A DNA stretch of 64,000 bases, from NCBI GenBank assembly GCA_965208105.1, contig OZ242318.1:1920001-1984000 (forward strand), read 5' to 3'. The DNA is from Candidatus Latescibacterota bacterium (lineage in GTDB: Bacteria; Latescibacterota; UBA2968; UBA8231). This document shows, one piece after another, positions 1 through 64,000 of this stretch (positions are counted from its first letter, which is position 1; the number at the start of each line of letters is the position of its first letter). Both the position numbers and the translations under genes were made by a program. The notes under the pieces are model-generated. The model did not search any database, was not told the origin of the DNA, and saw only the letters and a program-made list of their open reading frames with translations.

Positions 1-601
1 CCCGGTCATAGGCGCCGATCCGGCCATCGGCGGATTGCTCGCCGGCCGCCAGCAGATTGGTCTTCACGAACCCCGGCTCCACCAGGGAAACGTGGATATG
101 GAACGGCCTGACCTCGTTGAAGAGGGCCTCGCTGTATCCTTCGAGGGCGAACTTGCTGGCGGAGTAAAACCCGAGGAAGGGCACCGCGGACAGCCCGGCG
201 AGGGAGCTTATGTTGATGATGCGGCCGCCTCCCTGGCCGCGCATGACGGGCAGCACCGCCTCGACCATCCGAACCAGGCCGAAGAAATTGGTCTCGAACT
301 GCCCCCTGGCCTCCTCCAGGGCCGTTTCCTCGACGGCCCCTCGGAGGACATAGCCGGCATTGTTGACGAGCACGTCCAGGCGCCCGGCGCGCTCCAGCAC
401 CGCCTTCACGCAGTCGGACACCGACTCCCCCGAGCGCACGTCGAGGGGCAGCATCTCCACGCCGTCCATCATCCCGGTGCGCACCCGGCTCGTCCCGAAA
501 ACGGTGCAGCCCGCGCGCTGGAGCAGGCGGGCAACGGCCTGGCCGATGCCGGAGGAGGCCCCGGTGACGAGGACCACCCTGGAGCCCGGCCCGTCCTTCA
601 C
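1..601 (-). CDS. Short-chain dehydrogenase/reductase (partial, runs off window start)
   Basis: Not in the ORF track. My minus-strand translation from GTG at 601 gives MKDGPGSRVVLVTGASSGIGQAVARLL (TGxxxGxG) and FYSASKFALEGYSEAL (YxxxK). GTGA overlaps the upstream stop. Confidence 0.9.
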   Translation of the reverse strand, partial: MKDGPGSRVVLVTGASSGIGQAVARLLQRAGCTVFGTSRVRTGMMDGVEMLPLDVRSGESVSDCVKAVLERAGRLDVLVNNAGYVLRGAVEETALEEARGQFETNFFGLVRMVEAVLPVMRGQGGGRIINISSLAGLSAVPFLGFYSASKFALEGYSEALFNEVRPFHIHVSLVEPGFVKTNLLAAGEQSADGRIGAYDR

Positions 602-1473
602 CTCCGCCGGCGGCCGGGCTTCCATTTCCTCAGCTGCCGTTTCCACGCCCGGTCCACCTCTGTCATCACCGCCTGGGCGTCCTTCCAGCGATTGCCGAAG
701 ACCGAGAGGGCGTAGCCGGCGGGAATCTGCTCGGGACAGACGAACATCTCGCGTCCGGGAGCGGCGGCCTGCAGCCAGCAGGCGATGACCTCCTCGGCGA
801 ACTCGAGCCAGTCGAGGAATTCCGGGGTCAGCCTTCCGCCCCTGCCCAGGGCAGGGATCTGGGCGTGGTGGCCGTTGAAGGGCCTGAAGTGAAACTGCTG
901 GGCGTACTGGATCAGATCGGGACGCTCGGCCAGGCGGTCCCAATAGGGTGGCGAGAGGTGCTTTATGACGGCCGGATGGGAGAAGTCCCAGGTCATCTTC
1001 AGGGGCCGTTTCTCCGCCCTCTCGAATCCCGAGGCCAGGGCATAGGTTTTCTCCGGGGTCTCGGTGCAGGTATCGCGATGCACCTCGATGGCTACATCCA
1101 TCCCGAGCTCGTCGGCGGCGGCCATCACCCGCCGGGCAACCTCCACCGCCCGCCTGGTGGGGGTGTCGTGGTCGAGCATCTGCACGTTGACGCAGCGGGC
1201 GCCGGCCTCCTGGATGGCCCTGAACTTGGGTTTGATCTCCCGGATGCCGCCGATATCGGAGGTGGCGGCGAAGAGCATCCCCGATTCCTCCACCATCTCG
1301 CGGGTAATCATGGGCACGCGCCCGGTGAACCCGTCGAAGCCGGCTTCCTTGATGCGCCGCAGCTTCTCCTCCGTACTCCACTCTCCCTTCCTGCCGCCGT
1401 ATTCCGCCAGGCTGCCGAGACTCGCCATGTGGCGAATCACGGGTTTTTCCACCCTCTTCCGGGTCTTTGCCAT
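598..1473 (-). CDS. Sugar-phosphate isomerase/epimerase (xylose-isomerase-like TIM barrel)
   Basis: IKEAGFDG, EVHRDT, WDFSH and HFR motifs typical of AP-endonuclease-2/TIM-barrel epimerases. Confidence 0.7.
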   Translation of the reverse strand: MAKTRKRVEKPVIRHMASLGSLAEYGGRKGEWSTEEKLRRIKEAGFDGFTGRVPMITREMVEESGMLFAATSDIGGIREIKPKFRAIQEAGARCVNVQMLDHDTPTRRAVEVARRVMAAADELGMDVAIEVHRDTCTETPEKTYALASGFERAEKRPLKMTWDFSHPAVIKHLSPPYWDRLAERPDLIQYAQQFHFRPFNGHHAQIPALGRGGRLTPEFLDWLEFAEEVIACWLQAAAPGREMFVCPEQIPAGYALSVFGNRWKDAQAVMTEVDRAWKRQLRKWKPGRRRR

Positions 1474-1520
1474 TACTCGCTCCTTTCACCAGGTGAACTT
1501 GCGTTGCCCCTGAAAACCGC

Positions 1521-3422
1521 TCACTCTCGCAGTACCCTGACGTCCCCCCTCCGTTCGGTGAATCCCTCGCGGTCGAAATAGCCCAGAAGCGCCAGGGCGT
1601 ACCTGCGGTTGCCGGCGATCAGGTCGCGAAAATCGGCCACCGTGATCTCATTCTTCCGGCGCAGATAGCGGCGCAGTTTCTCCCGCATGGCCTCCAGGGT
1701 CTCGGCGTGCAGGATCAGGCCGCCCTCCAGGGTTGCCACCCGCCCCAGGCTCTGCATGGCGCGCAGCAAGTCTTCCATCTCCGAATGGTCGACCCGCAGC
1801 CGTTGGGCCAACTCTTCCGCCCCGGGCATCTCGGCGAATCCGGCGGTTTTCAGGGCATTCTCGATCTGCTCCTTCAGTCCTTCTTCCTCCGCGGTCAGGC
1901 GGATGCGGTGCGAAGCTGCGCGCACCACCGCAGCATCCACGGCGATGCTGCCGGCGTCCTCCATGGCTTCGAACAGGCGGTCGAAGAGGACCGGGTGCAG
2001 ACTGCGCGCGCATAGGTTGCGCCACTCCTCCCGGCGCAGGCCCTGCTTCAGCGGGTTGCGACGGTGGAAATTCCGCAAGCCGGCCTCGACGCGCCGGCTC
2101 AGCTCATCCCAGACCTCGGAGTGCAGCGCGCACAACTCGTTGTCGACCTGCATCAGCACCGCCCGTCCGCCGCGCTCCAGATCGTCAAGCACCTCTTCGA
2201 CCCGCTCCAGGCCCTGTCCCATGTCGCCGGCCAGCCCACTGCGGGAACTCAGCCTCTCCGCGGCCAGGCGCAGCTTTGCCTCGACCGCCTCTTCGAGAGC
2301 GCTGGTCTCGAGGGCGGCGAGTTGCCCTCCGAGGGCAGGGTCGAGGCGCCTGTGCTTCTGCGGATGCGGCTCCAGGACCAGCCCGCCCCCGATGGTCAGG
2401 GCCGGCGAGTAGCGCCGGATCACGAAGCGGTCTCCCCAGACGGCGACCACCGGCGCCTCCAGCCGCAGCTGCACCAGGGAATCCGCCCCCGGGGCCAGGA
2501 CCTCCCCCTCGAGCAGCACCACGCGGGCCATGATCTCCCGGGTGCCGAGGTGCAGCCGCACCCGCGTGCGCTGGGTCAGCTCCCTCGGGCTCGAGGGCAG
2601 CAGGCGCAAACGCGCGTCTATCATGTGGGTGGGCCTGAAGTATCCTGGACTGGCGACCAGGTCGCCGCGCCTCACGTCGGTCTCGTCGACTCCGGGCAGG
2701 TTGACCGCGGCGCGGTCTCCGCTGCGGACCGCCTCTACCGGCGTGCCGTGCTTCTGCAGTCCGCGGGCGCGAATGGGGCGGCCCGCCGGCTGCAGCTCAA
2801 CCCCCTCGCCCTCGCCCAGGCTGCCGGAAACCACCGTACCCGTGGCCACCATGCCGAATCCCTTGACCCGGAAGGTGCGATCCACCGGCAGGCGGAATGG
2901 GCCCGCGGCGCGTTTCTCGACCGTGGCCTCGACCAGGGTCTGGAGACGGCGCTCGAGGGCCTCGATCCCGGCTCCGCTCAGGGCGGACACCCGCATGATG
3001 TCCTCCCCTTCCAGGAAGCTGCCCCGCACCAGCTCGCGGATATCCTCTTCCACGAGCTCGATCCACTCCTCTTCCACCAGGTCGATCTTGTTGAGCACCA
3101 CGAGACCGCGCTTCACCCCCAGGAGATTGAGGATATCCAGGTGCTCGCGCGACTGCGGCATGACCCCGTCGTCGGCGGCGATGACGAACAGGCCCAGGTC
3201 GATGGAGCTGACCCCGGCCACCATGGTCTTGACGAAGCGCTCGTGGCCGGGCACGTCGACGATGGTGGCTTCGTCGCCGAAAAAGGCAAAGCCCAGCTCG
3301 ATGGTTATGCCGCGGGCCTTTTCCTCGGGAGCCCGGTCGGTATCGACCCCGGTGAGCGCCTTCACCAGCAGGGTCTTGCCGTGGTCGATGTGTCCTGCGG
3401 TACCTATAATGGTGTGGGGCAT
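1521..3422 (-). CDS. selB: Selenocysteine-specific translation elongation factor SelB
   Basis: Starts MPHTIIGTAGHIDHGKT. Contains EEKARGITIELGFA, DVPGHERF, NKID and a long C-terminal winged-helix extension ending RRYALALLGYFDREGFTERRGDVR. ATG at 3422 gives 633 aa. Confidence 0.96.
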   Translation of the reverse strand: MPHTIIGTAGHIDHGKTLLVKALTGVDTDRAPEEKARGITIELGFAFFGDEATIVDVPGHERFVKTMVAGVSSIDLGLFVIAADDGVMPQSREHLDILNLLGVKRGLVVLNKIDLVEEEWIELVEEDIRELVRGSFLEGEDIMRVSALSGAGIEALERRLQTLVEATVEKRAAGPFRLPVDRTFRVKGFGMVATGTVVSGSLGEGEGVELQPAGRPIRARGLQKHGTPVEAVRSGDRAAVNLPGVDETDVRRGDLVASPGYFRPTHMIDARLRLLPSSPRELTQRTRVRLHLGTREIMARVVLLEGEVLAPGADSLVQLRLEAPVVAVWGDRFVIRRYSPALTIGGGLVLEPHPQKHRRLDPALGGQLAALETSALEEAVEAKLRLAAERLSSRSGLAGDMGQGLERVEEVLDDLERGGRAVLMQVDNELCALHSEVWDELSRRVEAGLRNFHRRNPLKQGLRREEWRNLCARSLHPVLFDRLFEAMEDAGSIAVDAAVVRAASHRIRLTAEEEGLKEQIENALKTAGFAEMPGAEELAQRLRVDHSEMEDLLRAMQSLGRVATLEGGLILHAETLEAMREKLRRYLRRKNEITVADFRDLIAGNRRYALALLGYFDREGFTERRGDVRVLRE

Positions 3423-3558
3423 AACTGCTTGCGAGAACTCAATTTTCCTGGGGAACGGACTTCGAGGTAAAATATCTCGGTGGCCCATTCCGCACAATAG
3501 CTGTTGAAGCCAGCTTCCATCTGCGTATATTCCTTCGAGAACCCGGGAGGAGAGCATC

Positions 3559-4191
3559 ATGGCCGAGGTACTGAGCATCGACCCCCTGCACCTCAAAGGG
3601 CGCCACATCAAGCGCGCGGTGGACGTCCTCAACGACGGCGGCGTCATCGTCTATCCCACCGACACCATCTACGGCCTGGGCTGCGACATCACCAGCAAGA
3701 AGGCGGTGGAGCAGACCCGCCGCATCAAGGGCCGGGACTCCAAGAAACCCATGTCGTTCGTGTGCGCCGACCTGGCCAACATCAGCCAGTACGCCCGGGT
3801 TTCGAACTTCGCCTACCGGATACTGAAGCGCTGCCTTCCGGGTCCCTACACCTTCGTGCTGCCCGCCACCAAGGATACCCCCCGCATCCTGCAGACGCGG
3901 CAGAAGACCGTGGGGCTGCGGGTCCCCGACCATCCCGTGCCGCTCGCCCTGGTGAGCCAACTGGGGCGTCCCATCCTCAGCACCAGCGCCAACTACACCG
4001 ACCACGAGGTCATCACCGACCCGGGCGAGCTGGAGCAGACCCTGGGACGAAGGGTGGACCTCATCCTCGAATGCGGCCAGCTCCCCGTCCTCCCCTCCAG
4101 CGTCATCTCCCTGGTCGACGACGAGGTGAACATCCTGCGCGCCGGCAAGGGCGACCTCGGTTTTTTCAAGGAGGAGCATGAGGACGCTTAG
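3559..4191 (+). CDS. L-threonylcarbamoyladenylate synthase family (Sua5/YciO/YrdC)
   Basis: YPTDTIYGLGCD, PGPYT, VGLRVPD and STSAN motifs; GGAG SD upstream. Confidence 0.93.
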   Translation: MAEVLSIDPLHLKGRHIKRAVDVLNDGGVIVYPTDTIYGLGCDITSKKAVEQTRRIKGRDSKKPMSFVCADLANISQYARVSNFAYRILKRCLPGPYTFVLPATKDTPRILQTRQKTVGLRVPDHPVPLALVSQLGRPILSTSANYTDHEVITDPGELEQTLGRRVDLILECGQLPVLPSSVISLVDDEVNILRAGKGDLGFFKEEHEDA

Positions 4192-6583
4192 GCTCGTTCC
4201 GCTCCTGTTTCTCGGCGCTTCGGCGCTGGGGGGACAGTCCTTCTCTCCCTATTCGGCGCAAAGCGAGTTTCTCCCGGGTCCACCGGGGGCCCTGGGATCG
4301 GGGCTGCAGGGATACGTCAATCCCGCCCTGCTGGCATACGTGGAGCAGCACGAGACCAGCCTGGCCTGGACCACCGGTTCCGCCCGCGGAAAGTGGGGCC
4401 TGTTCAGCGCTTTCCCCCACCTGGGATTCGGCCTCGTCCACCGCGACCTGCCGGGGAAGAACCTGACCGACTACCGGCTCTCCATGGCCGCCGGCGACCG
4501 CCGCGCCAGCCTGGGATTCGCCTACGGATGGTCGGCCGGCAACACGCGATACCTCGGACGCCGGAACCACCTCGTCAGCGGCGCTCTCCTGCGCCCGTCC
4601 AGACACCTCTCCGCCGGCGCCACCTTCACCGCCACCACGGGCTTCTCCGAGCCCCAGGGCACCCTCGATCTGGCTCTGCGCCCCCTGGGCGACGAGCGCC
4701 TGACCCTCTTCGCCGACGGCGGCATGGCAGATCGGGGGGTTGAGGATGCGGAAACCTTCTGGAGTGCCGGCGCCGCCCTGGAGCTGTTGCAGGGCGTGGT
4801 CATCAGCGGCCGCTACCTGGACGGCGGCAGCATCGGCCTGGGCCTGGACCTGAGTCTCGGCACCCTCGGCTATCAGACCCGCTCCCGCTTCGACGAAGAA
4901 GGGGAGCGCGGCCTGTCCACCCATGCTCTCCGGCTGGGCCCCCCCGAGTCCAACTTCCTCCGCAGCCGCCTGCAATCCGGGCGCCGCTACCTGAACCTCG
5001 ACCTCCTGGGTCCGACCCACCACCGGCGCTTCGTCCTGTTCGATGACGCCCGCACCCTCTCCTCCCTCCTGGACCTGATCGGCCGCGCCGAGGACGACCC
5101 GGCCATCGGCGGCATCGCCATCAATCTCTCGGGGATGAGGATAAATCCCGAGATGGCCTGGGAACTGCGCTCCCGGCTCCTGGAGTTCAAACAGGCGGGC
5201 AAACACGTGGTGGCCTACCTGGACCGGGCCTCCATCAGGGGCTATCACTTCGCCTCGGTGGCCGACCGCATCGTCATGGATCCGGCGGGCACCATCGCCC
5301 TCGAAGGCTTCGTCGCCGGTCAGACCTACTTCAAGGGCGCGCTGGAGAAACTGGGCATCGGCTTCGACGAATGGCGATTCTTCAAGTACAAGTCCGCCTT
5401 CGAGTCCCTTTCCAGGGAGGGCATGTCCGCGGCAGACCGCGAGCAACTGCAGGCCCTGATCGACGACTTCTACGGGCTCGCACGCGAGGAGATCTGCGCC
5501 CAGCGGCGGCTCGACCCGGAGGAGTTCGACCGCCTGGTCGACGAGGAGACCTTGTTCCTGGCGCAGGACGCCCTCGAGAAGGGGCTGGTGGACCGGTTGG
5601 GACGCTGGGATGAGGTGGAGGAAGCCATAGCGGAGCTGGAGGGAGGCGAGCGCGAGCTGCTCGACCCGGAGTCCTACTCCCGCCCCAGGGACGAGAGCTG
5701 GGGCCGCAAACCGCGGATCGCGGTGGTCTATGCCCTGGGAATCTGCGCCCTCGACGAGGGCATCAAAGCGCGGCGGCTGGCAAGGGAAATCGAGGCGGTG
5801 GCGGACAACTCGAGCATCGAAGCCATGGTCCTGCGGGTGGACTCCCCGGGGGGAGACGCGCTGGCTTCCGACCTGGTGGCCCAGGCATTGAAGAAGTGCA
5901 GGGAGGAGAAACCCGTAATCGTCTCCCAGGGATACGTCGCCGCTTCGGGAGGATACTGGTTATCCATGTACGGGGACGCCATCGTTGCCGCCCCGAACAC
6001 CATCACCGGCTCCATCGGCGTCATAGGCGGCTGGATCTACAACCGGGACCTCAAGGAAAAACTGGGGATGTCCACCGACCACGTCAGGAGGGGGGAACAC
6101 GCCGACCTGGGATTCGGCCTGACCGTGCCCTGGGTCGGGCTGCAGCTGCCCGACCGCAACCTGACCGACGCCGAGAAGCAGAAGACGGAACGGACCATCC
6201 GCACGCTCTACGCCGACTTCGTCGCCAAGGTGGCGGCCGGCCGCGGCAGGTCCCCCGAGGAAATCGAACCCCTGGCCCAGGGCAGGGTGTGGTCGGGGAT
6301 GCGCGCCCTGGAGCACGGTCTCGTCGACCGCCTCGGCGGCCTCGACACCGCCATCCACCTGGCCAAGGAGAAGGCCGGGCTCGACCCCGATGAGGAAATC
6401 AGCCTGGTCGAACTCCCCCGTCCCGCGCTCCTGGACCCCGGGCTGCTGCAACCAGGACCCGTAGCGGGTCCCGGTCCCCTCTTCGACCACCTCCGCTACC
6501 GCCTCGACCACAACGGCCGCCCCCTTCTGCTGATGCCCTCCACCAGCCTGGACCAGTACAGCCTGGAACCGCCGCGAGACTAG
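4178..6583 (+). CDS. sppA: Signal peptide peptidase SppA (S49) with N-terminal exported beta-rich domain
   Basis: N-terminal signal peptide; tandem S49 domains with KYKSA, LRVDSPGG, AASGGYW, TGSIGV and AQGRVWSG. Confidence 0.88.
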   Translation: MRTLRLVPLLFLGASALGGQSFSPYSAQSEFLPGPPGALGSGLQGYVNPALLAYVEQHETSLAWTTGSARGKWGLFSAFPHLGFGLVHRDLPGKNLTDYRLSMAAGDRRASLGFAYGWSAGNTRYLGRRNHLVSGALLRPSRHLSAGATFTATTGFSEPQGTLDLALRPLGDERLTLFADGGMADRGVEDAETFWSAGAALELLQGVVISGRYLDGGSIGLGLDLSLGTLGYQTRSRFDEEGERGLSTHALRLGPPESNFLRSRLQSGRRYLNLDLLGPTHHRRFVLFDDARTLSSLLDLIGRAEDDPAIGGIAINLSGMRINPEMAWELRSRLLEFKQAGKHVVAYLDRASIRGYHFASVADRIVMDPAGTIALEGFVAGQTYFKGALEKLGIGFDEWRFFKYKSAFESLSREGMSAADREQLQALIDDFYGLAREEICAQRRLDPEEFDRLVDEETLFLAQDALEKGLVDRLGRWDEVEEAIAELEGGERELLDPESYSRPRDESWGRKPRIAVVYALGICALDEGIKARRLAREIEAVADNSSIEAMVLRVDSPGGDALASDLVAQALKKCREEKPVIVSQGYVAASGGYWLSMYGDAIVAAPNTITGSIGVIGGWIYNRDLKEKLGMSTDHVRRGEHADLGFGLTVPWVGLQLPDRNLTDAEKQKTERTIRTLYADFVAKVAAGRGRSPEEIEPLAQGRVWSGMRALEHGLVDRLGGLDTAIHLAKEKAGLDPDEEISLVELPRPALLDPGLLQPGPVAGPGPLFDHLRYRLDHNGRPLLLMPSTSLDQYSLEPPRD

Positions 6584-6598
6584 GGACCCTAATTCCCC

Positions 6599-7423
6599 TC
6601 AATCCTCCCCCAGGGTCATCCCTCCCGTCTCGGACTCCGCCCAGGCCCCGATCGCCATCATCCCGCCGTCCACGCACACGTACTCCCCGGTCATGAACGA
6701 TGCCTTGTCGCTGGCCAGAAAAACCACCACGTTGGCGATCTCCTCGGGCCTGCCGATGCGATTCATCGGGTGCGCCTTGCCCAGCAGCTCCTTCATCTCC
6801 GCTTCATCGACCCCCGAGGCTTCGATGGACTCGGCCACCATATTGGTGTCGATGGTCCCGGGATTGACCGCGAGTACGCGGATGTTGTTCTTGGCGTATT
6901 CCAGCGCCAGCTGCCGGTTCATGGAGAGAATCCCCCCCTTGCTGGCCGCGTAAGCCGACACCCCCAGTGCGGACTGCAGCCCCTGGACGCTGGCGGTGTT
7001 GACGATCACCCCGCCGCCGTGCTCGATCATCCCCGGCACGCAGAGCCTGGTCATCAGGAAATAGCTCTTCAGATTCACGTCGATGATGCGGTCCCACTGC
7101 TCCTCGGTCAACTCGTGGGCGGGCACGTAGCTGGCCAGGGGTTGGATCCCCACGTTGTTGCACAGCACGTCCACCGGTCCCCACTCCGACGCCACGGCCG
7201 AGACCAGCCCCTGGCACTCGGCGTTCCTGGCCACGTCGGCCTTGTGAAAGCGGATCTCTCCCGCCAGGTCCGCACCATCCTCGACGACCTTGCCGCCGGC
7301 ATCCTCGTCGATATCGGCGCAGGCCACCCGGGCGCCCTCCCGGGCAAAGCCCAGGCAGATGGCTCGGCCGATTCCCATGCCCCCGCCCGTTACGATAACC
7401 ACCTTGTCGTTGAACTCCGCCAT
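6599..7423 (-). CDS. SDR family oxidoreductase
   Basis: MAEFNDKVVIVTGGGMGIG, YAASK and PGTIDT; GAAAGGAG SD before ATG 7423. Confidence 0.92.
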   Translation of the reverse strand: MAEFNDKVVIVTGGGMGIGRAICLGFAREGARVACADIDEDAGGKVVEDGADLAGEIRFHKADVARNAECQGLVSAVASEWGPVDVLCNNVGIQPLASYVPAHELTEEQWDRIIDVNLKSYFLMTRLCVPGMIEHGGGVIVNTASVQGLQSALGVSAYAASKGGILSMNRQLALEYAKNNIRVLAVNPGTIDTNMVAESIEASGVDEAEMKELLGKAHPMNRIGRPEEIANVVVFLASDKASFMTGEYVCVDGGMMAIGAWAESETGGMTLGED

Positions 7424-7492
7424 GACGCGCTCCTTTCTCAAAAGTTTTCCGCCGGAGCGAGGCCCGGGGGAATCCGTCGCGCTCCCCCGAAG

Positions 7493-7520
7493 TTGACCTC
7501 GCGGCAATAGCCCATATTAT
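7493..7520 (+). promoter_or_regulatory. Putative sigma70-type promoter for the FIST gene
   Basis: TTGACC (7493-7498), 16 nt, TATTAT (7515-7520), upstream of AGGAG SD and ATG 7557. Confidence 0.5.
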
Positions 7521-7556
7521 AACAACGCGGAGCATACTTTTTCCAGGAGAAAATCG

Positions 7557-8747
7557 ATGCAGTGGGCCTCGGCTCTCTCGTCCCAGCCGGACGCGGGCAT
7601 GGCTCTCACCGAATTGAAGCGCGCCCTCTCCGAGCAACTGGACGGAGCCCGCCCGGACCTGGTGTTCGCCTTCGTCTCGCCGCAGTACAGCTCCAGCTAT
7701 GCCGCCATCCCCGACCTCGTCCACAACCATTTCTCCCCCGCGTGCTTCATCGGCTGCACCGCCATGGGAGTCATCGGCGGAGGCCGGGAAATCGAGCAGC
7801 ACATCGCCGGCAACCCGGCCTTCTCCCTGACCGCGGCCGTGTTGCCGGATGTCGACATCCGCGCCTTCCACCTCGAATCAGGGGACCTTCCCGACGCCGA
7901 CGCCGGCCCCGAGGTGTGGGTCGAGGCCCTGGGAGTCCCGCGGCAGCCCCGGGCCCACTTCCTGCTCCTCGCCGATCCCCACTCCTTCGACCCGCAGCCC
8001 CTGCTGATGGGGCTGGATTTCGCCTACGGCGACGCCACCAAGATCGGCGGCCTGGCCTCGGCCATGGAGGCGAACTGCCTCTTCCTCGACGGCGAGTCCC
8101 ATGGATCCGGACTGGTGGGCCTGGCGCTGCAGGGCAACATAGAGGTGGATACGGTGGTGGCGCAGGGCTGCCGCCCCATCGGCGAGCCCATGACCATCAC
8201 CGAGTGCCGGCACAATCTCATCATTCAGCTCGACGAGCGGCCGGCTGCCCAGGTGCTGGTGGAACTCTTTCAGACCCTCTCGCCCGAAGACCAGGAGCTG
8301 CTGCGCCACGCACTCCACCTGGGGATCGCCTCCACCGAGTTCAAGGTGAAATTCGAGCAGGGCGACTTTCTGATCCGCAACGTCCTGAACCTGGACCAGG
8401 AGAAGGGCTTCATAGCCGTCGGCGACGTTCCGCGCAACGGGCAGACGGTGCAGTTCCACCTGCGCGACGCCCGCACCGCGGCCGAGGACCTGGAACTCAT
8501 GCTGGGGAACTATGGCAGGAATCCGGCCCCCACCGCGCCGTCGGGCGCCCTGCTGTTCACCTGCAACGGCCGCGGAGAATACCTGTTCGGGCAGGGCAAC
8601 CACGACTCCGGGGTCTTCGTGGACAAGGTGGGGGAGGTTCCCCTCGGCGGGTTTTTCTGCGGCGGCGAGATCGGCCAGGTGGGATCCTCGACCTACCTGC
8701 ACGGCTATACCAGCTCATTCGGCATTTTCAGGCCCCTCGAAAGCTAG
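7557..8747 (+). CDS. FIST (FIST_N + FIST_C) signal-sensing protein
   Basis: IGCTAMGVIG, IGGLAS, VAQGCRPIG, LLFTCNGRG and GFFCGGEIG..YLHGYT are characteristic FIST motifs. Confidence 0.92.
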   Translation: MQWASALSSQPDAGMALTELKRALSEQLDGARPDLVFAFVSPQYSSSYAAIPDLVHNHFSPACFIGCTAMGVIGGGREIEQHIAGNPAFSLTAAVLPDVDIRAFHLESGDLPDADAGPEVWVEALGVPRQPRAHFLLLADPHSFDPQPLLMGLDFAYGDATKIGGLASAMEANCLFLDGESHGSGLVGLALQGNIEVDTVVAQGCRPIGEPMTITECRHNLIIQLDERPAAQVLVELFQTLSPEDQELLRHALHLGIASTEFKVKFEQGDFLIRNVLNLDQEKGFIAVGDVPRNGQTVQFHLRDARTAAEDLELMLGNYGRNPAPTAPSGALLFTCNGRGEYLFGQGNHDSGVFVDKVGEVPLGGFFCGGEIGQVGSSTYLHGYTSSFGIFRPLES

Positions 8748-9319
8748 AGCCTGCGCCGGCCGCCCAGGGCTGCGCTGTGCAGGGTCGCGTACTCGGCCCC
8801 CCGCGGCCGCAGCCGGCTCTCCATCAGGTGCAGCGCCTCGACCTCGAAGGAGCAATCGGGCGGCTGCCGCATCCAGTCCCCCGCGGGCGGCCGGGCCCCG
8901 TCGCGCACGCGCCCCAGGGTCAGGTGCGGCCGGAATGCCCGGTCTTCCCCTTCCCAGCCCAGGGGCCGCACCATCCGATCCACCGCTTCCTTGAGATGCA
9001 CCAAGCGCCCTTGCGGATCCTGCAGGCCCACCCAGATGACCCGCGGCCGGCGCAGGTCGGGAAAAGTCCCCAGGCCCTCGAGCCGCAGCATGAATGGGGC
9101 GGATTCGGCAGCCGCCGAATCCAGGCCGGCGCCCAGGGCGGGCACCAGGTCCGGGTCGGTCGCCCCCAGGAACCTCAGTGTCAGGTGAATATTCCGCGGC
9201 CTCACCCAGCGCACGGCGCGCCGCGGCCAGCGCTCAGCCAAGGCGTCGCTCAGCCGCGCCAGCGCAGCCAGCGCGTCGTCCGTCAGGTTGACCGCGATGA
9301 AGGTGCGCAGGGGAGCCAC
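8744..9319 (-). CDS. thpR: RNA 2',3'-cyclic phosphodiesterase (2H phosphoesterase)
   Basis: RTFIA start; two HxT motifs (HLTLRFLG, PHLTLGR). Confidence 0.93.
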   Translation of the reverse strand: MAPLRTFIAVNLTDDALAALARLSDALAERWPRRAVRWVRPRNIHLTLRFLGATDPDLVPALGAGLDSAAAESAPFMLRLEGLGTFPDLRRPRVIWVGLQDPQGRLVHLKEAVDRMVRPLGWEGEDRAFRPHLTLGRVRDGARPPAGDWMRQPPDCSFEVEALHLMESRLRPRGAEYATLHSAALGGRRRL

Positions 9320-9322
9320 CGC

Positions 9323-10126
9323 TCAGCGCGCTCCGCAGGCCTTGAGGCAGGCGTTGAGATATCCCCTGCTCTCGGCGGCGATCGCCGCGACCCGGGGCAG
9401 CTCGTAGCCGCCGGCGCCGATGATCTCCAGGTTGGCGGCCACGTCGGTCCCGGCACCCTGCAGCACCCGGAGGTAGCCGAAGAGGTCTATGCGGCCGCGG
9501 CCGCAGCCCTGCATCTCGGGCGCTCCCGGACCCTGCTCTTCGCGGCTGAGGCAGTCGCGGATGTGGACGTGGCCGACCCGGTCCAGCACCGCCTCGAGCG
9601 CCTCCACCGGGTCCTCTCCGGCGCGGTAGATGTGGCTGGGGTCCATGTCGACCCCGAACCCCGGAGAGTCGATGCATTCCATGGCCCTGAGGGTGGTGGG
9701 AGTGTCGTAGATGCACTGGCCGACGTGGGCCTTGACGCAGAGTTTCACCCCGTACTCCACGGCCTTTTCCGCCATTCTGGCGATCAGTTCGGTCTGGACC
9801 CGGAAATCCTCCTCCACCCCGCTCTTTCCCCCCGGGCCGATATTCACCACCGGAATGCCCAGGGCCGCGGCGGCGTCATAGGCCCGCATCAGCCGGTCCT
9901 CGTCCAGGGCCGCCTCTTCCATGGCCAGCAGTTCCAGCCCGTATTTCTCCGACAGCTCCCGTATCGGCCGGACCTGGGAGGCGTAGCTGTCGAGCTGCAG
10001 GTGCTCGCACATGCCCTTGATGGCCGCCAGCTCCACCCCGTCGTACCCCGCCCAGGCAATGTAGCGCATGGCCGTCTCCAGATCGCATCCGGCAAACAAC
10101 ACTGAATTGGCGCCCAACTTCACCAT
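9323..10126 (-). CDS. Sugar-phosphate isomerase/epimerase (TIM barrel)
   Basis: AGYDGVEL, DMDPSH, HVHIRD and GRGRID. Confidence 0.85.
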   Translation of the reverse strand: MVKLGANSVLFAGCDLETAMRYIAWAGYDGVELAAIKGMCEHLQLDSYASQVRPIRELSEKYGLELLAMEEAALDEDRLMRAYDAAAALGIPVVNIGPGGKSGVEEDFRVQTELIARMAEKAVEYGVKLCVKAHVGQCIYDTPTTLRAMECIDSPGFGVDMDPSHIYRAGEDPVEALEAVLDRVGHVHIRDCLSREEQGPGAPEMQGCGRGRIDLFGYLRVLQGAGTDVAANLEIIGAGGYELPRVAAIAAESRGYLNACLKACGAR

Positions 10127-10325
10127 CGCCGCATTTCTCCCATGTTAAATTTGAAATAATTGGTTGATTTTACTGAATTACCGTCGAGGTAGTATAGGAG
10201 GGGACAACGGGGCCGTCAAGCACGTGCTTCGGCTCTGCTTGATGGGGCCGGAGCGGTCGTCTATCTTTGCGGGACCGCGCTTGGATCTACCCGCAGAGCC
10301 ATGGTTCAAGGCAAGGAGAAAAGGA

Positions 10326-11816
10326 ATGAAAACCGGAGCCATCTTCGAACCAGCGACCACCCCCGCCGCCGGCATCATCGACATCGGGGACCGCAAGCAG
10401 CACTTCCTCGACGACCTGCTCGTGGACGAGGCCAGCCGCGTCTCGCGCTACGCGAACAGGCCCGACAAGTATGCCGGCAACCCCATCATGGTGGCCGACC
10501 GGCCCTGGGAACAGGGCAAATACGGCGGGCGCGTGGAAGGTGTGGAGATCGTCGGACAGACCGTGCTCTACGACGAGGAGGAGGGAATCTTCAAGATGTG
10601 GTACGTGCCCTGGGCCTGGGAGGACCGGCGCCGGCCCTGGTGCTACGCCACCTCGGCCGACGGCTTTCACTGGGACAAACCCGAGCTGGGCGTGGTCGAG
10701 TACGAGGGCTCGACGCAAAACAACATGGTCGGCATTCACGGCGAGCCCAGCTACTACAACGTCTTCAAGGACCTCCGCGACCCCGACCCGCAGCGGCGCT
10801 ACAAGGCCCAGGGCGAGATGCACGGCCCCGGCGGCCACGTGCCGCCCGGAGGCATGGTCAACGCCTACTCTCCCGACGGCATCCACTGGACCTGCCACAA
10901 GAAGGCGGTGGTGCTCTACGGTCCCGACGTGGCCGACGCCTCGTCGGTTTTGGGCTGGGACCCCAGGCGGCGGAAATACGTCGGCTATTTCAGGCCGGGC
11001 GAACCCCTGGCCCACGAGATCGACGGCATCGGCAGGCACCGCCACATCCGCACCGTGGGCTACGCCGAGAGCGACGACTTCGAACACTGGACGCCGACGC
11101 GCCTCATGCTGGCGCCGGACGACAGAGACCGGGTCGACCACCAGTACCAGTACTTTACCGCCGCCCTCTACGGCGAGTTCTACGTCGGCTTCCTCATGGT
11201 CCACAAGACCCACGACCAGGTCTGGGACACCTTCCTGATGAGCAGCCGCGACGGTTTCCACTGGACCTGGGTGGACCGCCACGATCCCTTCCTCGGACGC
11301 GGCGAGGTCGGCACCTACGACGCGGGATACATGATGCCCTCGGGCCCAATCCTGCACGACGGCCGGATCTGGATCTACTACAGCGGCTTCAGCGGCGCCC
11401 ACAGCGCCAATCCCAGCAGGCTGGGCGACAGGGACGTAATAACCGTTGCCCTGGCCACCCTGCCCGAGGACCGCTGGGCGGGGCTTTTGGCCGGCCCCAA
11501 CCAGGGGCGGATAACCACGCGGCCCTTCACCTTCGAGGGATCGAGGCTCGTGGTCGACGTCGACGCCTCCCTGCCCCAGTCCATTCCCACCGAGACCATG
11601 AACTTCGACGAGTGCGAGGTGCGGGCGGCCCTGACCGATCCCTCGGGGGGCGTGATAGAAGGGTTCACCTTCGAGCGCTCCAGCCAAATCCTCAAGAGCG
11701 GCCCCCACGAGATAACCTGGGGGGAGGCGGACCTCTCCCGCCTGCAGGGCGAGGCCGTGCGCCTGCGCCTGGAAATCCGCAACGCCTGCCTCTACTCCAT
11801 CCAGTTCAAGGGATAG
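10326..11816 (+). CDS. Glycoside-hydrolase-like five-bladed beta-propeller protein (paralogue 1)
   Basis: FKMWY, YATSADGFHWDKPELG, RYKA, SPDGIHW and SRDGFHW repeats; ATG 10326 after AAGGA. Confidence 0.7.
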   Translation: MKTGAIFEPATTPAAGIIDIGDRKQHFLDDLLVDEASRVSRYANRPDKYAGNPIMVADRPWEQGKYGGRVEGVEIVGQTVLYDEEEGIFKMWYVPWAWEDRRRPWCYATSADGFHWDKPELGVVEYEGSTQNNMVGIHGEPSYYNVFKDLRDPDPQRRYKAQGEMHGPGGHVPPGGMVNAYSPDGIHWTCHKKAVVLYGPDVADASSVLGWDPRRRKYVGYFRPGEPLAHEIDGIGRHRHIRTVGYAESDDFEHWTPTRLMLAPDDRDRVDHQYQYFTAALYGEFYVGFLMVHKTHDQVWDTFLMSSRDGFHWTWVDRHDPFLGRGEVGTYDAGYMMPSGPILHDGRIWIYYSGFSGAHSANPSRLGDRDVITVALATLPEDRWAGLLAGPNQGRITTRPFTFEGSRLVVDVDASLPQSIPTETMNFDECEVRAALTDPSGGVIEGFTFERSSQILKSGPHEITWGEADLSRLQGEAVRLRLEIRNACLYSIQFKG

Positions 11817-11859
11817 ACCTCCCCTCGGGCGAGAGGGTCAGACCACAGGAGATGAGATA

Positions 11860-13356
11860 TTGTCCGCAGAGAACCTTGTAACGCAGCCATTCCTGGACTG
11901 GTACGGGGTCTGGCCCGGCCATACGGCCATTGATGAGAACGGCGAGGTCTGGAGCCAGGACCGACCCCTGGGCGTGTCCCTGAGGGTGCAGGAAGCCCGC
12001 AAGTCCGAAATCTTCATTCACCCGGAACATCCCTGGGAGCAGCGCAGCCTGTCCCCCATCTGCGTGCTGGCGGATGAAGGCATGCTGAAGCTGTGGTACT
12101 ACAGCGGCGGGCCTGACGGCGAGACGAACTACGTGGCCTATGCCGAGAGCGAAGACGGCTTCAACTGGCGCCGCCCGCAACTGGGGCTGCAGCAATTCGC
12201 CGGCTCGACCCGCAACAACCTGCTGTTCAAGGTCGAGGACTTCGAGATGCAGTCCGTCTTCATCGATCCCTCGGCTCCGCCCGGGGAACGCTTCAAGGCC
12301 ATGGGCCGCAGCTCCATCATCTACCACAAGGGCAAGGTCGTGCCGAAGATGAGCAGGGATGAAAAATGGGCGATCCGGCGGCAGATGGACGAGGCGGGGC
12401 TGACGCGGGAGCAGAAGGCGGAGGAGCTCTACTTCCACGGCCTGCTGCGCGGAGCGGTCTCGGCCGACGGGTGCCGCTGGAGCTTCCTCGAGGAGCCGCT
12501 GCTCAACGTGGGCAGGACCGGCCTCGACAGCCAGAACATAGCCAGCTATGACGAGGAGACCGGGACCTACGCCGCCTACCTGCGCGGACACAATCTCCGC
12601 CGCCGCTGCGTCCGCCGCACCGAGGGGAGCGAATTCGGCAACTGGTCGCCGACGCGGCTCGTCTTCGGCATGGACCCCCAGGACCCGGCCGACGACGACG
12701 TCTACAGCTCCGGATACTGCCGCTGCCCGGACAGCGGCCGCCACCTGATCTTCCCGGGCATCTACCACCGCACCTCGTCCTCTACCGACGTGCAGCTGGC
12801 CACCAGCCGCGACGGCCAGCTCTGGAGCCGCCCCGAGCGCAGGCCGGTGATCACGCGGGAAATCGGTGACGACAGCTACGGAATGGTCTTCGCCTACCCC
12901 AACCTGGTCCCCCTGGCCGAGGAGCAGTGGGGCCTGATGTTCTGCGGCATCTACGATCTGCACGATTGGCACAACCGCTACGACTCCGGCAAGCCATCGG
13001 AGTGGCGCTGGGCCCTCTGGAAGCCGAACCGGCTGGCCGCCCTGGAGGCTCCCGAGGAGGGCAGGGTGACCCTGGCGGAGCGGGAATGCAGCGGGCAGCA
13101 GTTGAGACTCAACTACCTGACCCAGAAGGAGGGCGGCTGGATCAAGGTGGAGCTGGTGGAGCCACCCGTGTCGCCGCCGGCGGAGGTGAAGGCCATCGAG
13201 GGGTTCGGCCTCGAGGAGGCCGACGTGCTCAGAGGCGACGAGGTCTCGGCCCCGGTCACCTGGAACGGCAACGGCGACCTGTCGGCCCTGAAGGGAAGGA
13301 CGATCTCCATCCGCATCCGCATGGCGCGGGCAAAGGTGTTCTCCACCGCCATGTGA
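11860..13356 (+). CDS. Glycoside-hydrolase-like beta-propeller protein (paralogue 2)
   Basis: LKLWY, YAESEDGFNWRRPQLG and TSRDGQLW; TTG start after AGGAG. Confidence 0.68.
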   Translation: MSAENLVTQPFLDWYGVWPGHTAIDENGEVWSQDRPLGVSLRVQEARKSEIFIHPEHPWEQRSLSPICVLADEGMLKLWYYSGGPDGETNYVAYAESEDGFNWRRPQLGLQQFAGSTRNNLLFKVEDFEMQSVFIDPSAPPGERFKAMGRSSIIYHKGKVVPKMSRDEKWAIRRQMDEAGLTREQKAEELYFHGLLRGAVSADGCRWSFLEEPLLNVGRTGLDSQNIASYDEETGTYAAYLRGHNLRRRCVRRTEGSEFGNWSPTRLVFGMDPQDPADDDVYSSGYCRCPDSGRHLIFPGIYHRTSSSTDVQLATSRDGQLWSRPERRPVITREIGDDSYGMVFAYPNLVPLAEEQWGLMFCGIYDLHDWHNRYDSGKPSEWRWALWKPNRLAALEAPEEGRVTLAERECSGQQLRLNYLTQKEGGWIKVELVEPPVSPPAEVKAIEGFGLEEADVLRGDEVSAPVTWNGNGDLSALKGRTISIRIRMARAKVFSTAM

Positions 13357-13490
13357 CCTCGGCCCGACGCTCCCACCGGTGCCCGGGGAGAGCCCGTCCT
13401 GCCCTGATCTGCGGAAATCTCAGAAGGATTGGAAGGGTGGCGGCGAGCCCATTCAGAGAAAGAAACCCACTCAACCACAGGAGGGACAGC

Positions 13491-13910
13491 ATGTCTCCAG
13501 GCAAGGAGGCCCTGGCCTCGGACCTGGTCAATCGATTCGTCAACGACGCCCACGGCGACCTCGAGAGCGTCAAGGAGATGCTGGCCGCCGAACCCGCCCT
13601 CGTCAACGCCGCCTGGGACTGGGGCGGCGGCGACTGGGAGACCGGGCTCGGGGCGGCCGCCCACATGGGCCGCCGGGATATCGCCGAGTTCCTGCTCGAG
13701 AACGGGGCGCGCCTCGACCTGTTCGCCGCGGCCATGCTGGGCAAGCTGGATATCGTGCAGGCGGTGGTGGCCGACGATCCATCCGTCATCGACCTCCCCG
13801 GACCGCACGGAATCAAGCTCCTCGTGCACGCCCGCAAGGGCGGCAAGGAGGCCGCGGAGGTGGTGAAGTTCCTGCAAGCGGCGGGCAAATCCGCCGGGGC
13901 CGGCAGCTAG
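13491..13910 (+). CDS. Small ankyrin-repeat-like protein
   Basis: AHGDLESVKEML, WETGLGAAAHMGRRDIAEFLLENGA and AAAMLGKLDIV; AGGAGG SD before ATG 13491. Confidence 0.85.
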   Translation: MSPGKEALASDLVNRFVNDAHGDLESVKEMLAAEPALVNAAWDWGGGDWETGLGAAAHMGRRDIAEFLLENGARLDLFAAAMLGKLDIVQAVVADDPSVIDLPGPHGIKLLVHARKGGKEAAEVVKFLQAAGKSAGAGS

Positions 13911-13946
13911 CAGCCCCGGTCTGGCGCCGACCTGGGCGCGCAGGCG

Positions 13947-15419
13947 CTAGGCGCCGATGCGATAGGAGTAGAAGTTGGCCGCGGCGTCCGCGTGGAAATG
14001 CAGGCGCACCTTGCGCCCCGCGAAGCGGGCGAGGTTGTCCCGCTGCGGTCCCCAGGTGACCTCGAAGCTGGTTTGATCGTCGCGCACCAATCCATTGCAG
14101 TCCTCGAAGGCGAATCCGTCGGGGACCTCGATGTCGCTGATGACCCGCACCCGCAGATTGCCCAGGTCGGCCGATCCCTTGTTGCCGAAGACGCCGGCAT
14201 TCAGATACAGCCTGGGACCGTCCACCTTCACCGGCTCGGTCATCACCTCGCCTCCCTGGGTCCCGCAGCGCAGGGAGACGAAGCCGTCCTGGCGCAGGGT
14301 CAGCAGGCCGATTCCGCCGCGATGGTTGCGGGCGTCTCCGTGGCGTCGCTTCCCCGAATAGAAGATGAGAAGCCTGCCGTCCTTCAGGATGGGCCCGTTG
14401 GCGGCGCAGGTGGCCCAGCCATCGTCCCAGGAGCCGGGCGCGCCCACCGGGAGGAAGGGCTCGCGGCGCCCGACCCGCTGCCAGCGGTCGATACTGCGAG
14501 CCGAGACCAGCTCGGTGATCCCCTGGTCCCGGTCGGTGAGAAACATCCAGACGAACCCCAGGTACTGGTTGCCGTAGGCGAAGGGCACCATGTTGTACAT
14601 CTGGTCGCGGCCGGCGTCGAAATCGTCCGGCTTCAGCACCGTCCGCAGCGGCGACCAGGTCTTGAAGTCGGCGCTGGCCGACACGGAGATCACGCGCCGG
14701 TAGCGCTTCCACATGAGGACGAAGTGATCGACCACCGTGTTGTAGCGCCGGGTTACCGCCAGGAACCGCTTCTGGGCGTAGTCCCAGATCATGGCGCCGG
14801 CATCGCCGCCCCGGGGGACGAACAGCTCGTCGTCCAAGGTCCAGTGGATTCCATCCGGTGAGAAGGCAGCGTACATGCCGTGGAGGTCGCGGATGGAGCT
14901 CAGGTAGGCCCGGCGTTCCTCCGGAGTGTTGGTGTGGTCGGCCCGGGGCACGTCGGCCTTGCGCTGCTGGTAACCCCCCATCTTGTAGCGCCGGGCCGGA
15001 TCGGGGTCGGCCGGGTCCTTGATTACACCCCAGGGGTCCATGCCCAGCTCGGGAGTCGAAGGCGCCGGGAAGACTATGTTGGTGGCCGCGGACCCCTGCC
15101 ATGGCACGATGCCCAGCTCGGGCTTGTCCCAGTGGAGGCCGTCGGCGGAGGTGGCATAGCACATGAAGTGGGCCTCGTCGCCGCTGTCGGTGGGTCCGAA
15201 GGTGTAGTACCACATCTTGAACAGGTCCTCGTCCCGGTCGTAGAGCACCGAGCCCCAGAGAGACACCGCATGCCCCTCCCAGGGACGGTCGACGCGCACC
15301 ACCGGCTGCAGTTGGGCGCGGGCGGGCTGCAGCACCTGGCGGGTGAATCCGGGATAGTCCTGGACCTCGGCATCGTCGACGAACAGGTGCAGGCCGGGGT
15401 CGTGGTGATTGTCGGTCAT
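13947..15419 (-). CDS. Glycoside-hydrolase-like beta-propeller protein (paralogue 3)
   Basis: FKMWY, YATSADGLHWDKPELG, RRYK, SPDGIHW and LRQDGFVSL. Confidence 0.7.
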   Translation of the reverse strand: MTDNHHDPGLHLFVDDAEVQDYPGFTRQVLQPARAQLQPVVRVDRPWEGHAVSLWGSVLYDRDEDLFKMWYYTFGPTDSGDEAHFMCYATSADGLHWDKPELGIVPWQGSAATNIVFPAPSTPELGMDPWGVIKDPADPDPARRYKMGGYQQRKADVPRADHTNTPEERRAYLSSIRDLHGMYAAFSPDGIHWTLDDELFVPRGGDAGAMIWDYAQKRFLAVTRRYNTVVDHFVLMWKRYRRVISVSASADFKTWSPLRTVLKPDDFDAGRDQMYNMVPFAYGNQYLGFVWMFLTDRDQGITELVSARSIDRWQRVGRREPFLPVGAPGSWDDGWATCAANGPILKDGRLLIFYSGKRRHGDARNHRGGIGLLTLRQDGFVSLRCGTQGGEVMTEPVKVDGPRLYLNAGVFGNKGSADLGNLRVRVISDIEVPDGFAFEDCNGLVRDDQTSFEVTWGPQRDNLARFAGRKVRLHFHADAAANFYSYRIGA

Positions 15420-15817
15420 GGATGGGCCTCTTTCCGTTTGATGCAGCGAAATGGCGGATGCGCCGCTCCCATTCAGGGACCGGCGGGGGCAGGTGAGAAG
15501 GTAGGCGCAGTTTGCCCTCCCTTCAATATTTTTCTCCCGGGACCCAGTTCCGAAGCACGGGCGGCGCGGCGAAATCAGCCCCCTGGAACCGCGGCTCGCC
15601 TGCCTTGCGCCTGGATATGCCCAAAACTATCTTGGTCGCGGCCTCGTCGCGGCCGCGAGGAGACCATGGGACCGGAGGCAGCTCCAAGTCCCCTGATGAG
15701 GTGAATGGGCAGAGGCGGCGCAGGATGGAGAGTCTCCCGCCGCCTGACGGCGGCACCCTCCTGCGGGCTGACAAACGACGATCGAAGCCTTCGATGGGCC
15801 ACTCATTCTTTCCCATG

Positions 15818-15898
15818 CGCAGCATCTCCTTCGATTCCGCCCACGAGGGAAGCGGGCGCCAGATCTACCGGATGGACATTTCCGAGGCCGTGGGGTAG
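15818..15898 (+). pseudogene. Possible C-terminal remnant of a TolB-like beta-propeller gene
   Basis: RSISFDSAHEGSGRQIYRMDISEAVG* resembles the last blade of TolB/PD40-type propellers; no coherent upstream coding sequence. Confidence 0.35.
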
Positions 15899-15910
15899 GC
15901 CGCCGCCATC

Positions 15911-17908
15911 ATGCAAGACCTCGAAACAGCAAGGACACGCGAAATGGATGCCCGCCCCGGCCAGGCCGATCGCGCCGGGAACGGGCGCTGGATCACCTGG
16001 CGCGCGGTCCTGCTGTCGCTGCTCTCCATAGCGGTGATGTTCGTCTACGTCATCCAGGTCTCCGAGCGCCAGCGCTCCGGTTCCTTCACGCACTCCCAGT
16101 ACCCGCTCACCGCCTTCATCCCCTTCGTCACCTGGCTCGTGCTCAACGTGGTGCTCAAGCGCGCCTGTCCGCGGTTCGCCCTGAGCCGGGGCGAGCTGCT
16201 CACCATCTTCTCCATGACCTGGGTGGCGGGGATCATCCCCTCGTGGATCAAGAGCTGGGCGACCCTCCTGACCTCGCCGACGGTCTTCGCCGCGCCCGAG
16301 AACCAGTGGGAGACCATCTTCGACTTCCTGCCCTGGCACGTCTTCGCCCCTCCCACGCACCAGGTGGTGGTCAACTTCTGGTACGGCCTGCCCCCGGGCA
16401 TGGGAATCCCATGGGAGGCATGGATAGGGACCGTGCTGCAGTGGCTGGGGGTATCCATCGCCCTGGTGGTGTTCGGGTTCTGCCTCTTCCTGGTCTTCCA
16501 GCGCCAGTGGGAACAGCACGAGAAGCTCACCTTCCCCCTGGCCCAGCTCTCCCTCGATCTGACCCAGGGATTCGACGGGCGCAGGCGCATGCCCGATCTC
16601 TTCTGCTCCAAACTGTTCTGGATCGGCGCCGGCCTCGTCCTCGTTCCCATGTGCTACCGCATCACCACCTACTTCTATCCCACCCTGCCCGAGCTCAACA
16701 TCCTGTGGGAGCACTACTACGTCAGGCTGGGGGACGGAGGCCTGTTCATCCGCGTCATGCCCGTGGTCATGGCGGTGGTCTACCTGTGCCCGCTGGACGT
16801 CATGGGGAGCATCGCCCTCTTCCACGTGCTCGCCGAGGTCAAGTACGCCTTCATGCGCCGCTTCGGCACCCCCGACTTCGGCTTTTCCGGGGACACCGTC
16901 AATCCCGTCTTTCCGGAACGGTTCCAGATCCTGCAGTGCGAGAGCTATGGAGCGCTGATATTCATCGCCGCGTGGACGATCTGGCTGGCGCGCCGCCATC
17001 TGCGGGAGGTGTGGCGCAAGGTGAGGACCAGCGAGGGCGATCCCATGGACGTGTTCCGCTACCGCCTGGCCCTGGCCGGCATGGGACTGTCGGCGGCCTA
17101 CGTGATCGTCTGGGCCGTCGCCATGGGGGTGCACCCGCTGGCGGCCGCCCTCTCCTTCGGGCTGATGACCCTGACCTACCTGGTCACCGTCAAGATCGTC
17201 GCCGCCACCGGCTTCGCCTACATCCTGCCCAACCGCCCCCACCTCAAGGGGGAGTTCTTCGTCGTCGAGATGATCGGCTCGGCCTACATGTCGGCGCGCA
17301 ACCTGGTCTCCTACAAGATCTTCACCAGCTACGCCTTCTTCGGCCACATCCTCATTCCGGCGTGGCCCGCCCTGCCCCACCACCTGCGCATCTTCTCCTT
17401 CAGGAAGCAGCCGGGCTGGGTGGTGGCCACCGTGCTGATCGCCTTCGTCTTCGGCTTCCTGGTCGCGTTCTGGGCCTTCCTGGACCTGTGCTACGCTGAG
17501 GGGGCGCTGGTGATCTCGGACAACAGGATACCCCGCTTTCTCGACACCGCGGTCAACCTGATCAACCACCCCATCGCCTTCCACTGGGAGAAGTGGATGC
17601 TGTGGTTCATCGGGTTCTTCGAGGCGGCCGCCCTGGCCGTTCTGCGCACCCGCTTCCACTGGTTCCCCATCCATCCAATCGGCCTGGCGTTTCAGATGAC
17701 CATCGGCACCTGGGTCTACTGGTCGACCCTGGGGATGGTGTGGATAGTCAAGTTCACCCTGCTGCGCCTGGGCGGGGTCAAGTCGTACGTGGCCGGCAAG
17801 CCCTTCTTCTACGGCATGGGAATCGGCTACATGATCGGGGTGATCCTCGGCACCGTGGTGGACCTCATCTGGTTTCCCGGGGCCGGGCACCGCATACACT
17901 GGTGGTAG
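15911..17908 (+). CDS. Multi-pass membrane protein, DUF6785/DUF6784-like (peptide-transporter-like), paralogue 1
   Basis: Many hydrophobic segments; LSRGELLTIF, QWEQHEKLTFPLAQL, WFPIHPIG and KPFFYG motifs. Confidence 0.72.
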   Translation: MQDLETARTREMDARPGQADRAGNGRWITWRAVLLSLLSIAVMFVYVIQVSERQRSGSFTHSQYPLTAFIPFVTWLVLNVVLKRACPRFALSRGELLTIFSMTWVAGIIPSWIKSWATLLTSPTVFAAPENQWETIFDFLPWHVFAPPTHQVVVNFWYGLPPGMGIPWEAWIGTVLQWLGVSIALVVFGFCLFLVFQRQWEQHEKLTFPLAQLSLDLTQGFDGRRRMPDLFCSKLFWIGAGLVLVPMCYRITTYFYPTLPELNILWEHYYVRLGDGGLFIRVMPVVMAVVYLCPLDVMGSIALFHVLAEVKYAFMRRFGTPDFGFSGDTVNPVFPERFQILQCESYGALIFIAAWTIWLARRHLREVWRKVRTSEGDPMDVFRYRLALAGMGLSAAYVIVWAVAMGVHPLAAALSFGLMTLTYLVTVKIVAATGFAYILPNRPHLKGEFFVVEMIGSAYMSARNLVSYKIFTSYAFFGHILIPAWPALPHHLRIFSFRKQPGWVVATVLIAFVFGFLVAFWAFLDLCYAEGALVISDNRIPRFLDTAVNLINHPIAFHWEKWMLWFIGFFEAAALAVLRTRFHWFPIHPIGLAFQMTIGTWVYWSTLGMVWIVKFTLLRLGGVKSYVAGKPFFYGMGIGYMIGVILGTVVDLIWFPGAGHRIHWW

Positions 17909-18017
17909 GGGGATTGGGCAGGGGGGAAGTTTTGCGGATCAGGGCGGGTTAATTCCTGGGATCAATTCGAACGCCGTGTGGCGGCGGGGTAGGTCAGGAA
18001 ACCCCTGATTAAACTCC

Positions 18018-19109
18018 TCAGGTGAGCTTGCCGCGCCCCAACAGGGGCCAGACCTTCTCGACCTTGCCGTTGCGCAGGCCGATGAATTGGTTGTGGAGGA
18101 AGTTGGTGGAGTCGCTGTAGCCCACGTTGAACTCGATGCGGTCTCCCAGCCGGGGGGCCTCGTGGCCGGGCTTGACCTTGAGGATGCCGTGCTCGGCGGA
18201 GAGGCCGCGCAGCTCCAGCTCGTCGTGGCCGATGGGCCGGGGCGGAGGCTCCTTGCACATGGTCTTGAAACCGCCGTCCACGACGATGTGTCCGGGGTGC
18301 CTGCTGACCACGGTGGTCACCACGGTCAGGGCAAGCTGGAGGTCCTCGATCATGCACTCCTCGCGATAGAACAGGTCCATGAAGATGCCGCCTCCGGCCT
18401 GCAGCTCGGTGATGCCGGGATAGGCGACGGTGATGGGATAGCATCCCGTTCCCCCGGCGCTCACCACGTCAACCGGAATCCCGTCGGCGGCGAGCAATTC
18501 GCTGGTCTCCACCAGGAGAGCGAGGGCCTGGTGGCACGCCCGCCTCTTCACCTCGAGCGGTTTGATGTCCAGCACCTGGCCCTCGTATCCCATGATCCCG
18601 GCCAGCTCAATCCCATCGCTGTCGCGGATCTTGCGGGCCAATGCCAGCGCCGGCAGGCCGGGCGCGACCCCGGTGCGGTCCATGCCGTTGTCGAGCTCGA
18701 TGTAGACCGGGATGGTGCTGCCCTCGGCGAGGGCCGCCCGGGAGATCAGGTCGACCGCCTCCACGTCGTCGACCGCGCACATCACGTGGGCACGGCGCTG
18801 CAGCGCGGCCAGCCGGCGCAGCTTCGCCGGCGAGACGATTTCGTTGGCGACGAGAATGTCGGGGATGCCGTGCTCGACCATCACCTCTGCCTCGCTGAGC
18901 TTGGCGCAAATGATCCCCTGGGCCCCGGCCGCCAGTTGCATCTGAGCGATTTCGGGACTTTTGTGCGCCTTGGAGTGCGGCCTCCAGGCCACCCCGTTCT
19001 CGGCGCAGACCCCTGCGAGGTGGGCGATGTTGGCCTCGAAGCGGTCCAGGTCCACCAGCAGAGCGGGAGTGTCGAGCTCGTCCTTGTCGATTCCGATGAG
19101 ATCAGTCAT
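18018..19109 (-). CDS. PLP-dependent D-threonine aldolase / D-serine dehydratase (DSD1) family
   Basis: LDTPALLVD, WRPHSKAHK (PLP lysine), GIMGYEG, SAGGTG and LSAEHG. Confidence 0.9.
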   Translation of the reverse strand: MTDLIGIDKDELDTPALLVDLDRFEANIAHLAGVCAENGVAWRPHSKAHKSPEIAQMQLAAGAQGIICAKLSEAEVMVEHGIPDILVANEIVSPAKLRRLAALQRRAHVMCAVDDVEAVDLISRAALAEGSTIPVYIELDNGMDRTGVAPGLPALALARKIRDSDGIELAGIMGYEGQVLDIKPLEVKRRACHQALALLVETSELLAADGIPVDVVSAGGTGCYPITVAYPGITELQAGGGIFMDLFYREECMIEDLQLALTVVTTVVSRHPGHIVVDGGFKTMCKEPPPRPIGHDELELRGLSAEHGILKVKPGHEAPRLGDRIEFNVGYSDSTNFLHNQFIGLRNGKVEKVWPLLGRGKLT

Positions 19110-19395
19110 GGAGGGAGATTCGTTCCTGTTGAAGTTTGGTACGTTCGCGGCGCAAAATAGCAATTCTAGTCGGAAGAAGCTAAACAGCGGGGGTTCGAAA
19201 GCGCAAATAATGGACCCGGGGAAGGGAGGTCAAGAAGCTGCCTTTTTTCATACATTGGATACATTGGAACATGAGGATGGTCCTCGCCCGTTCGGATGGG
19301 AACCAATATCTTTCGGCAATCCAGGCCGAGCTCCCGCCACCCGGTTTCGATCCCTGAAGTCTTATATAATTGAACTAGCGCGAAAGGATTAGACT

Positions 19396-19872
19396 GTGCA
19401 GAAAATCGTCACGAACCTGTGGTTTGACGGGCAGGTGGAGGAAGCGCTCGAGCTGTACACATCGCTCTTTGCCGATTCGCGCGTCAAGCGGATCTTGCGT
19501 TACGTCGAAGGGGGCATGGGAAAGCCCGGCGACATCATGACGGCCGAGTTCGAGATGGCGGGGCAGGAATTCTGCATCATCAACGGGGGACCCCACTTCA
19601 AGCACAGCCCGGCGATGTCCCTCCTGGTCAACTGCGCCGATCAATCCGAAGTGGACCGGCTCTGGGAGCGGTTGACGGCCGACGGCGGTGCGGAGAGCCA
19701 GTGCGGCTGGCTGACCGACCGCTTTGGCATCTCCTGGCAAATAACCCCGGTCGCACTGAGCGAGATGATGAACAGTAGCGATGCAGCAGCGGTCGAGCGC
19801 GTCACCGCGGCCTTTCAGGAGATGAAGAAGCTGGATGTCGCCGCCTTGGAAAGAGCCTTTCGCAACGAGTAG
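19396..19872 (+). CDS. VOC family protein (3-demethylubiquinone-9 3-methyltransferase/PhnB-like)
   Basis: MQKIVTNLWFD, NGGPHF, CGWLTDRFGISWQI and MKKLD. Confidence 0.92.
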   Translation: MQKIVTNLWFDGQVEEALELYTSLFADSRVKRILRYVEGGMGKPGDIMTAEFEMAGQEFCIINGGPHFKHSPAMSLLVNCADQSEVDRLWERLTADGGAESQCGWLTDRFGISWQITPVALSEMMNSSDAAAVERVTAAFQEMKKLDVAALERAFRNE

Positions 19873-19944
19873 TCAAGGCGACGCGGCAACCTCCCACCTG
19901 CGCAATGCGCACGCCTCGCATCTAGTTCCGAAAAGGACGGAAGA

Positions 19945-21066
19945 ATGTACAAAGCGGCATCCATGAAACGTGTGTTGATCTACCTTCTCGGTGCAGTGAT
20001 TGTCGCTGCCGCTATTTTCGTCTACCTGTTTTTTCGCCCCGATATTGCAGCCCGGGTATTTTTTGGAGCGGCTCCCTCACCAGTAGAATTGAATCTCAAG
20101 CACGCTCACGACGTGCCTGTAGCAGACGCGAAGACCGTGGCCATCGTAGCGGCTGCGAATCTCTTCCTGGACTCACTGGACGACGATCAGAGACAAGCGG
20201 CGACATATCGGTTTACCGATAACGCACAGCGTTCAAACTGGTCCAACTTCCCCGAGGGCATGGTTCCGCGTGGTGGCGTAAAGCTCGGTATTCTCTCTGA
20301 ATCACAGCGGGCGAATCTCGACAAGCTCCTCGGGGAACTCCTGAGTGAAGCCGGCGTGAAAAACATCACTTATCAACTGGCCGCAGAGGACATGCTGATC
20401 TCGGGGGACATGTCCGGCGTTATGAAATACGGCAGTAAGTACTATTACGCTGGATTTCTCGGGGAACCGTCAACTACAGAGCCCTGGATGTTTCAGTTCG
20501 GCGGGCACCATCTCGCAATAAACGCCACGGTATTCGGACCGAACGTTTCCTTTTCGCCGATGCTGACAGGCGGCCAACCGCTGCACTTTCGCCTTGACGG
20601 TAATGACATCTTCATTACACAGAGGGAAACTGCGGCGGCGCAAGCGTTCATGGACAGCCTCACGGACGAACAGCGAGAACAAGCCGTTCGTGCCGAGCAG
20701 CCCATCGACCTCTTGCTGGGGCCGGGGAAGTATGGCGCAACCGTTGCGCCGGAAGGCATCAAGGGAAGCGAACTTACAGCTATTCAGAAAACGCTGCTCC
20801 TGGATGTGATCAAGGCCCGCTTGGGTTTCATGAACAATGACGACTATGTCGAAAAAATGAAGACCGTGGTGGCCGAGATCGATGACACATACTTTGGATG
20901 GTGGGGGCGGCAGGGTGTCTTGGGCGCTGCGTATTTCCGCGTGACCAGCCCGTCCCTGGTGCTCGAATACGCCGTTCAAAACGGCGAAGGCAGGGTAGAT
21001 CATGCCCACAGCATGTATCGTGAGCTTGACAACGACTACGGTTCCGCGTGGATCAGGGCCGAATGA
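19945..21066 (+). CDS. DUF3500 family membrane-anchored protein
   Basis: N-terminal TM helix; WSNFP, WMFQFGGHHLAIN and HAHSMYR..NDYG. Confidence 0.82.
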   Translation: MYKAASMKRVLIYLLGAVIVAAAIFVYLFFRPDIAARVFFGAAPSPVELNLKHAHDVPVADAKTVAIVAAANLFLDSLDDDQRQAATYRFTDNAQRSNWSNFPEGMVPRGGVKLGILSESQRANLDKLLGELLSEAGVKNITYQLAAEDMLISGDMSGVMKYGSKYYYAGFLGEPSTTEPWMFQFGGHHLAINATVFGPNVSFSPMLTGGQPLHFRLDGNDIFITQRETAAAQAFMDSLTDEQREQAVRAEQPIDLLLGPGKYGATVAPEGIKGSELTAIQKTLLLDVIKARLGFMNNDDYVEKMKTVVAEIDDTYFGWWGRQGVLGAAYFRVTSPSLVLEYAVQNGEGRVDHAHSMYRELDNDYGSAWIRAE

Positions 21067-21267
21067 ATCATCGATGCGTCGGGTGGTGACCCTCCTCACC
21101 TCCGTGTCGTCCGCCAGGACAGGGACCCACCGTAGCCATTGCTGGTTGGAGTTGCGATGAACCCTGGTTTGATGCCTGCATCAGACGGTCCGAGAAGTGC
21201 CCGAAGAAGATGGCCGGCCCTCGGCCAACCCGCCTTGGCCTGGTGCCCAATAGGTGTCTTTCCAATA

Positions 21268-21291
21268 GGTGTATTACTGTATTAATACACC
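21268..21291. promoter_or_regulatory. Perfect 9-bp inverted repeat, candidate operator
   Basis: GGTGTATTA-CTGTAT-TAATACACC, ending 7 nt before ATG 21299. Confidence 0.5.
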
Positions 21292-21298
21292 GAAGGTC

Positions 21299-21940
21299 AT
21301 GACCAAACCACACCCTAACCTGATCCTCATCGGGGGATCATCTCACGTCGGCAAATCGGCAGTGTCCAAGGCCCTCGCAGCCACCTTGGGCTGGGACCAT
21401 GTCTCCACCGACTCTCTGGCGCGTCACCCCGGCCGGCCGTGGAAGCTGGCGCCGGAGAAGGTGCCGGATCACGTGGCGCGGCACTACCTCAGCCTGTCAG
21501 TCGACGAGCTTGTCGAGGATGTGCTCCATCACTACAGGGTCAATGTCTGGCCGCAGGTTGAGAAGATCATCGCTTCCCGCTCGAACGATACCTCCACAAC
21601 CGGAATTGTCCTGGAAGGATCGGCTCTGTGGCCTGAGTTGGCGACAAGCCTGGATTTTGACAAGGTGGCAGCAGTGTGGCTTACAGCCAAAGAGGAGATC
21701 TTTCGGCAGAGAATCCTCGCAGGAAGCCTGTACAGCTCGAAGTCTCCTCGGGAACGGAATTTGATCGACAAATTTCTCCGACGCACTCTCGCCTACAACG
21801 CACGGATGATAGACGCCGTGAGCCGGCACGGCTTCATCCTCGTTGGTGTCCTGCAATCCGACGTGGCGGGGCTTGCCGACAGGTGCCTGTCGGCACTCGG
21901 AATTGACAACCGTACCGGTACGCGATACATTGACCCATGA
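21299..21940 (+). CDS. P-loop kinase (2-phosphoglycerate-kinase-like/AAA family)
   Basis: [12 protein letters not shown] (Walker A), [13 protein letters not shown] and [10 protein letters not shown]. Confidence 0.75.
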
Positions 21941-21999
21941 TTCGGGCGTTGCGGCACCGGGTCTTGAACGGTTGTACGAACAAGGTTGAGGCAGAAACC

Positions 22000-22119
22000 A
22001 TGGCCATGAAAAATCCCCCGCATCCTGGGCCTAGCATCAGGGAAAATTGCCTGGTCGCGCTGGGGCTGAGCGTCACCGAAGCCGCCAAGGTGCTGGGTGT
22101 AGTCCGCCGCAGCCTGTCG
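22000..22119 (+). pseudogene. Truncated HigA-type antitoxin remnant
   Basis: [40 protein letters not shown] matches the HigA N-terminus (compare 58661-58957), then similarity stops; no toxin partner. Confidence 0.7.
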
Positions 22120-22291
22120 CCATCAGAAGGCAGGGTGGAGGTCTCTTCTGCCTTGCTCCGCATGGCGTCTCTCTTCGGCTTTGCATTTGGCGTAGCCGCG
22201 CATGGCTTGGCCCCGGAAGGGAGAAGTGTGCCCATGCGTTTCGAGGAGTCGAATCCTTAATTTGCCGTAGCTGAATTTTTTACAATAAGTT

Positions 22292-22376
22292 AGGCCGTGA
22301 GGATGCTTCTCGCGGCCTTTTTGTTTTTCGGCTTTGAAACCGTGGGTATTCCGTCTGAATACTCGCGGTTTTTTTT
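22292..22376 (+). promoter_or_regulatory. Attenuator-like leader: two hairpins with cross-pairing arms and T-tracts
   Basis: AGGCCGTGAG/CTCGCGGCCT followed by T-rich sequence; AAACCGTGGGTATTC/GAATACTCGCGGTTT with a T8 run, 20 nt before the ABC-F start. Confidence 0.6.
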
Positions 22377-22396
22377 GTAATAAGGATGTGGTGACC

Positions 22397-24268
22397 ATGA
22401 CGATTCTGGAAGTGAACAATCTGACGAAGGCCTTTGGGGCCGATACGATCCTGGAGGGCGTTTCCTTCAAAATCAACCAGGGAGAGAGGGTGGGGTTGAT
22501 CGGGGAGAACGGCTCGGGAAAGTCCACCCTTTTGAAGATGATCGCCGGGATCGAGGAGGTTACCGGGGGTACGATCACAAAGCCGAAGGGCCTGAGAGTC
22601 GGTTACCTCGCCCAGCACCTGAACTACCGCGAAGGGAATACGGTTTACGAGGAGGTCCTGGAAGTCTTCGGCGCTGTCAGAAAGCTGAGAGCGGAACTCG
22701 AGGATCTCGAAGCCGAGATGGGCCGTTCCGAAATCGCCTCAGATGAGGACCGTCTTCAGAAGACCATGGCACGCTACGGCCGCCACGTGGAAGCATTCGA
22801 GCGCATGGGAGGATATACCTATGAGCAGCGCATCGAGGCTGCCCTGGAAGGACTGGGGATTTCCGCCATGCGGGACCGGCGGATCGGGTCGCTCAGCGGG
22901 GGAGAGAAGAACGTCGTGGCCCTGGCCCGAATGCTTCTGGAGGAGCCGGATATCCTGCTTCTGGACGAGCCGGGGAATCACCTGGATTTCGAGGGGCTGG
23001 CCTGGCTCGAGGAATTTATCCGGAACTACGGCAAGACCGCGATTCTGGTCTCGCACGACCGCTATTTGCTCGACCGGACCGTGGAGCGCATCGTGGAGCT
23101 GGAGGACCGCAAGGCCGCGGCCTATTCGGGCAACTACTCCACCTACCGGGCCGAGAAGCTGAGGAACCTGATCAAGCAGAAGGCGGCCTACGAGGATCAG
23201 CAGAAGGAGATCCGGCGGATGAAGGAGATGGTCCGGCGGTTCGAGCACTGGGCGCATATTGTGGACAATCCCAGGCACGCCAGACAGGCCCGAAGCAGAC
23301 AGAAGATGCTGGACCGGATGGAAAGGATCGAGCGGCCGGACCTGGACCGGGGGCGCATCGATCCCGGCTTCGGATTCGAGGAGCGCAGCGGCCGGATTAC
23401 ACTGGAGCTCAGGGGATATTCGAAGGCCTTCGGAGACCGGGTGCTGTTTCAGGACGTGGAAATGCTCCTATCCTTCGGCGAACGCGCCGGCCTGCTGGGC
23501 GCCAACGGCAGCGGCAAGACGACCCTGTTCAAGGATATCCTGGAACAGGGCGCCTGGGAAAATCCGGTCTTGCGGATCGGGCCGAGGACGAAGATCGGGT
23601 ATTACGCCCAGGAACACGAGACCCTGAACCCGGAGCGTTCGATCCTGGAGGAGGTGCGCCGTGAGAAGGGCCTGACCAAGGACCAGGCCTTCACGGTGCT
23701 GTCCAAATTTCTCTTTCGCTGGGAGGACATGGACAGGAAGGTGAAGACCCTGAGCGGAGGAGAGAAGAGCCGCGTGCAGCTGGCCAAGCTGATGGTGTCC
23801 GACGCCAATCTCCTGCTCTTGGACGAGCCGACCAATCACCTGGATATCCAGTCGAGGGAGCAGGTGGAGGAGGCGCTGGAGGAATTCGACGGGACTGTCC
23901 TGGTCATCTCTCACGACCGCTACTTTCTCGACCGCATCGTGGACCGCATCGTGGAAGTCAGAAATCCCGGCCTCGTGTGCCATGCGGGAAATTTCTCGGA
24001 CTTCTGGGAGAAGAAGAGTTCTGAACAGAGGCGCGCCGCTCCGGCGAAGAAGAAGCCGACCGCTGCCAGGAAGGAGACTGTGCAGCCGCCTTCGGACGAT
24101 TCGGCGGAAATCGAGGAGAAGATCGAGAAGATGGAGGAGGAGAAGCTCAGGCTGGAACGGGCCCTGGCCGAGGCGTATCGGAATCGAGATTACAAGGAAG
24201 GGGAGAAGCTCAGCCGGCAGCTGCGCATGCTGGAGGACCGGTTGGAGGAACTATTTGATTTGTTGTAA
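22397..24268 (+). CDS. ABC-F family ATPase (ribosome-associated)
   Basis: Two NBDs (GENGSGKS/LSGGE/LLLDEPGNHLD; GANGSGKT/LSGGE/LLLDEPTNHLD), no TM domain, inter-NBD linker and C-terminal coiled coil. Confidence 0.93.
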   Translation: MTILEVNNLTKAFGADTILEGVSFKINQGERVGLIGENGSGKSTLLKMIAGIEEVTGGTITKPKGLRVGYLAQHLNYREGNTVYEEVLEVFGAVRKLRAELEDLEAEMGRSEIASDEDRLQKTMARYGRHVEAFERMGGYTYEQRIEAALEGLGISAMRDRRIGSLSGGEKNVVALARMLLEEPDILLLDEPGNHLDFEGLAWLEEFIRNYGKTAILVSHDRYLLDRTVERIVELEDRKAAAYSGNYSTYRAEKLRNLIKQKAAYEDQQKEIRRMKEMVRRFEHWAHIVDNPRHARQARSRQKMLDRMERIERPDLDRGRIDPGFGFEERSGRITLELRGYSKAFGDRVLFQDVEMLLSFGERAGLLGANGSGKTTLFKDILEQGAWENPVLRIGPRTKIGYYAQEHETLNPERSILEEVRREKGLTKDQAFTVLSKFLFRWEDMDRKVKTLSGGEKSRVQLAKLMVSDANLLLLDEPTNHLDIQSREQVEEALEEFDGTVLVISHDRYFLDRIVDRIVEVRNPGLVCHAGNFSDFWEKKSSEQRRAAPAKKKPTAARKETVQPPSDDSAEIEEKIEKMEEEKLRLERALAEAYRNRDYKEGEKLSRQLRMLEDRLEELFDLL

Positions 24269-24621
24269 ATTCTGCTCCGGACCTACTGCATTTTGAGGAA
24301 AGTTGACCATGTCCGTACCCCAACCGCGGGGGGGCCAGCAAGGCCGGGGGCAGCATGGAGATCGCCGATGCGGTGGAGGCACCGCGACATTCGGGATTCC
24401 ATCGCCACCACCAACGCCACCTACACCCCTGGCACCTCTCCATCACCTTGACCGGGTGCCCGAATCGTGCCTCATTTTATCTTATATCTCATTTTCCAGA
24501 TTTCCAGGAACTGGCGGGAATGGCCTGTGAGCCCATCATGACCGCCATTACCAGGGCAGAAATTGATAGTCGTCGGTAGTCGTCCGATAACTGCTGGACC
24601 TTAAATTCAGACGAGGTAGCC

Positions 24622-24825
24622 ATGAAACTGAAAGTTGTGATTCATCAAGCGGAAGAAGGAGGATATTGGGCGGAAGTACCCTCCATCCCTGGATGTGCAA
24701 CGCAAGGGGAATCCTTCGAAGAGTTGCTGACTAACCTCTACGAGGCCGTTGAAGGATGCCTTTCCGTAGAAGTCCATGACGTCTATGTCTCCGAGAAGGA
24801 CAAAGTGATCGAAATCGCAGTATGA
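24622..24825 (+). CDS. HicB-family antitoxin (short, no DNA-binding domain)
   Basis: [47 protein letters not shown]; GAGG SD. Confidence 0.88.
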
Positions 24826-24848
24826 AAGCTATCAGCGGCAAGGAGTAC
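24822..24848 (+). pseudogene. HicA-like toxin N-terminal remnant
   Basis: ATGA overlap with the hicB stop; MKAISGKEY resembles HicA starts, and the following sequence does not resemble HicA. Confidence 0.5.
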
Positions 24849-24956
24849 CGATTTTTTTGGGCCGGGAGACCTGAATCAATGGCCCAACTAAAATCGAACT
24901 ATACCAAGGGCGGCCAGACGAGGAATGCACCGTAGCCATCGCTGATAGGTGCGGCA

Positions 24957-25532
24957 ATGAATCCAAAGGTCGATGCCTACATCAGGCGGTCCAAAATGTG
25001 GCCGGAGGAGATGGCCGGCCTGCGGCCAACCCTGCTCGGCTGTGGGCTGACCGAGGAGATCAAGTGGGGCAAACCCTGCTATGGCCATGGGGGGAAGAAC
25101 ATCGCAATCCTCCAGGAGATGAAGGAGTTCCTCGCCCTCATGTTCTTCAAGGGCTCCCTGTTGAATGATCCTGAAGAAGTTCTCGAGGAGCAAGGGCCCA
25201 ACTCACGATCAGCACGCCGAATCCGCTTCACCTCGGTCGAGGAGGTCGCCCGGCTGGCCGTCACCGTCAGGGCATACATCGGCGAGGCCATCGCTGTCGA
25301 GGAGGCGGGCCTGAAGGTGGGACCGGCACCCGAGCTCATCCTGGCCGCGGAGCTCCAGAGCCGCCTGGACCAGGACCCCGGGTTTAAAGCAGCCTTCGAG
25401 GCGCTGACTCCTGGCCGCCAACGGGAGTACAACCTGTACTTCTCGGGTGCCAAGCAGGCCGGGACCCGCACGGCGCGAGTCGAACGCTACGTTGAGAAGA
25501 TCCTGGACGGAAGGGGCTTCCGCGACAGGTGA
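24957..25532 (+). CDS. YdeI/OmpD-associated (DUF1801) family protein
   Basis: MNPKVDAYI, EEIKWGKPCY, FFKGSLL and FEALTPGRQREY..AKQ. Confidence 0.88.
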   Translation: MNPKVDAYIRRSKMWPEEMAGLRPTLLGCGLTEEIKWGKPCYGHGGKNIAILQEMKEFLALMFFKGSLLNDPEEVLEEQGPNSRSARRIRFTSVEEVARLAVTVRAYIGEAIAVEEAGLKVGPAPELILAAELQSRLDQDPGFKAAFEALTPGRQREYNLYFSGAKQAGTRTARVERYVEKILDGRGFRDR

Positions 25533-25610
25533 TTCCCGGACCGGCCAATGTCGGGTCGCGTTCGATGTCTCCGGGGCCAGGCTTTCCGGAATTGGTTCGG
25601 TAATCGCCCG

Positions 25611-28181
25611 TCAGAGACCCGAGTCGTCGAGTCCGGCGTTCTCGAGCATGCGGCGCACCTCCTCCACCGACTTTCCCGTCACCGGCAGGTCCCAACCCAG
25701 GTTGTCGCCGTTTGGGGTGAATCCCCCGCCGTCCACGTCGACCCAGATCGGATTGGTATACGCCAGCGGCTTCATCTCCGCCTGCCAGCTGCTTCCGTAC
25801 CCGGTCGAGAGATCGTGATTCTCTCCCGTGGCCACGACGATGAGATGACTGTCCTGGCTCAATGGCACGTCGATTGTCCGATTGAATTTCTCGATCCCGT
25901 CGCCAAACCACTCCGCATGTGATTCTCTGGTGAAGTTGAGATCGGTTCGCTGCCGGCCATTCACGAGAATCTGCACCCGGTCCACATCGATCCAGTCGGT
26001 GCACTGTACCTTGACCTGGAGAGGCACCGACCCTTGAGCCCGGCTGCTGCCACCGGGCAGCGTGCCATCTCCTGTTTCCACGTTCAAGAACGGACCATTG
26101 GTGACGAACACCTGACCCGCCTTGGCGGTGAGCACGATCTCCTCCCAATCGACCTCCGAAGGCCGGTCGGTGCTGCTGATAACGTAAGACCGCCAGCCAC
26201 CGACCCCGTTGCCGTGCACGGTGTGGGCGTCCGAGACCGCGATCAGCGAATAACGATGGCCGCGATTGAGCATCTGGAGCCAGACGAACTCGCGACGGTG
26301 TCCAACCCTTTCCTCGCCTCTACGCTCGTAGATGGTCCACGGGGAGCGGGCCAGGATCTGATCTCCCCACGCTTCGATACCATCGATCAGATGAGCCAAC
26401 CCCTTGTAGCCGCCGTCTTCGCGGGCGTCGCCATCTCGATCGACGAAATCCAGCGACATATTGGGGTGATTCAGGTGGACCCACCGCTCCGGCATGAGGT
26501 CCTTCCACGGCCTTTGATAGTCGCGCAACACGATCGCATTTATCCGGGGATCGAACTGCCACTCGGGAGCCCCTCCGTCCTGGGCGTAGGGATCGGGTTC
26601 GTACGGGAATGCGTTGAGGTGGGCCCCGGAACCGGTGAGCTCGATTCCTGGTATTGTGGCCAGCTCCTCCGACAACCCCAGCTCGTCGATGAACGGCTGC
26701 CAGTCGTAAAACCGGTTGTGCTCGGTGGTCGGAGCGAATTCTATATGCTCGGCCGCCAGATTGATCACCCGGTCGCGGGAGTTGGTCACGTTGTCGCCGC
26801 TGGGCGTGGAGTGGTTGTGGAAGTCGGTGCTGACCCAGCCCCGGCTGTCGACGAGCCGCCGCAGCCTCCCCTTCACCCGCTCGGTTCGGCCAGGCTGCAG
26901 GCGAATCTCGGTGGCCAGGTGGCTGAACTCGATTCCGCGGGTCACCACCACGCGGTACTCTCCGGACGGGACCTGCACGCTGAAGCGGCCGGTCTCCGAG
27001 TGATACTGGTCGAGACAGCCATGGGCGCGCGTTGCGGGTCCCAGATACGGAGACTCGGTGCCGTTGATTCCGATGAACTGCACCTTGCATGGAGTTGTCT
27101 CCCCATCCTCGCCGCGAATATCCAGGGCGACGCGGGAAGCCTTGGCCATTTCGATATGCAGCGACTGCGAGCCGCCGGCAACCACCTGGACCGACTGTTG
27201 GATCTCCGAGCGCCCCAGGTCGGTGACCTCGAGGTCGTATGGACCTGAAGGCAGCGCGAGCTCGAACCTGCCTGCTCCGTCCGGATAGGCGATCAAAGTG
27301 TCCGAGCCAGTGCTGAGCAAAATGCGGGCGGTGGTCACCGGACTCCCCTTCGGACCAGACACTACACCCGACAAACTCCCCGTCTCTCCCTGCTGCATCG
27401 CGACCAATCCGTACGCCTCGGCGGGAGAGGTGCCGACCGCCAGAAAGCGTTGGAACATACGCTCTCCTCCCGGTTCCAGCTCCAGCGTGTCGGCCGGCGG
27501 GCTGCCGATCCAGCCGAAGGAGTACCCCGCCTTGTCGGCCGGATCGATGGCGTCGGCCACCATGTTCGCGCCCACCATTCGCAGATCCGCCAGCCAACTG
27601 ATCTGGTCATGGGTGGCGATCTGATGGGTTGAATCGGCCTCGTTGCGGACGGTCGTCTCTATGAGCAGGCCCTGTGCACCATCCTCGAGCCTGTAGAGGT
27701 GCCGTTTGTAGAGGCCGTTGTTGTTGGCGGCGGAGACGACCGCTTCGATGCTCGCCTCTCCCGACTCACCGCCTTCAATGATTCGAACGTGGGTGACATC
27801 CCCCTTCTGACCAAAAGGTGCAAATAGAGTGAGCTGGTCGTTGCCGGCGCCGCGCAGCGAAAGGTCGTACAGGCATCCGGGTGTGATATCCCCCCAATAG
27901 GTGAGCATGTTGGCTTTGCGTCCGGGCAGATCGCCGGAGATGGTCGCCTCGATCAACTCGTTGCGAATCACAAAATCCCCCAGAATGCCGTCTGCTTCCT
28001 TGCCGGAAGGCAGCTCCAGTTTGTTGGCTTCACCTACTTCGAAGGCTTCCGCAGCCCTGGCCGGCGAAGCGGCCAGAAGCAGCAGGGCGATCGATATGGG
28101 AATCGCGATTGACGCGATTCGCAGCATCGAAAAAACGGGTTCATTGTGGTTGGATGGGAGCTGAAATACCGAGGCATTCAT
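25611..28181 (-). CDS. Secreted CehA/McbA-like PHP metallohydrolase with carboxypeptidase-regulatory-like domains
   Basis: Signal peptide (…SPARA|AE); DFHNHS, TTEHN, LNHP, VSDAH, FVTNGP and AYTNPIW. Start is 28181 or 28127. Confidence 0.75.
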   Translation of the reverse strand: MNASVFQLPSNHNEPVFSMLRIASIAIPISIALLLLAASPARAAEAFEVGEANKLELPSGKEADGILGDFVIRNELIEATISGDLPGRKANMLTYWGDITPGCLYDLSLRGAGNDQLTLFAPFGQKGDVTHVRIIEGGESGEASIEAVVSAANNNGLYKRHLYRLEDGAQGLLIETTVRNEADSTHQIATHDQISWLADLRMVGANMVADAIDPADKAGYSFGWIGSPPADTLELEPGGERMFQRFLAVGTSPAEAYGLVAMQQGETGSLSGVVSGPKGSPVTTARILLSTGSDTLIAYPDGAGRFELALPSGPYDLEVTDLGRSEIQQSVQVVAGGSQSLHIEMAKASRVALDIRGEDGETTPCKVQFIGINGTESPYLGPATRAHGCLDQYHSETGRFSVQVPSGEYRVVVTRGIEFSHLATEIRLQPGRTERVKGRLRRLVDSRGWVSTDFHNHSTPSGDNVTNSRDRVINLAAEHIEFAPTTEHNRFYDWQPFIDELGLSEELATIPGIELTGSGAHLNAFPYEPDPYAQDGGAPEWQFDPRINAIVLRDYQRPWKDLMPERWVHLNHPNMSLDFVDRDGDAREDGGYKGLAHLIDGIEAWGDQILARSPWTIYERRGEERVGHRREFVWLQMLNRGHRYSLIAVSDAHTVHGNGVGGWRSYVISSTDRPSEVDWEEIVLTAKAGQVFVTNGPFLNVETGDGTLPGGSSRAQGSVPLQVKVQCTDWIDVDRVQILVNGRQRTDLNFTRESHAEWFGDGIEKFNRTIDVPLSQDSHLIVVATGENHDLSTGYGSSWQAEMKPLAYTNPIWVDVDGGGFTPNGDNLGWDLPVTGKSVEEVRRMLENAGLDDSGL

Positions 28182-28527
28182 GGCTATTCTCCGGGGTGGG
28201 AATGAACGGTTCCTGAAAAAGGTCGCCAGCGGAAAAAACAATCGCAAGATGAATCTCTGGAGGATGGGGGTAGACTGGGTAAGCCTTCTATTGGGGGCGG
28301 CTGCGAAAGGGATTGCAGGCAGGATAGTTGGCTGGGAAATCCCTTCGGGGATCCATCCCGCCCAGTCTAATTGGAATCTGGTTACCAGGCCACACTGGGA
28401 GCCTTGCCCAAAGACCGCAAACGGTCCTCAGAGCTTGCCCGCCCCTGGCGTGGCTCCATCGCCTTGACCGAGCGCCCAAATGTCACCTCATTTCACCTGT
28501 ATAGCCATCGAAATGGAGCTTGATCCC

Positions 28528-28887
28528 ATGGCAGGCAAAGCGAAGAAGAAGGCCGAAGACGAGGCCGCGGTGCTCGAGAAGATTGCCGCGATGCCGGAGC
28601 CCTTCCGGGAAATAGGTGAGCGCATCCACGCGCTCATCAAGGAGAGCGTGCCGGAGCTCAAGCCCAGGGTATGGTACGGCATGCCGGGATATGCCCTGGA
28701 CGGACCGGTGCTCTGCTTCTTCCGGGCGGATGAACGCTACATGACCTTCGGCCTCACCGAGAAGGTGAACCTCTCCGTCGAGGAGGGCGCCCCGCACCGG
28801 CTCATGGGCTGCGCGTGGTTCTTCACCGAACTGGACGATGCAACCGAGGCCAGGATCGCCGGCATCGCGCGCAAGGCCACCGCCTGA
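28528..28887 (+). CDS. DUF1801 family protein
   Basis: ERIHALIKESVPELKPRVWYGMPGYA..VLCFFR..RYMTFG. Confidence 0.82.
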   Translation: MAGKAKKKAEDEAAVLEKIAAMPEPFREIGERIHALIKESVPELKPRVWYGMPGYALDGPVLCFFRADERYMTFGLTEKVNLSVEEGAPHRLMGCAWFFTELDDATEARIAGIARKATA

Positions 28888-28997
28888 GCGGCTAGGTGGT
28901 ATTTGCGCAAGAAAACTGGGCTAACCGCCCGGTCAACCTGCCTCCGCTACCTGGCAATCACATGCCCGCACCTGGGCCTGAATAAAAGGAGACCACC

Positions 28998-30524
28998 ATG
29001 GCTCTGATCGAGATCGGCTCACAGAAGCAGTTGTTCCTCGACGACTACCTGATCGAGAGCATGACCCAGGCCAGGCAGAGCGTCAATCCCGCCGTCAAGG
29101 TGGCTCACAACCCCGTCATCCGGTCCGAGCGCCCCTGGGAAGGCAACCACGTCGCGCTGTCCTCGGTGGTGTTCGACGACGAGGACGGCCTCTTCAAGAT
29201 GTGGTACTCCGCCAGAAACCTGAAGGTGGACCCCCGGTTACTCCCCGGCGGGGCCTCGGGAGTCGTGATCGGCGGCGAGGACGACTCCCCCGTGACCTGC
29301 CTGGCCACCTCCGAGGACGGCATCCACTGGGAGCGGCCGGTGCTGGGGCTGGTGGAGCATGCCGGGTCGAAGGAGAACAACATCGTCCCGCCCGGCATCG
29401 TCGAGTCCCCTTCCTTCCTCGACCGGAACGAGCGCGACCCGGCCAGGCGCTACAAGGCGATGAAGTGGACCATGGACACCACCAAACCCATGCAGTCCAG
29501 CCTCTACTACTCCCCCGACGGGTTGGCGTGGACGCCCTATTCCGGCAATCCCGTCATCGACACCACCCCCGTCGCCGGCCGCTGGGGGCCGACCTACTTC
29601 ATGGGCTGGGACCCCATCCGCGAGACCTACGCGGCCTACGTGGAGTGCAGCCACCACATGCGGACCCTCTACGGCAGGCGGCTCATCGGCCGCGCCGAGA
29701 GTCCCGACATGGTCCACTGGACCGAGCCGGAGACCGTCCTCGTTCCCGACGCCGACGACTATCCCGATACGGAGTTCTATCGCCTGGTGGTTATTCCCTA
29801 CGCCGGGATCTACGTCGGCCTGCTCTGGATCTTCCGCACCACCAACCTGACCCACCACCCCGAGGTCATCGTCAGCCGCGACGGGTTCCACTGGGAGCGC
29901 CCTTACCGGGAGCCGTTCATCGTCCGCGGCGGCCGCCGGGAGGACTTCGATTCCAGCAACGTCTACCTGGGGCAGGCCATCGTGCACGACGGCCGCGTCC
30001 TTCTCTACTACCACGGCACCAACCACCGCGCCGCGCAGCAGATGCTGGAGCTGGGCGAAGCCGCCACCGCGGCCGTCGGGCTGGCGGTCTGTCCCCTGGA
30101 CGGATTCGTGTCGGTGGACGGCGGCAAGGGCTGGGTGGCCCCCCCGGCAGACAGGACCGACCTGGACGGGCTGCACCAGGAGGCCCTGATGCGGGTGCTG
30201 TCCAGCCCCGAAGCATTTGGCCGACTGGTCACGCGCTCCTTCGGCTTCACCGGGTCGAGGCTGCATATCAACTGCGCCGCCACCCCTGTCGCCGCCGGCC
30301 CCGGGCCCGCCGAGCTGCGCGTGGAGGTGCTCACCGCCAACCACCGCAGGATCGAGGGGTTCACCTTCGACGACGCCGACCCCATCACCCGGTCCGGGCA
30401 GGACCACGTCGTCTCCTGGAACGGCGACCCCGAGCTGAGCCGCCTGGCAAACAGGCCGATCAAGCTGAGGTTCTACTTCAAGAACGCCAAGCTCTTCTCT
30501 TTCCAGTTCAGGACGCCCCAATAG
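28998..30524 (+). CDS. Glycoside-hydrolase-like beta-propeller protein (paralogue 4)
   Basis: QLFLDDYLI, FKMWY, ATSEDGIHWERPVLG, RRYKA, SRDGFHW and LDGFVSV; AAGGAG SD. Confidence 0.72.
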   Translation: MALIEIGSQKQLFLDDYLIESMTQARQSVNPAVKVAHNPVIRSERPWEGNHVALSSVVFDDEDGLFKMWYSARNLKVDPRLLPGGASGVVIGGEDDSPVTCLATSEDGIHWERPVLGLVEHAGSKENNIVPPGIVESPSFLDRNERDPARRYKAMKWTMDTTKPMQSSLYYSPDGLAWTPYSGNPVIDTTPVAGRWGPTYFMGWDPIRETYAAYVECSHHMRTLYGRRLIGRAESPDMVHWTEPETVLVPDADDYPDTEFYRLVVIPYAGIYVGLLWIFRTTNLTHHPEVIVSRDGFHWERPYREPFIVRGGRREDFDSSNVYLGQAIVHDGRVLLYYHGTNHRAAQQMLELGEAATAAVGLAVCPLDGFVSVDGGKGWVAPPADRTDLDGLHQEALMRVLSSPEAFGRLVTRSFGFTGSRLHINCAATPVAAGPGPAELRVEVLTANHRRIEGFTFDDADPITRSGQDHVVSWNGDPELSRLANRPIKLRFYFKNAKLFSFQFRTPQ

Positions 30525-30935
30525 CCCGGCACGGCCATCTCCCGCCCGCGCCATGGGAAATGACGGCGCCTACCCGGAGCAGCAACCTTCGGCCGGTGAC
30601 TCGGTTCCCACCGGACCTCGGCCCCCGCCTGCACATGCTCGTTCTCGACCGTTTCTAAGTCGGTGGGACGCTTATTGTTCCTATTTGATTTTTCTTGATT
30701 TTCAGTGCCGGGAGTGTTTTATTCCCTTGATAATGCAAGCTGGGTGAAAGCGCAGGACCCAGGTTTGCGGGTTCTCATTCAAACCGACCGGTGAACGGTT
30801 GTTCATTTTCCTGCACTTAATTATTTTCCCTGCACCAAATCAGAGAGAAGAAAGGAGGTAGATGCAGGAGAGTTTTTCGATGGGAGGCGGATTGGTGGGC
30901 AATTTGATCGCCAAATTTTAACCAGGAGGAAAACC

Positions 30936-32822
30936 ATGCGTGCATTGCGCATCAGTTTATTTGGACTGGCCCTCGGCGTGCTGGCCGCGGGCACGGCTTG
31001 GGCCGAGGAACAGGCACCGACCTTCCCCTCCTCACCCGACTGGGATGGCAACTTCTCTCAGCCCGAGGTTTCCGGGGTGTTCAACCCCATGCGGATTACG
31101 GTCGAGGACGTGGCCTATGACGGGCAGGGCAGTGCGACCATCCCCTTCAGCCTCAACCAGCGCGGCCGGGCCTGGGTGGCCATCTACGAGACGGGCAACA
31201 CCGAGACCGGACGAACCGGACCCTTCGGCGCCTGGTGGCGCTTCGAACCGCAGGACAAGTTCGTGGCCATGACACCGGACCAGATCTTCGAGGCGGGCAG
31301 GAACACGATCACCTGGGACGGGAATGACTGGGAGGGCAATGCCGCGGGGGCCGGCCAGTACGAATTCGACCTGATCGCGGTCAACAACATCGACAAGCCC
31401 GTCCTGGCTGGTCCCGGCTCCGGCACCGGTTTCGGCCACAACCGCATCGACACCCGCCATGACCCGGCCGAGATCTGGTGTCAGGAAGCCGACCGCGCCG
31501 GAGGCGACGGCCTGTACGGGGCCGGCGACATCATCCGCGGCACCATGGGCACCGACTACCTTGCCAACCCGAACGCCTGGGAGCGCTGGACCTACAACGA
31601 CGTGCTGAATTTCGAAGGGGCGCGCACCCTGGGCGGATTCCGCCCTGACGACGCCAGCACCGAGATCTTCTGGACCACCCAGCACAGCGGTGAGTTCGGA
31701 GGGCTCTACAAGATGATCATCAATCGCTCGGCCAGAGCCTGGGACCGGGACGAATCCTTCGGCGACAACGGCTTTGCCGCCAACAAGGAGGACAGAATCG
31801 TTGGGATCGAGCCCTGGGAACCTCTGGGCATCGTCTACGCGGGGCACGACAGCAAGGGCGATGTGCCCTTCCCCTCCATCGAGTCATGGGACAAGACTTC
31901 GGGCGAGATCAGCCGCGAGTTCGACATGTCCGACATCTATATCCTCTCCAGGACCGATGACGAGGGCAATGAGGTGGTCTTCGCAACGGGTCCGCGCAAT
32001 ATCGCGGTCAATTCCCTGGGGATTTGGACTTCTTCCTGGTCCTCGCAGAAGATCGCGCACGTGAACCACAACGGCGACCTCATATGGATGAACGACAATG
32101 GCGATTTCAGAGGGGACAGAATCTCCAACGAGGATGCGGCCGAACTCGGCATGTCAGGCGGGTCCGTTTCCACCAACATGCAGATGGGGGTCCGAAGCAC
32201 AGGAGCTACGCTCTTCATGGCCTCCTACGGCAACGAGCGGGGCGCGGACTTCAGCGGCTATGGGCGCGACGGTGCCGGCCTCATGGACGTCATATTGCCG
32301 TCCTCCATCGGTCCCTTCCGTCCCGAAACGAGCTGGTACCTCACCATCGTCGACGACGGGGACGGCCCCTACGACGGCGCCTACACCAGCGGTCATTACT
32401 ATCTGATAACCAGGGAATTCAGCGCCCCCGAGGAAGGAAAACGGGGTCCGGGCGCGTTGATGTACATCCCCCTGGATTTGGAGACCGCCAATCTCGGCGC
32501 AGGCGCGACCGCGGTTGAGGCCGTCGAGAGCGCCGGCACGCCCGACAGCTACAGCCTGGGCCGGGCCTATCCCAACCCGTTCAATCCGGAGACCACCATC
32601 GAGTTCAGCGTGCCGTCTGACGGCTACGTCGAGATCGGGGTTTACAACGCGGTCGGCCAGCAGGTGGCCAGCCTGGTGGACAAGGAACTGAGCGCGGGCA
32701 ACTACAAGACCACGTGGGATGCGCTCGACCGCAGCGGTCAGAAGGTGTCGAGCGGGGTCTACTTCTACCGGATGCAGGCCGGCGACTTCAGCGCCACGCA
32801 TTCCATGAGCCTGCTCAAATAG
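30936..32822 (+). CDS. Secreted protein with FlgD-Ig-like domains and a T9SS-sorting-like C-terminus
   Basis: Signal peptide (…TAWA|EE); TITWDGND..AGAGQY near the N-terminus; C-terminal YPNPFNPETTIEF..WDA..SGVYFYRM; AGGAGG SD. Confidence 0.8.
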   Translation: MRALRISLFGLALGVLAAGTAWAEEQAPTFPSSPDWDGNFSQPEVSGVFNPMRITVEDVAYDGQGSATIPFSLNQRGRAWVAIYETGNTETGRTGPFGAWWRFEPQDKFVAMTPDQIFEAGRNTITWDGNDWEGNAAGAGQYEFDLIAVNNIDKPVLAGPGSGTGFGHNRIDTRHDPAEIWCQEADRAGGDGLYGAGDIIRGTMGTDYLANPNAWERWTYNDVLNFEGARTLGGFRPDDASTEIFWTTQHSGEFGGLYKMIINRSARAWDRDESFGDNGFAANKEDRIVGIEPWEPLGIVYAGHDSKGDVPFPSIESWDKTSGEISREFDMSDIYILSRTDDEGNEVVFATGPRNIAVNSLGIWTSSWSSQKIAHVNHNGDLIWMNDNGDFRGDRISNEDAAELGMSGGSVSTNMQMGVRSTGATLFMASYGNERGADFSGYGRDGAGLMDVILPSSIGPFRPETSWYLTIVDDGDGPYDGAYTSGHYYLITREFSAPEEGKRGPGALMYIPLDLETANLGAGATAVEAVESAGTPDSYSLGRAYPNPFNPETTIEFSVPSDGYVEIGVYNAVGQQVASLVDKELSAGNYKTTWDALDRSGQKVSSGVYFYRMQAGDFSATHSMSLLK

Positions 32823-32883
32823 CCTTGCCCGATCCGGGTAAAGCTGCAGATGCCGTGCGGAAGTAGATTCTCTGTCTGAAATC

Positions 32884-32915
32884 GCGGGGGGCGGGCCGAA
32901 AGGTTCGCCCCCCGC
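32884..32915. terminator. GC-rich hairpin between convergent genes
   Basis: GCGGGGGGCGGGCC-GAAA-GGTTCGCCCCCCGC; no clear U-tract. Confidence 0.5.
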
Positions 32916-32993
32916 AGGCATGCCGGCTGAGTTGCGCGTGCTTTTCGGTTCAGCCGGCTCGCCTGGGGCACGGCTGCCCGAGCCCCGCCCGGA

Positions 32994-34979
32994 TCACCAC
33001 CAGTGCACCCGGTGGCCCGAGGTGGGGAACCAGATCATGTCCACGATGGTGGAGAGCACCACCCCTATCACGTAACCCACCCCCAGACCGTAGAAGAACG
33101 GCTTGCCCGCCAGGTAGGCCCTGATCCCCCCGAAACGCAGAAGCGACGCCTTGATGATCAGGATCAGCAGGAAGTTGATCCAGTACCACCACGCCGTGTG
33201 CGTCATCTGCACGATCAGGCCGATGGGATGGAGGGGCAGCCAGTGGAAGCGGTTGCGCAGCAGGGTGAGGACCCCCGCCTCAAGGAAACCAGCCCACCAC
33301 AGGACCCACTTGCCCAGACTGGGCGCGGTGGGATTGTTGATGAGGTGGACCAGGTCGTTGAACCCCCAGGTGGTCCTGCGCCACAGATAGATCGCTCCTC
33401 CCTCGGTGTAGGCCAGGTCGAGCAGCGCCCACAGGGCGACGACGAATCCCACCGGAAAGCTCACCAGCACCACCGCCGCCACCCACCCCGGCTGCCGTTT
33501 CAGCGAGAAAATCCGCAGGTGGTGCGCGATCGCCGGCCACGCCGGAATGGTGAAGTGGCCCAGGAAGGCATAGCTGGTGAAAACCTTGAAGGGCACCAGC
33601 CGCCGCGCCGGCACGTAGATCGAACCGACCAGCTCCAGGAAGAAGGCGTCTCCCTTCAGGTAGACCCGCGGCGGGTAGAGATAGGCGATGCCGCTGGCCG
33701 CCACCATCTTGACGGTGACGAAATAGGCGATCACCATCAGCCCGAAGCTGCCCACCGCCATGGGCAGGCTCACCCCCATGCTCACCGCCCACCCCACCAC
33801 GTAGAGCCCCGAAACCACCAGGCCCACCAGCGCCATCCGGTAGTTGAGCACCTCGCGTTGGTCCCCATCGCCCGAGAGCACCTGCCGCCATATCCCGCGC
33901 AGATGACGGCGCGCGATCCAGATCGACCACAGACCCACGAAGACGAGGGCGCCGTGGCTCTCGGTCCACAGGAAAAGCCGCATATCGGTGGAGGCAAAGC
34001 CGATGTCCGGCGCCCCGTAACGCCGGATCAGCCCCATTTTGAAGGTGGCCAGGACGTGGAAGATGACGATGCTGCCCAGGATGTGGACCGGACACAGGTA
34101 GACCACCATCAAAATCAGGGGCATCACCCGGATGAAGCCGTAGACGAGCCCGTGGTCGAACCAGTAGCGGTAGTAGTCCCAGAACAGGCCGAAGGTGGGC
34201 AGCCCCGGGACGAAATAGGTGACGATGTTGTGGATCTGCGGCAGGACGACCACGGCGAAGCCGATCCAGAACAGCCTCGAGCGGAAGAGCTTGGGCAGCC
34301 GCCGTTTCTGCTCGAATCCCTCGGTCAGGTCCCGCGGCAGCTGCGCCAGCGGGTAGGGGAGCTTCTCGTTCTCCTGCCACTGGTGCCGGAAGACGACGAG
34401 CAGGCAGTAGCCGAAAACCGTCGCTGCACCCGTGGCTCCCAGCCATTCGACCACCGTTTCCACCCAGCCGTCCCAGGGCACCGACATCCCCTGGGGCAGC
34501 CCGTTCCACAAGTTGTCGACGACCCTGGAGGTGGGAGGCACGAAGACCTCCCAGGGCAGGTGGCCGAAGAGGATGTCGGCCCAGCGGTTCTCGTCGTCGG
34601 CGAAGTAGGTTGGAGCCGACAGCAGGGAGGCCCAGAAGTTGATCCACATGGGGGTGACGGCCACCACCCAGGTCATGCCGAAGATGGTGAGCATCTCGCC
34701 CCGGCGCAGCGACAGGCGGGGCAGGATCAGCGCCAGCGCCGCGTTGAGGAAGAGCCACAGCACGAAGGGCATGAACGCCGACATCGGATACTGCGACTGC
34801 ACGTAGGTGCCCGAGCCCTGCTTCTGGGCGATCTGGATGATGTAGTAGAACGTCCCCGCGATGGTCACCAGGCCGAGGAGCATCGCCCGCAGGGTGATCA
34901 GCGGCGGTGTCTCATCTCCTTCGCCCGGCGGAGGGACGGGGCCCTCGGGGCGCGGCATTGTCGGCGCCGCCTCATTCAT
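32994..34979 (-). CDS. Multi-pass membrane protein, DUF6785/DUF6784-like, paralogue 2
   Basis: Colinear with 15911-17908 (SQYP, EKLPYPLAQL, IPAWPAIAHHLRIFS, AGKPFFYG, GHRVHWW end). Confidence 0.72.
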   Translation of the reverse strand: MNEAAPTMPRPEGPVPPPGEGDETPPLITLRAMLLGLVTIAGTFYYIIQIAQKQGSGTYVQSQYPMSAFMPFVLWLFLNAALALILPRLSLRRGEMLTIFGMTWVVAVTPMWINFWASLLSAPTYFADDENRWADILFGHLPWEVFVPPTSRVVDNLWNGLPQGMSVPWDGWVETVVEWLGATGAATVFGYCLLVVFRHQWQENEKLPYPLAQLPRDLTEGFEQKRRLPKLFRSRLFWIGFAVVVLPQIHNIVTYFVPGLPTFGLFWDYYRYWFDHGLVYGFIRVMPLILMVVYLCPVHILGSIVIFHVLATFKMGLIRRYGAPDIGFASTDMRLFLWTESHGALVFVGLWSIWIARRHLRGIWRQVLSGDGDQREVLNYRMALVGLVVSGLYVVGWAVSMGVSLPMAVGSFGLMVIAYFVTVKMVAASGIAYLYPPRVYLKGDAFFLELVGSIYVPARRLVPFKVFTSYAFLGHFTIPAWPAIAHHLRIFSLKRQPGWVAAVVLVSFPVGFVVALWALLDLAYTEGGAIYLWRRTTWGFNDLVHLINNPTAPSLGKWVLWWAGFLEAGVLTLLRNRFHWLPLHPIGLIVQMTHTAWWYWINFLLILIIKASLLRFGGIRAYLAGKPFFYGLGVGYVIGVVLSTIVDMIWFPTSGHRVHWW

Positions 34980-35009
34980 GTGCTTGGACTCGTCGGTCCA
35001 TGGACTGCT

Positions 35010-36314
35010 TCATGGACCCGGTGATTCCAGATCGGAAGGCCGCAGCGACTTGGTCGCGAACATGAGCGCACCGAGCAGGATCAGCAACAGGACCGTGCCG
35101 ACGAGCAGCGCGTATTCGTCCAGTTGAAGTATCAGGTAGAGCGCCGAATAGAGGACTATCAGCACGAGTCCCAGGGCAGCGGCGACGGACCTCATGCGGC
35201 TGGCGAACCAGATGTAGGAAACCGTCATTGCCGCCAGGATTATCACCGACAGGGCGTATCCAGCCCCGAACCCGATATGTTCCGAGAGGGACAGCACGGT
35301 GAGGAAGAACAGCACCAGTCCGGCGCCGACGACCCCGTACTGGATGATGTGGAACCGAGTCTTTGTCACCAGCTCGATGCAGACAATGCTGACCATGGTC
35401 ATCACGATGAACAGGACACCATACTTTATCGTGCGTTCGACCGCGCGGTAGGGCGTGTTCAGGTTCAGGATGGAGTAGCCTAGATCCTTTGCCCACCCCG
35501 AGCTGCTGGCGATGCTTCGCAGCGCCAACTCGAGCTCCGCCGTGGTCACGATCGCGGGAAACCCCCGCGACAACGCATGGGTGGACCACGATGCCGAAAA
35601 CCCGCCGCCGCCGACCTCGCGCGCGTCAGGCAGGTACCTTCCGTCGAAACTCGGGTCCGGCCAATCCGACTGCATTCTGACTTCGGTGTTCTCCCCCACC
35701 GGCAGGACGGAGAAGCGTTCCGTTCCGCGCAGTTGGAGCTCGACGGTGACGGTTCCCCCCGCGAGCAGCGCATCGGGATCGAGCTCTGCCTGCACCGCGT
35801 TTCCGAGTCCGCGCAGCTGTATCGAGGCAAGGTCCTGCAGCTCGTCGCCGTTCCATCGAATGGCGGCGTCGCGGACGCCCCGGCTGTCGGAAACGCCCAG
35901 GACTACTGCGGCCTGCTCGATCTCCCCGTCCAGCTCGCTGGCATCGATGGGACCGACCTCGGCTGTCGCGGAGACGGTTGCGGTGAACACCGGAATTTCG
36001 AAGATGCCGCGGTTGCGCATTTCGTGAGAGGACTCGTGCGTCACCGTCAGCCGCACGGGCATGCAGACCACGTCCTCGCGGCGAGTTGCGGAATCGCTGG
36101 AATCCTCCCCCTCCTGCCTCAGCCTTACCAGCAGGGCCGGACCCGCAACGGCCTGCGGCCCCGACCAGGCCTGGGCGACGTCGGAAAGGGCCTCCTCGTA
36201 GTAGCTCTTGCGTTCGTTGACGAGAACCATTACCGACACCAGCGGGATCATGAGCGCGGCGATGATGCCGATGACCAGTACGAATCGAATGCTGACGGGT
36301 TCTATTCTGAACAT
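35010..36314 (-). CDS. creD: Inner membrane protein CreD
   Basis: LMIPL..ER, SDWPDPSFDGRYLP, ERTIKYGVLFI, HIIQY and LSLSEHIGF. Confidence 0.9.
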   Translation of the reverse strand: MFRIEPVSIRFVLVIGIIAALMIPLVSVMVLVNERKSYYEEALSDVAQAWSGPQAVAGPALLVRLRQEGEDSSDSATRREDVVCMPVRLTVTHESSHEMRNRGIFEIPVFTATVSATAEVGPIDASELDGEIEQAAVVLGVSDSRGVRDAAIRWNGDELQDLASIQLRGLGNAVQAELDPDALLAGGTVTVELQLRGTERFSVLPVGENTEVRMQSDWPDPSFDGRYLPDAREVGGGGFSASWSTHALSRGFPAIVTTAELELALRSIASSSGWAKDLGYSILNLNTPYRAVERTIKYGVLFIVMTMVSIVCIELVTKTRFHIIQYGVVGAGLVLFFLTVLSLSEHIGFGAGYALSVIILAAMTVSYIWFASRMRSVAAALGLVLIVLYSALYLILQLDEYALLVGTVLLLILLGALMFATKSLRPSDLESPGP

Positions 36315-36479
36315 GTGTTCGTTGTCCCTGGGAAATCAGGTTGAGTGTGTGGCCGCTGCAGACCTATCCGGATCGAGGCCCGGTTCGGTGGGATCGCAGG
36401 GTGCGCCCGGAAGCCCGGGAGCCGGCGGCGGAAGACGGCGATCGGGATGGGCGGCCCCCCTTGCCCAATGCCGCAACCA

Positions 36480-37298
36480 TCACGAGCTCGCTCTCAGTTT
36501 GGCCAGCTCCGCGGGCATGTGGCCCTGGTGCGCCAGCACCTGCTCCAGATGGGTGCGGCGCCGAGGTCCCGCCGTGGCCAGCATTATTTCGTCGTACATA
36601 CTGTCGATGCCGTAGCGGACGTGGGCGCTGATGCACCACTTGAGGATGCCGATGTGCTCCTCGGGCACCCTTTCGCAGCAGTTGATGGTGAACATGCGGC
36701 GGCGCCGGCCGCCGCCGAAGGAGGCGTGCTTGATGCTGTGCATGAAGACCACCACGTCGCCCGGTTCGGTTTCCACCGCCAGCGACGGTACGTCCTGCGC
36801 TTCTATCCCCCACGCATCGGTCGACTCCTTGATCACCTCCTGGAGCCGCGACGAAAAGGTATCTTCGAGCCGGTGGCTTCCCGGAATCAGGCGCAGACAG
36901 CCGGAATCCCGCTTCACCGGGTCGAGGTAGAAGGCGACCTTGACGAACCTCACCTCGCTGATCCAGCGGTCCGAATGCCACGGCGTATCGCCGACGTAGA
37001 AGTTGCCGTCCGAGCCGACGTAGTTGAAACCCTCGCCGACGAGCCCTTCGACCAGGCCTTCGATCCGGGGATCGTCCAGCAGGGCGCAAAGGCGCTCGTG
37101 CTGGTCGATGAAGGGAACGATCTGCGAGTTCCTGCTGCCGTCGTGCCGCTGGCCGTTGTTGGCCGGCCGCCGCGCCCAGACCTCCTCGAAGGCATCGATG
37201 ATCTCGCCCACGCTGTCTTGCAGCAGGCCGGGCAGGACGAGAAAACCGAAGCTCTCGAAGAATGCCTTCTGCTGCGGAGAAAGCTGAAAGCGGTCCAT
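36480..37298 (-). CDS. Phytanoyl-CoA dioxygenase (PhyH) family Fe/2OG oxygenase
   Basis: FFESFGFL, WHSD, GCLRLIPGSH, PGDVVVF..IKHA and RR. Confidence 0.88.
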   Translation of the reverse strand: MDRFQLSPQQKAFFESFGFLVLPGLLQDSVGEIIDAFEEVWARRPANNGQRHDGSRNSQIVPFIDQHERLCALLDDPRIEGLVEGLVGEGFNYVGSDGNFYVGDTPWHSDRWISEVRFVKVAFYLDPVKRDSGCLRLIPGSHRLEDTFSSRLQEVIKESTDAWGIEAQDVPSLAVETEPGDVVVFMHSIKHASFGGGRRRRMFTINCCERVPEEHIGILKWCISAHVRYGIDSMYDEIMLATAGPRRRTHLEQVLAHQGHMPAELAKLRASS

Positions 37299-37453
37299 TA
37301 TGCTCCAACTCCTTCATATGAGTCCGGGACGGCCGGCCAGCCTCCTGCCGCGCCGACCATGGATGGGGGAATGGAGTCGCGGCCCTCACTCCCGCGAGTC
37401 GACCCGGGCCTACTTGGGCGAGATTCGCAAATGAGGGAAGGTGGCGGCAGCGC

Positions 37454-38314
37454 TCATTCCCACGAGTCCACACCGGCAAGTTTGCGGCCCAGGGGCGTCA
37501 GCTCGGCGGTGGGCGACTCGTGGTGCTCACGCCCATCTCTATAGCGCCCCCCGAGAGCGTACCTTCCCGTCAGGCGCCGGCGCCAGAAGTCCACCCGGAT
37601 CCGGCGTGCTTCCTTGCCGTCGTCGCGCGCCGGCTCCATGGCGATGTATTGAGCCACGCGGGGCCGCACACCCCGGTTGATGCCGGCCGAGTGCGGCAGG
37701 GCCGTGCGCCAGATGATCAGGTCGCCGGCTTCGGCTCCGATGCGCCGGGGCGGATCGTCCCCCTCGTAGGTCCTGCCGCCAGGAGGCAGACGTTCGAGCC
37801 AGTCCTCCAGTTTCCTGTGGAATCCCGGGACGCAGACAAAGGCCCCCTGTTTCGCGGGGGTGTCGTTCAGGTAAAGGACGCCCTGCACTCCGAAGGCCAC
37901 CGGACGGTCTTCCAGGTCTGCGTCCCAGTGCAGTCCCTCTTCCTGCTGGCCTGGGTCGCGGCTCGGGGGATTTATGCTGGCGCGGTCGTGGCTGACCCAC
38001 AGCTTTTCGCTGCCGAATATCTGGCTGAAGGCCCGGTGCACGCGCGGGGCGGTGCGGTTGTTCCACAGGGTCTGGTGGTGGTAGATCTCGATCATGATGG
38101 TGCCCTTGCGGGCCGGGACCCCGGGGCCATCGGGGCCGGCCGGCCCCGGCGGCGGCTCCGCGTACCAGGTGCCCGGATCATCCGGGTCCTTTTGCGCAAA
38201 CGCCCAGATGGCGCGGGCGGTTTCCTCGGCCTGTTCTCGTGAGACGGCCTGGCGGGCGATGACGTAGCCGTTTTCGTCGAAGAATTCCAGATCTCTGTCG
38301 CTGAGCACGGACAT
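37454..38314 (-). CDS. PhyH family Fe/2OG oxygenase
   Basis: FFDENGYVI, LHWD, VQGVLYL.DT, CVPGFH and AGDLIIW..LPH; GGAGG SD before ATG 38314. Confidence 0.86.
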   Translation of the reverse strand: MSVLSDRDLEFFDENGYVIARQAVSREQAEETARAIWAFAQKDPDDPGTWYAEPPPGPAGPDGPGVPARKGTIMIEIYHHQTLWNNRTAPRVHRAFSQIFGSEKLWVSHDRASINPPSRDPGQQEEGLHWDADLEDRPVAFGVQGVLYLNDTPAKQGAFVCVPGFHRKLEDWLERLPPGGRTYEGDDPPRRIGAEAGDLIIWRTALPHSAGINRGVRPRVAQYIAMEPARDDGKEARRIRVDFWRRRLTGRYALGGRYRDGREHHESPTAELTPLGRKLAGVDSWE

Positions 38315-38642
38315 GGAAACTACCCTCCGGTTATGCGTTGGCACCGGCCTGCCCTGGAGCCCCTTTTTCCCCTTGGCAAAATCAACCTGGGCCCTGGTAG
38401 AACCCCGCCAGGTTTGACACAGGAGGAGACGAGTATTCAATCCCTTACTTCTGTCCTTTACTTTAGATAGTGGCGCCCCCCGGTGCAAGGCGAACCCGAC
38501 CTCCCTGGCGAAGTGGATGGCGCGCATCCTGCCAAACGTTTTAACCCGCCCTCAACGCCAGTGGATCAGGTCCGTTGCCCGGGTTTGCCGGGATGGGCGG
38601 GAAGACTTTTTTTATGGACAGACCCTTGCAGGCCAGCGGAGC

Positions 38643-39311
38643 ATGATGAAGGAACTCACTCTTCTCCTCCTGACGTTCTACATGGGCGCCGCACCTGTCT
38701 TTGCGCAGGAAGCGCAGGCCGATTCCTCGCGGAGCGAACGGCCGGTGTTTTCGATGACCCCCAGCTGAGTGGGCTGACCAGGCGAAGGCGCACCGCTCCG
38801 GGGGAGCGGCATCCATACGAAGATTTCCTTCTCGGGGCGTTTCGTGGATACGTCCAGGGACCGCCCGCGATGGCGGTTCACCGCCAGCTACCGCCTGCAT
38901 CGGCGCCTGCAGGTCGGGGCCGAGCTGAATCCAAAGGCGAAGGAGGCGGGACCTCTTGTTACCCTGTTCCTGTTCACCGAGACCCGGACCCGTCCCGCGC
39001 TCTTTCTGGGCACGAGCTCGGACCGGATCGGCTCGCCGGCGGGGGAGCAGTCCTACTTCGCGACGACAAGCAAATTCATCCCCCGGCTGCGCGCTGCCTT
39101 CTACGGCAGCCTGAATTACTCCGAGTGGGACGGCAAGCTCAATCTTCCCCTCGGCGCCGAAATCGAACTGGGCAGAGGCTTCTCGCTGCGGCCCATGTAC
39201 GACGGCGACCGCGGGCATGTGATGCTGAATTATTTCGCGGCGCAATACGGTGTCAGCCTGATGTACGTTTGGTTCGAGACCCCGGGTATTTCGCTATCAC
39301 TCGGATTCTAG
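38643..39311 (+). CDS. Candidate exported double selenoprotein (UxxU motif), beta-rich, unknown family
   Basis: ORFs 38517-38768 and 38844-39311 share a frame and are separated only by TGA-GTG-GGC-TGA (38766-38777). Read-through gives 222 aa: signal peptide MMKELTLLLLTFYMGAAPVFA, then …TPS-U-VG-U-PGEG…, ending GISLSLGF. A hairpin follows the TGAs and selB is in the window. Confidence 0.72.
38793..38809 (+). promoter_or_regulatory. Candidate SECIS hairpin for the UxxU gene
   Basis: CCGCTC-CGGGG-GAGCGG; the loop starts 30 nt after the first TGA and 21 nt after the second. Confidence 0.62.
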
Positions 39312-39333
39312 TGTCCCGTCGCATGGAGGACCG

Positions 39334-40017
39334 ATGCGTTTTCGCAAGATTCTATTTCTGATTGTTCTGGCAAGTTCAGCTTCCCTTGTAGCTGAAATCT
39401 CGATTCCCGAAAAGGCCCTCTGCAGTGTCTGTGCATTGAAGGGCGGCGAGACGGAGCTGGAAAAGGTCAAGGCCCACTCCGAACATGAAGACACGCCCTA
39501 CTATTTCTGCTCCGGAGACTGCAAGGAAGAATTCGACTCTGACCCCCTGGCCTATATCCCACCTGAGTTTCCACGGCCCGCCCCGGCCTTCACCGTCGAA
39601 ACTCCCCAGGGCGGGGACAAGGCGCTGGAGGACCTGAAGGGCAAGGTCGCGATCGTGGACTTCTGGGCTACGTGGTGCAAACCTTGTCTCGAGGGCATGC
39701 CCCGGCTGCAAAAGCTCTACAACGCCTATTCCGGCCAGGGCTTCGAGGTTTGGGGCGTGGCCATAGACGAAGGTCAAAACCGGGTCGAGAAGATTGAGCG
39801 AATGGTGGACAAGTTGGATATCTCCTATCCCATCTTCCTCGAAGCGAAACGGATGCCTGCCTGGTACCTTTTCAAGGTCAAGGCGATTCCCGCCATGTAT
39901 CTCCTGGACGGAGAAGGCCGGATCGCGGCGCAGTGGACGGGAAAGATAGATTTCGAGGCTGCAGAGAAGGAAGTCCAGAGATTGCTGGAAGAAAGGGCCC
40001 AGGGCGATGAGCCGTGA
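39334..40017 (+). CDS. Exported YHS/TRASH-domain plus TlpA-like thioredoxin fusion
   Basis: Signal peptide; CSVC and YYFCSGDCKEEFDSDP (YHS); VDFWATWCKPC and cis-Pro VKAIP (TlpA/redoxin); GGAGG SD. Confidence 0.88.
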   Translation: MRFRKILFLIVLASSASLVAEISIPEKALCSVCALKGGETELEKVKAHSEHEDTPYYFCSGDCKEEFDSDPLAYIPPEFPRPAPAFTVETPQGGDKALEDLKGKVAIVDFWATWCKPCLEGMPRLQKLYNAYSGQGFEVWGVAIDEGQNRVEKIERMVDKLDISYPIFLEAKRMPAWYLFKVKAIPAMYLLDGEGRIAAQWTGKIDFEAAEKEVQRLLEERAQGDEP

Positions 40018-40146
40018 GCAGGTCCGCGGCAAAGAATATGGAAAGCCGAGGTTGAGGCGCCCTGAGCGAATCCCTTGCGGTGAGTACGCTCGTCCGTGTT
40101 GCTCCCGCTCGATCCACACCATCGCAGTTGAGAACAGGAGCCTGAT

Positions 40147-43011
40147 ATGAGACGGTTCTGGATGCTGTCCCCTGTTGTTCCCTTGCTGCTGTGCGCCTGC
40201 GCCGGCACCCCGAAGGCACCCGCGTCGCGGCCGGAAGTGGAGAAGACGACCGCGGAGCCGGAGGACCCGAAGCTGGCCATCGACCCCCTGGTGACCACCG
40301 GCCGGCTCGACAACGGCCTGCGCTACGTCATCCGCAAAAACCAGAAGCCCGAGAACAGGGTCGAGCTGCGGCTGGCGGTCGACGCGGGATCGGTGCTGGA
40401 GGACGAAGACCAGCAGGGCCTGGCGCACTTCGCCGAGCACATGGCCTTCAACGGCACCAAAAACTTCGCCAAGCAGGAGCTGGTGGACTACCTGGAGCTG
40501 ATCGGCATGCGCTTCGGGCCGGACCTCAATGCCTACACCAGCTTCGACGAGACCGTCTACATGCTCACCGTGCCCACCGACAGCGCCGAGGTGGTGGAAA
40601 CGGCCTTCCAGATTCTGGAGGACTGGGCCCACCAGATCAGCTTCGAAGCGGAGGAGATCGACAAGGAGCGGGGCGTGGTCATCGAAGAGTGGCGCCTGGG
40701 CCGCGGCGCCCAGCAGCGCATGTTCGACCGGCAACTTCCCATCATCCTCAAGGATTCGCGCTACGCCGCGCGCCTGCCCATCGGTCAAAAGGCCGTGCTC
40801 GATACCTTCGGGCACGAGACCCTGCGCCGCTTCTATCGCACCTGGTACCGGCCCGACCTCATGGGTTTCACGGCCGTCGGCGATATCGAGCCGGCGGCTG
40901 TGGAGGCGCTGGTGCGGAAGTACTTCGGGCGCATCCCGGCGGCGGAAAACCCGCGCCAACGCACGGTTTTCCAGGTGCCCGACCACGAGGAGACCCTCTT
41001 CGCCATCGCCTCCGACCCGGAGGCCACCCACAACAGCGTCAGCATCTACTACAAGATGGACGTGCGGCCCCAGGGGACCGTGAGCACCTACCGGCGCTCG
41101 CTCATCGAGGGCCTGTATCACCGCATGTTCAACCAGCGCCTGCACGAGCTGACCAAGCTTCCCGAGCCGCCTTTCCTGGGAGCCTATTCGGGGCAGGGGC
41201 GCTGGCTGCGCTCCAAGGAGTTCTTCGTCCTCGGCGCCGGGGTGCAGAACAACGGGTTGGACGCCGGACTGGAGGCCCTGCTGCTCGAGGCGGCGAGAGT
41301 GCGGCAGCACGGCTTCACCGCCTCCGAGCTGGAACGCGAGAAGAAGGAAATGCTGCGCGGCGTGGAGCAGGCCTACCGCGAGCGCGACAAGCAGCAGTCG
41401 AGCGCCTTTGCCGCCGAGTACGTGCGCCATCTGCTGACCGGCGAGGCCATCCCCGGCATCGCCGGGGAGTACGAGCTCTACCAGGAGCTGGTCCCCGGCA
41501 TTGCGCTGGAGGAGGTCAATGCGCTGGCCAGCGAGTGGACCAGCGAAGAGAACCGGGTGATCGCCGTGGATGCTCCCGAGCAGGAGGGCATTGACGTGCC
41601 CGACGAGCAGGACCTGCTGTCGATCTTCGCCCGGGTGGCGCGGCGGGAGATCGCGCCCTACGCCGACGAGGTGTCCGACGACCCGCTCGTGGCCCAGGTG
41701 CCGGCTGCGGCTGAAATCGTCGAGCGCAGTGAAATTCCCGAGATCGGGGTGACCTGGTGGACCCTTTCCAACGGCGTCAGGGTGTGCCTGAAGCCGACGG
41801 ACTTCAAGAACGACGAGATCCTCTTCAATGCCTACAGTCCCGGGGGGCACTCCCTGGTCCCCGACGCCGATTACGTCGCCGCCTCGACGGCGACCGCGGT
41901 GGTGGGAGAGGGCGGCGTCGGGCCGTTCGACAAGATCGAGCTGGAGAAGAAACTTGCCGGCAAGGTGGTGGGGGTATCACCGTGGATCGGCAGCCTGCGG
42001 GAGGGGATTTCCGGCTCGGCCTCGCCCGAGGACGTGCGCACCATGTTCGAGCTGATCTACGCCTTCTTCACCGCTCCGCGCCAGGACAGCACCGCCTTCC
42101 AGGCCTACCGGACGCGCATGCGAGGCTCCATCCAGAATCGCAGCGCGCGCCCGGAGACCGCCTTCGGGGACACCATTGCGGTCACCATGTCCCAGTACCA
42201 CCACCGCGGGCGCCCCTGGTCGCTGGAGCTGCTCGACGAGATGGACCTGGCCACCTCCATGGCCGTGTACCGGGACCGCTTTGCCGACGCCGGCGACTTC
42301 TCTTTCTTCTTCGTCGGCAACTTCACCCTCGAGGGCATGGAGCCGCTGGTGCGCAGCTATCTGGGCGGTCTGCCGTCCGCGGGACGGGAGGAGACCTGGC
42401 GCGACCTGGGCATCGATGCCCCGGAGGGCGTGGTCGACAAGGCGGTCCACCGCGGCATCGAACCCAAGAGCCGGTCGCGGATGATCTTCACCGGCCCCTT
42501 CGAGTACGACGGCTGGAAGAACAACCTCGAACTCGGGGCCATGACCTCCGTGCTGCAGATCAAGCTGCGCGAGGTTCTGCGCGAGGACCTGGGCGGCACC
42601 TATGGAGTCTGGGTCGGCGGCACGGGCTCGCGCTACCCGGACGGGGAGTACCGCATCTCCATCACCTTCGGCAGCGATCCCGACCGCGTCGAGGAGCTGA
42701 CGCAGGTGATATTCGCGCAGATCGACAGTCTGAAGACCGCCGGCACCACCGGCCTCTACATCGACAAGGTCAAGGAAATGCGCAAGCGCCGGCGCGAGAT
42801 CGACCTCAAGGAGAACGGTTTCTGGGTCCGGGCCCTGGAGTCGGCCGACTTCAACGGCGTCGATCCGCGGCTGCTGGTTCGCTACCCGGAGCTGGTCGAC
42901 TCGCTGACCGCGGAGATGGTGCAGCAGGCGGCGCGGAAGTACTTCAACATGGACCGCTACGTGCGGGTGGTGCTGTATCCGGAGGACCCGGGCGAGCCGG
43001 GAGAGGAGTAG
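40147..43011 (+). CDS. M16 (pitrilysin/insulinase, PqqL-like) zinc protease, lipoprotein
   Basis: Lipobox-like LLCAC; LDNGL, AHFAEHMAF (HxxEH), NAYTSFDETVY, LSNGV and LREDLGGTY. Confidence 0.92.
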   Translation: MRRFWMLSPVVPLLLCACAGTPKAPASRPEVEKTTAEPEDPKLAIDPLVTTGRLDNGLRYVIRKNQKPENRVELRLAVDAGSVLEDEDQQGLAHFAEHMAFNGTKNFAKQELVDYLELIGMRFGPDLNAYTSFDETVYMLTVPTDSAEVVETAFQILEDWAHQISFEAEEIDKERGVVIEEWRLGRGAQQRMFDRQLPIILKDSRYAARLPIGQKAVLDTFGHETLRRFYRTWYRPDLMGFTAVGDIEPAAVEALVRKYFGRIPAAENPRQRTVFQVPDHEETLFAIASDPEATHNSVSIYYKMDVRPQGTVSTYRRSLIEGLYHRMFNQRLHELTKLPEPPFLGAYSGQGRWLRSKEFFVLGAGVQNNGLDAGLEALLLEAARVRQHGFTASELEREKKEMLRGVEQAYRERDKQQSSAFAAEYVRHLLTGEAIPGIAGEYELYQELVPGIALEEVNALASEWTSEENRVIAVDAPEQEGIDVPDEQDLLSIFARVARREIAPYADEVSDDPLVAQVPAAAEIVERSEIPEIGVTWWTLSNGVRVCLKPTDFKNDEILFNAYSPGGHSLVPDADYVAASTATAVVGEGGVGPFDKIELEKKLAGKVVGVSPWIGSLREGISGSASPEDVRTMFELIYAFFTAPRQDSTAFQAYRTRMRGSIQNRSARPETAFGDTIAVTMSQYHHRGRPWSLELLDEMDLATSMAVYRDRFADAGDFSFFFVGNFTLEGMEPLVRSYLGGLPSAGREETWRDLGIDAPEGVVDKAVHRGIEPKSRSRMIFTGPFEYDGWKNNLELGAMTSVLQIKLREVLREDLGGTYGVWVGGTGSRYPDGEYRISITFGSDPDRVEELTQVIFAQIDSLKTAGTTGLYIDKVKEMRKRRREIDLKENGFWVRALESADFNGVDPRLLVRYPELVDSLTAEMVQQAARKYFNMDRYVRVVLYPEDPGEPGEE

Positions 43012-43064
43012 CACATCGAGGCAGCGCAAATGCGCGGCCCCAGTTTTTGCGAAAGGCAAAAATC

Positions 43065-43889
43065 ATGGAAAACACCGAAACCGTCCGTCTCACTCCGGCG
43101 CAACGGCTGCATTTCGACATCTACGGTTTCGTCCTCCTGGAGAACGTATTCTCCCCCGGCGAAGTCGCGCGCATGAACGACGCGCTCCACCGGATGAAAG
43201 CCGATCCGGACCTGGAGTCCAAGCGGATCTATGCCCGCTGGCACGGCGAGCACCACCTGCGGCTGGGCAACCTGGTGGAGTACGATCCCGCCCTGCTGGA
43301 ATATGCCGCCCACCCCAGGCTGGTTCCGCTCGTCGAGGAGGTGGTCGGCGGCAAGGTGCGCCTGGAGGAGAGCGAGGCGATTATCAACCGCAGGGACCCC
43401 GAGGCGGATATCGAGGCGCTGCGCGGAAGGCGCTTCAACCCCACCGGGTTTCATCGCGGAACGAAGCACGGATGGGGCACCTATTTCGAGGAGAGCAAAT
43501 TCCACTGCATCTTCGTCAAGACCCTGACCTATCTCACCGACGTGGGGCCTGACGACGGCGGCACCTGCGTCATACCCGGCAGCCACCGCCTCACCTGGCC
43601 CCGGGAGGAGATGATCGAAGCCGCCCTTGCCGACGACCGCCTGATCCACCAGGTCGAGGCAGGCGCCGGCTCGGTCCTCCTCTTTCCCGAATCCCTCATC
43701 CACAGCTCGACCTCCATCCGCAGCGACAGGGAGCGCACGATCCTGATCGCGGGCTATACCCCGCCCATGCTGCGCGAATGGCCCGGCAACGAGGTCAGCC
43801 CCGAGTTCGTCGAGACCCTGCCCGAGGAAATCAGGCCGATCATCTCCGGAAGCGCGAGCTGGGGTTGGGAGAGGCCCTATGAAAAATAA
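43065..43889 (+). CDS. PhyH family Fe/2OG enzyme with HxG in place of HxD
   Basis: FDIYGFVLL, GFHRG, YLTDV..DGGTCVIPGSHR and AGSVLLF..LIH. Confidence 0.85.
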   Translation: MENTETVRLTPAQRLHFDIYGFVLLENVFSPGEVARMNDALHRMKADPDLESKRIYARWHGEHHLRLGNLVEYDPALLEYAAHPRLVPLVEEVVGGKVRLEESEAIINRRDPEADIEALRGRRFNPTGFHRGTKHGWGTYFEESKFHCIFVKTLTYLTDVGPDDGGTCVIPGSHRLTWPREEMIEAALADDRLIHQVEAGAGSVLLFPESLIHSSTSIRSDRERTILIAGYTPPMLREWPGNEVSPEFVETLPEEIRPIISGSASWGWERPYEK

Positions 43890-44048
43890 CCTCCACCTGG
43901 TTTTGCCCGGCGCCCCCTCGAAGGGGTCCGGTCGACGTGGGGGCCCGCCGCTGAAGCCCTGAAGGATCGCCGGCAGCCCGGCGGCCGCGTTTCGCACCTC
44001 CGCGATAATGCCTATCTTCAGAATCCAGCCCATGCAGCCGGAGGTCCC

Positions 44049-46856
44049 ATGGCATTTTCCACCCACGGTGAAAACGCCGAGTACATAGAGGGTCTCTACG
44101 CCCAATACCAGCGCGACCCCAGCTCGGTCTCCGAGGAATGGCAGCAATTCTTCCGCGGCTTCGAATTCGGCTTCGAACGCTCTATCGAACGCTCGGAGGC
44201 GCCCGACGGCGAATCAGAACAGGCGGAGTTGCAGACCATCGAGGCCAACGAGGGCCTGCTGGTCTTCGTCGGCGTCCAGGCCCTGGTGCAGGCCTACCGG
44301 CAGATGGGCCATTTCGTCGCCCGGCTCGACCCGCTGGGGCACAAGCGCCAGGACCTGCCGCTGCTGGACCTGATTGAATTCGGCCTCGCCGAAGAAGACC
44401 TCGAAAAGACGGTGGGAACGGGTGGATTTCTCGGGAGCACCGACGGGACCTTGAAGGGGCTCCTGAGCAAGCTGCAGACCACCTATTGCCGCTCCATCGG
44501 CGTCGAGTACATGGACATCCCGGACAAGGACCAGCGCGACTGGCTGCAGGAGCGCATCGAACCCTGCCTCAACAGGCCCGATCTGTCCGCGGGAGCCGCC
44601 CGCCGGGTGCTGGCGCGGCTGATCGCCGCCGAGCAGTTCGAACATTTTCTGCACACGCGATACCTCGGGCAGAAGCGCTTCTCCCTCGAAGGGGCCGAGT
44701 CCATGGTGCCGCTGTTGGACGAACTGGTGGACACCGGCTCCAGGCTGGGCGTCGAAGAGATGGTCATGGGCATGGCCCACCGCGGCCGCCTGAACGTGCT
44801 GGCGCACATCCTGAACAAGCCCTACGAGGAGATCATCGCCGAGTTCGAGGGTGCCGACCGCACCGACCGCGACGACGACGAGGGCGACGTCAAATACCAC
44901 AAGGGGTATTCCTGCGACCACGTCACCGACGCGGGCCGCAAGATCCATCTCTCCCTCAGCTTCAACCCCAGCCATCTGGAGCTGGTCGACCCGGTCATCG
45001 AGGGCATCGTCCATGCCAAGCAGGCCTACCTGCGCGACGACGACGGGGAGAGGGTGGTCCCGGTGATCATCCACGGCGAGGCCGCCTTCACCGGCCAGGG
45101 GATCGTCTCCGAGACCCTCAATCTCTCCGAGCTGGAGGGCTACCGCACCGGCGGAACCATCCACATCATCATCAACAATCAGCTCGGCTATACGGCCACG
45201 GCCGGCGAGACCCGCTTCACCCCCTATCCCACCGATGTGGCCAAGGAAATCCAGGCGCCGGTCTTCCACGTCAACGCCGACGACCCCGAGGCCGTGGTAC
45301 AGGCCGCGCGCGTGGCGATGGAGTTCAGGCACCGCTTCAAGGTGGATGTCTTCATCGATCTGTGGTGCTATCGCCGCCACGGCCACAACGAGGCCGACGA
45401 CCCGACCCTGACCCAGCCGCTGATGTACAAAGAAATTGCCGGACATCCGACGATCCGCCATCTCTACTCCTTCCAGCTCATCGCCCGGAACAAAATCTCC
45501 AGGGAGGAAGCCGACGACATCCGCGCGCGGATCCGCAACCGGCTCGACGAAGCCCAGGAAATCGCCCACCGCCTGCAGGTACAGCCCGACACCTCGCCGT
45601 TCGGTGGCGTCTGGCAGGGACTGACCTGGGCCCCCGAGGACTGGAGCGCCCAATCAGCGGTCGATGCCGGAACCCTGAAGCGGATCGTCGAACGGGCAAC
45701 CCAGGTCCCCGAGGGGTTTTCCCTGCACCGCACGATTCAGCGGATGGCCGAGGCGCGCCGCGCCATGGCCGCCGGCCGGGCCCCAGCCGACTGGGGCTGC
45801 GCCGAGGTGATGGCCATCGGCTCGCTGCTGCGCGAGGGGGTGCCGGTGCGCCTGACCGGGCAGGATGCCCAGCGCGGCACCTTCGCCCACCGCCACGCCG
45901 TCTGGCACGACACCGAGACCGGCGCGCAGCACATTCCCCTGCAGTGCCTGGAGGATGGGCAGGGAGACTTCGTCGTGCTCAACACCATGTTGTCGGAGCT
46001 GGCCGTTCTCGGTTTCGAGTACGGGATCAGCTCGGCTGACCCCAAGCGCCTGGTCCTGTGGGAGGCCCAGTTCGGCGACTTCGTCAACGGCGCCCAGATG
46101 ATCATCGACCAGTACCTCTCCAGCGGCGAGGCCAAGTGGCAGCGGATGAGCGGCCTGGTGCTGCTGCTGCCGCACGGCTACGAGGGCATGGGTCCGGAGC
46201 ATTCCAGCGCGAGGGTGGAGCGCTTTCTGCAAATGTGCGCCAAGAGCAACATGCAGGTGGCCTGCCCCACCACTCCCGCGCAGTATTTCCACGTCCTGCG
46301 GCGACAGATGCTGCGCAACTTCCGCAAGCCCCTGGTGCTGATGACCCCAAAGAGCCTTCTGCGCCACGAACAATGCGTCTCGGAGCTGGGAGAGTTCAGC
46401 TCGGGGACCTTCAGGCGGATCATCGACGACGCGGAGGCCGCCGATCCCGCGGCGGTCGGCCGGGTGGTGCTGTGCACCGGAAAGATCTACTACGACCTGG
46501 CAGCCGCCCGCAGCGAGGACAAGGGGAGGAACGAGGTCGCGGTGGTGCGCGTCGAGGAACTCTATCCGTTTCCGGCCGCCGAGCTTCAGGCTGCCTTCGG
46601 CCGCTATACCGCGGCCAAGCAGTTCTACTGGGTGCAGGAGGAATCGCAGAACATGGGGGCATGGGACTTTGTCCGGCCTCTCATCGAAAAACTGTTGCCC
46701 CCGCACGGCGAGCTGAGCTACCTGGGCCGCGACGAAGCTGCCAGCCCGGCCACGGGGTCCGGGCACCTCCACGAGACCGAGCAACGGGAAATCGTCAAAC
46801 AGGCCCTGGGCGGAGGCATCGAAATGGTGCTGCACCAGCGGCGACAATCCGGTTAG
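44049..46856 (+). CDS. sucA: 2-oxoglutarate dehydrogenase E1
   Basis: [45 protein letters not shown] and LPHGYEG. Confidence 0.96.
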
Positions 46857-46866
46857 GAGCGTCGGC

Positions 46867-48129
46867 ATGTCGGTTCAAGTCGAGATTCCGAGCATGGGCG
46901 AATCGGTCAGGGAGGTGATTCTCCTCGAGTGGCTCAAGGGCGACGGCGAGCTCGTCGAACGCGACGACCCGCTCTGCCTGCTGGAGACCGACAAGGCCAG
47001 CGTCGAGCTGCCGTCCCCGGCCAGCGGTTCTCTCAAGCACCTCCAACCTGCCGATACCACCCTGGCCATAGGTGCGGTGATCGCGGAGATAGCTGAAACG
47101 GCGGAATCCCCCGCTCCGGCTCCCGCGCCCAGGCCCGCTGCCGCAGAACCCGCACCCGAACCCGTCCTCAGCCCGGCCGTGCGCCGCCTGGTCGAAGAGC
47201 ACGAGTTGGACCCGGCCGCGATCGAGGGCAAGGGCAAGGGAGGCAGGCTGACGAAGAAGGACGTGCTCGCCCATTTGGAGACCCAGGCCCCGGCCGAACC
47301 CGCACAACCACTGCCGCCGGATGATCCTGGGCAGCCGCCAGCCGGCGAACCTGCGCGGCCGCCCGCTCCCGAGCCCACCCGGTCCTCCCGGGCACCCGCT
47401 CCCACCCCTCCGGCGGCCCCCGCAGAACCCGATCTCGTGCGCCGCGAGCCCATGAGCCGGCTGCGCCAGCGCATTTCCGAGCACCTGGTCGCCGCCCAGC
47501 ACAACGCGGCCATGCTCACCACCTTCAACGAGATCGACATGAGCGCTGTAATGGAGCTCCGGGCAAAGTACAAGGAGCGCTTCGCCCAGGTCCACGGCGC
47601 CTCGCTGGGACTGACGTCCTTCTTCGCGCGGGCGGCCGTCCGGGCCCTCGCCGAGTTTCCGGCGCTCAACGCACAGATCGACGGAACGGACATCCTGTAT
47701 CACGACTTCGTCAACCTGGGGATCGCGGTGAGTACAGACCGCGGCCTGGTGGTGCCGGTTCTGAACCGCGCCGAGGGGATGTCCATCGCCCAGCTCGAAA
47801 GCAACATCAAGCGCCTCTCCCGCGGCGCCCGCGACAACAAGCTCGCCGTGGACGAGCTCAGCGGCGGTACCTTCACCATCACCAACGGCGGGATCTTCGG
47901 CTCGCTGCTTTCCACCCCCATCCTGAACGCGCCGCAGAGTGGAATCCTGGGAATGCACGCGATCCAGGAGCGCCCCGTGGCGGTGGAAGGCCAGGTGGCG
48001 ATCAGGCCGATGATGTACGTGGCGCTTTCCTACGACCACCGGCTGGTCGACGGCCAGCAGTCGGTCTCGTTCCTCGTGCTCATCAAGGAGCTTTTGGAAG
48101 ACCCGCCTCGGTTGGTCCTGGATGTCTAG
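46867..48129 (+). CDS. sucB: Dihydrolipoyllysine succinyltransferase (E2)
   Basis: Lipoyl ETDKA, E3-binding domain [23 protein letters not shown] and YDHRLVDG. Confidence 0.95.
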
Positions 48130-48159
48130 CCGCCTCATTCTTCGATTAAGGGAATTACC

Positions 48160-49542
48160 TTGACCGACACTGCATTCGACCTGGTGGTCATCGGAGCTGG
48201 ACCGGGCGGCTACGTGGCCGCGGGCAAGGCAGCCCAGCTCGGCATGAAGGTGGCCTGCATCGACAAGAGCTACCTCGGCGGCACCTGCCTCAATGTGGGC
48301 TGCATCCCCAGCAAGGCCCTGCTCGAGTCGAGCGATCTGTTCTACAGAGTAAGCAAGGGATTGGGACACCACGGAATCGGGCAGGGCGAGGTGGGCCTGG
48401 ACCTGCGTGCCATGATGGCGCGCAAGGAGAAGATCGTGCGGACCATGACCGGGGGAATCGAGGCCCTGTTCAAGAAGGGTGGTGTGACCCATTTCGTCGG
48501 CAGAGGCCAGGTCCTCGGGCCCGGGAAGGTGGCCGTGCAGGGCGCGGACGGCGAGCAGCTGCTGTCTTCCAGACACATCCTGCTGGCCACGGGCAGCACT
48601 CCCGTGGAGCTGCCTGATCTGCCCTTCGACGGCGAGCGCGTAATCTGCTCGACCGAGGCCCTGACCCTGGAGAAGGTACCCGAGCGGCTCGCCGTCATCG
48701 GCGGCGGCGCCATTGGCCTGGAGCTGGGGTCCGTGTGGGCCCGGCTGGGTGCCCGAGTCCTCGTGGTGGAGGCCATGGAGGGGATCCTGCCGGAGACGGA
48801 CCGGGAAATGGCCGGGCAGCTGGAGCGGCTGCTGAAGCGCCAGGGCCTGGAATTCCTGCTTGGGGCCAGGGCCAAGGGGGCCTCGATCGAAGAAGGCCGG
48901 GTGACGCTGACCATAGGAGCCGGCGACCAGGAACGCGTCGAGACCTTCGATCAGGTGCTGGTGGCCGTGGGGCGCAAGCCATGCAGCGCGGGATTGGGGC
49001 TGGAAGACGCGGGCGTGGCCATGAACGAGCGCGGTCAGGTCGTGGTCGACGCGCAGGGGCGAACCAACGTCGAAGGCATATGGGCCATCGGCGACCTCGT
49101 TCCCGGGCCGATGCTTGCCCACAAGGCCGAGGCCGAAGGAATCGCGGTCGCCGAGCGGATGGCCGGGCGCGCCGGGCAGGTCAACTACGAGGCCATCCCC
49201 TCGGTGGTCTACACCCACCCGGAGCTGGCCTGCGTGGGAGCCAGCGAGGAGGAAGCCGCGGAGGCCGGCCACGAGGCCGCCGTCGGCAGGTACCACTTTC
49301 GCGGCAATGCCCGCGCCCACTGCATGGACGACATCGACGGCCTGGTCAAGGTCGTCGCCGACGCGCACACCGACCGGCTCCTGGGAATGCACATCCTCGG
49401 ACCGCAGGCCTCGCACCTTATAGCCGAAGGCGTACTGGCCCTGAAGTTCGGCGCCAGCGCCGAGGACGTGGCCCGCACCGTCCACGCGCATCCGGCGCTG
49501 TCGGAGGTGGTGGGCGAGGCGGCGCGAGCCGCGGAGCGGTGA
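48160..49542 (+). CDS. lpdA: Dihydrolipoyl dehydrogenase (E3)
   Basis: GAGPGGY, GGTCLNVGCIPSK, GGGAIGLE, MLAHKA and HAHPALSE. Confidence 0.95.
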   Translation: MTDTAFDLVVIGAGPGGYVAAGKAAQLGMKVACIDKSYLGGTCLNVGCIPSKALLESSDLFYRVSKGLGHHGIGQGEVGLDLRAMMARKEKIVRTMTGGIEALFKKGGVTHFVGRGQVLGPGKVAVQGADGEQLLSSRHILLATGSTPVELPDLPFDGERVICSTEALTLEKVPERLAVIGGGAIGLELGSVWARLGARVLVVEAMEGILPETDREMAGQLERLLKRQGLEFLLGARAKGASIEEGRVTLTIGAGDQERVETFDQVLVAVGRKPCSAGLGLEDAGVAMNERGQVVVDAQGRTNVEGIWAIGDLVPGPMLAHKAEAEGIAVAERMAGRAGQVNYEAIPSVVYTHPELACVGASEEEAAEAGHEAAVGRYHFRGNARAHCMDDIDGLVKVVADAHTDRLLGMHILGPQASHLIAEGVLALKFGASAEDVARTVHAHPALSEVVGEAARAAER

Positions 49543-49560
49543 AGCTCCGGGAACCGGGCC

Positions 49561-49596
49561 CTAGCAGCCCGTTGAAAAGTCCATCCGGGCTGCTAG
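49561..49596. repeat. 36-bp CTAG-bounded palindrome, copy 1
   Basis: CTAGCAGCCCG-TTGAAAAGTCCATC-CGGGCTGCTAG; the right CTAG supplies the TAG stop of the minus-strand methyltransferase. Confidence 0.9.
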
Positions 49597-50327
49597 ACCT
49601 TCCTCCCTCCGAAAACCGCCAGCTCGAAAAGCTTGAAATAGCAGTCCACGTCCGAGAAGCCGATGGCTCTGAGCCATTCACACTGATCTTCGACGGGGGC
49701 GAGGATATTGGCCTGCTTGTCATCGCGGTAATAGTATGCCCTGGCGACTTCGTCGCGAGACACATCGGGCTCTCTTTGCCTGACGGATTCATGCAGGTCG
49801 TCGATGAAGCGGTCGGCGAAACGCGACTCAATCCACTTCGACGGCGAGCTGACATGCTCGACGTTGACGAAAACCCCGTTGGGAGACAGCAGATCGAAAA
49901 CCTCTCCATATATCCCGCGTTTGCGCTCATCCCCCTGGTGATGTATCGAAAAACCCGATACGACCGCGTCGTAAAGCCCCTCATCCGCAACCAGGCCGAC
50001 CCAATCGGAGGCCGCAAAATCGCCGATGACAAAACGATGCCCTGATGCCCTTCCTCCAAACCTCCTCCGCGCCGCCTCTATCATAGCCTCCGAAAAATCC
50101 ACGAACACACCCCTTGCATCCGGGTGATCTTCAATGACCGCGGCGCCGAGGATGCCATCGCCGCAACCCAGGTCGAGCACGGTACCGACTCGGTGATCAT
50201 CCGCATTGATCACCTGGCGCATAACGGCAATCTGTTGGTCAGACAGGGGGATGGCCTCCCGAATATTCTCGAGATATTTCTGCGCCAGGTCTGGCGCCTG
50301 CCATGCCCTGTCCTTGCGATTGCCCAT
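49593..50327 (-). CDS. Class I SAM-dependent methyltransferase
   Basis: VLDLGCGDG, VDFSEAM, SGFSIHH and GVFVNVEH. Confidence 0.9.
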   Translation of the reverse strand: MGNRKDRAWQAPDLAQKYLENIREAIPLSDQQIAVMRQVINADDHRVGTVLDLGCGDGILGAAVIEDHPDARGVFVDFSEAMIEAARRRFGGRASGHRFVIGDFAASDWVGLVADEGLYDAVVSGFSIHHQGDERKRGIYGEVFDLLSPNGVFVNVEHVSSPSKWIESRFADRFIDDLHESVRQREPDVSRDEVARAYYYRDDKQANILAPVEDQCEWLRAIGFSDVDCYFKLFELAVFGGRKV

Positions 50328-50329
50328 GG

Positions 50330-51505
50330 TTACAACACCTTGTTCCGGTACAGAAACAAGAGCGACAACATACCGAAAATCAAAATTGAGACGCCGGATA
50401 TGAACAGTGCCGTGCCGAGTGAATAGGTGTCATGGATCCAGCCGATCACGGGACCGATTACTACGAACATCAGGCGCATGACCAGACTTTTGACCGACAG
50501 CACAGTGGCGCGAATATCCGAACTCACCAGGCGATTGACGTAGTCATTGAGCACGGGACCATTTATACCGCGCACAAGTGAAAAAGTGAGCAGAACCGGC
50601 AGTGCCCAAAGGGCTTGAATTTGGCTCAAAACCAAATATGCCGACGACGACAAAACAATCAAAAACACCAATGACCGCCTGCGGCCGAGCAGACTCTCAA
50701 CCCGATAGGCCATCAGGGCAAACACGCCCACCGAAAAATTCAGAACCGCCCACCCGATGCCGAAATACCGCAGCGGCAACTCGACCGCCTGAAAATACGG
50801 CTGCACGAACCAGACAATTACAAAGGTAGAAAGCCCGACGAGCGACGAGTAGAGGATCAGCCATTTTACCTCGGCGTGACCGTGAAGCGCGTACCTGACA
50901 ATCCTGAGTATGCTTGCAAAGCTGCTCTCGCGCCTCTCCAGCTTGTGACGCGCTGGCTCGACAAGGGTAAACGCAACGGGAACTGCAAGCACCATAAGAA
51001 CGGCTTCGACATAGAGCGGCGTGCGCAGACTGATAAGCGCCAGCTCTCCGCCAATGACGGCAGCGATAGCCTCGGAAAAATTGCCCGCCGAACCCAGGCG
51101 CCCCGCGTATTTTGCAAACTGACCCTTTCGCTTCAGTTCCAGCAAGGTATCGTAGAGCAGCGCGGTGTCCGCCCCCGAAATCAGGCTGCCGGCAATGCCG
51201 AGCAACAGTTCGACGATCAGAAATTCGTAAAACGAATAAGCAGTCGCATACAATACGAACCCGGCAGCCCCGACAGCGGTGCCTATGATCAGGGTAAATT
51301 TGCGCCCCACCACATCAGCGATATACCCTGATGGCACCTCGAACACAATTATCGATATGGAAAACGCCGCTTGCAGGACAAGGATGTCCTGCATATCTAG
51401 CCCATTCTCCTGGAAGAACGGAATGAGTACGGGCATGATGAGCAGCATCCATCTCAACGAAGTGTAAACGTAGAGCTTCCAGATATTGTGGTGCAGAGCA
51501 TTCAT
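50330..51505 (-). CDS. MFS transporter
   Basis: About 12 TM segments; FEVPSGYIADVVGRK, SGADTALLYD and RATVLS; visibly more AT-rich than the flanks. Confidence 0.9.
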   Translation of the reverse strand: MNALHHNIWKLYVYTSLRWMLLIMPVLIPFFQENGLDMQDILVLQAAFSISIIVFEVPSGYIADVVGRKFTLIIGTAVGAAGFVLYATAYSFYEFLIVELLLGIAGSLISGADTALLYDTLLELKRKGQFAKYAGRLGSAGNFSEAIAAVIGGELALISLRTPLYVEAVLMVLAVPVAFTLVEPARHKLERRESSFASILRIVRYALHGHAEVKWLILYSSLVGLSTFVIVWFVQPYFQAVELPLRYFGIGWAVLNFSVGVFALMAYRVESLLGRRRSLVFLIVLSSSAYLVLSQIQALWALPVLLTFSLVRGINGPVLNDYVNRLVSSDIRATVLSVKSLVMRLMFVVIGPVIGWIHDTYSLGTALFISGVSILIFGMLSLLFLYRNKVL

Positions 51506-51595
51506 TGCTGTTCATCGCCTGTCATCATTTCCGATGCCCGGTAGCCGGACCATTCTCCCTGCATGTCATTTCCCCTCAAGGGGCTGGCGGACCAC

Positions 51596-51840
51596 AAAAA
51601 AACCCGCCGAAGTATCTTCAGCGGGTTGGTTATTTCAAGACCATTAATTGTTCTTCAGTCTATCGTCTCATCCTCAACCCGCCGGTTGATCGCTTCCCAT
51701 GACCTTGCAATTCGCGAGATTGGTTCCACTTCCGGACGAATATGACCGATTGCACCGTTAAGCGACATCTGCCCGATTGCGCTGCCGGCGCAGTCATCAA
51801 TTATCTGCAGGGTATTGTTTTGGCGGGTTGCAAAAACCAT
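51596..51840 (-). promoter_or_regulatory. Attenuator-like leader of the MFS/methyltransferase operon
   Basis: Minus-strand terminator AACCCGCTGAAG-ATA-CTTCGGCGGGTT-TTTTT (51627-51596), competing segments at 51675-51683 and 51822-51830, and uORF 51840-51655. Confidence 0.62.
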
Positions 51841-51979
51841 GTCACACTCTCTATTGTATCTACGAACGGAGCTGCAAACGCGCGCGAAAGATAGGCCCGG
51901 ATATTGGTGAGGTCAAGGTCGAGGATCTCCCTCCTGCTGACCGCACCGGCTTCACCTAACATTCAAGGAGTGGAGGCAA

Positions 51980-52870
51980 ATGCCCGCCAGACGAGTTAAC
52001 AGGACAGTTGAACTGCTCGCCGCCGACCAGCCGGTCTACTACACGGGCGGTCACACGGGCGCGATTCTGAGCCGCGAGCAGGGGGAGGAGGACTCTCAGA
52101 CCTGGGCGGACTACATCAACGTGGGGATGGAGCACGGGTCTTTCGACCTGGCCGGTCTGCAGGACTACATGGATGGATTGGCGGCTGGCGGTCCCACTGC
52201 CAGCGGTCACCGGACTCCCACCGTGATCGTCGAGGCGCCGGTGGACGGGACCTCGGAGGCGGCGGTTCGATTCAACTCCTGGCAGTTCAGACAGATTCTG
52301 GCGCGTGGGGTTCACGGCATCCTGCTGTGCCAGGCGGAGACGGCCGACGCGGTGCGGGCTTTCGTGGAGTCCTGCCGCTACCCAAGAGCTTCCCAGGGGG
52401 TCGGTTGTGGGTTGCAGCGCGGCACCCGGGGGGTTGGCTCGGAGCCGGTTTGCGCTCCCATATGGGGTCTCGACAACTCGCAGTACATCGACCGGGCCGA
52501 CCCGTGGCCGCTGAACCCGGAAGGCGAGCTGATGCTGGGCATCAAGGTCGAATCGGCGCGCGGCGTGCAGAATATCGAGAGCATGCTCGCGGTGCCGGGG
52601 TTGACCTTCGCCGAGTGCGGCCCCGGCGACCTGCACATGTCCTACGGTATCGATATCGGGGCGCCGGGCACGCCCTTCGATCCGCGCGTCGAGGAAGCCG
52701 GCGAGCGCGTGCGCAGAGCCTGCCACGAGAACGGGGTCGCCTTCCTCGGCGGCGCGACCCTGGACACCATTACGGAAAAGATCGACCGCGGAGTCCGCGT
52801 GGTTTCGGGTTCGAACCCGGAGATCGCGGCCAAAGGTCGCGCCTACTCCAACCGCACCATGCCAGTGTAA
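51980..52870 (+). CDS. HpcH/HpaI aldolase/citrate lyase family protein
   Basis: MEHG, ARGVHGI, LGIKVES..GVQNIE..LAVPG and GPGDL. Confidence 0.85.
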   Translation: MPARRVNRTVELLAADQPVYYTGGHTGAILSREQGEEDSQTWADYINVGMEHGSFDLAGLQDYMDGLAAGGPTASGHRTPTVIVEAPVDGTSEAAVRFNSWQFRQILARGVHGILLCQAETADAVRAFVESCRYPRASQGVGCGLQRGTRGVGSEPVCAPIWGLDNSQYIDRADPWPLNPEGELMLGIKVESARGVQNIESMLAVPGLTFAECGPGDLHMSYGIDIGAPGTPFDPRVEEAGERVRRACHENGVAFLGGATLDTITEKIDRGVRVVSGSNPEIAAKGRAYSNRTMPV

Positions 52871-53051
52871 TGCTTCCCGCCGCCTGGTCGGGAGACAGGT
52901 TGATCGGGCGGCGGCTGGCTGAGATTATCCCGCTCGACGGCCCGGGGTTGTTCCAGATCGAAAAGGAACGGCGCAAGGGACGCCCCTGGCACCCCGCATC
53001 TCCCGGCTGGATGCGGCTTGTCGCCGGGCGGCACGCGTCCGGTGCCGCGCC

Positions 53052-53087
53052 CTAGCAGCCCGTTGAAAAGTACATCCGGGCTGCTAG
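53052..53087. repeat. 36-bp CTAG-bounded palindrome, copy 2
   Basis: CTAGCAGCCCG-TTGAAAAGTACATC-CGGGCTGCTAG, one mismatch to copy 1; the right CTAG is the TAG stop of the minus-strand ABC transporter. Confidence 0.9.
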
Positions 53088-54862
53088 GCGAGAGCCTCGT
53101 TGTACTGCAACTGGTGCAGGCGGGCGTAGATGCCGTCCCGGGCAAGAAGCTCTTCGTGGCGGCCCTCCTCGCGCAACCGGCCCCGATGCAGCACGAGGAT
53201 CTTGTCGGCGTTGCGGATGGTGGACAGGCGGTGGGCGATGACGATGGATGTGCGGTCGCGCATCAGCTTCTCCACCGCCTCCTGGATCCAGCCTTCGGTC
53301 TCGGTGTCGACGTGGGCGGTGGCCTCGTCCAGCACCAGGATGTCCGGGTCGGCTGCCAGGGCGCGGGCAAGCGACAGAAGCTGGCGCTGGCCCGCCGACA
53401 GCGCCCCGCCGCGCTCCTGCACCTCGTGCCGGTAGGTGTCGGGCAGCTGCTCTATGAAGCGGTCGGCGTTGACATAGCGGGCCGCCCGCGCCACCGCGGC
53501 GTCCGACAGCCCGGGAGCGCCGAACCGGATGTTGTCGGCGATGCCGCCGGCAAAGAGAAAGACGTCCTGCTGCACCAGGCCGAAGCGCCGCCGCAGCGCT
53601 TCCACGTTCCACTCGCTGATGTCGATGCCGTCGACCAGGATCTGCCCCCGCTGAATCTCGTAGAAGCGGCACAGCAGGCTGACGATGGTGGTCTTGCCCG
53701 AGCCGGTTGCCCCCACCAGGGCGAGGCTCTGGCCCGGCTCGGCGCGGAAGGAAACGTCGCGCAGAACCCACTCTTCTCCTTCATAAGCAAACCATACCCG
53801 GCGGAACTCGACGGCTCCGGCGATGCGGTCCCGGCGCACGGGACCGCCGGTGGGCTCCGGCTCGCCATCCAGCAGCTCGAAGATGCGCTCGGAGGAGGCC
53901 ATGGCCACCTGCACGGTGGCGTATTCCTCGGCGAGGTTGCGGATGGGAATGAAGAAGCGGGGCACGTATTGCAGCATGGCCACCAGAACGCCCCAGGCGA
54001 TCTCCTCGCGCATCACCTGGCCGACTCCGTACCACAGCACCAGCGCTATCAGGGCGGCGCCGCACAGCTCCATGAAGGGGAAATAGGCCGAGTGGTAACG
54101 GGTGCGCACCAGGCGGGCGTCGAGGTATTCGCCGGTTCCCTGGTTGAAGCGCCGGGCGCTGCGCGGCTCGCAGTTGAACAGTTTCACCACCTCGATACCC
54201 GACAGGGTTTCCTGCAGATCCGCGCTGAAGCGGGCAAAGCGGGTGCGGGCGTGGCGGAAGGCCTGGTAGGTGCGGTTCTGCAGCCACAGAGTGGCGGCGA
54301 AGGCCGCCGGCAGGAAGGCGCAGGTGAGCAGGCCCAGCTCGACATCGAGGTAGAAGAAGATGTAGAACAGGATGGAGGCGATGGTGATGGTTTCGGTTAC
54401 CAGGGAGACGGCGCCGAAGGTGAAGAACTCGTTGAGCGCATCGACATCGCTGGTATTGCGCGCCATGAGCCGGCCGATGGGGGTGCGGTCGAAGAACCTG
54501 AGCGGCAGACCCTGAAGGCATGTGAAGATGTTCAGGCGCACGTCGCGCATGGTCCACTGCCCCACCATGCCGGTGATCCAGCTTTGGGCGTAGCCGATTG
54601 CGAACTGGCCCAAAAGCAGCGCGGCGAAGAGAAGGACGAGGGAGCCCAACCCCTCCAGGTCGCCGGGAACGATATGCTCGTCGACGGCTATCTTGGTCAG
54701 CACGGGACCGGCCTGGCGGGCGAGCGAGGCGGCGAGGATGAGCAGCAAGGTCAGGGCCGCCCAGTGCCAGTAGGGCCGCAGGAAGCCCAGCAGCCTGGCC
54801 AGCAGGCGGAGATCCATGGACTTCTGGTCGATTTCCCGCTCGTCGCGGATGGCCGGCGGCAT
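53084..54862 (-). CDS. ABC exporter, fused permease/ATPase (heterodimer subunit B)
   Basis: TM domain plus GATGSGKT, LSAGQRQ, LVLDEAT and IAHRLST. Confidence 0.92.
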   Translation of the reverse strand: MPPAIRDEREIDQKSMDLRLLARLLGFLRPYWHWAALTLLLILAASLARQAGPVLTKIAVDEHIVPGDLEGLGSLVLLFAALLLGQFAIGYAQSWITGMVGQWTMRDVRLNIFTCLQGLPLRFFDRTPIGRLMARNTSDVDALNEFFTFGAVSLVTETITIASILFYIFFYLDVELGLLTCAFLPAAFAATLWLQNRTYQAFRHARTRFARFSADLQETLSGIEVVKLFNCEPRSARRFNQGTGEYLDARLVRTRYHSAYFPFMELCGAALIALVLWYGVGQVMREEIAWGVLVAMLQYVPRFFIPIRNLAEEYATVQVAMASSERIFELLDGEPEPTGGPVRRDRIAGAVEFRRVWFAYEGEEWVLRDVSFRAEPGQSLALVGATGSGKTTIVSLLCRFYEIQRGQILVDGIDISEWNVEALRRRFGLVQQDVFLFAGGIADNIRFGAPGLSDAAVARAARYVNADRFIEQLPDTYRHEVQERGGALSAGQRQLLSLARALAADPDILVLDEATAHVDTETEGWIQEAVEKLMRDRTSIVIAHRLSTIRNADKILVLHRGRLREEGRHEELLARDGIYARLHQLQYNEALA

Positions 54863-56607
54863 CAGAGGGTGCTCAATTCATCGGTGAGATGCTGGCGGCG
54901 GTACATACCGGAGTAGAGGCCGCCGCCTGCGAGTAACTCGTCGTGGGTGCCCTCCTCGACAATGCGCCCTTCGTCGAGCACGATAATGTGGTCGGCGGCC
55001 ATGACGGTGGAGAGGCGATGAGCGATGAGGATGGTGGTGCGCTCGGCCATGATGCCGCGCAGGCGCTCGAGGATCCGCTCTTCGGTGCGGGTATCGACGT
55101 TGGCCAGGGCGTCGTCGAGAATGAGGATCTTCGGGCGCCGCGCGACCGAACGGGCAAGGGCGGTGCGCTGCTTCTGCCCCCCCGACAGGGTGACGCCGCG
55201 CTCGCCGACGATGGTGTCCAGCCCCTGGGGAAAGGTCTCGATGTCGGCGGTCAGCTGCGCCACCTCGATGGCGCGTTCGACCTCGTCGGGGTGGACGGAG
55301 TCGAGGGCGATGTTGTCGCGGATGCTCTCGGAGAACAGGAAGGTGTCCTGGGGCGCGTAGCCAATGGCGCCGCGGAAGGCGCGCAGCGGCATTCGTTCAA
55401 CGGGTCTGCCGTCGATTAGAATCTGGCCCTCGCCTGCCTGGATCAGGCGGGGGATTAGCCGGGCAAGGGTGCTCTTGCCCGAGCCCACGCGGCCGACGAT
55501 GGCCAGGGTGCTGCCGGCCGGAACGTGGACGTGGATATCGCGCAGCACGGCCTGCCCGTTGTATGCAAAGGAAGCCCCGCGGAACTCGATTTCGCCCCGG
55601 ACCGCCAGGCCGTCGTCCTGGTACTGGTCGGCCTGGGGCTGTTCCTTGAGTACGGACTCGATGCGCAGCATGGAAGCCATGGCGCGCTGGTATTCGTCGA
55701 CGATGCGGCCCATCATCATCATCGGGCGGCTCAGGCGGATCAAGTAGGCGTTGAAGGCGACGAAGGCCCCCAGGGTGAGCGTCCCCTCGACGACGCGGGT
55801 TCCACCCAGCCACAGAACCAGTACCATCGACAGCCCGCTGATGAGGAAGGTGATGGGGAAGAAGGTGCTGTAGAGGTAGATCAGGCGGCGGCTGCGCTCG
55901 ACGTACTCGTCGTTGAGCCGGGTGAAGCGGTCGATCTCGCCGCTGCGGCGCGCAAACGCCTTGACCACGCGCATTCCGGCCAGGCTCTCCTGCAGGCAGG
56001 TGCTGATGGCGGCGAACTGCTCCTGGACCCTGCGGTAGCGCCGGCGCACCTTGCCGCCCACCAGGCGCAGCACCAGGACCATGACCGGCATGGGCAACAG
56101 GGCGTAGAGGGCCAGCTCCCAGTCGTAGAGACACATGGCCGTCATGCTGAAGCCGAAACCGAGCAGGGCGCTGAGGAACATGCGGAAGCCGTGGCTGAGG
56201 TAGCGCTGCACCGCCTCGACGTCGTTGGTCGCCCGGGCCATCAAATCGCCGGTGCGGGACTGTTGGAAATAGCCCAGGGGCAGGGTGAGCAGGTGGGCGA
56301 AATAGCGCTGGCGGATGTCGCGCTCGACGCGGTAGGAAGTGGCGGCCAGGTGCCAGCGCATACCGAAGGCCATGCCCCACTGCGCCAGGCCCAGGCAGAC
56401 GATGAGGCCGGCGCAGCGCGCCAGGAAGGTCATATCCGGCCCGGCTTGACCCAGGCTGTCTCGGGCATGGTCGACGGCGCGTTCGAGGACCAGGGGGATG
56501 GCGACGGCGGCAAGCTGTTCGCCGAGCAGAAAGCCCAGACCGGCGGTCAGGGCCCAGCGGTAGGGGCCCAGATACGAGGCGAACGGTTTGAAGGGATTGA
56601 GGCTCAT
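54862..56607 (-). CDS. ABC exporter, fused permease/ATPase (heterodimer subunit A)
   Basis: TM domain plus GRVGSGKS, LSGGQKQR and degenerate Walker B ILDDA; TGATG coupling to subunit B. Confidence 0.92.
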   Translation of the reverse strand: MSLNPFKPFASYLGPYRWALTAGLGFLLGEQLAAVAIPLVLERAVDHARDSLGQAGPDMTFLARCAGLIVCLGLAQWGMAFGMRWHLAATSYRVERDIRQRYFAHLLTLPLGYFQQSRTGDLMARATNDVEAVQRYLSHGFRMFLSALLGFGFSMTAMCLYDWELALYALLPMPVMVLVLRLVGGKVRRRYRRVQEQFAAISTCLQESLAGMRVVKAFARRSGEIDRFTRLNDEYVERSRRLIYLYSTFFPITFLISGLSMVLVLWLGGTRVVEGTLTLGAFVAFNAYLIRLSRPMMMMGRIVDEYQRAMASMLRIESVLKEQPQADQYQDDGLAVRGEIEFRGASFAYNGQAVLRDIHVHVPAGSTLAIVGRVGSGKSTLARLIPRLIQAGEGQILIDGRPVERMPLRAFRGAIGYAPQDTFLFSESIRDNIALDSVHPDEVERAIEVAQLTADIETFPQGLDTIVGERGVTLSGGQKQRTALARSVARRPKILILDDALANVDTRTEERILERLRGIMAERTTILIAHRLSTVMAADHIIVLDEGRIVEEGTHDELLAGGGLYSGMYRRQHLTDELSTL

Positions 56608-56815
56608 GCGCTGTCCGGTGGACCGCAGGAATCAAGCTTAGGCTATACATGTATGCAGAGCCTGTCAAAGCGAGACTGCCTGGAGACCCGCCCCGCTGAA
56701 CAGGGGGAGGGGCCAGAGCAGGGAGGCCGGCGGTCCGTGACCGATTTGCCTTTGTGCCGGATGGGACTGTTATTTTTAACCGGCACCAAAATCACCTCAT
56801 CAAGGGAAACGCCCC

Positions 56816-58639
56816 ATGAGCGCTGAACCCGCAGCCATGGACTGGGACCTGACGAGTTATTTCGCCGAGTTCGACGGCCCCGACATGCGGCAATTCAAGG
56901 ACGAACTACAAAAGGATCTTGCGGCGGCACGCGAGCAGGCCGCCGCCCTGGCGCCGCTTTCCGAGGACAACGCCGGCGCCTGGGAGACCGTATTCCTCCT
57001 GACCGAGGGCCTGACCGACCGCCTCTCCCACCTGGGTTCCTACCTGGGGTGCCTGACCGCAGCGGACGCCCGCAACGAGGACTACGCCCGCGAGGAGGCC
57101 GCCTTTGCCCTGCTGGCGTCCGAGGCCGAGAAGCTCGATGTCGAACTCCTGCGGGCGCTGAAGGAGGCGGCGGACGACGTTTTTTCCGGGTTCGCCCGGC
57201 GGCCGGCCCTGGCCGACTGCGCCCACTTCCTCCGGCGCCAGCGCGAGGACGCTCAGCACACCATGAGCCCGGAGAAGGAGGTGCTCTCAGCCGACCTCGG
57301 CGTCGACGGCCTCCACGCCTGGGGCCGCCTCTACGACTCGGTCTCCGGCAAGCTCGAGTTCGACATGGCCTTTCCCGACGGCCGCACCGAGCGCCGCCCC
57401 ATGTCGCAGCGCCGCGCCCTGATGGAAGACCCCGACCGACGGGTCCGCCAGGCCGCCTTCGAAGGGGGTAACCGGGCCTGGGAGAGCATGGAGGACGTCG
57501 CCGCCGCCGCCCTCAACGCCATCTCGGGGACGCGCCTGACCCTCAACCGCCACCGCGGCGTGGACCACTTCCTCGACATCGCCCTCTTCCAGGCGTCCAT
57601 TTCGCCCGGGACCCTCGAGGCGATGTTCGCCGCCATCGCCGAGGAGATCGAGCTGCCGCGGCGAATCCTCGCCCTCAAGGCGCAGCTCATGGGCACCGAG
57701 GGCGTGGCCTGGTACGATCTGGGGGCGCCGCTGCCCCTTCCCGGCCAGGGGGGGCTCTCCTGGGAAGAGGGAAGGGACCTGGTCGCGCGCTCCTTCGCCG
57801 CGGCCTACCCGCGCCTGGGCGAGTTCCTCGGCCAGGTCTGCGATCACCGCTGGATCGATCACGCCCCACGCCCGGGCAAGCGGCCCGGAGCCTTCTGCAC
57901 CGGCTCGCTGTTGACCCGCGAGTCCCGCGTCTACATGACCTACAACGACACCCTCGGCGACGTGCTCACCCTCGCCCACGAGGTCGGCCACGCCTTCCAC
58001 AGCCGCATCATGCGCGACGTGCGCACCTACGCCCACTTCTACCCCATGACCCTGGCCGAATCGGCTTCCACCTTCGGCGAGATGATCCTCACCGAGGGCA
58101 TCCTCGCCGATCCTTCCTTCAGCCCCGCCCAGAAGGCCGCCGCCCTCGACCAGGAGATCGGCCACGGCGCGGTCTTCCTTCTGGACATACCCGTGCGCTA
58201 TCGGTTCGAGAAGAAGCTCTACGAGGAGCGCGCCAACGGCGAACTCACGGTCACCAGGCTCAAGGAGCTGATGGCCGGGACCCAGCGCGAAGTCTTCGGC
58301 GGCGCGCTCGCGAAGGGAGGAGAAGACCCCTACTTCTGGGCCTCGAAACTCCATTTCTACATCACCGGCGTCACCTTCTACAACTTTCCTTACACCTTCG
58401 GCTTTCTGCTCAGCCGCGGCCTGTATTCCATGTTCAAGCAGGAAGGGGCCGGCTTCCTTCCCCGCTACGAGGAATTCCTCCGCCTCACCGGCAGCGACAG
58501 CGCCGAGGGGGTGGTGCGCCGGGCGCTGGACCGCGATCTCGAAGACATCGGGTTCTGGACCGAGGCCATCCGCACCCTGGAGTCCCCCCTGGCCGAGCTG
58601 GAGAAATTGCTGCCCGGGGTGCTGTCCGTGCGGCCCTAG
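56816..58639 (+). CDS. pepF: Oligoendopeptidase F (M3B)
   Basis: WDL start, GKRPGAFC, TLAHEVGHAFH, LAESASTFGE and FYNFPYTFG. Confidence 0.92.
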   Translation: MSAEPAAMDWDLTSYFAEFDGPDMRQFKDELQKDLAAAREQAAALAPLSEDNAGAWETVFLLTEGLTDRLSHLGSYLGCLTAADARNEDYAREEAAFALLASEAEKLDVELLRALKEAADDVFSGFARRPALADCAHFLRRQREDAQHTMSPEKEVLSADLGVDGLHAWGRLYDSVSGKLEFDMAFPDGRTERRPMSQRRALMEDPDRRVRQAAFEGGNRAWESMEDVAAAALNAISGTRLTLNRHRGVDHFLDIALFQASISPGTLEAMFAAIAEEIELPRRILALKAQLMGTEGVAWYDLGAPLPLPGQGGLSWEEGRDLVARSFAAAYPRLGEFLGQVCDHRWIDHAPRPGKRPGAFCTGSLLTRESRVYMTYNDTLGDVLTLAHEVGHAFHSRIMRDVRTYAHFYPMTLAESASTFGEMILTEGILADPSFSPAQKAAALDQEIGHGAVFLLDIPVRYRFEKKLYEERANGELTVTRLKELMAGTQREVFGGALAKGGEDPYFWASKLHFYITGVTFYNFPYTFGFLLSRGLYSMFKQEGAGFLPRYEEFLRLTGSDSAEGVVRRALDRDLEDIGFWTEAIRTLESPLAELEKLLPGVLSVRP

Positions 58640-58660
58640 CGCACCCCTCCATCGCAATCA

Positions 58661-58957
58661 CTACGTCGAGGCAGCGGCTTTGAAGTCCTCAACCTCGATT
58701 TCCTTCGCTCGATCCCGCGCCTGCCAGAGATCATAGGCCGTCTGCATACCAAGCCATGTCTCCGGCGTGGAGCCGAACGCCTGGGACAGGCGAAAGGACA
58801 TCTCTACAGATACGCCTGCCTTCTCATTCACCAGGTCCGACAACGCCTGGCGAGTCACTCCCAGCCCTTGCGCCGCCCGCGTTACGGTCAGCCCCAGCGG
58901 TTCGAGGCACTCGTACCTTACGATCTCGCCAGGATGGGGAGGGTTGTGCATACCCAT
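58661..58957 (-). CDS. higA: HigA antitoxin
   Basis: MGMHNPPHPGEIV..LGVTRQALSDLVN..WLGMQTAYDLW; GGAGG SD. Confidence 0.93.
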   Translation of the reverse strand: MGMHNPPHPGEIVRYECLEPLGLTVTRAAQGLGVTRQALSDLVNEKAGVSVEMSFRLSQAFGSTPETWLGMQTAYDLWQARDRAKEIEVEDFKAAAST

Positions 58958-58970
58958 TAGTCCCACCTCC

Positions 58971-59249
58971 TCAGTGGTAATTCGTGTAATCGACGTCAAC
59001 TGCATGTCCATCCTCGAATCTAAAGGTCACCAGCCAGTTTCCCGACACGGAGACGGCGTAGTAACCACGAAGCTGACCCGCCAGTGGATGCAGTTGAAAC
59101 CCGGGCAGATTCATGTCCTGAGGCGCGCTGCTACGATCAAGCACCGCGAGGATGCGCATCAGCTTGCGCACATGCTCCGGAGCCACTCGCCGTGCATCAC
59201 GGCCGCCGTAGAGTGCCCTCAGACCCCGATGCTTGAACGATAGAATCAC
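58971..59249 (-). CDS. higB: HigB (RelE-type) toxin
   Basis: MILSFKHRGL..LHPLAG..AVSVSGNWLVTFRF..VDYTNYH; lies upstream of the antitoxin. Confidence 0.93.
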   Translation of the reverse strand: MILSFKHRGLRALYGGRDARRVAPEHVRKLMRILAVLDRSSAPQDMNLPGFQLHPLAGQLRGYYAVSVSGNWLVTFRFEDGHAVDVDYTNYH

Positions 59250-59255
59250 CGCAGT

Positions 59256-59291
59256 ATCCTATAGTGTAGCCTGTCGCCTGTCAATAGACAG
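59256..59291 (-). promoter_or_regulatory. higBA sigma70 promoter with overlapping palindrome
   Basis: Minus strand TTGACA (59284-59279), 17 nt, TAGGAT (59261-59256), 6 nt, then the GTG start. CTGTC-AATA-GACAG (59278-59291) overlaps the -35. Confidence 0.72.
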
Positions 59292-59474
59292 CCGCACTTC
59301 GGCGGTGAGCGCCGCGCTCTCACACCGAGGAGCAGTTGGCGGCCGCAACCCTTTGGAGTTAGCCGGTCGCGGCGCGATCCAAATCGGCAGTCCATGAGAA
59401 CCGTATTTTTTGTGTATATTGGCAGACAAAGAACGACTCATCGAGTTACGGTCTCCGCAGCCGAAAGGAAATCG

Positions 59475-60230
59475 ATGTTGCGCTTTTCCCTGGTCTTTCT
59501 CTTCTGCACCGGCCTCGCCCACGCCGGCGACAATCCCCCTGCCCCCGGATTCGACGCCGCCGGTTCCGACCCCGAGGCCATCTCCCTGGCCGACGAGGTC
59601 ATGGCCGCGATGGGCGGCCGGGCCCACTGGGAGGCAACCCGCTACGTCACCTGGCGCTTTTTCGGGTTCCGCCTGCACGTGTGGGACAGGTGGACGGGGG
59701 ACATTCGCTTCGAGCAAGGCGATCTGACCGTGCTGATGAACATCCACAGCAAGAAGGGCAGGGCCTTCTCCGCCGGTGTGGAAATCAGCGACCCCGACAC
59801 TCTCGCGGCCAGGCTGGACCACGGCTACCGCGCCTGGATCAACGACTCCTACTGGCTGGTCATGCCCTACAAGCTCAAGGACACCGGGGTCACCCTGCGC
59901 TACCGGGGAGCGGAAACCACCGGGGACGGCCGCCCTGCCGATGTGCTGGAACTCACCTTCAAGGACGTGGGCGTCACTCCGCAGAACAAGTACGCGGTCT
60001 GGATCGACCGGGAATCGCGGCTGGTGACCCAGTGGGCGTTCTACCGCGAGGCCGCCGACGCCGAGCCGGCCTTTACCGGCCCCTGGACCAACTGGCAGCC
60101 CCACGGATCCATCCTGCTATCCGACGGCCGCGGCGAGCGCCGGCACACGGACGTGGCGGTCTTCGACGAACTGCCGCGCCCGGTGTTCATGAGTCCAGCT
60201 CCCGCTGCCCTTCCCTTGCCCGGCGAGTAG
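59475..60230 (+). CDS. Secreted hypothetical protein
   Basis: GAAAGGA SD, signal peptide (…GLAHA|GD), W-rich conserved-looking body (WINDSYWLVMPYKLKD). Confidence 0.75.
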   Translation: MLRFSLVFLFCTGLAHAGDNPPAPGFDAAGSDPEAISLADEVMAAMGGRAHWEATRYVTWRFFGFRLHVWDRWTGDIRFEQGDLTVLMNIHSKKGRAFSAGVEISDPDTLAARLDHGYRAWINDSYWLVMPYKLKDTGVTLRYRGAETTGDGRPADVLELTFKDVGVTPQNKYAVWIDRESRLVTQWAFYREAADAEPAFTGPWTNWQPHGSILLSDGRGERRHTDVAVFDELPRPVFMSPAPAALPLPGE

Positions 60231-60384
60231 AGGACACTGATTTGAACCCCTCACCGTACGCGGTGCAGTCGATGGACCTGCCAACCACCACGGAGATTGC
60301 CCTTCCCCTTCGGCAGTCCGGGGTCCAGCGCGAGGACCCTGGAGGTGCCTGACCATTCATACTGTTCGCAGAGGTAATTGTCCC

Positions 60385-60999
60385 ATGCCCTACATAAACA
60401 TCGTTCCCCTGGAGCGGGCAACCGGCCTGCTCAAGAAGCAGTACGAAGCCGCCCGCGCCCGGGCCGGTCGCGTCTGGGGCATCGTCTCCGCAATGAGCCC
60501 CAACCCCGGGGCCCTGAAGACCTCGATAGATTTCTACAAGGCCCTCATGTTCGGTCCTTCGCCCCTGAGCCGGGGCCGGCGCGAAATGCTGGCCGTGGTC
60601 GTTTCGGCGGCAAACCACTGCGTCTACTGAATACGCGCCCACGCCCACGACCTCCGGGCCGAGGTCGCCAGCGATTTTGCCGTCGAGGAAGGGCCTGAGG
60701 CCGACCGCCTGGTGCAGCAGTTGTCCGCGAACTGGCGCCGGGCCGACCTGTCCCCGGCCGACGGCGCCCTCTGCGCATTTGCCGATAAACTCACCCGGCG
60801 GCCTCAGGACTCGACCGCCTGGGACGTCGAGCGCTTGCGCCGGCACGGCTTCGACGACCGCGGCATCCACGACGCGGTCCAGGTCATCGGCTATTTCAAC
60901 TATATCAACCGCGTGGCGGACGCCCTGGGCGTCGAGCCTGAATCCTTCGTGCGGCCCTGGGAGAGATCCGCGGCCGCACCCGACCAGCCCAATAGTTGA
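60385..60999 (+). CDS. AhpD/carboxymuconolactone-decarboxylase-like peroxidase, selenoprotein (CxxU)
   Basis: ORFs 60385-60630 and 60712-60999 share a frame. TGA 60628-60630 sits at the second Cys of REMLAVVVSAANHCVY-U-IRAH. The downstream part has AFADKLT and FNYINRVADALGV of the same family. 204 aa. Confidence 0.9.
60648..60667 (+). promoter_or_regulatory. Candidate SECIS hairpin of the AhpD-like gene
   Basis: CGACCTC-CGGGCC-GAGGTCG; the loop starts 24 nt after the TGA. Confidence 0.75.
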
Positions 61000-61047
61000 A
61001 GCAACCTGCAATGGACCTGGTTCGGCCAGTATCCGTTATTTGCAATC

Positions 61048-62028
61048 ATGCCCCAGATCGTCGTTGAAGACCTGGTAAAGACCTACCGCATCGCCGAGCG
61101 CCGTCCCGGCATCTGGGGCGCCTTGCGCGGCCTCGCGCAGCGCTCGCACCGCACGATCCGGGCGCTGGACGGCATCTCCTTCTCGCTGGAGGCCGGCGAG
61201 CTGGTCGGCTATATCGGCCCCAACGGCGCCGGCAAGTCCACCACCGTCAAGATTCTCTCCGGCATCGTCGTCCCCGATTCCGGCCGCTGCGAGATCCAGG
61301 GCCGCGTCCCCTGGTCGGACCGCATCGGCCACGTCAGCCGCATCGGGGTGGTCTTCGGCCAGCGCACGCAACTGTGGTGGGACCTGCCGGCCATCGAGTC
61401 CTTCGATCTGCTGCGCGACATCTACAAAATTCCTGCCGATGCCTACCGCCGCCGGCGCGACGTCCTCATCGACATGCTGGAACTTTCTTCCTTTCTCGAC
61501 GTGCCCGTGCGCCAGCTCAGCCTGGGCCAGCGCATGCGCTGCGACCTGGCGGCGGCCCTGCTCCACGGCCCCGGCCTGCTCTTCCTGGACGAGCCCACCA
61601 TAGGCCTCGACGCCGTTGCCAAGCTGGCGATGCGCGACTTCATCAAGGATCTCAACCGCCGGGAGGGAACAACCGCCATCCTGACCACCCACGACATGGA
61701 CGATATCGAGGCCCTGTGCGACCGGGTCATGGTCATCGGCGACGGCGCCATCCTCTCCGACGGCAGCCTCGCCGACTTGCGCGCCCGCGTTTCGACCGAG
61801 CGCCGCCTCATCGTCGACCTGGTAGATGCCGCCGCGACCATAGAAGAGGAAGCCGCCCGCGTCGTGCAGCGCGACGGCCACCGGGTGCATCTCAGCTTTG
61901 CGCCCGAGCGCATCTCGGCCCCGGCCCTCATCAGCCGCATCACCGCGCGCCACGAGGTGCGCGACCTCATCGTTGAAAACCCACCCATCGAGGAGGTCAT
62001 CGCCCAGCTCTACCGGAGCCGCAGCTGA
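61048..62028 (+). CDS. ABC-2 type transporter ATP-binding subunit
   Basis: [29 protein letters not shown] and [10 protein letters not shown]. Confidence 0.92.
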
Positions 62029-62819
62029 TGCGGCCCTACCTGGCCGTCCTCAGCGCCCGCATCCGCATGTTGCTGCAGTACCGGGCGGCGGCCCTGGCAG
62101 GCATGACCACGCAGTTGTTCTGGGGACTGATCCGGGTGATGATCTTCGAAGCGTTCTACCGCACGGCGCTGGAGCAGCAGCCCATGACATACGCCGAGGT
62201 GGTCAACTACGTCTGGCTCGGCCAGGCCCTGTTGGCCCTGCTGCCCTTGTTGCCCGACGACGACGTGCGCACCATGGTGCGCACGGGCACGGTGGCCTAC
62301 GAACTGGCGCGGCCGGTAGACCTCTACGCCTTCTGGTACAGCCGCGCCCTCGCCAACCGCATCGCCCCCACCCTGCTGCGCTCGGTGCCTTTGTTCTGCC
62401 TGGCCTTCCTCTTCTTCGGCCTGCAGGCCCCCGCCTCGCCGGCCGCGGCCGCGGCCTGGGCCCTGGCCATGGTGGGCGCCGTCCTTCTGGCCGGGGCCCT
62501 GTCCAACCTGGTCAACGTCACCTTGTTGTGGACCATCGCCGGAGAGGGCTCCTCGCAGATCCTGACGGTGTGCGTCCTCGTCTTTTCGGGCATGATAGTC
62601 CCCCTGCCCCTGTTCCCCGACGCGCTTCAGCCCCTGCTCGACTTCCTGCCCTTCCGCGGCCTGGCCGACACCCCGTACCGCCTCTACATGGGGCACATCC
62701 CCGCATCCCAGGTGTGGTCGGTGGTGGGCCATCAGCTCGCCTGGACCTTGACCCTGGTGGGGCTGGGCCGCTTTCTCCTCCACCGCGGCACCCGCCGCCT
62801 GGTCGTCCAGGGAGGCTGA
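62028..62819 (+). CDS. ABC-2 type permease (DUF990-like)
   Basis: LQYR start, GTVAYELARP, SGMIVPL and VVQGG end; hydrophobic. Confidence 0.88.
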   Translation: MRPYLAVLSARIRMLLQYRAAALAGMTTQLFWGLIRVMIFEAFYRTALEQQPMTYAEVVNYVWLGQALLALLPLLPDDDVRTMVRTGTVAYELARPVDLYAFWYSRALANRIAPTLLRSVPLFCLAFLFFGLQAPASPAAAAAWALAMVGAVLLAGALSNLVNVTLLWTIAGEGSSQILTVCVLVFSGMIVPLPLFPDALQPLLDFLPFRGLADTPYRLYMGHIPASQVWSVVGHQLAWTLTLVGLGRFLLHRGTRRLVVQGG

Positions 62820-62823
62820 AACC

Positions 62824-63627
62824 GTGCTCGACGGACTGCGCCTCTACGGCCGCTATATCGGCATTTCCTTCCGCAGCCAGATGCAGTACCGGGCCTCCTT
62901 CATCATGCTTTCACTGGGCCAGGGGGCGATGACCGGCCTGCAATTCCTCGGCATCTGGGTGCTCTTCGACCGCTTCGCCGCACTCGACACTTGGAGTCTG
63001 CCCGAGGTGGCCTTCTTCTATGGCCTGATCAATATCGCCTTCGCCCTGTGCGACGCCTTCTCGCGCGGCTTCGATTTCTTCGCCTCCATGGTAAAAAACG
63101 GCGACTTCGATCGCCTGCTGCTGCGCCCGCGCAGCACCGCCCTGCAGCTTGCCGGACAGGAACTCACCCTCAAGCGCGTCGGCGCCTTCGCCCAGGGCCT
63201 GGTCGTCCTGCTGTGGGCTTCGCATGCCCTGGAGCTGGTCTGGACACCTGACAAGGTGTTCCTCGCCCTGCTCACCATCATCGGCGGCGCCTGCCTGTTC
63301 TACGGCCTCATGGTCCTGCAGGCGACCCTGGCATTCTGGACCACCGAGACCCTGGAAATCGTCAACACCGTCACCTACGGCGGGCGGGAGACGGCCCAGT
63401 ACCCGTTGGCCATCTACCGCGGGTGGTTCCGCCGCTTCTTCACCTACGTCATACCCCTCGCCTGCGTCGGCTACTATCCCGCCCTGGGAATCCTGGAGCG
63501 CCCCGACCCCCTGGGTTCAGGACCGTGGTTCCAGTGGCTGTCCCCGGTCGTGGGCGTACTCTTCTTCGTGGTCTGTCTGCAGGTCTGGCAGGTGGGGGTG
63601 CGGCACTACCGCTCTACGGGAAGCTGA
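62824..63627 (+). CDS. ABC-2 type permease (DUF990-like)
   Basis: QMQYR, GDFDRLLLRP, QYPLAIY and YRSTGS end. Confidence 0.88.
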   Translation: MLDGLRLYGRYIGISFRSQMQYRASFIMLSLGQGAMTGLQFLGIWVLFDRFAALDTWSLPEVAFFYGLINIAFALCDAFSRGFDFFASMVKNGDFDRLLLRPRSTALQLAGQELTLKRVGAFAQGLVVLLWASHALELVWTPDKVFLALLTIIGGACLFYGLMVLQATLAFWTTETLEIVNTVTYGGRETAQYPLAIYRGWFRRFFTYVIPLACVGYYPALGILERPDPLGSGPWFQWLSPVVGVLFFVVCLQVWQVGVRHYRSTGS

Positions 63628-63732
63628 GTTCGTCGATGCGGCGGAGGCGGGCAGCCTGCCCCGTCGGTGGGATGGGCGACGGGGCTGCCTCTACCGAGGG
63701 GCAGCTCTTAGGATGGAGAAAGGTCCCTCGCC

Positions 63733-64000
63733 TCACTCGAACAAGGCGGCGTATTCGCCGTAGCCTTCCCTGGAAAGGTCATCGGCGGGGATGAAGCGCA
63801 GGGCAGCCGAGTTGATGCAGTAGCGCAGCCCGGTGGGTGGCGGTCCGTCGGCGAAGACGTGCCCCAGGTGCGAGTCGCCGTACTTGCTGCGCACCTCGGT
63901 GCGGGTCATGAACAGCGACCTGTCGGTGTGCTCGACGATGTGGTCCGGCACCAGGGGCCGGGTGAAGCTCGGCCAGCCGGTGCCCGATCTGAACTTGTCG
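63733..64000 (-). CDS. msrB: Peptide-methionine (R)-S-oxide reductase MsrB (3' part; start beyond window)
   Basis: [25 protein letters not shown] and RYCINSAAL. Confidence 0.93.

What the first reader, a model, noticed from the sequence alone, without database searches (positions are those of the whole stretch)
38643..39311. Hidden exported protein with two in-frame UGA codons forming a UxxU (Sec-Val-Gly-Sec) motif in a non-thioredoxin, beta-barrel-like protein
Seen: ATG 38643/38646 (GGAG SD) opens a clean signal peptide (…APVFA|QE). The frame runs to …TPS-TGA-GTG-GGC-TGA-CCA-GGC… (38766-38777) and stays open to TAG 39311. The downstream half alone has only a GTG start without a clear SD and no export signal, yet it is rich in alternating hydrophobic/polar strands and ends in …GISLSLGF. 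A G-rich-loop hairpin follows the TGAs, and selB is in the window. Established: bacterial Sec is encoded by UGA plus a 3'-adjacent SECIS read by SelB; UxxU is known from selenoprotein L, a thioredoxin-like fold forming a diselenide; a C-terminal Phe is typical of outer-membrane barrels. Inference: a 222-aa exported, possibly outer-membrane protein with U42 and U45 near its mature N-terminus. I cannot assign it to any known selenoprotein family, and standard annotation would split it into two hypotheticals.
Basis: partly seen in the sequence, partly recalled or inferred. Interest (0 to 1): 0.93.

Follow-up and report, generated by a model that had tools for sequence, protein, structure and literature searches.

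The report
Two-selenocysteine outer-membrane barrel protein
The two in-frame TGA codons are almost certainly selenocysteine codons in an exported outer-membrane barrel protein of a widespread, always mis-annotated family that travels with, or is fused to, metal-binding and thioredoxin-like modules, which points to an undescribed selenium-dependent envelope system.

Summary
Window 38643-39311 (+) encodes a 222-aa protein. It has a signal peptide, a flexible tether carrying Sec42-Val-Gly-Sec45, and a 12-stranded outer-membrane beta-barrel.

Evidence that both TGAs are read as Sec:
- Both TGAs are kept in every intact homologue I fetched, from Latescibacterota, Gemmatimonadota, Calditrichia and Acidobacteriota.
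- Relatives have CxxC (50 of 50 examined) or UxxC at the same columns.
- One hairpin lies 31 nt after UGA1 and 22 nt after UGA2. It fits the published bacterial SECIS model and covaries strongly.
- Codons between the TGAs and the annotated GTG start vary only at third positions.
- The genome has selA, selB, selC and selD.

Pfam, NCBIfam and a 2026 catalogue of 119 prokaryotic selenoprotein families do not hold this family.

A YHS/TRASH plus TlpA-like thioredoxin gene lies directly downstream in nearly all loci. In Acidobacteriota the thioredoxin domain is fused in front of the UxxU motif, often through a His-rich linker. In Armatimonadota YHS domains are fused there instead.

My best reading is a tethered selenol pair at the periplasmic mouth of an outer-membrane channel that handles a thiophilic metal, probably copper. 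The gene call is near-certain; the function is inferred.

The parts
38637..38640 (+). Shine-Dalgarno GGAG ahead of ATG 38643/38646
   Evidence: Read. The same GGAGC-ATG arrangement is seen upstream of homologues (L002, L003, L006).
38643..39311 (+). Full coding sequence of the 222-aa selenoprotein (U42, U45), stop TAG 39309-39311
   Evidence: Translation with TGA=U. Full-length homologues with the same two TGAs.
38643..38705 (+). Signal peptide (residues 1-21, ...APVFA|QE); no lipobox Cys
   Evidence: The n/h/c regions are read from the sequence. The model shows a helix at residues 2-21. It is conserved in homologues. No signal-peptide predictor was available.
38706..38822 (+). Flexible N-terminal tether of the mature protein (residues 22-60) carrying the motif
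   Evidence: AlphaFold2 mean pLDDT is 49-67 over residues 21-60, against more than 89 for the barrel. The sequence SERPxFSMTPTUxGUPGEGAPLRGSG is conserved.
38766..38768 (+). UGA1 = Sec42
   Evidence: Aligned with Cys in CxxC relatives and with the single UGA of the UxxC form in L068.
38775..38777 (+). UGA2 = Sec45
   Evidence: Aligned with Cys (TGT) in L068 and with Cys in CxxC relatives.
38793..38809 (+). SECIS-like hairpin: 7-bp stem (38793-38799 with 38803-38809), loop GGG (38800-38802)
   Evidence: -11.5 kcal/mol. Pair counts on 27 rows: 99.5% paired; pair 39-51 GC12/AU10/GU5. On 55 rows: covariation 0.439 against 0.154 shuffled, 0 of 500 shuffles as high. It meets the loop, stem, G-in-loop, spacing and energy terms of the bSECIS model quoted in PMC13188914, section 5.
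38823..39308 (+). 12-stranded beta-barrel domain (residues 61-222), C-terminal ...GISLSLGF
   Evidence: AlphaFold2 block-mean pLDDT is 89-95, with 12 main strands. Foldseek matches: designed transmembrane barrels (E 1.3e-4), FapF (1.7e-4), KdgM (TM 0.62, rmsd 3.9-4.3).
38844..39311 (+). Truncated ORF that table-11 gene calling yields (GTG start, 155 aa); not the real N-terminus
   Evidence: ORF list. 933 database proteins match it, nearly all of 151-166 aa. It would start at residue 68, so it lacks strand 1 (61-68) and any signal peptide.
39334..40017 (+). Partner gene: signal peptide + TRASH/YHS-type Cys motif (C30xxC33...C59xxxC63) + TlpA/ResA-like thioredoxin domain (WATWCKPC)
   Evidence: Pfam AhpC-TSA 8.5e-19, Redoxin 4e-13, YHS 1e-4 (below cut-off). 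NCBIfam ResA and TlpA matches are below their cut-offs. Translation. tblastn finds it in 33 of 35 loci; 31 hits are full-length and directly downstream.
1521..3647 (-). selB (Sec-specific elongation factor) in the same window
   Evidence: SelB-wing_3, 63.2 bits (cut-off 23.2), at window 1530-1670 inside this 708-aa ORF.

Best explanation
Window 38643-39311 is one gene for an exported selenoprotein.

How the gene is read:
- Translation starts at ATG 38643/38646. The Sec pathway exports the product and the signal peptide is cut after Ala21.
- Both UGA codons (38766, 38775) are decoded as selenocysteine by SelB and tRNA-Sec.
- A single hairpin (38793-38809) directs both. It lies 31 nt after UGA1 and 22 nt after UGA2, measured to the loop.

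The product:
- Residues 61-222 form a 12-stranded outer-membrane barrel that ends in an aromatic residue.
- Residues 22-60 are a flexible periplasmic tether carrying Pro-Ser/Thr-Sec-x-Gly-Sec-Pro-Gly-Glu-Gly.

The system:
- The protein works with the product of the next gene (39334-40017). That product is a periplasmic protein with a four-Cys YHS/TRASH metal-binding domain and a TlpA-like CxxC thioredoxin domain.
- In other lineages the same modules are fused into one chain: thioredoxin-(His-rich linker)-UxxU-barrel, or YHS-YHS-CxxC-barrel.

Most likely mechanism (inferred):
- The selenol pair sits at the periplasmic mouth of the channel and binds a thiophilic metal ion, Cu(I) being the best guess.
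- It receives the ion from, or hands it to, the YHS or His-rich module.
- The thioredoxin domain keeps the pair reduced, out of the diselenide state.
- The barrel, whose conserved Asp/Glu/His/Arg residues may line the pore, carries the ion across the outer membrane. The direction is unknown.

Shown: the gene, both Sec codons, the hairpin, the fold class and the module linkage. Inferred: topology, metal binding, which metal, and transport.
For: GENE AND SEC CODONS
- Both TGAs are conserved. Relatives: 8 of 8 motif-covering matches. Phylum scan: 27 of 27 intact matches, in 34 of 168 matching genomes. Named genome records of four to five phyla: 23 of 26 intact with both TGAs; the other 3 are broken copies. 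Acidobacteriota sample: 32 of 32 matching genomes out of 401 (includes unpublished G219).
- TGA also ends this same gene in 13 of the 33 loci listed (L006, L010, L030, L033-L037, L042-L044 among them), so it is a stop in those genomes.
- Cys stands at both columns in P0157, P0174, P0178 and P0214 and in 50 of 50 Armatimonadota-type relatives. L068 holds a UxxC form (TGA then TGT).
- Codon-position diversity over PGEGAP is 0 / 0 / 0.41, and over the hairpin codons 0 / 0 / 0.31 (28 distinct sequences).

HAIRPIN
-. Pair 28-44: CG27/GC23. Pair 31-41: CG28/GC19/AU6/GU2 with none unpaired. 0 of 500 shuffles reach the covariation score, and versions slid by 1-3 columns are 29-65% paired against 88.6%.
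- L068, which has only UGA1, has its loop at the same nucleotides 35-37.
- The hairpin fits the published bSECIS constraints.

SEC MACHINERY
- tRNA-Sec at 69.6 bits with anticodon TCA. SelA. SelB. SelD, itself with one in-frame TGA.
- SelA is found in 33 of 34 barrel-positive genomes of the phylum (131 of 168 overall) and in 32 of 32 Acidobacteriota (301 of 401 overall).

FOLD
- AlphaFold2 mean pLDDT 84.5 and pTM 0.76, with 12 strands. Foldseek matches transmembrane barrels.

MODULE LINK
- The partner gene is found in 33 of 35 loci, while the other neighbours differ between loci.
- Of 29 Acidobacteriota loci, 21 have the TlpA-like domain fused upstream in the same open frame. Four more have it upstream in another frame or behind a stop; for L074 and L078 Pfam gives a sub-threshold YHS match in front of the motif, and L075 and L076 show the same stretch by eye. 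Nine of the 29 have at least 4 His in the 45 residues before U1.
- YHS domains are fused in front of the CxxC barrel in P0152, P0162, P0207, P0209 and P0180. 43 further relatives of 375-435 aa carry precomputed YHS hits.

ANALOGY
- PcoB is a 12-stranded outer-membrane barrel with a disordered His/Met-rich N-terminal domain needed for copper resistance (PMC9210255, abstract and passages; PMC12509749, abstract).
Against: - There is no direct evidence of expression or of selenium in the protein. No RNA run holds the locus and no proteomics was available.
- The tether is modelled with low confidence (pLDDT 49-67), so where the Sec pair sits relative to the pore is unknown.
- The partner's YHS match is below Pfam's cut-off in this window (22.6 bits against 30.3) and in the fused L074 and L078.
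- No copper, mercury or other metal-resistance gene or metal-sensor operator lies next to the cassette in this window or in the 7 other loci whose neighbours I scanned.
- Only 9 of 29 Acidobacteriota loci have His-rich linkers.
- The SelA association is weak as statistics, because SelA is common in both phyla (78% and 75%) and related genomes are not independent.
- A thioredoxin partner fits a purely redox role equally well.
Confidence: 0.6

Rival explanations
1. Same gene and same two Sec residues, but the role is purely redox. The UxxU pair cycles between diselenide and diselenol. It reduces a periplasmic, outer-membrane or extracellular oxidant or disulfide (peroxide, selenite/tellurite, oxidised envelope proteins). 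The TlpA-like domain recycles it, and the barrel is only an anchor.
For: The partner, or the fused domain, is a TlpA/ResA-like CxxC thioredoxin in almost every locus. The review states that most uncharacterised prokaryotic selenoproteins with UxxC/CxxU-type motifs are expected to be redox proteins (PMC13188914, section 7). 20 of 29 Acidobacteriota loci have no His-rich linker. One locus (L042) has a catalase-peroxidase-type gene next to the cassette.
Against: This does not explain the recurrent YHS/TRASH domains, the His-rich linkers placed directly before U1, or the secreted Cys-rich small ORFs ahead of the UxxC form in L068. It also does not explain why the barrel keeps invariant polar residues (D127, R128, D187, H192) if it is only an anchor.
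Confidence: 0.25
2. The annotation is right. The TGAs are stops, a 41-aa leader peptide is made from 38643, and a separate 155-aa protein starts at GTG 38844. A variant of this rival is that the gene is a pseudogene.
For: Table-11 ORF calling gives exactly these pieces, and public databases hold them as separate proteins.
Against: A product starting at residue 68 would lack barrel strand 1 and any export signal. The 22 codons between UGA2 and GTG 38844 evolve like coding sequence. Both TGAs and the peptide around them are kept at 31-82% protein identity across phyla. Cys replaces them in relatives. Truly broken copies look different, with an added TAA or TAG or a lost N-terminus (G153, G151, L045, L047).
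Confidence: 0.02
3. TGA is read through as another residue (Trp or Gly, as in genetic codes 4 or 25, or near-cognate read-through) and not as selenocysteine.
For: Two database entries (P0064, P0202) show W at both positions. That is what a code-4 gene call would print.
Against: TGA is the real stop of this same gene in 13 of the 33 loci listed, and of L068. Aligned residues in TGA-free relatives are Cys, never Trp or Gly (50 of 50). A covarying SECIS-type hairpin sits at fixed distance. The genome has selA, selB, selC and selD.
Confidence: 0.02
4. The beta-rich domain is a soluble periplasmic or secreted barrel and not an integral outer-membrane protein.
For: The barrel is small (about 160 residues for 12 strands). 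Foldseek scores are modest: best E 1.3e-4, TM 0.34-0.62. A few soluble barrels appear far down the list.
Against: All matches with E up to 0.01 are transmembrane barrels: designed TM barrels, FapF, KdgM and OmpU. The C-terminus has alternating hydrophobic residues and ends in Phe in 49 of the 56 sequences whose C-termini print, counting distinct full-length sequences only; 5 of the other 7 end in Leu or Trp. The host phyla have an outer membrane (general knowledge), and a type-IX secretion sorting domain is encoded in the window.
Confidence: 0.06

Closest known systems
Catalogued bacterial UxxU selenoproteins: Prx-like thiol:disulfide oxidoreductase (PF00578, UxxC/UxxU), 'metal-binding protein' NF041115 (UxxU, 2 Sec), FmdB-family protein (TIGR02605, UxxU). 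Source: Table 1 of PMC13188914, read.
   Same: Two Sec three residues apart stand where relatives have CxxC. Both UGAs lie close enough to be served by one downstream hairpin. A metal-binding or redox role is expected.
   Different: Neither Pfam nor NCBIfam matches the protein at E up to 1. The fold is an outer-membrane barrel, not a thioredoxin, HMA or zinc-ribbon fold. The motif sits on a disordered tether outside the folded domain.
PcoB/CopB outer-membrane copper protein (PMC9210255; PMC12509749)
   Same: A 12-stranded outer-membrane barrel with a flexible N-terminal tail rich in metal-binding residues. That tail is needed for copper resistance. PcoB works with a periplasmic partner encoded in the same operon.
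   Different: No detectable sequence relation: no Pfam family, CopB included, matched at E up to 1, and PcoB is not among the Foldseek matches listed. The ligands here are a fixed Sec/Cys pair, not a loose His/Met-rich stretch. The partner is a YHS + thioredoxin protein, not a multicopper oxidase.
TlpA-type periplasmic thioredoxins that reduce Cys pairs of copper proteins (ScoI, CoxB); this function is recalled, not read here
   Same: The partner protein's best NCBIfam matches are ResA (89.6 bits) and TlpA (66.1 bits), and it has a WCxPC site. It is exported. It is encoded beside, or fused to, a protein with a Cys/Sec pair.
   Different: The scores are far below the equivalog cut-offs of 170 and 230 bits. 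The partner carries an extra YHS/TRASH domain. The presumed client is an outer-membrane barrel tether, not an inner-membrane copper chaperone.
Outer-membrane barrel selenoproteins already catalogued: GSU2204 / MtrB-PioB family (NF041027) and the FCYXU-type TonB-dependent receptor (NF049945). Source: Table 1 of PMC13188914.
   Same: Sec in an outer-membrane beta-barrel protein, so the location has precedent.
   Different: Those are large barrels with one Sec. There is no NCBIfam match here. This family has two Sec on an N-terminal tether and a 160-residue barrel.
KdgM/NanC porins and the FapF barrel (structural neighbours)
   Same: A 12-stranded barrel: KdgM TM 0.62, rmsd 3.9-4.3 A over about 185 columns; FapF E 1.7e-4. 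FapF also has an N-terminal periplasmic extension (recalled).
   Different: Sequence identity is 10-12%, and neither Pfam nor a PDB sequence profile search finds a match. No Sec or Cys motif is known in those families.

Membership tests
Bacterial selenoprotein (SelB/SECIS-dependent UGA decoding) | In-frame UGA conserved among orthologues, with coding conservation on both sides | tested here: met
   (both TGAs in all intact homologues). (third-position-only variation after the TGAs).
Bacterial selenoprotein (SelB/SECIS-dependent UGA decoding) | Cys at the aligned position in some homologues | tested here: met
   CxxC in P0157, P0174, P0178, P0214 and in 50 of 50 relatives. UxxC in L068.
Bacterial selenoprotein (SelB/SECIS-dependent UGA decoding) | [quoted passage not shown] | tested here: met
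   Loop GGG, 7 bp, 31 nt (UGA1) and 22 nt (UGA2), -11.5 kcal/mol. Covariation. bSECISearch itself was not available.
Bacterial selenoprotein (SelB/SECIS-dependent UGA decoding) | Host genome encodes selA, selB, selC, selD | tested here: met
Bacterial selenoprotein (SelB/SECIS-dependent UGA decoding) | Selenium actually incorporated (75Se labelling or mass spectrometry) | not testable with these tools
   No proteomic or labelling data. No RNA run holds the locus.
Thioredoxin-fold UxxU proteins (Prx-like PF00578 form; SelL) | Thioredoxin-like fold with the UxxU at the active-site helix | tested here: not met
   No Pfam thioredoxin-type match for the protein. The model is an all-beta barrel and the motif lies in a disordered tether.
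NF041115 UxxU metal-binding (HMA-type) selenoprotein | Match to the NCBIfam model / HMA fold | tested here: not met
   0 NCBIfam families at E up to 1 for P0001, P0157 and P0135.
Integral outer-membrane beta-barrel protein | Cleavable signal peptide, even number of antiparallel strands closing a barrel, C-terminal aromatic residue | tested here: met
   Signal peptide read from the sequence (no predictor run). 12 strands at pLDDT above 89. Foldseek matches to transmembrane barrels. C-terminal ...GF in this protein, and Phe at the end of 49 of 56 distinct full-length homologues printed. Membrane insertion itself was not tested.
PcoB/CopB family | Sequence membership (Pfam CopB model) | tested here: not met
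   No Pfam family at E up to 1. The likeness is in architecture only.
KdgM/NanC porin family | Sequence membership | tested here: not met
   No Pfam family at E up to 1. The PDB profile search found only two chance antibody hits at E 0.84. Structural likeness only.

The most novel reading that the evidence does not exclude
This is the core of an undescribed selenium-dependent envelope machine, widespread in Latescibacterota, Gemmatimonadota, Calditrichia and Acidobacteriota, with a Cys version in Armatimonadota. A tethered Sec-x-x-Sec pair guards the periplasmic mouth of a minimal 12-stranded outer-membrane channel. It passes a thiophilic metal such as Cu(I) between YHS or His-rich modules and the channel, and a dedicated TlpA-like domain keeps it reduced. 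That would make it the first outer-membrane metal transport system built around selenocysteine, and a case of one SECIS hairpin serving two UGA codons nine nucleotides apart.
Probability: 0.4. Interest if true: 0.82.

Novelty: new variant of a known kind. Interest (0 to 1): 0.72.

Why it matters
- The family is large. 933 database clusters match the barrel. It occurs in 34 of 168 Latescibacterota genomes and 32 of 401 sampled Acidobacteriota genomes. All but 1 of the 120 listed entries are N-terminally truncated, because gene callers stop at the two UGAs. Its signal peptide, its first strand and its active motif are therefore missing from public protein sets.
- It adds a family with an unusual fold and location to the known selenoproteome, most of which is thioredoxin-like (PMC13188914, section 7).
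- It gives a clean natural example of two Sec codons read with one hairpin, with all three forms UxxU, UxxC and CxxC available for comparison.
- The three independent fusion architectures (thioredoxin-UxxU-barrel, YHS-UxxU-barrel, YHS-YHS-CxxC-barrel) define a testable module for metal or redox chemistry at the outer membrane. Very little is known there about how soft metals cross.
- Practically, an HMM of the full-length family would let annotation pipelines repair hundreds of gene calls.

Tried and rejected
FAMILY AND STRUCTURE SEARCHES
- Pfam and NCBIfam scans of the read-through protein, the 155-aa ORF and the overlapping 292-aa ORF in another frame found nothing at E up to 1.
- The PDB sequence profile search gave only two chance antibody hits at E 0.84.

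HOMOLOGUE SEARCHES
- The search for related loci with broad alignments failed for lack of a conserved stretch. I used a single protein and a smaller alignment instead.
- The metagenome scan for Cys forms returned only one locus, L068, which turned out to be a UxxC form.
- I could not fetch DNA for the Armatimonadota CxxC forms or for P0135 ('CVGW', possibly CxxU with TGA printed as W). Their codons and neighbours are therefore unverified.
- P0185 was too distant to serve as a genome-scan query. P0064 was used instead.

EXPRESSION AND READS
- No RNA holder is listed for the locus.
- The holders are sponge and marine metagenomes of 9 studies. I laid only contigs, which cannot show expression.

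REGULATION AND CONTEXT
- The promoter, terminator and inverted-repeat scans of 38300-40250 and 38440-38660 found no plus-strand sigma-70-type promoter and no operator-like repeat. This says little for organisms with other promoter types.
- Neighbour genes outside the two-gene cassette are unrelated from locus to locus: CreD, PhyH and an M16 peptidase here; hydantoinase, ankyrin, MIP, KatG-type peroxidase, methyltransferases and others elsewhere. I rejected a larger conserved operon.

NOT ATTEMPTED
- I sent no complex prediction. The motif cannot be written under code 11, and the fusions already show the physical linkage.

LITERATURE
- Four searches. I read sections 5 and 7 (parts 1-2) of PMC13188914. 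I read passages of PMC9312934 and PMC2398784.
- No description of this family was found.
- 'Hypothetical protein GOS_A' of PMC2398784 (2 Sec sequences, 155 Cys homologues, no domain) is not defined in the text I could read. Its sequences are in a supplement I could not open, so identity with this family cannot be fully excluded. The Sec/Cys ratio is the opposite of what I see here.
Full report
OBSERVATION. GGAG lies at 38637-38640 and ATG ATG at 38643/38646. The peptide MMKELTLLLLTFYMGAAPVFA|QE has the shape of a signal peptide. TGA codons lie at 38766-38768 and 38775-38777, separated by GTG GGC. The frame then stays open to TAG 39309-39311. Under table 11 only two pieces are listed: 38517-38768 and GTG 38844-39311 (155 aa). 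Read with TGA as Sec, the product is 222 aa with U42 and U45. The region is 58-66% G+C, so long spurious ORFs on other frames are expected. The 292-aa ORF 38483-39361 in another plus-strand frame had no family match; the 234-aa minus-strand ORF 38541-39245 was not scanned.

ARE THE TWO TGAs REAL AND CONSERVED? A six-frame search of 41 related genomes, the window's own included, found the protein in 10. All 8 other matches that cover the motif carry exactly two in-frame TGAs. The ninth match is cut by a contig end. A scan of named genome records gave 26 loci labelled Latescibacterota, Gemmatimonadota, Calditrichia, Acidobacteriota (Thermoanaerobaculia, Multivoradales) and 'Deferribacteres'. Of these, 23 are intact and read ...P-T-U-x-G-U-P-G-E-G-A-P-L-R-G-S-G.... 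The other three (L032, L045, L047) are visibly broken copies.

In all 168 genomes held for the phylum, 34 match. All 27 intact matches have two TGAs. Two more have the two TGAs plus an extra TAA or TAG, and the rest are fragments. In an even sample of 401 Acidobacteriota genomes, 32 match at 31-59% identity, and all 32 have two TGAs over the motif. That tally includes one unpublished genome, G219, which I left out of every later alignment and count.

Assembly error is excluded by this recurrence. It is also excluded by a contig from another study that covers 38600-39053 with six differences, none at the TGAs. TGA is not a sense codon in these organisms. It is the true stop of this same gene in 13 of the 33 loci listed (L006, L010, L030, L033-L037 and L042-L044 among them), and of L068.

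SEC VERSUS CYS. A HMMER search of 1.84 billion representatives found 160 relatives. Full-length members without TGA have Cys at both columns: P0157, P0174, P0178 and P0214 read PTCAGCA-EAR. A metagenome contig (L068) has TGA at the first column and TGT at the second, which is a UxxC form. Fifty of 50 further relatives, several named Fimbriimonadaceae or Fimbriimonas by their sources, have PTCAGCAG. P0064 and P0202 show W at both columns, which is what a code-4 gene call of TGA would print. P0135 shows C-V-G-W and may be a CxxU form, but I could not see its DNA. More distant members (P0155, P0159, P0226, P0255) lack the motif.

SECIS. A hairpin follows the TGAs: CCGCUCC-GGG-GGAGCGG, at 38793-38809, -11.5 kcal/mol. 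The review PMC13188914 (section 5) gives the bacterial model as a 3-9 nt loop with G in its first two positions, a 4-16 bp stem, 16-37 nt between UGA and loop, and MFE of -7.5 kcal/mol or lower. Here the loop is GGG and the stem is 7 bp. The spacing is 31 nt for UGA1 and 22 nt for UGA2. One hairpin therefore satisfies the model for both codons.

On 27 distinct close sequences, 99.5% of cells pair. Pair 39-51 is GC in 12, AU in 10 and GU in 5, and it is never unpaired. These changes are at synonymous third positions. On 55 distinct sequences that include Acidobacteriota and L068, the stem is 88.6% paired. Pair 28-44 is CG27/GC23. Pair 31-41 is CG28/GC19/AU6/GU2 with none unpaired. Pair 30-42 shows five pair types. 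No shuffle out of 500 reaches the covariation score (0.439 against 0.154), and versions slid by 1-3 columns are 29-65% paired.

The rows that do not fit are five acidobacterial loci that carry a different hairpin with a CGUGA loop. L068, with only the first UGA, has its loop at the same nucleotides 35-37. The peptide over the hairpin (PLRGSG, or AVRGTA in Acidobacteriota) is invariant in Sec forms, but it is free in pure Cys forms (EARPMQDG, EARVVTAG). That is what an RNA constraint predicts. The selD gene of this genome has its own in-frame TGA followed by a hairpin with a GG-initial loop.

TRANSLATION OF THE 'GAP'. Across 28 distinct sequences, nucleotide diversity by codon position is 0/0/0.41 over PGEGAP, 0/0/0.31 over the hairpin codons and 0.25/0.25/0.59 over the next 11 codons. 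This is purifying selection on a translated frame upstream of the annotated GTG.

SEC MACHINERY. The genome has the following:
- tRNA-Sec (69.6 bits against a cut-off of 47; anticodon TCA).
- selA, about 21 kb before the window.
- selB inside the window (ORF 1521-3647, minus strand).
- selD.

SelA is found in 33 of the 34 barrel-positive genomes of the phylum. The exception is 81% complete. Overall 131 of 168 have it. SelA is also found in 32 of 32 barrel-positive Acidobacteriota, against 301 of 401 overall (those tallies include unpublished G219, G322 and G194). This is consistent but weak, because SelA is common in both phyla and related genomes are not independent.

FOLD. AlphaFold2 on a 56-sequence alignment gave mean pLDDT 84.5 and pTM 0.76. 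The model has three parts:
- a helix at residues 2-21, the signal peptide;
- a low-confidence stretch at residues 22-60 that holds U42 and U45;
- 12 main strands from 61 to 221, with block-mean pLDDT of 89-95.

Foldseek against the PDB returned transmembrane barrels only at E up to 0.01: designed TM barrels (1.3e-4), FapF (1.7e-4), KdgM (TM 0.62, rmsd 3.9-4.3 A) and OmpU. OEP21 and a designed 12-strand barrel follow just above that. The chain ends ...GISLSLGF.

The product annotated from GTG 38844 would begin at residue 68. It would lack strand 1 and any export signal. Family-wide conserved residues are R78, G92, E94, D127-R128 (SSDRIG), G171, D187-G188 and H192 (YDGxxxH). I could not inspect the model's coordinates, so whether they line the pore is not known.

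PARTNER AND FUSIONS. The next gene (39334-40017) encodes an exported protein with C30xxC33...C59xxxC63 (YHS, below cut-off) and a TlpA/ResA-like thioredoxin domain with WATWCKPC. tblastn finds it in 33 of 35 loci. In 31 of them it is full-length and directly downstream. The misses are one contig end and one pseudogene, and the two remaining hits are a copy 1.8 kb away and a fragment. The other neighbours differ from locus to locus, so the unit is a two-gene cassette.

In other lineages the modules are one polypeptide. Of 29 Acidobacteriota loci:
- 21 have the TlpA-like domain upstream in the same open frame as the UxxU barrel. Pfam AhpC-TSA/Redoxin scores are E 1e-15 to 1e-24 in L083, L080, L088 and L097.
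- 4 have the TlpA-like gene upstream in another frame or behind a stop. L074 and L078 give sub-threshold YHS matches in front of the motif, and L075 and L076 show the same stretch by eye.
- 2 keep the window's arrangement.
- 2 show no partner.

Nine of the 29 have at least four His in the 45 residues before U1. L083, L086 and L088 have eight or nine. In the Cys lineage, one or two YHS/TRASH domains precede PTCAGCAGEAR and the barrel (P0152, P0162, P0207, P0209, P0180). 43 further proteins of 375-435 aa carry precomputed YHS hits. The UxxC locus L068 is preceded by two secreted Cys-rich small ORFs.

MECHANISM. Shown:
- one gene;
- two Sec codons with one SECIS-type hairpin;
- an outer-membrane-type 12-stranded barrel with a disordered N-terminal tether;
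- obligatory association with a thioredoxin-like and a YHS or His-rich module.

Inferred:
- The tether is periplasmic. This is the usual topology of even-stranded outer-membrane barrels, and PMC9210255 states it for PcoB.
- The Sec pair binds a soft metal.
- The YHS or His module supplies or accepts that metal.
- The thioredoxin domain keeps the pair reduced.
- The barrel conducts the ion.

The nearest worked example is PcoB, a 12-stranded barrel whose disordered His/Met-rich N-terminal domain is needed for copper resistance. I put the gene call at about 0.95, the outer-membrane barrel at about 0.85 and the metal relay at about 0.5. A purely redox role is the main rival, at about 0.25. What weakens the metal reading is the lack of any metal-resistance neighbour or metal-sensor operator, the sub-threshold YHS scores here, and the absence of any experimental datum.

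COMPARISON WITH WHAT IS KNOWN. The 2026 catalogue of 119 prokaryotic selenoprotein families (PMC13188914, Table 1, read in full) lists three UxxU families: Prx-like PF00578, metal-binding NF041115 and FmdB TIGR02605. It also lists two outer-membrane barrel selenoproteins, NF041027 and NF049945. All of its entries are defined by Pfam, NCBIfam, TIGR, cd or PTHR models. This protein matches no Pfam or NCBIfam model at E up to 1 and has no thioredoxin fold. I found no paper describing it. GOS_A of PMC2398784 cannot be fully excluded, because its sequences are in a supplement I could not read.

Earlier notes of this same scan (e1-5219701, e1-4668115, e1-5219699, e1-3211065) describe the same family in other genomes and reach the same reading. 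They are AI notes and not independent evidence. Their claims of two Sec, a 12-strand barrel, a thioredoxin partner and absence from catalogues were re-derived here from my own calls. The claim of a CxxU member in a copper-efflux island was not tested.

VERDICT. This is a real gene of a selenoprotein family that I found in none of the catalogues and papers I could search. Sec decoding is canonical. The fold, the location and the module architecture are new for selenoproteins. The function is inferred and not shown.

Noticed in passing
G000:C1:3653826-3654752 (minus strand; locus L069), outside the window: The genome's selD has one in-frame TGA (...VACGGU ASKLSPGE...), followed by a hairpin with a GG-initial loop. 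Selenophosphate synthetase is therefore itself a selenoprotein here.
   Followed up: partly
L053 (G153), L067 (G151), L032, L045, L047; fragments in G142, G144, G099, G128: Several Latescibacterota genomes hold decayed copies of the barrel gene: the two TGAs plus an extra TAA or TAG, or a lost N-terminus. In L045 and L047 the partner gene is missing or reduced to a fragment, which suggests the cassette is lost as a unit.
   Followed up: partly
L080, L081, L084, L086, L088 (Acidobacteriota loci): Five loci with the motif U-P-L-U followed by GRAVSGA carry a different hairpin (GCC-G-CGC / loop CGUGA / GCG-G-GGC), about 5 nt closer to the UGAs than the common CC-GGG-GG type. This is a second SECIS variant within one protein family.
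   Followed up: partly
L068 1670-2140 and 2201-2423 (+): Two small exported ORFs packed with Cys-Cys motifs (metallothionein-like, no Pfam match) lie directly upstream of the UxxC form of the barrel gene. No YHS-thioredoxin gene stands out in the ORF and Pfam lists for the downstream side of that locus.
   Followed up: partly
L080 and L097 (Acidobacteriota), N-terminal to the thioredoxin domain: The fused proteins carry a further N-terminal segment of about 120 residues with a conserved Cys pattern (GQVVC-x-x-CW ... C ... C). It has no Pfam match and may be another metal or redox module.
   Followed up: no
window 38774-38812: When contigs of four public runs were laid on the window, extra contigs from other organisms in the same samples matched only this 36-39-nt stretch (UGA2 to the end of the hairpin) at 85% or more. 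This shows how strongly the SECIS region is conserved at the nucleotide level across species. The runs that hold the locus are sponge and marine metagenomes.
   Followed up: partly
window 30936-32822 (+): A 628-aa protein with FlgD-Ig and type-IX-secretion C-terminal sorting domains, consistent with a diderm organism of the FCB group. L040 has a similar gene beside its cassette.
   Followed up: no
window 37454-38527 (-) and L002, L006, L027, L030: A PhyH-family dioxygenase gene lies beside the cassette only in the closest relatives. It sits upstream here and downstream in L030, so it is probably not part of the system.
   Followed up: partly
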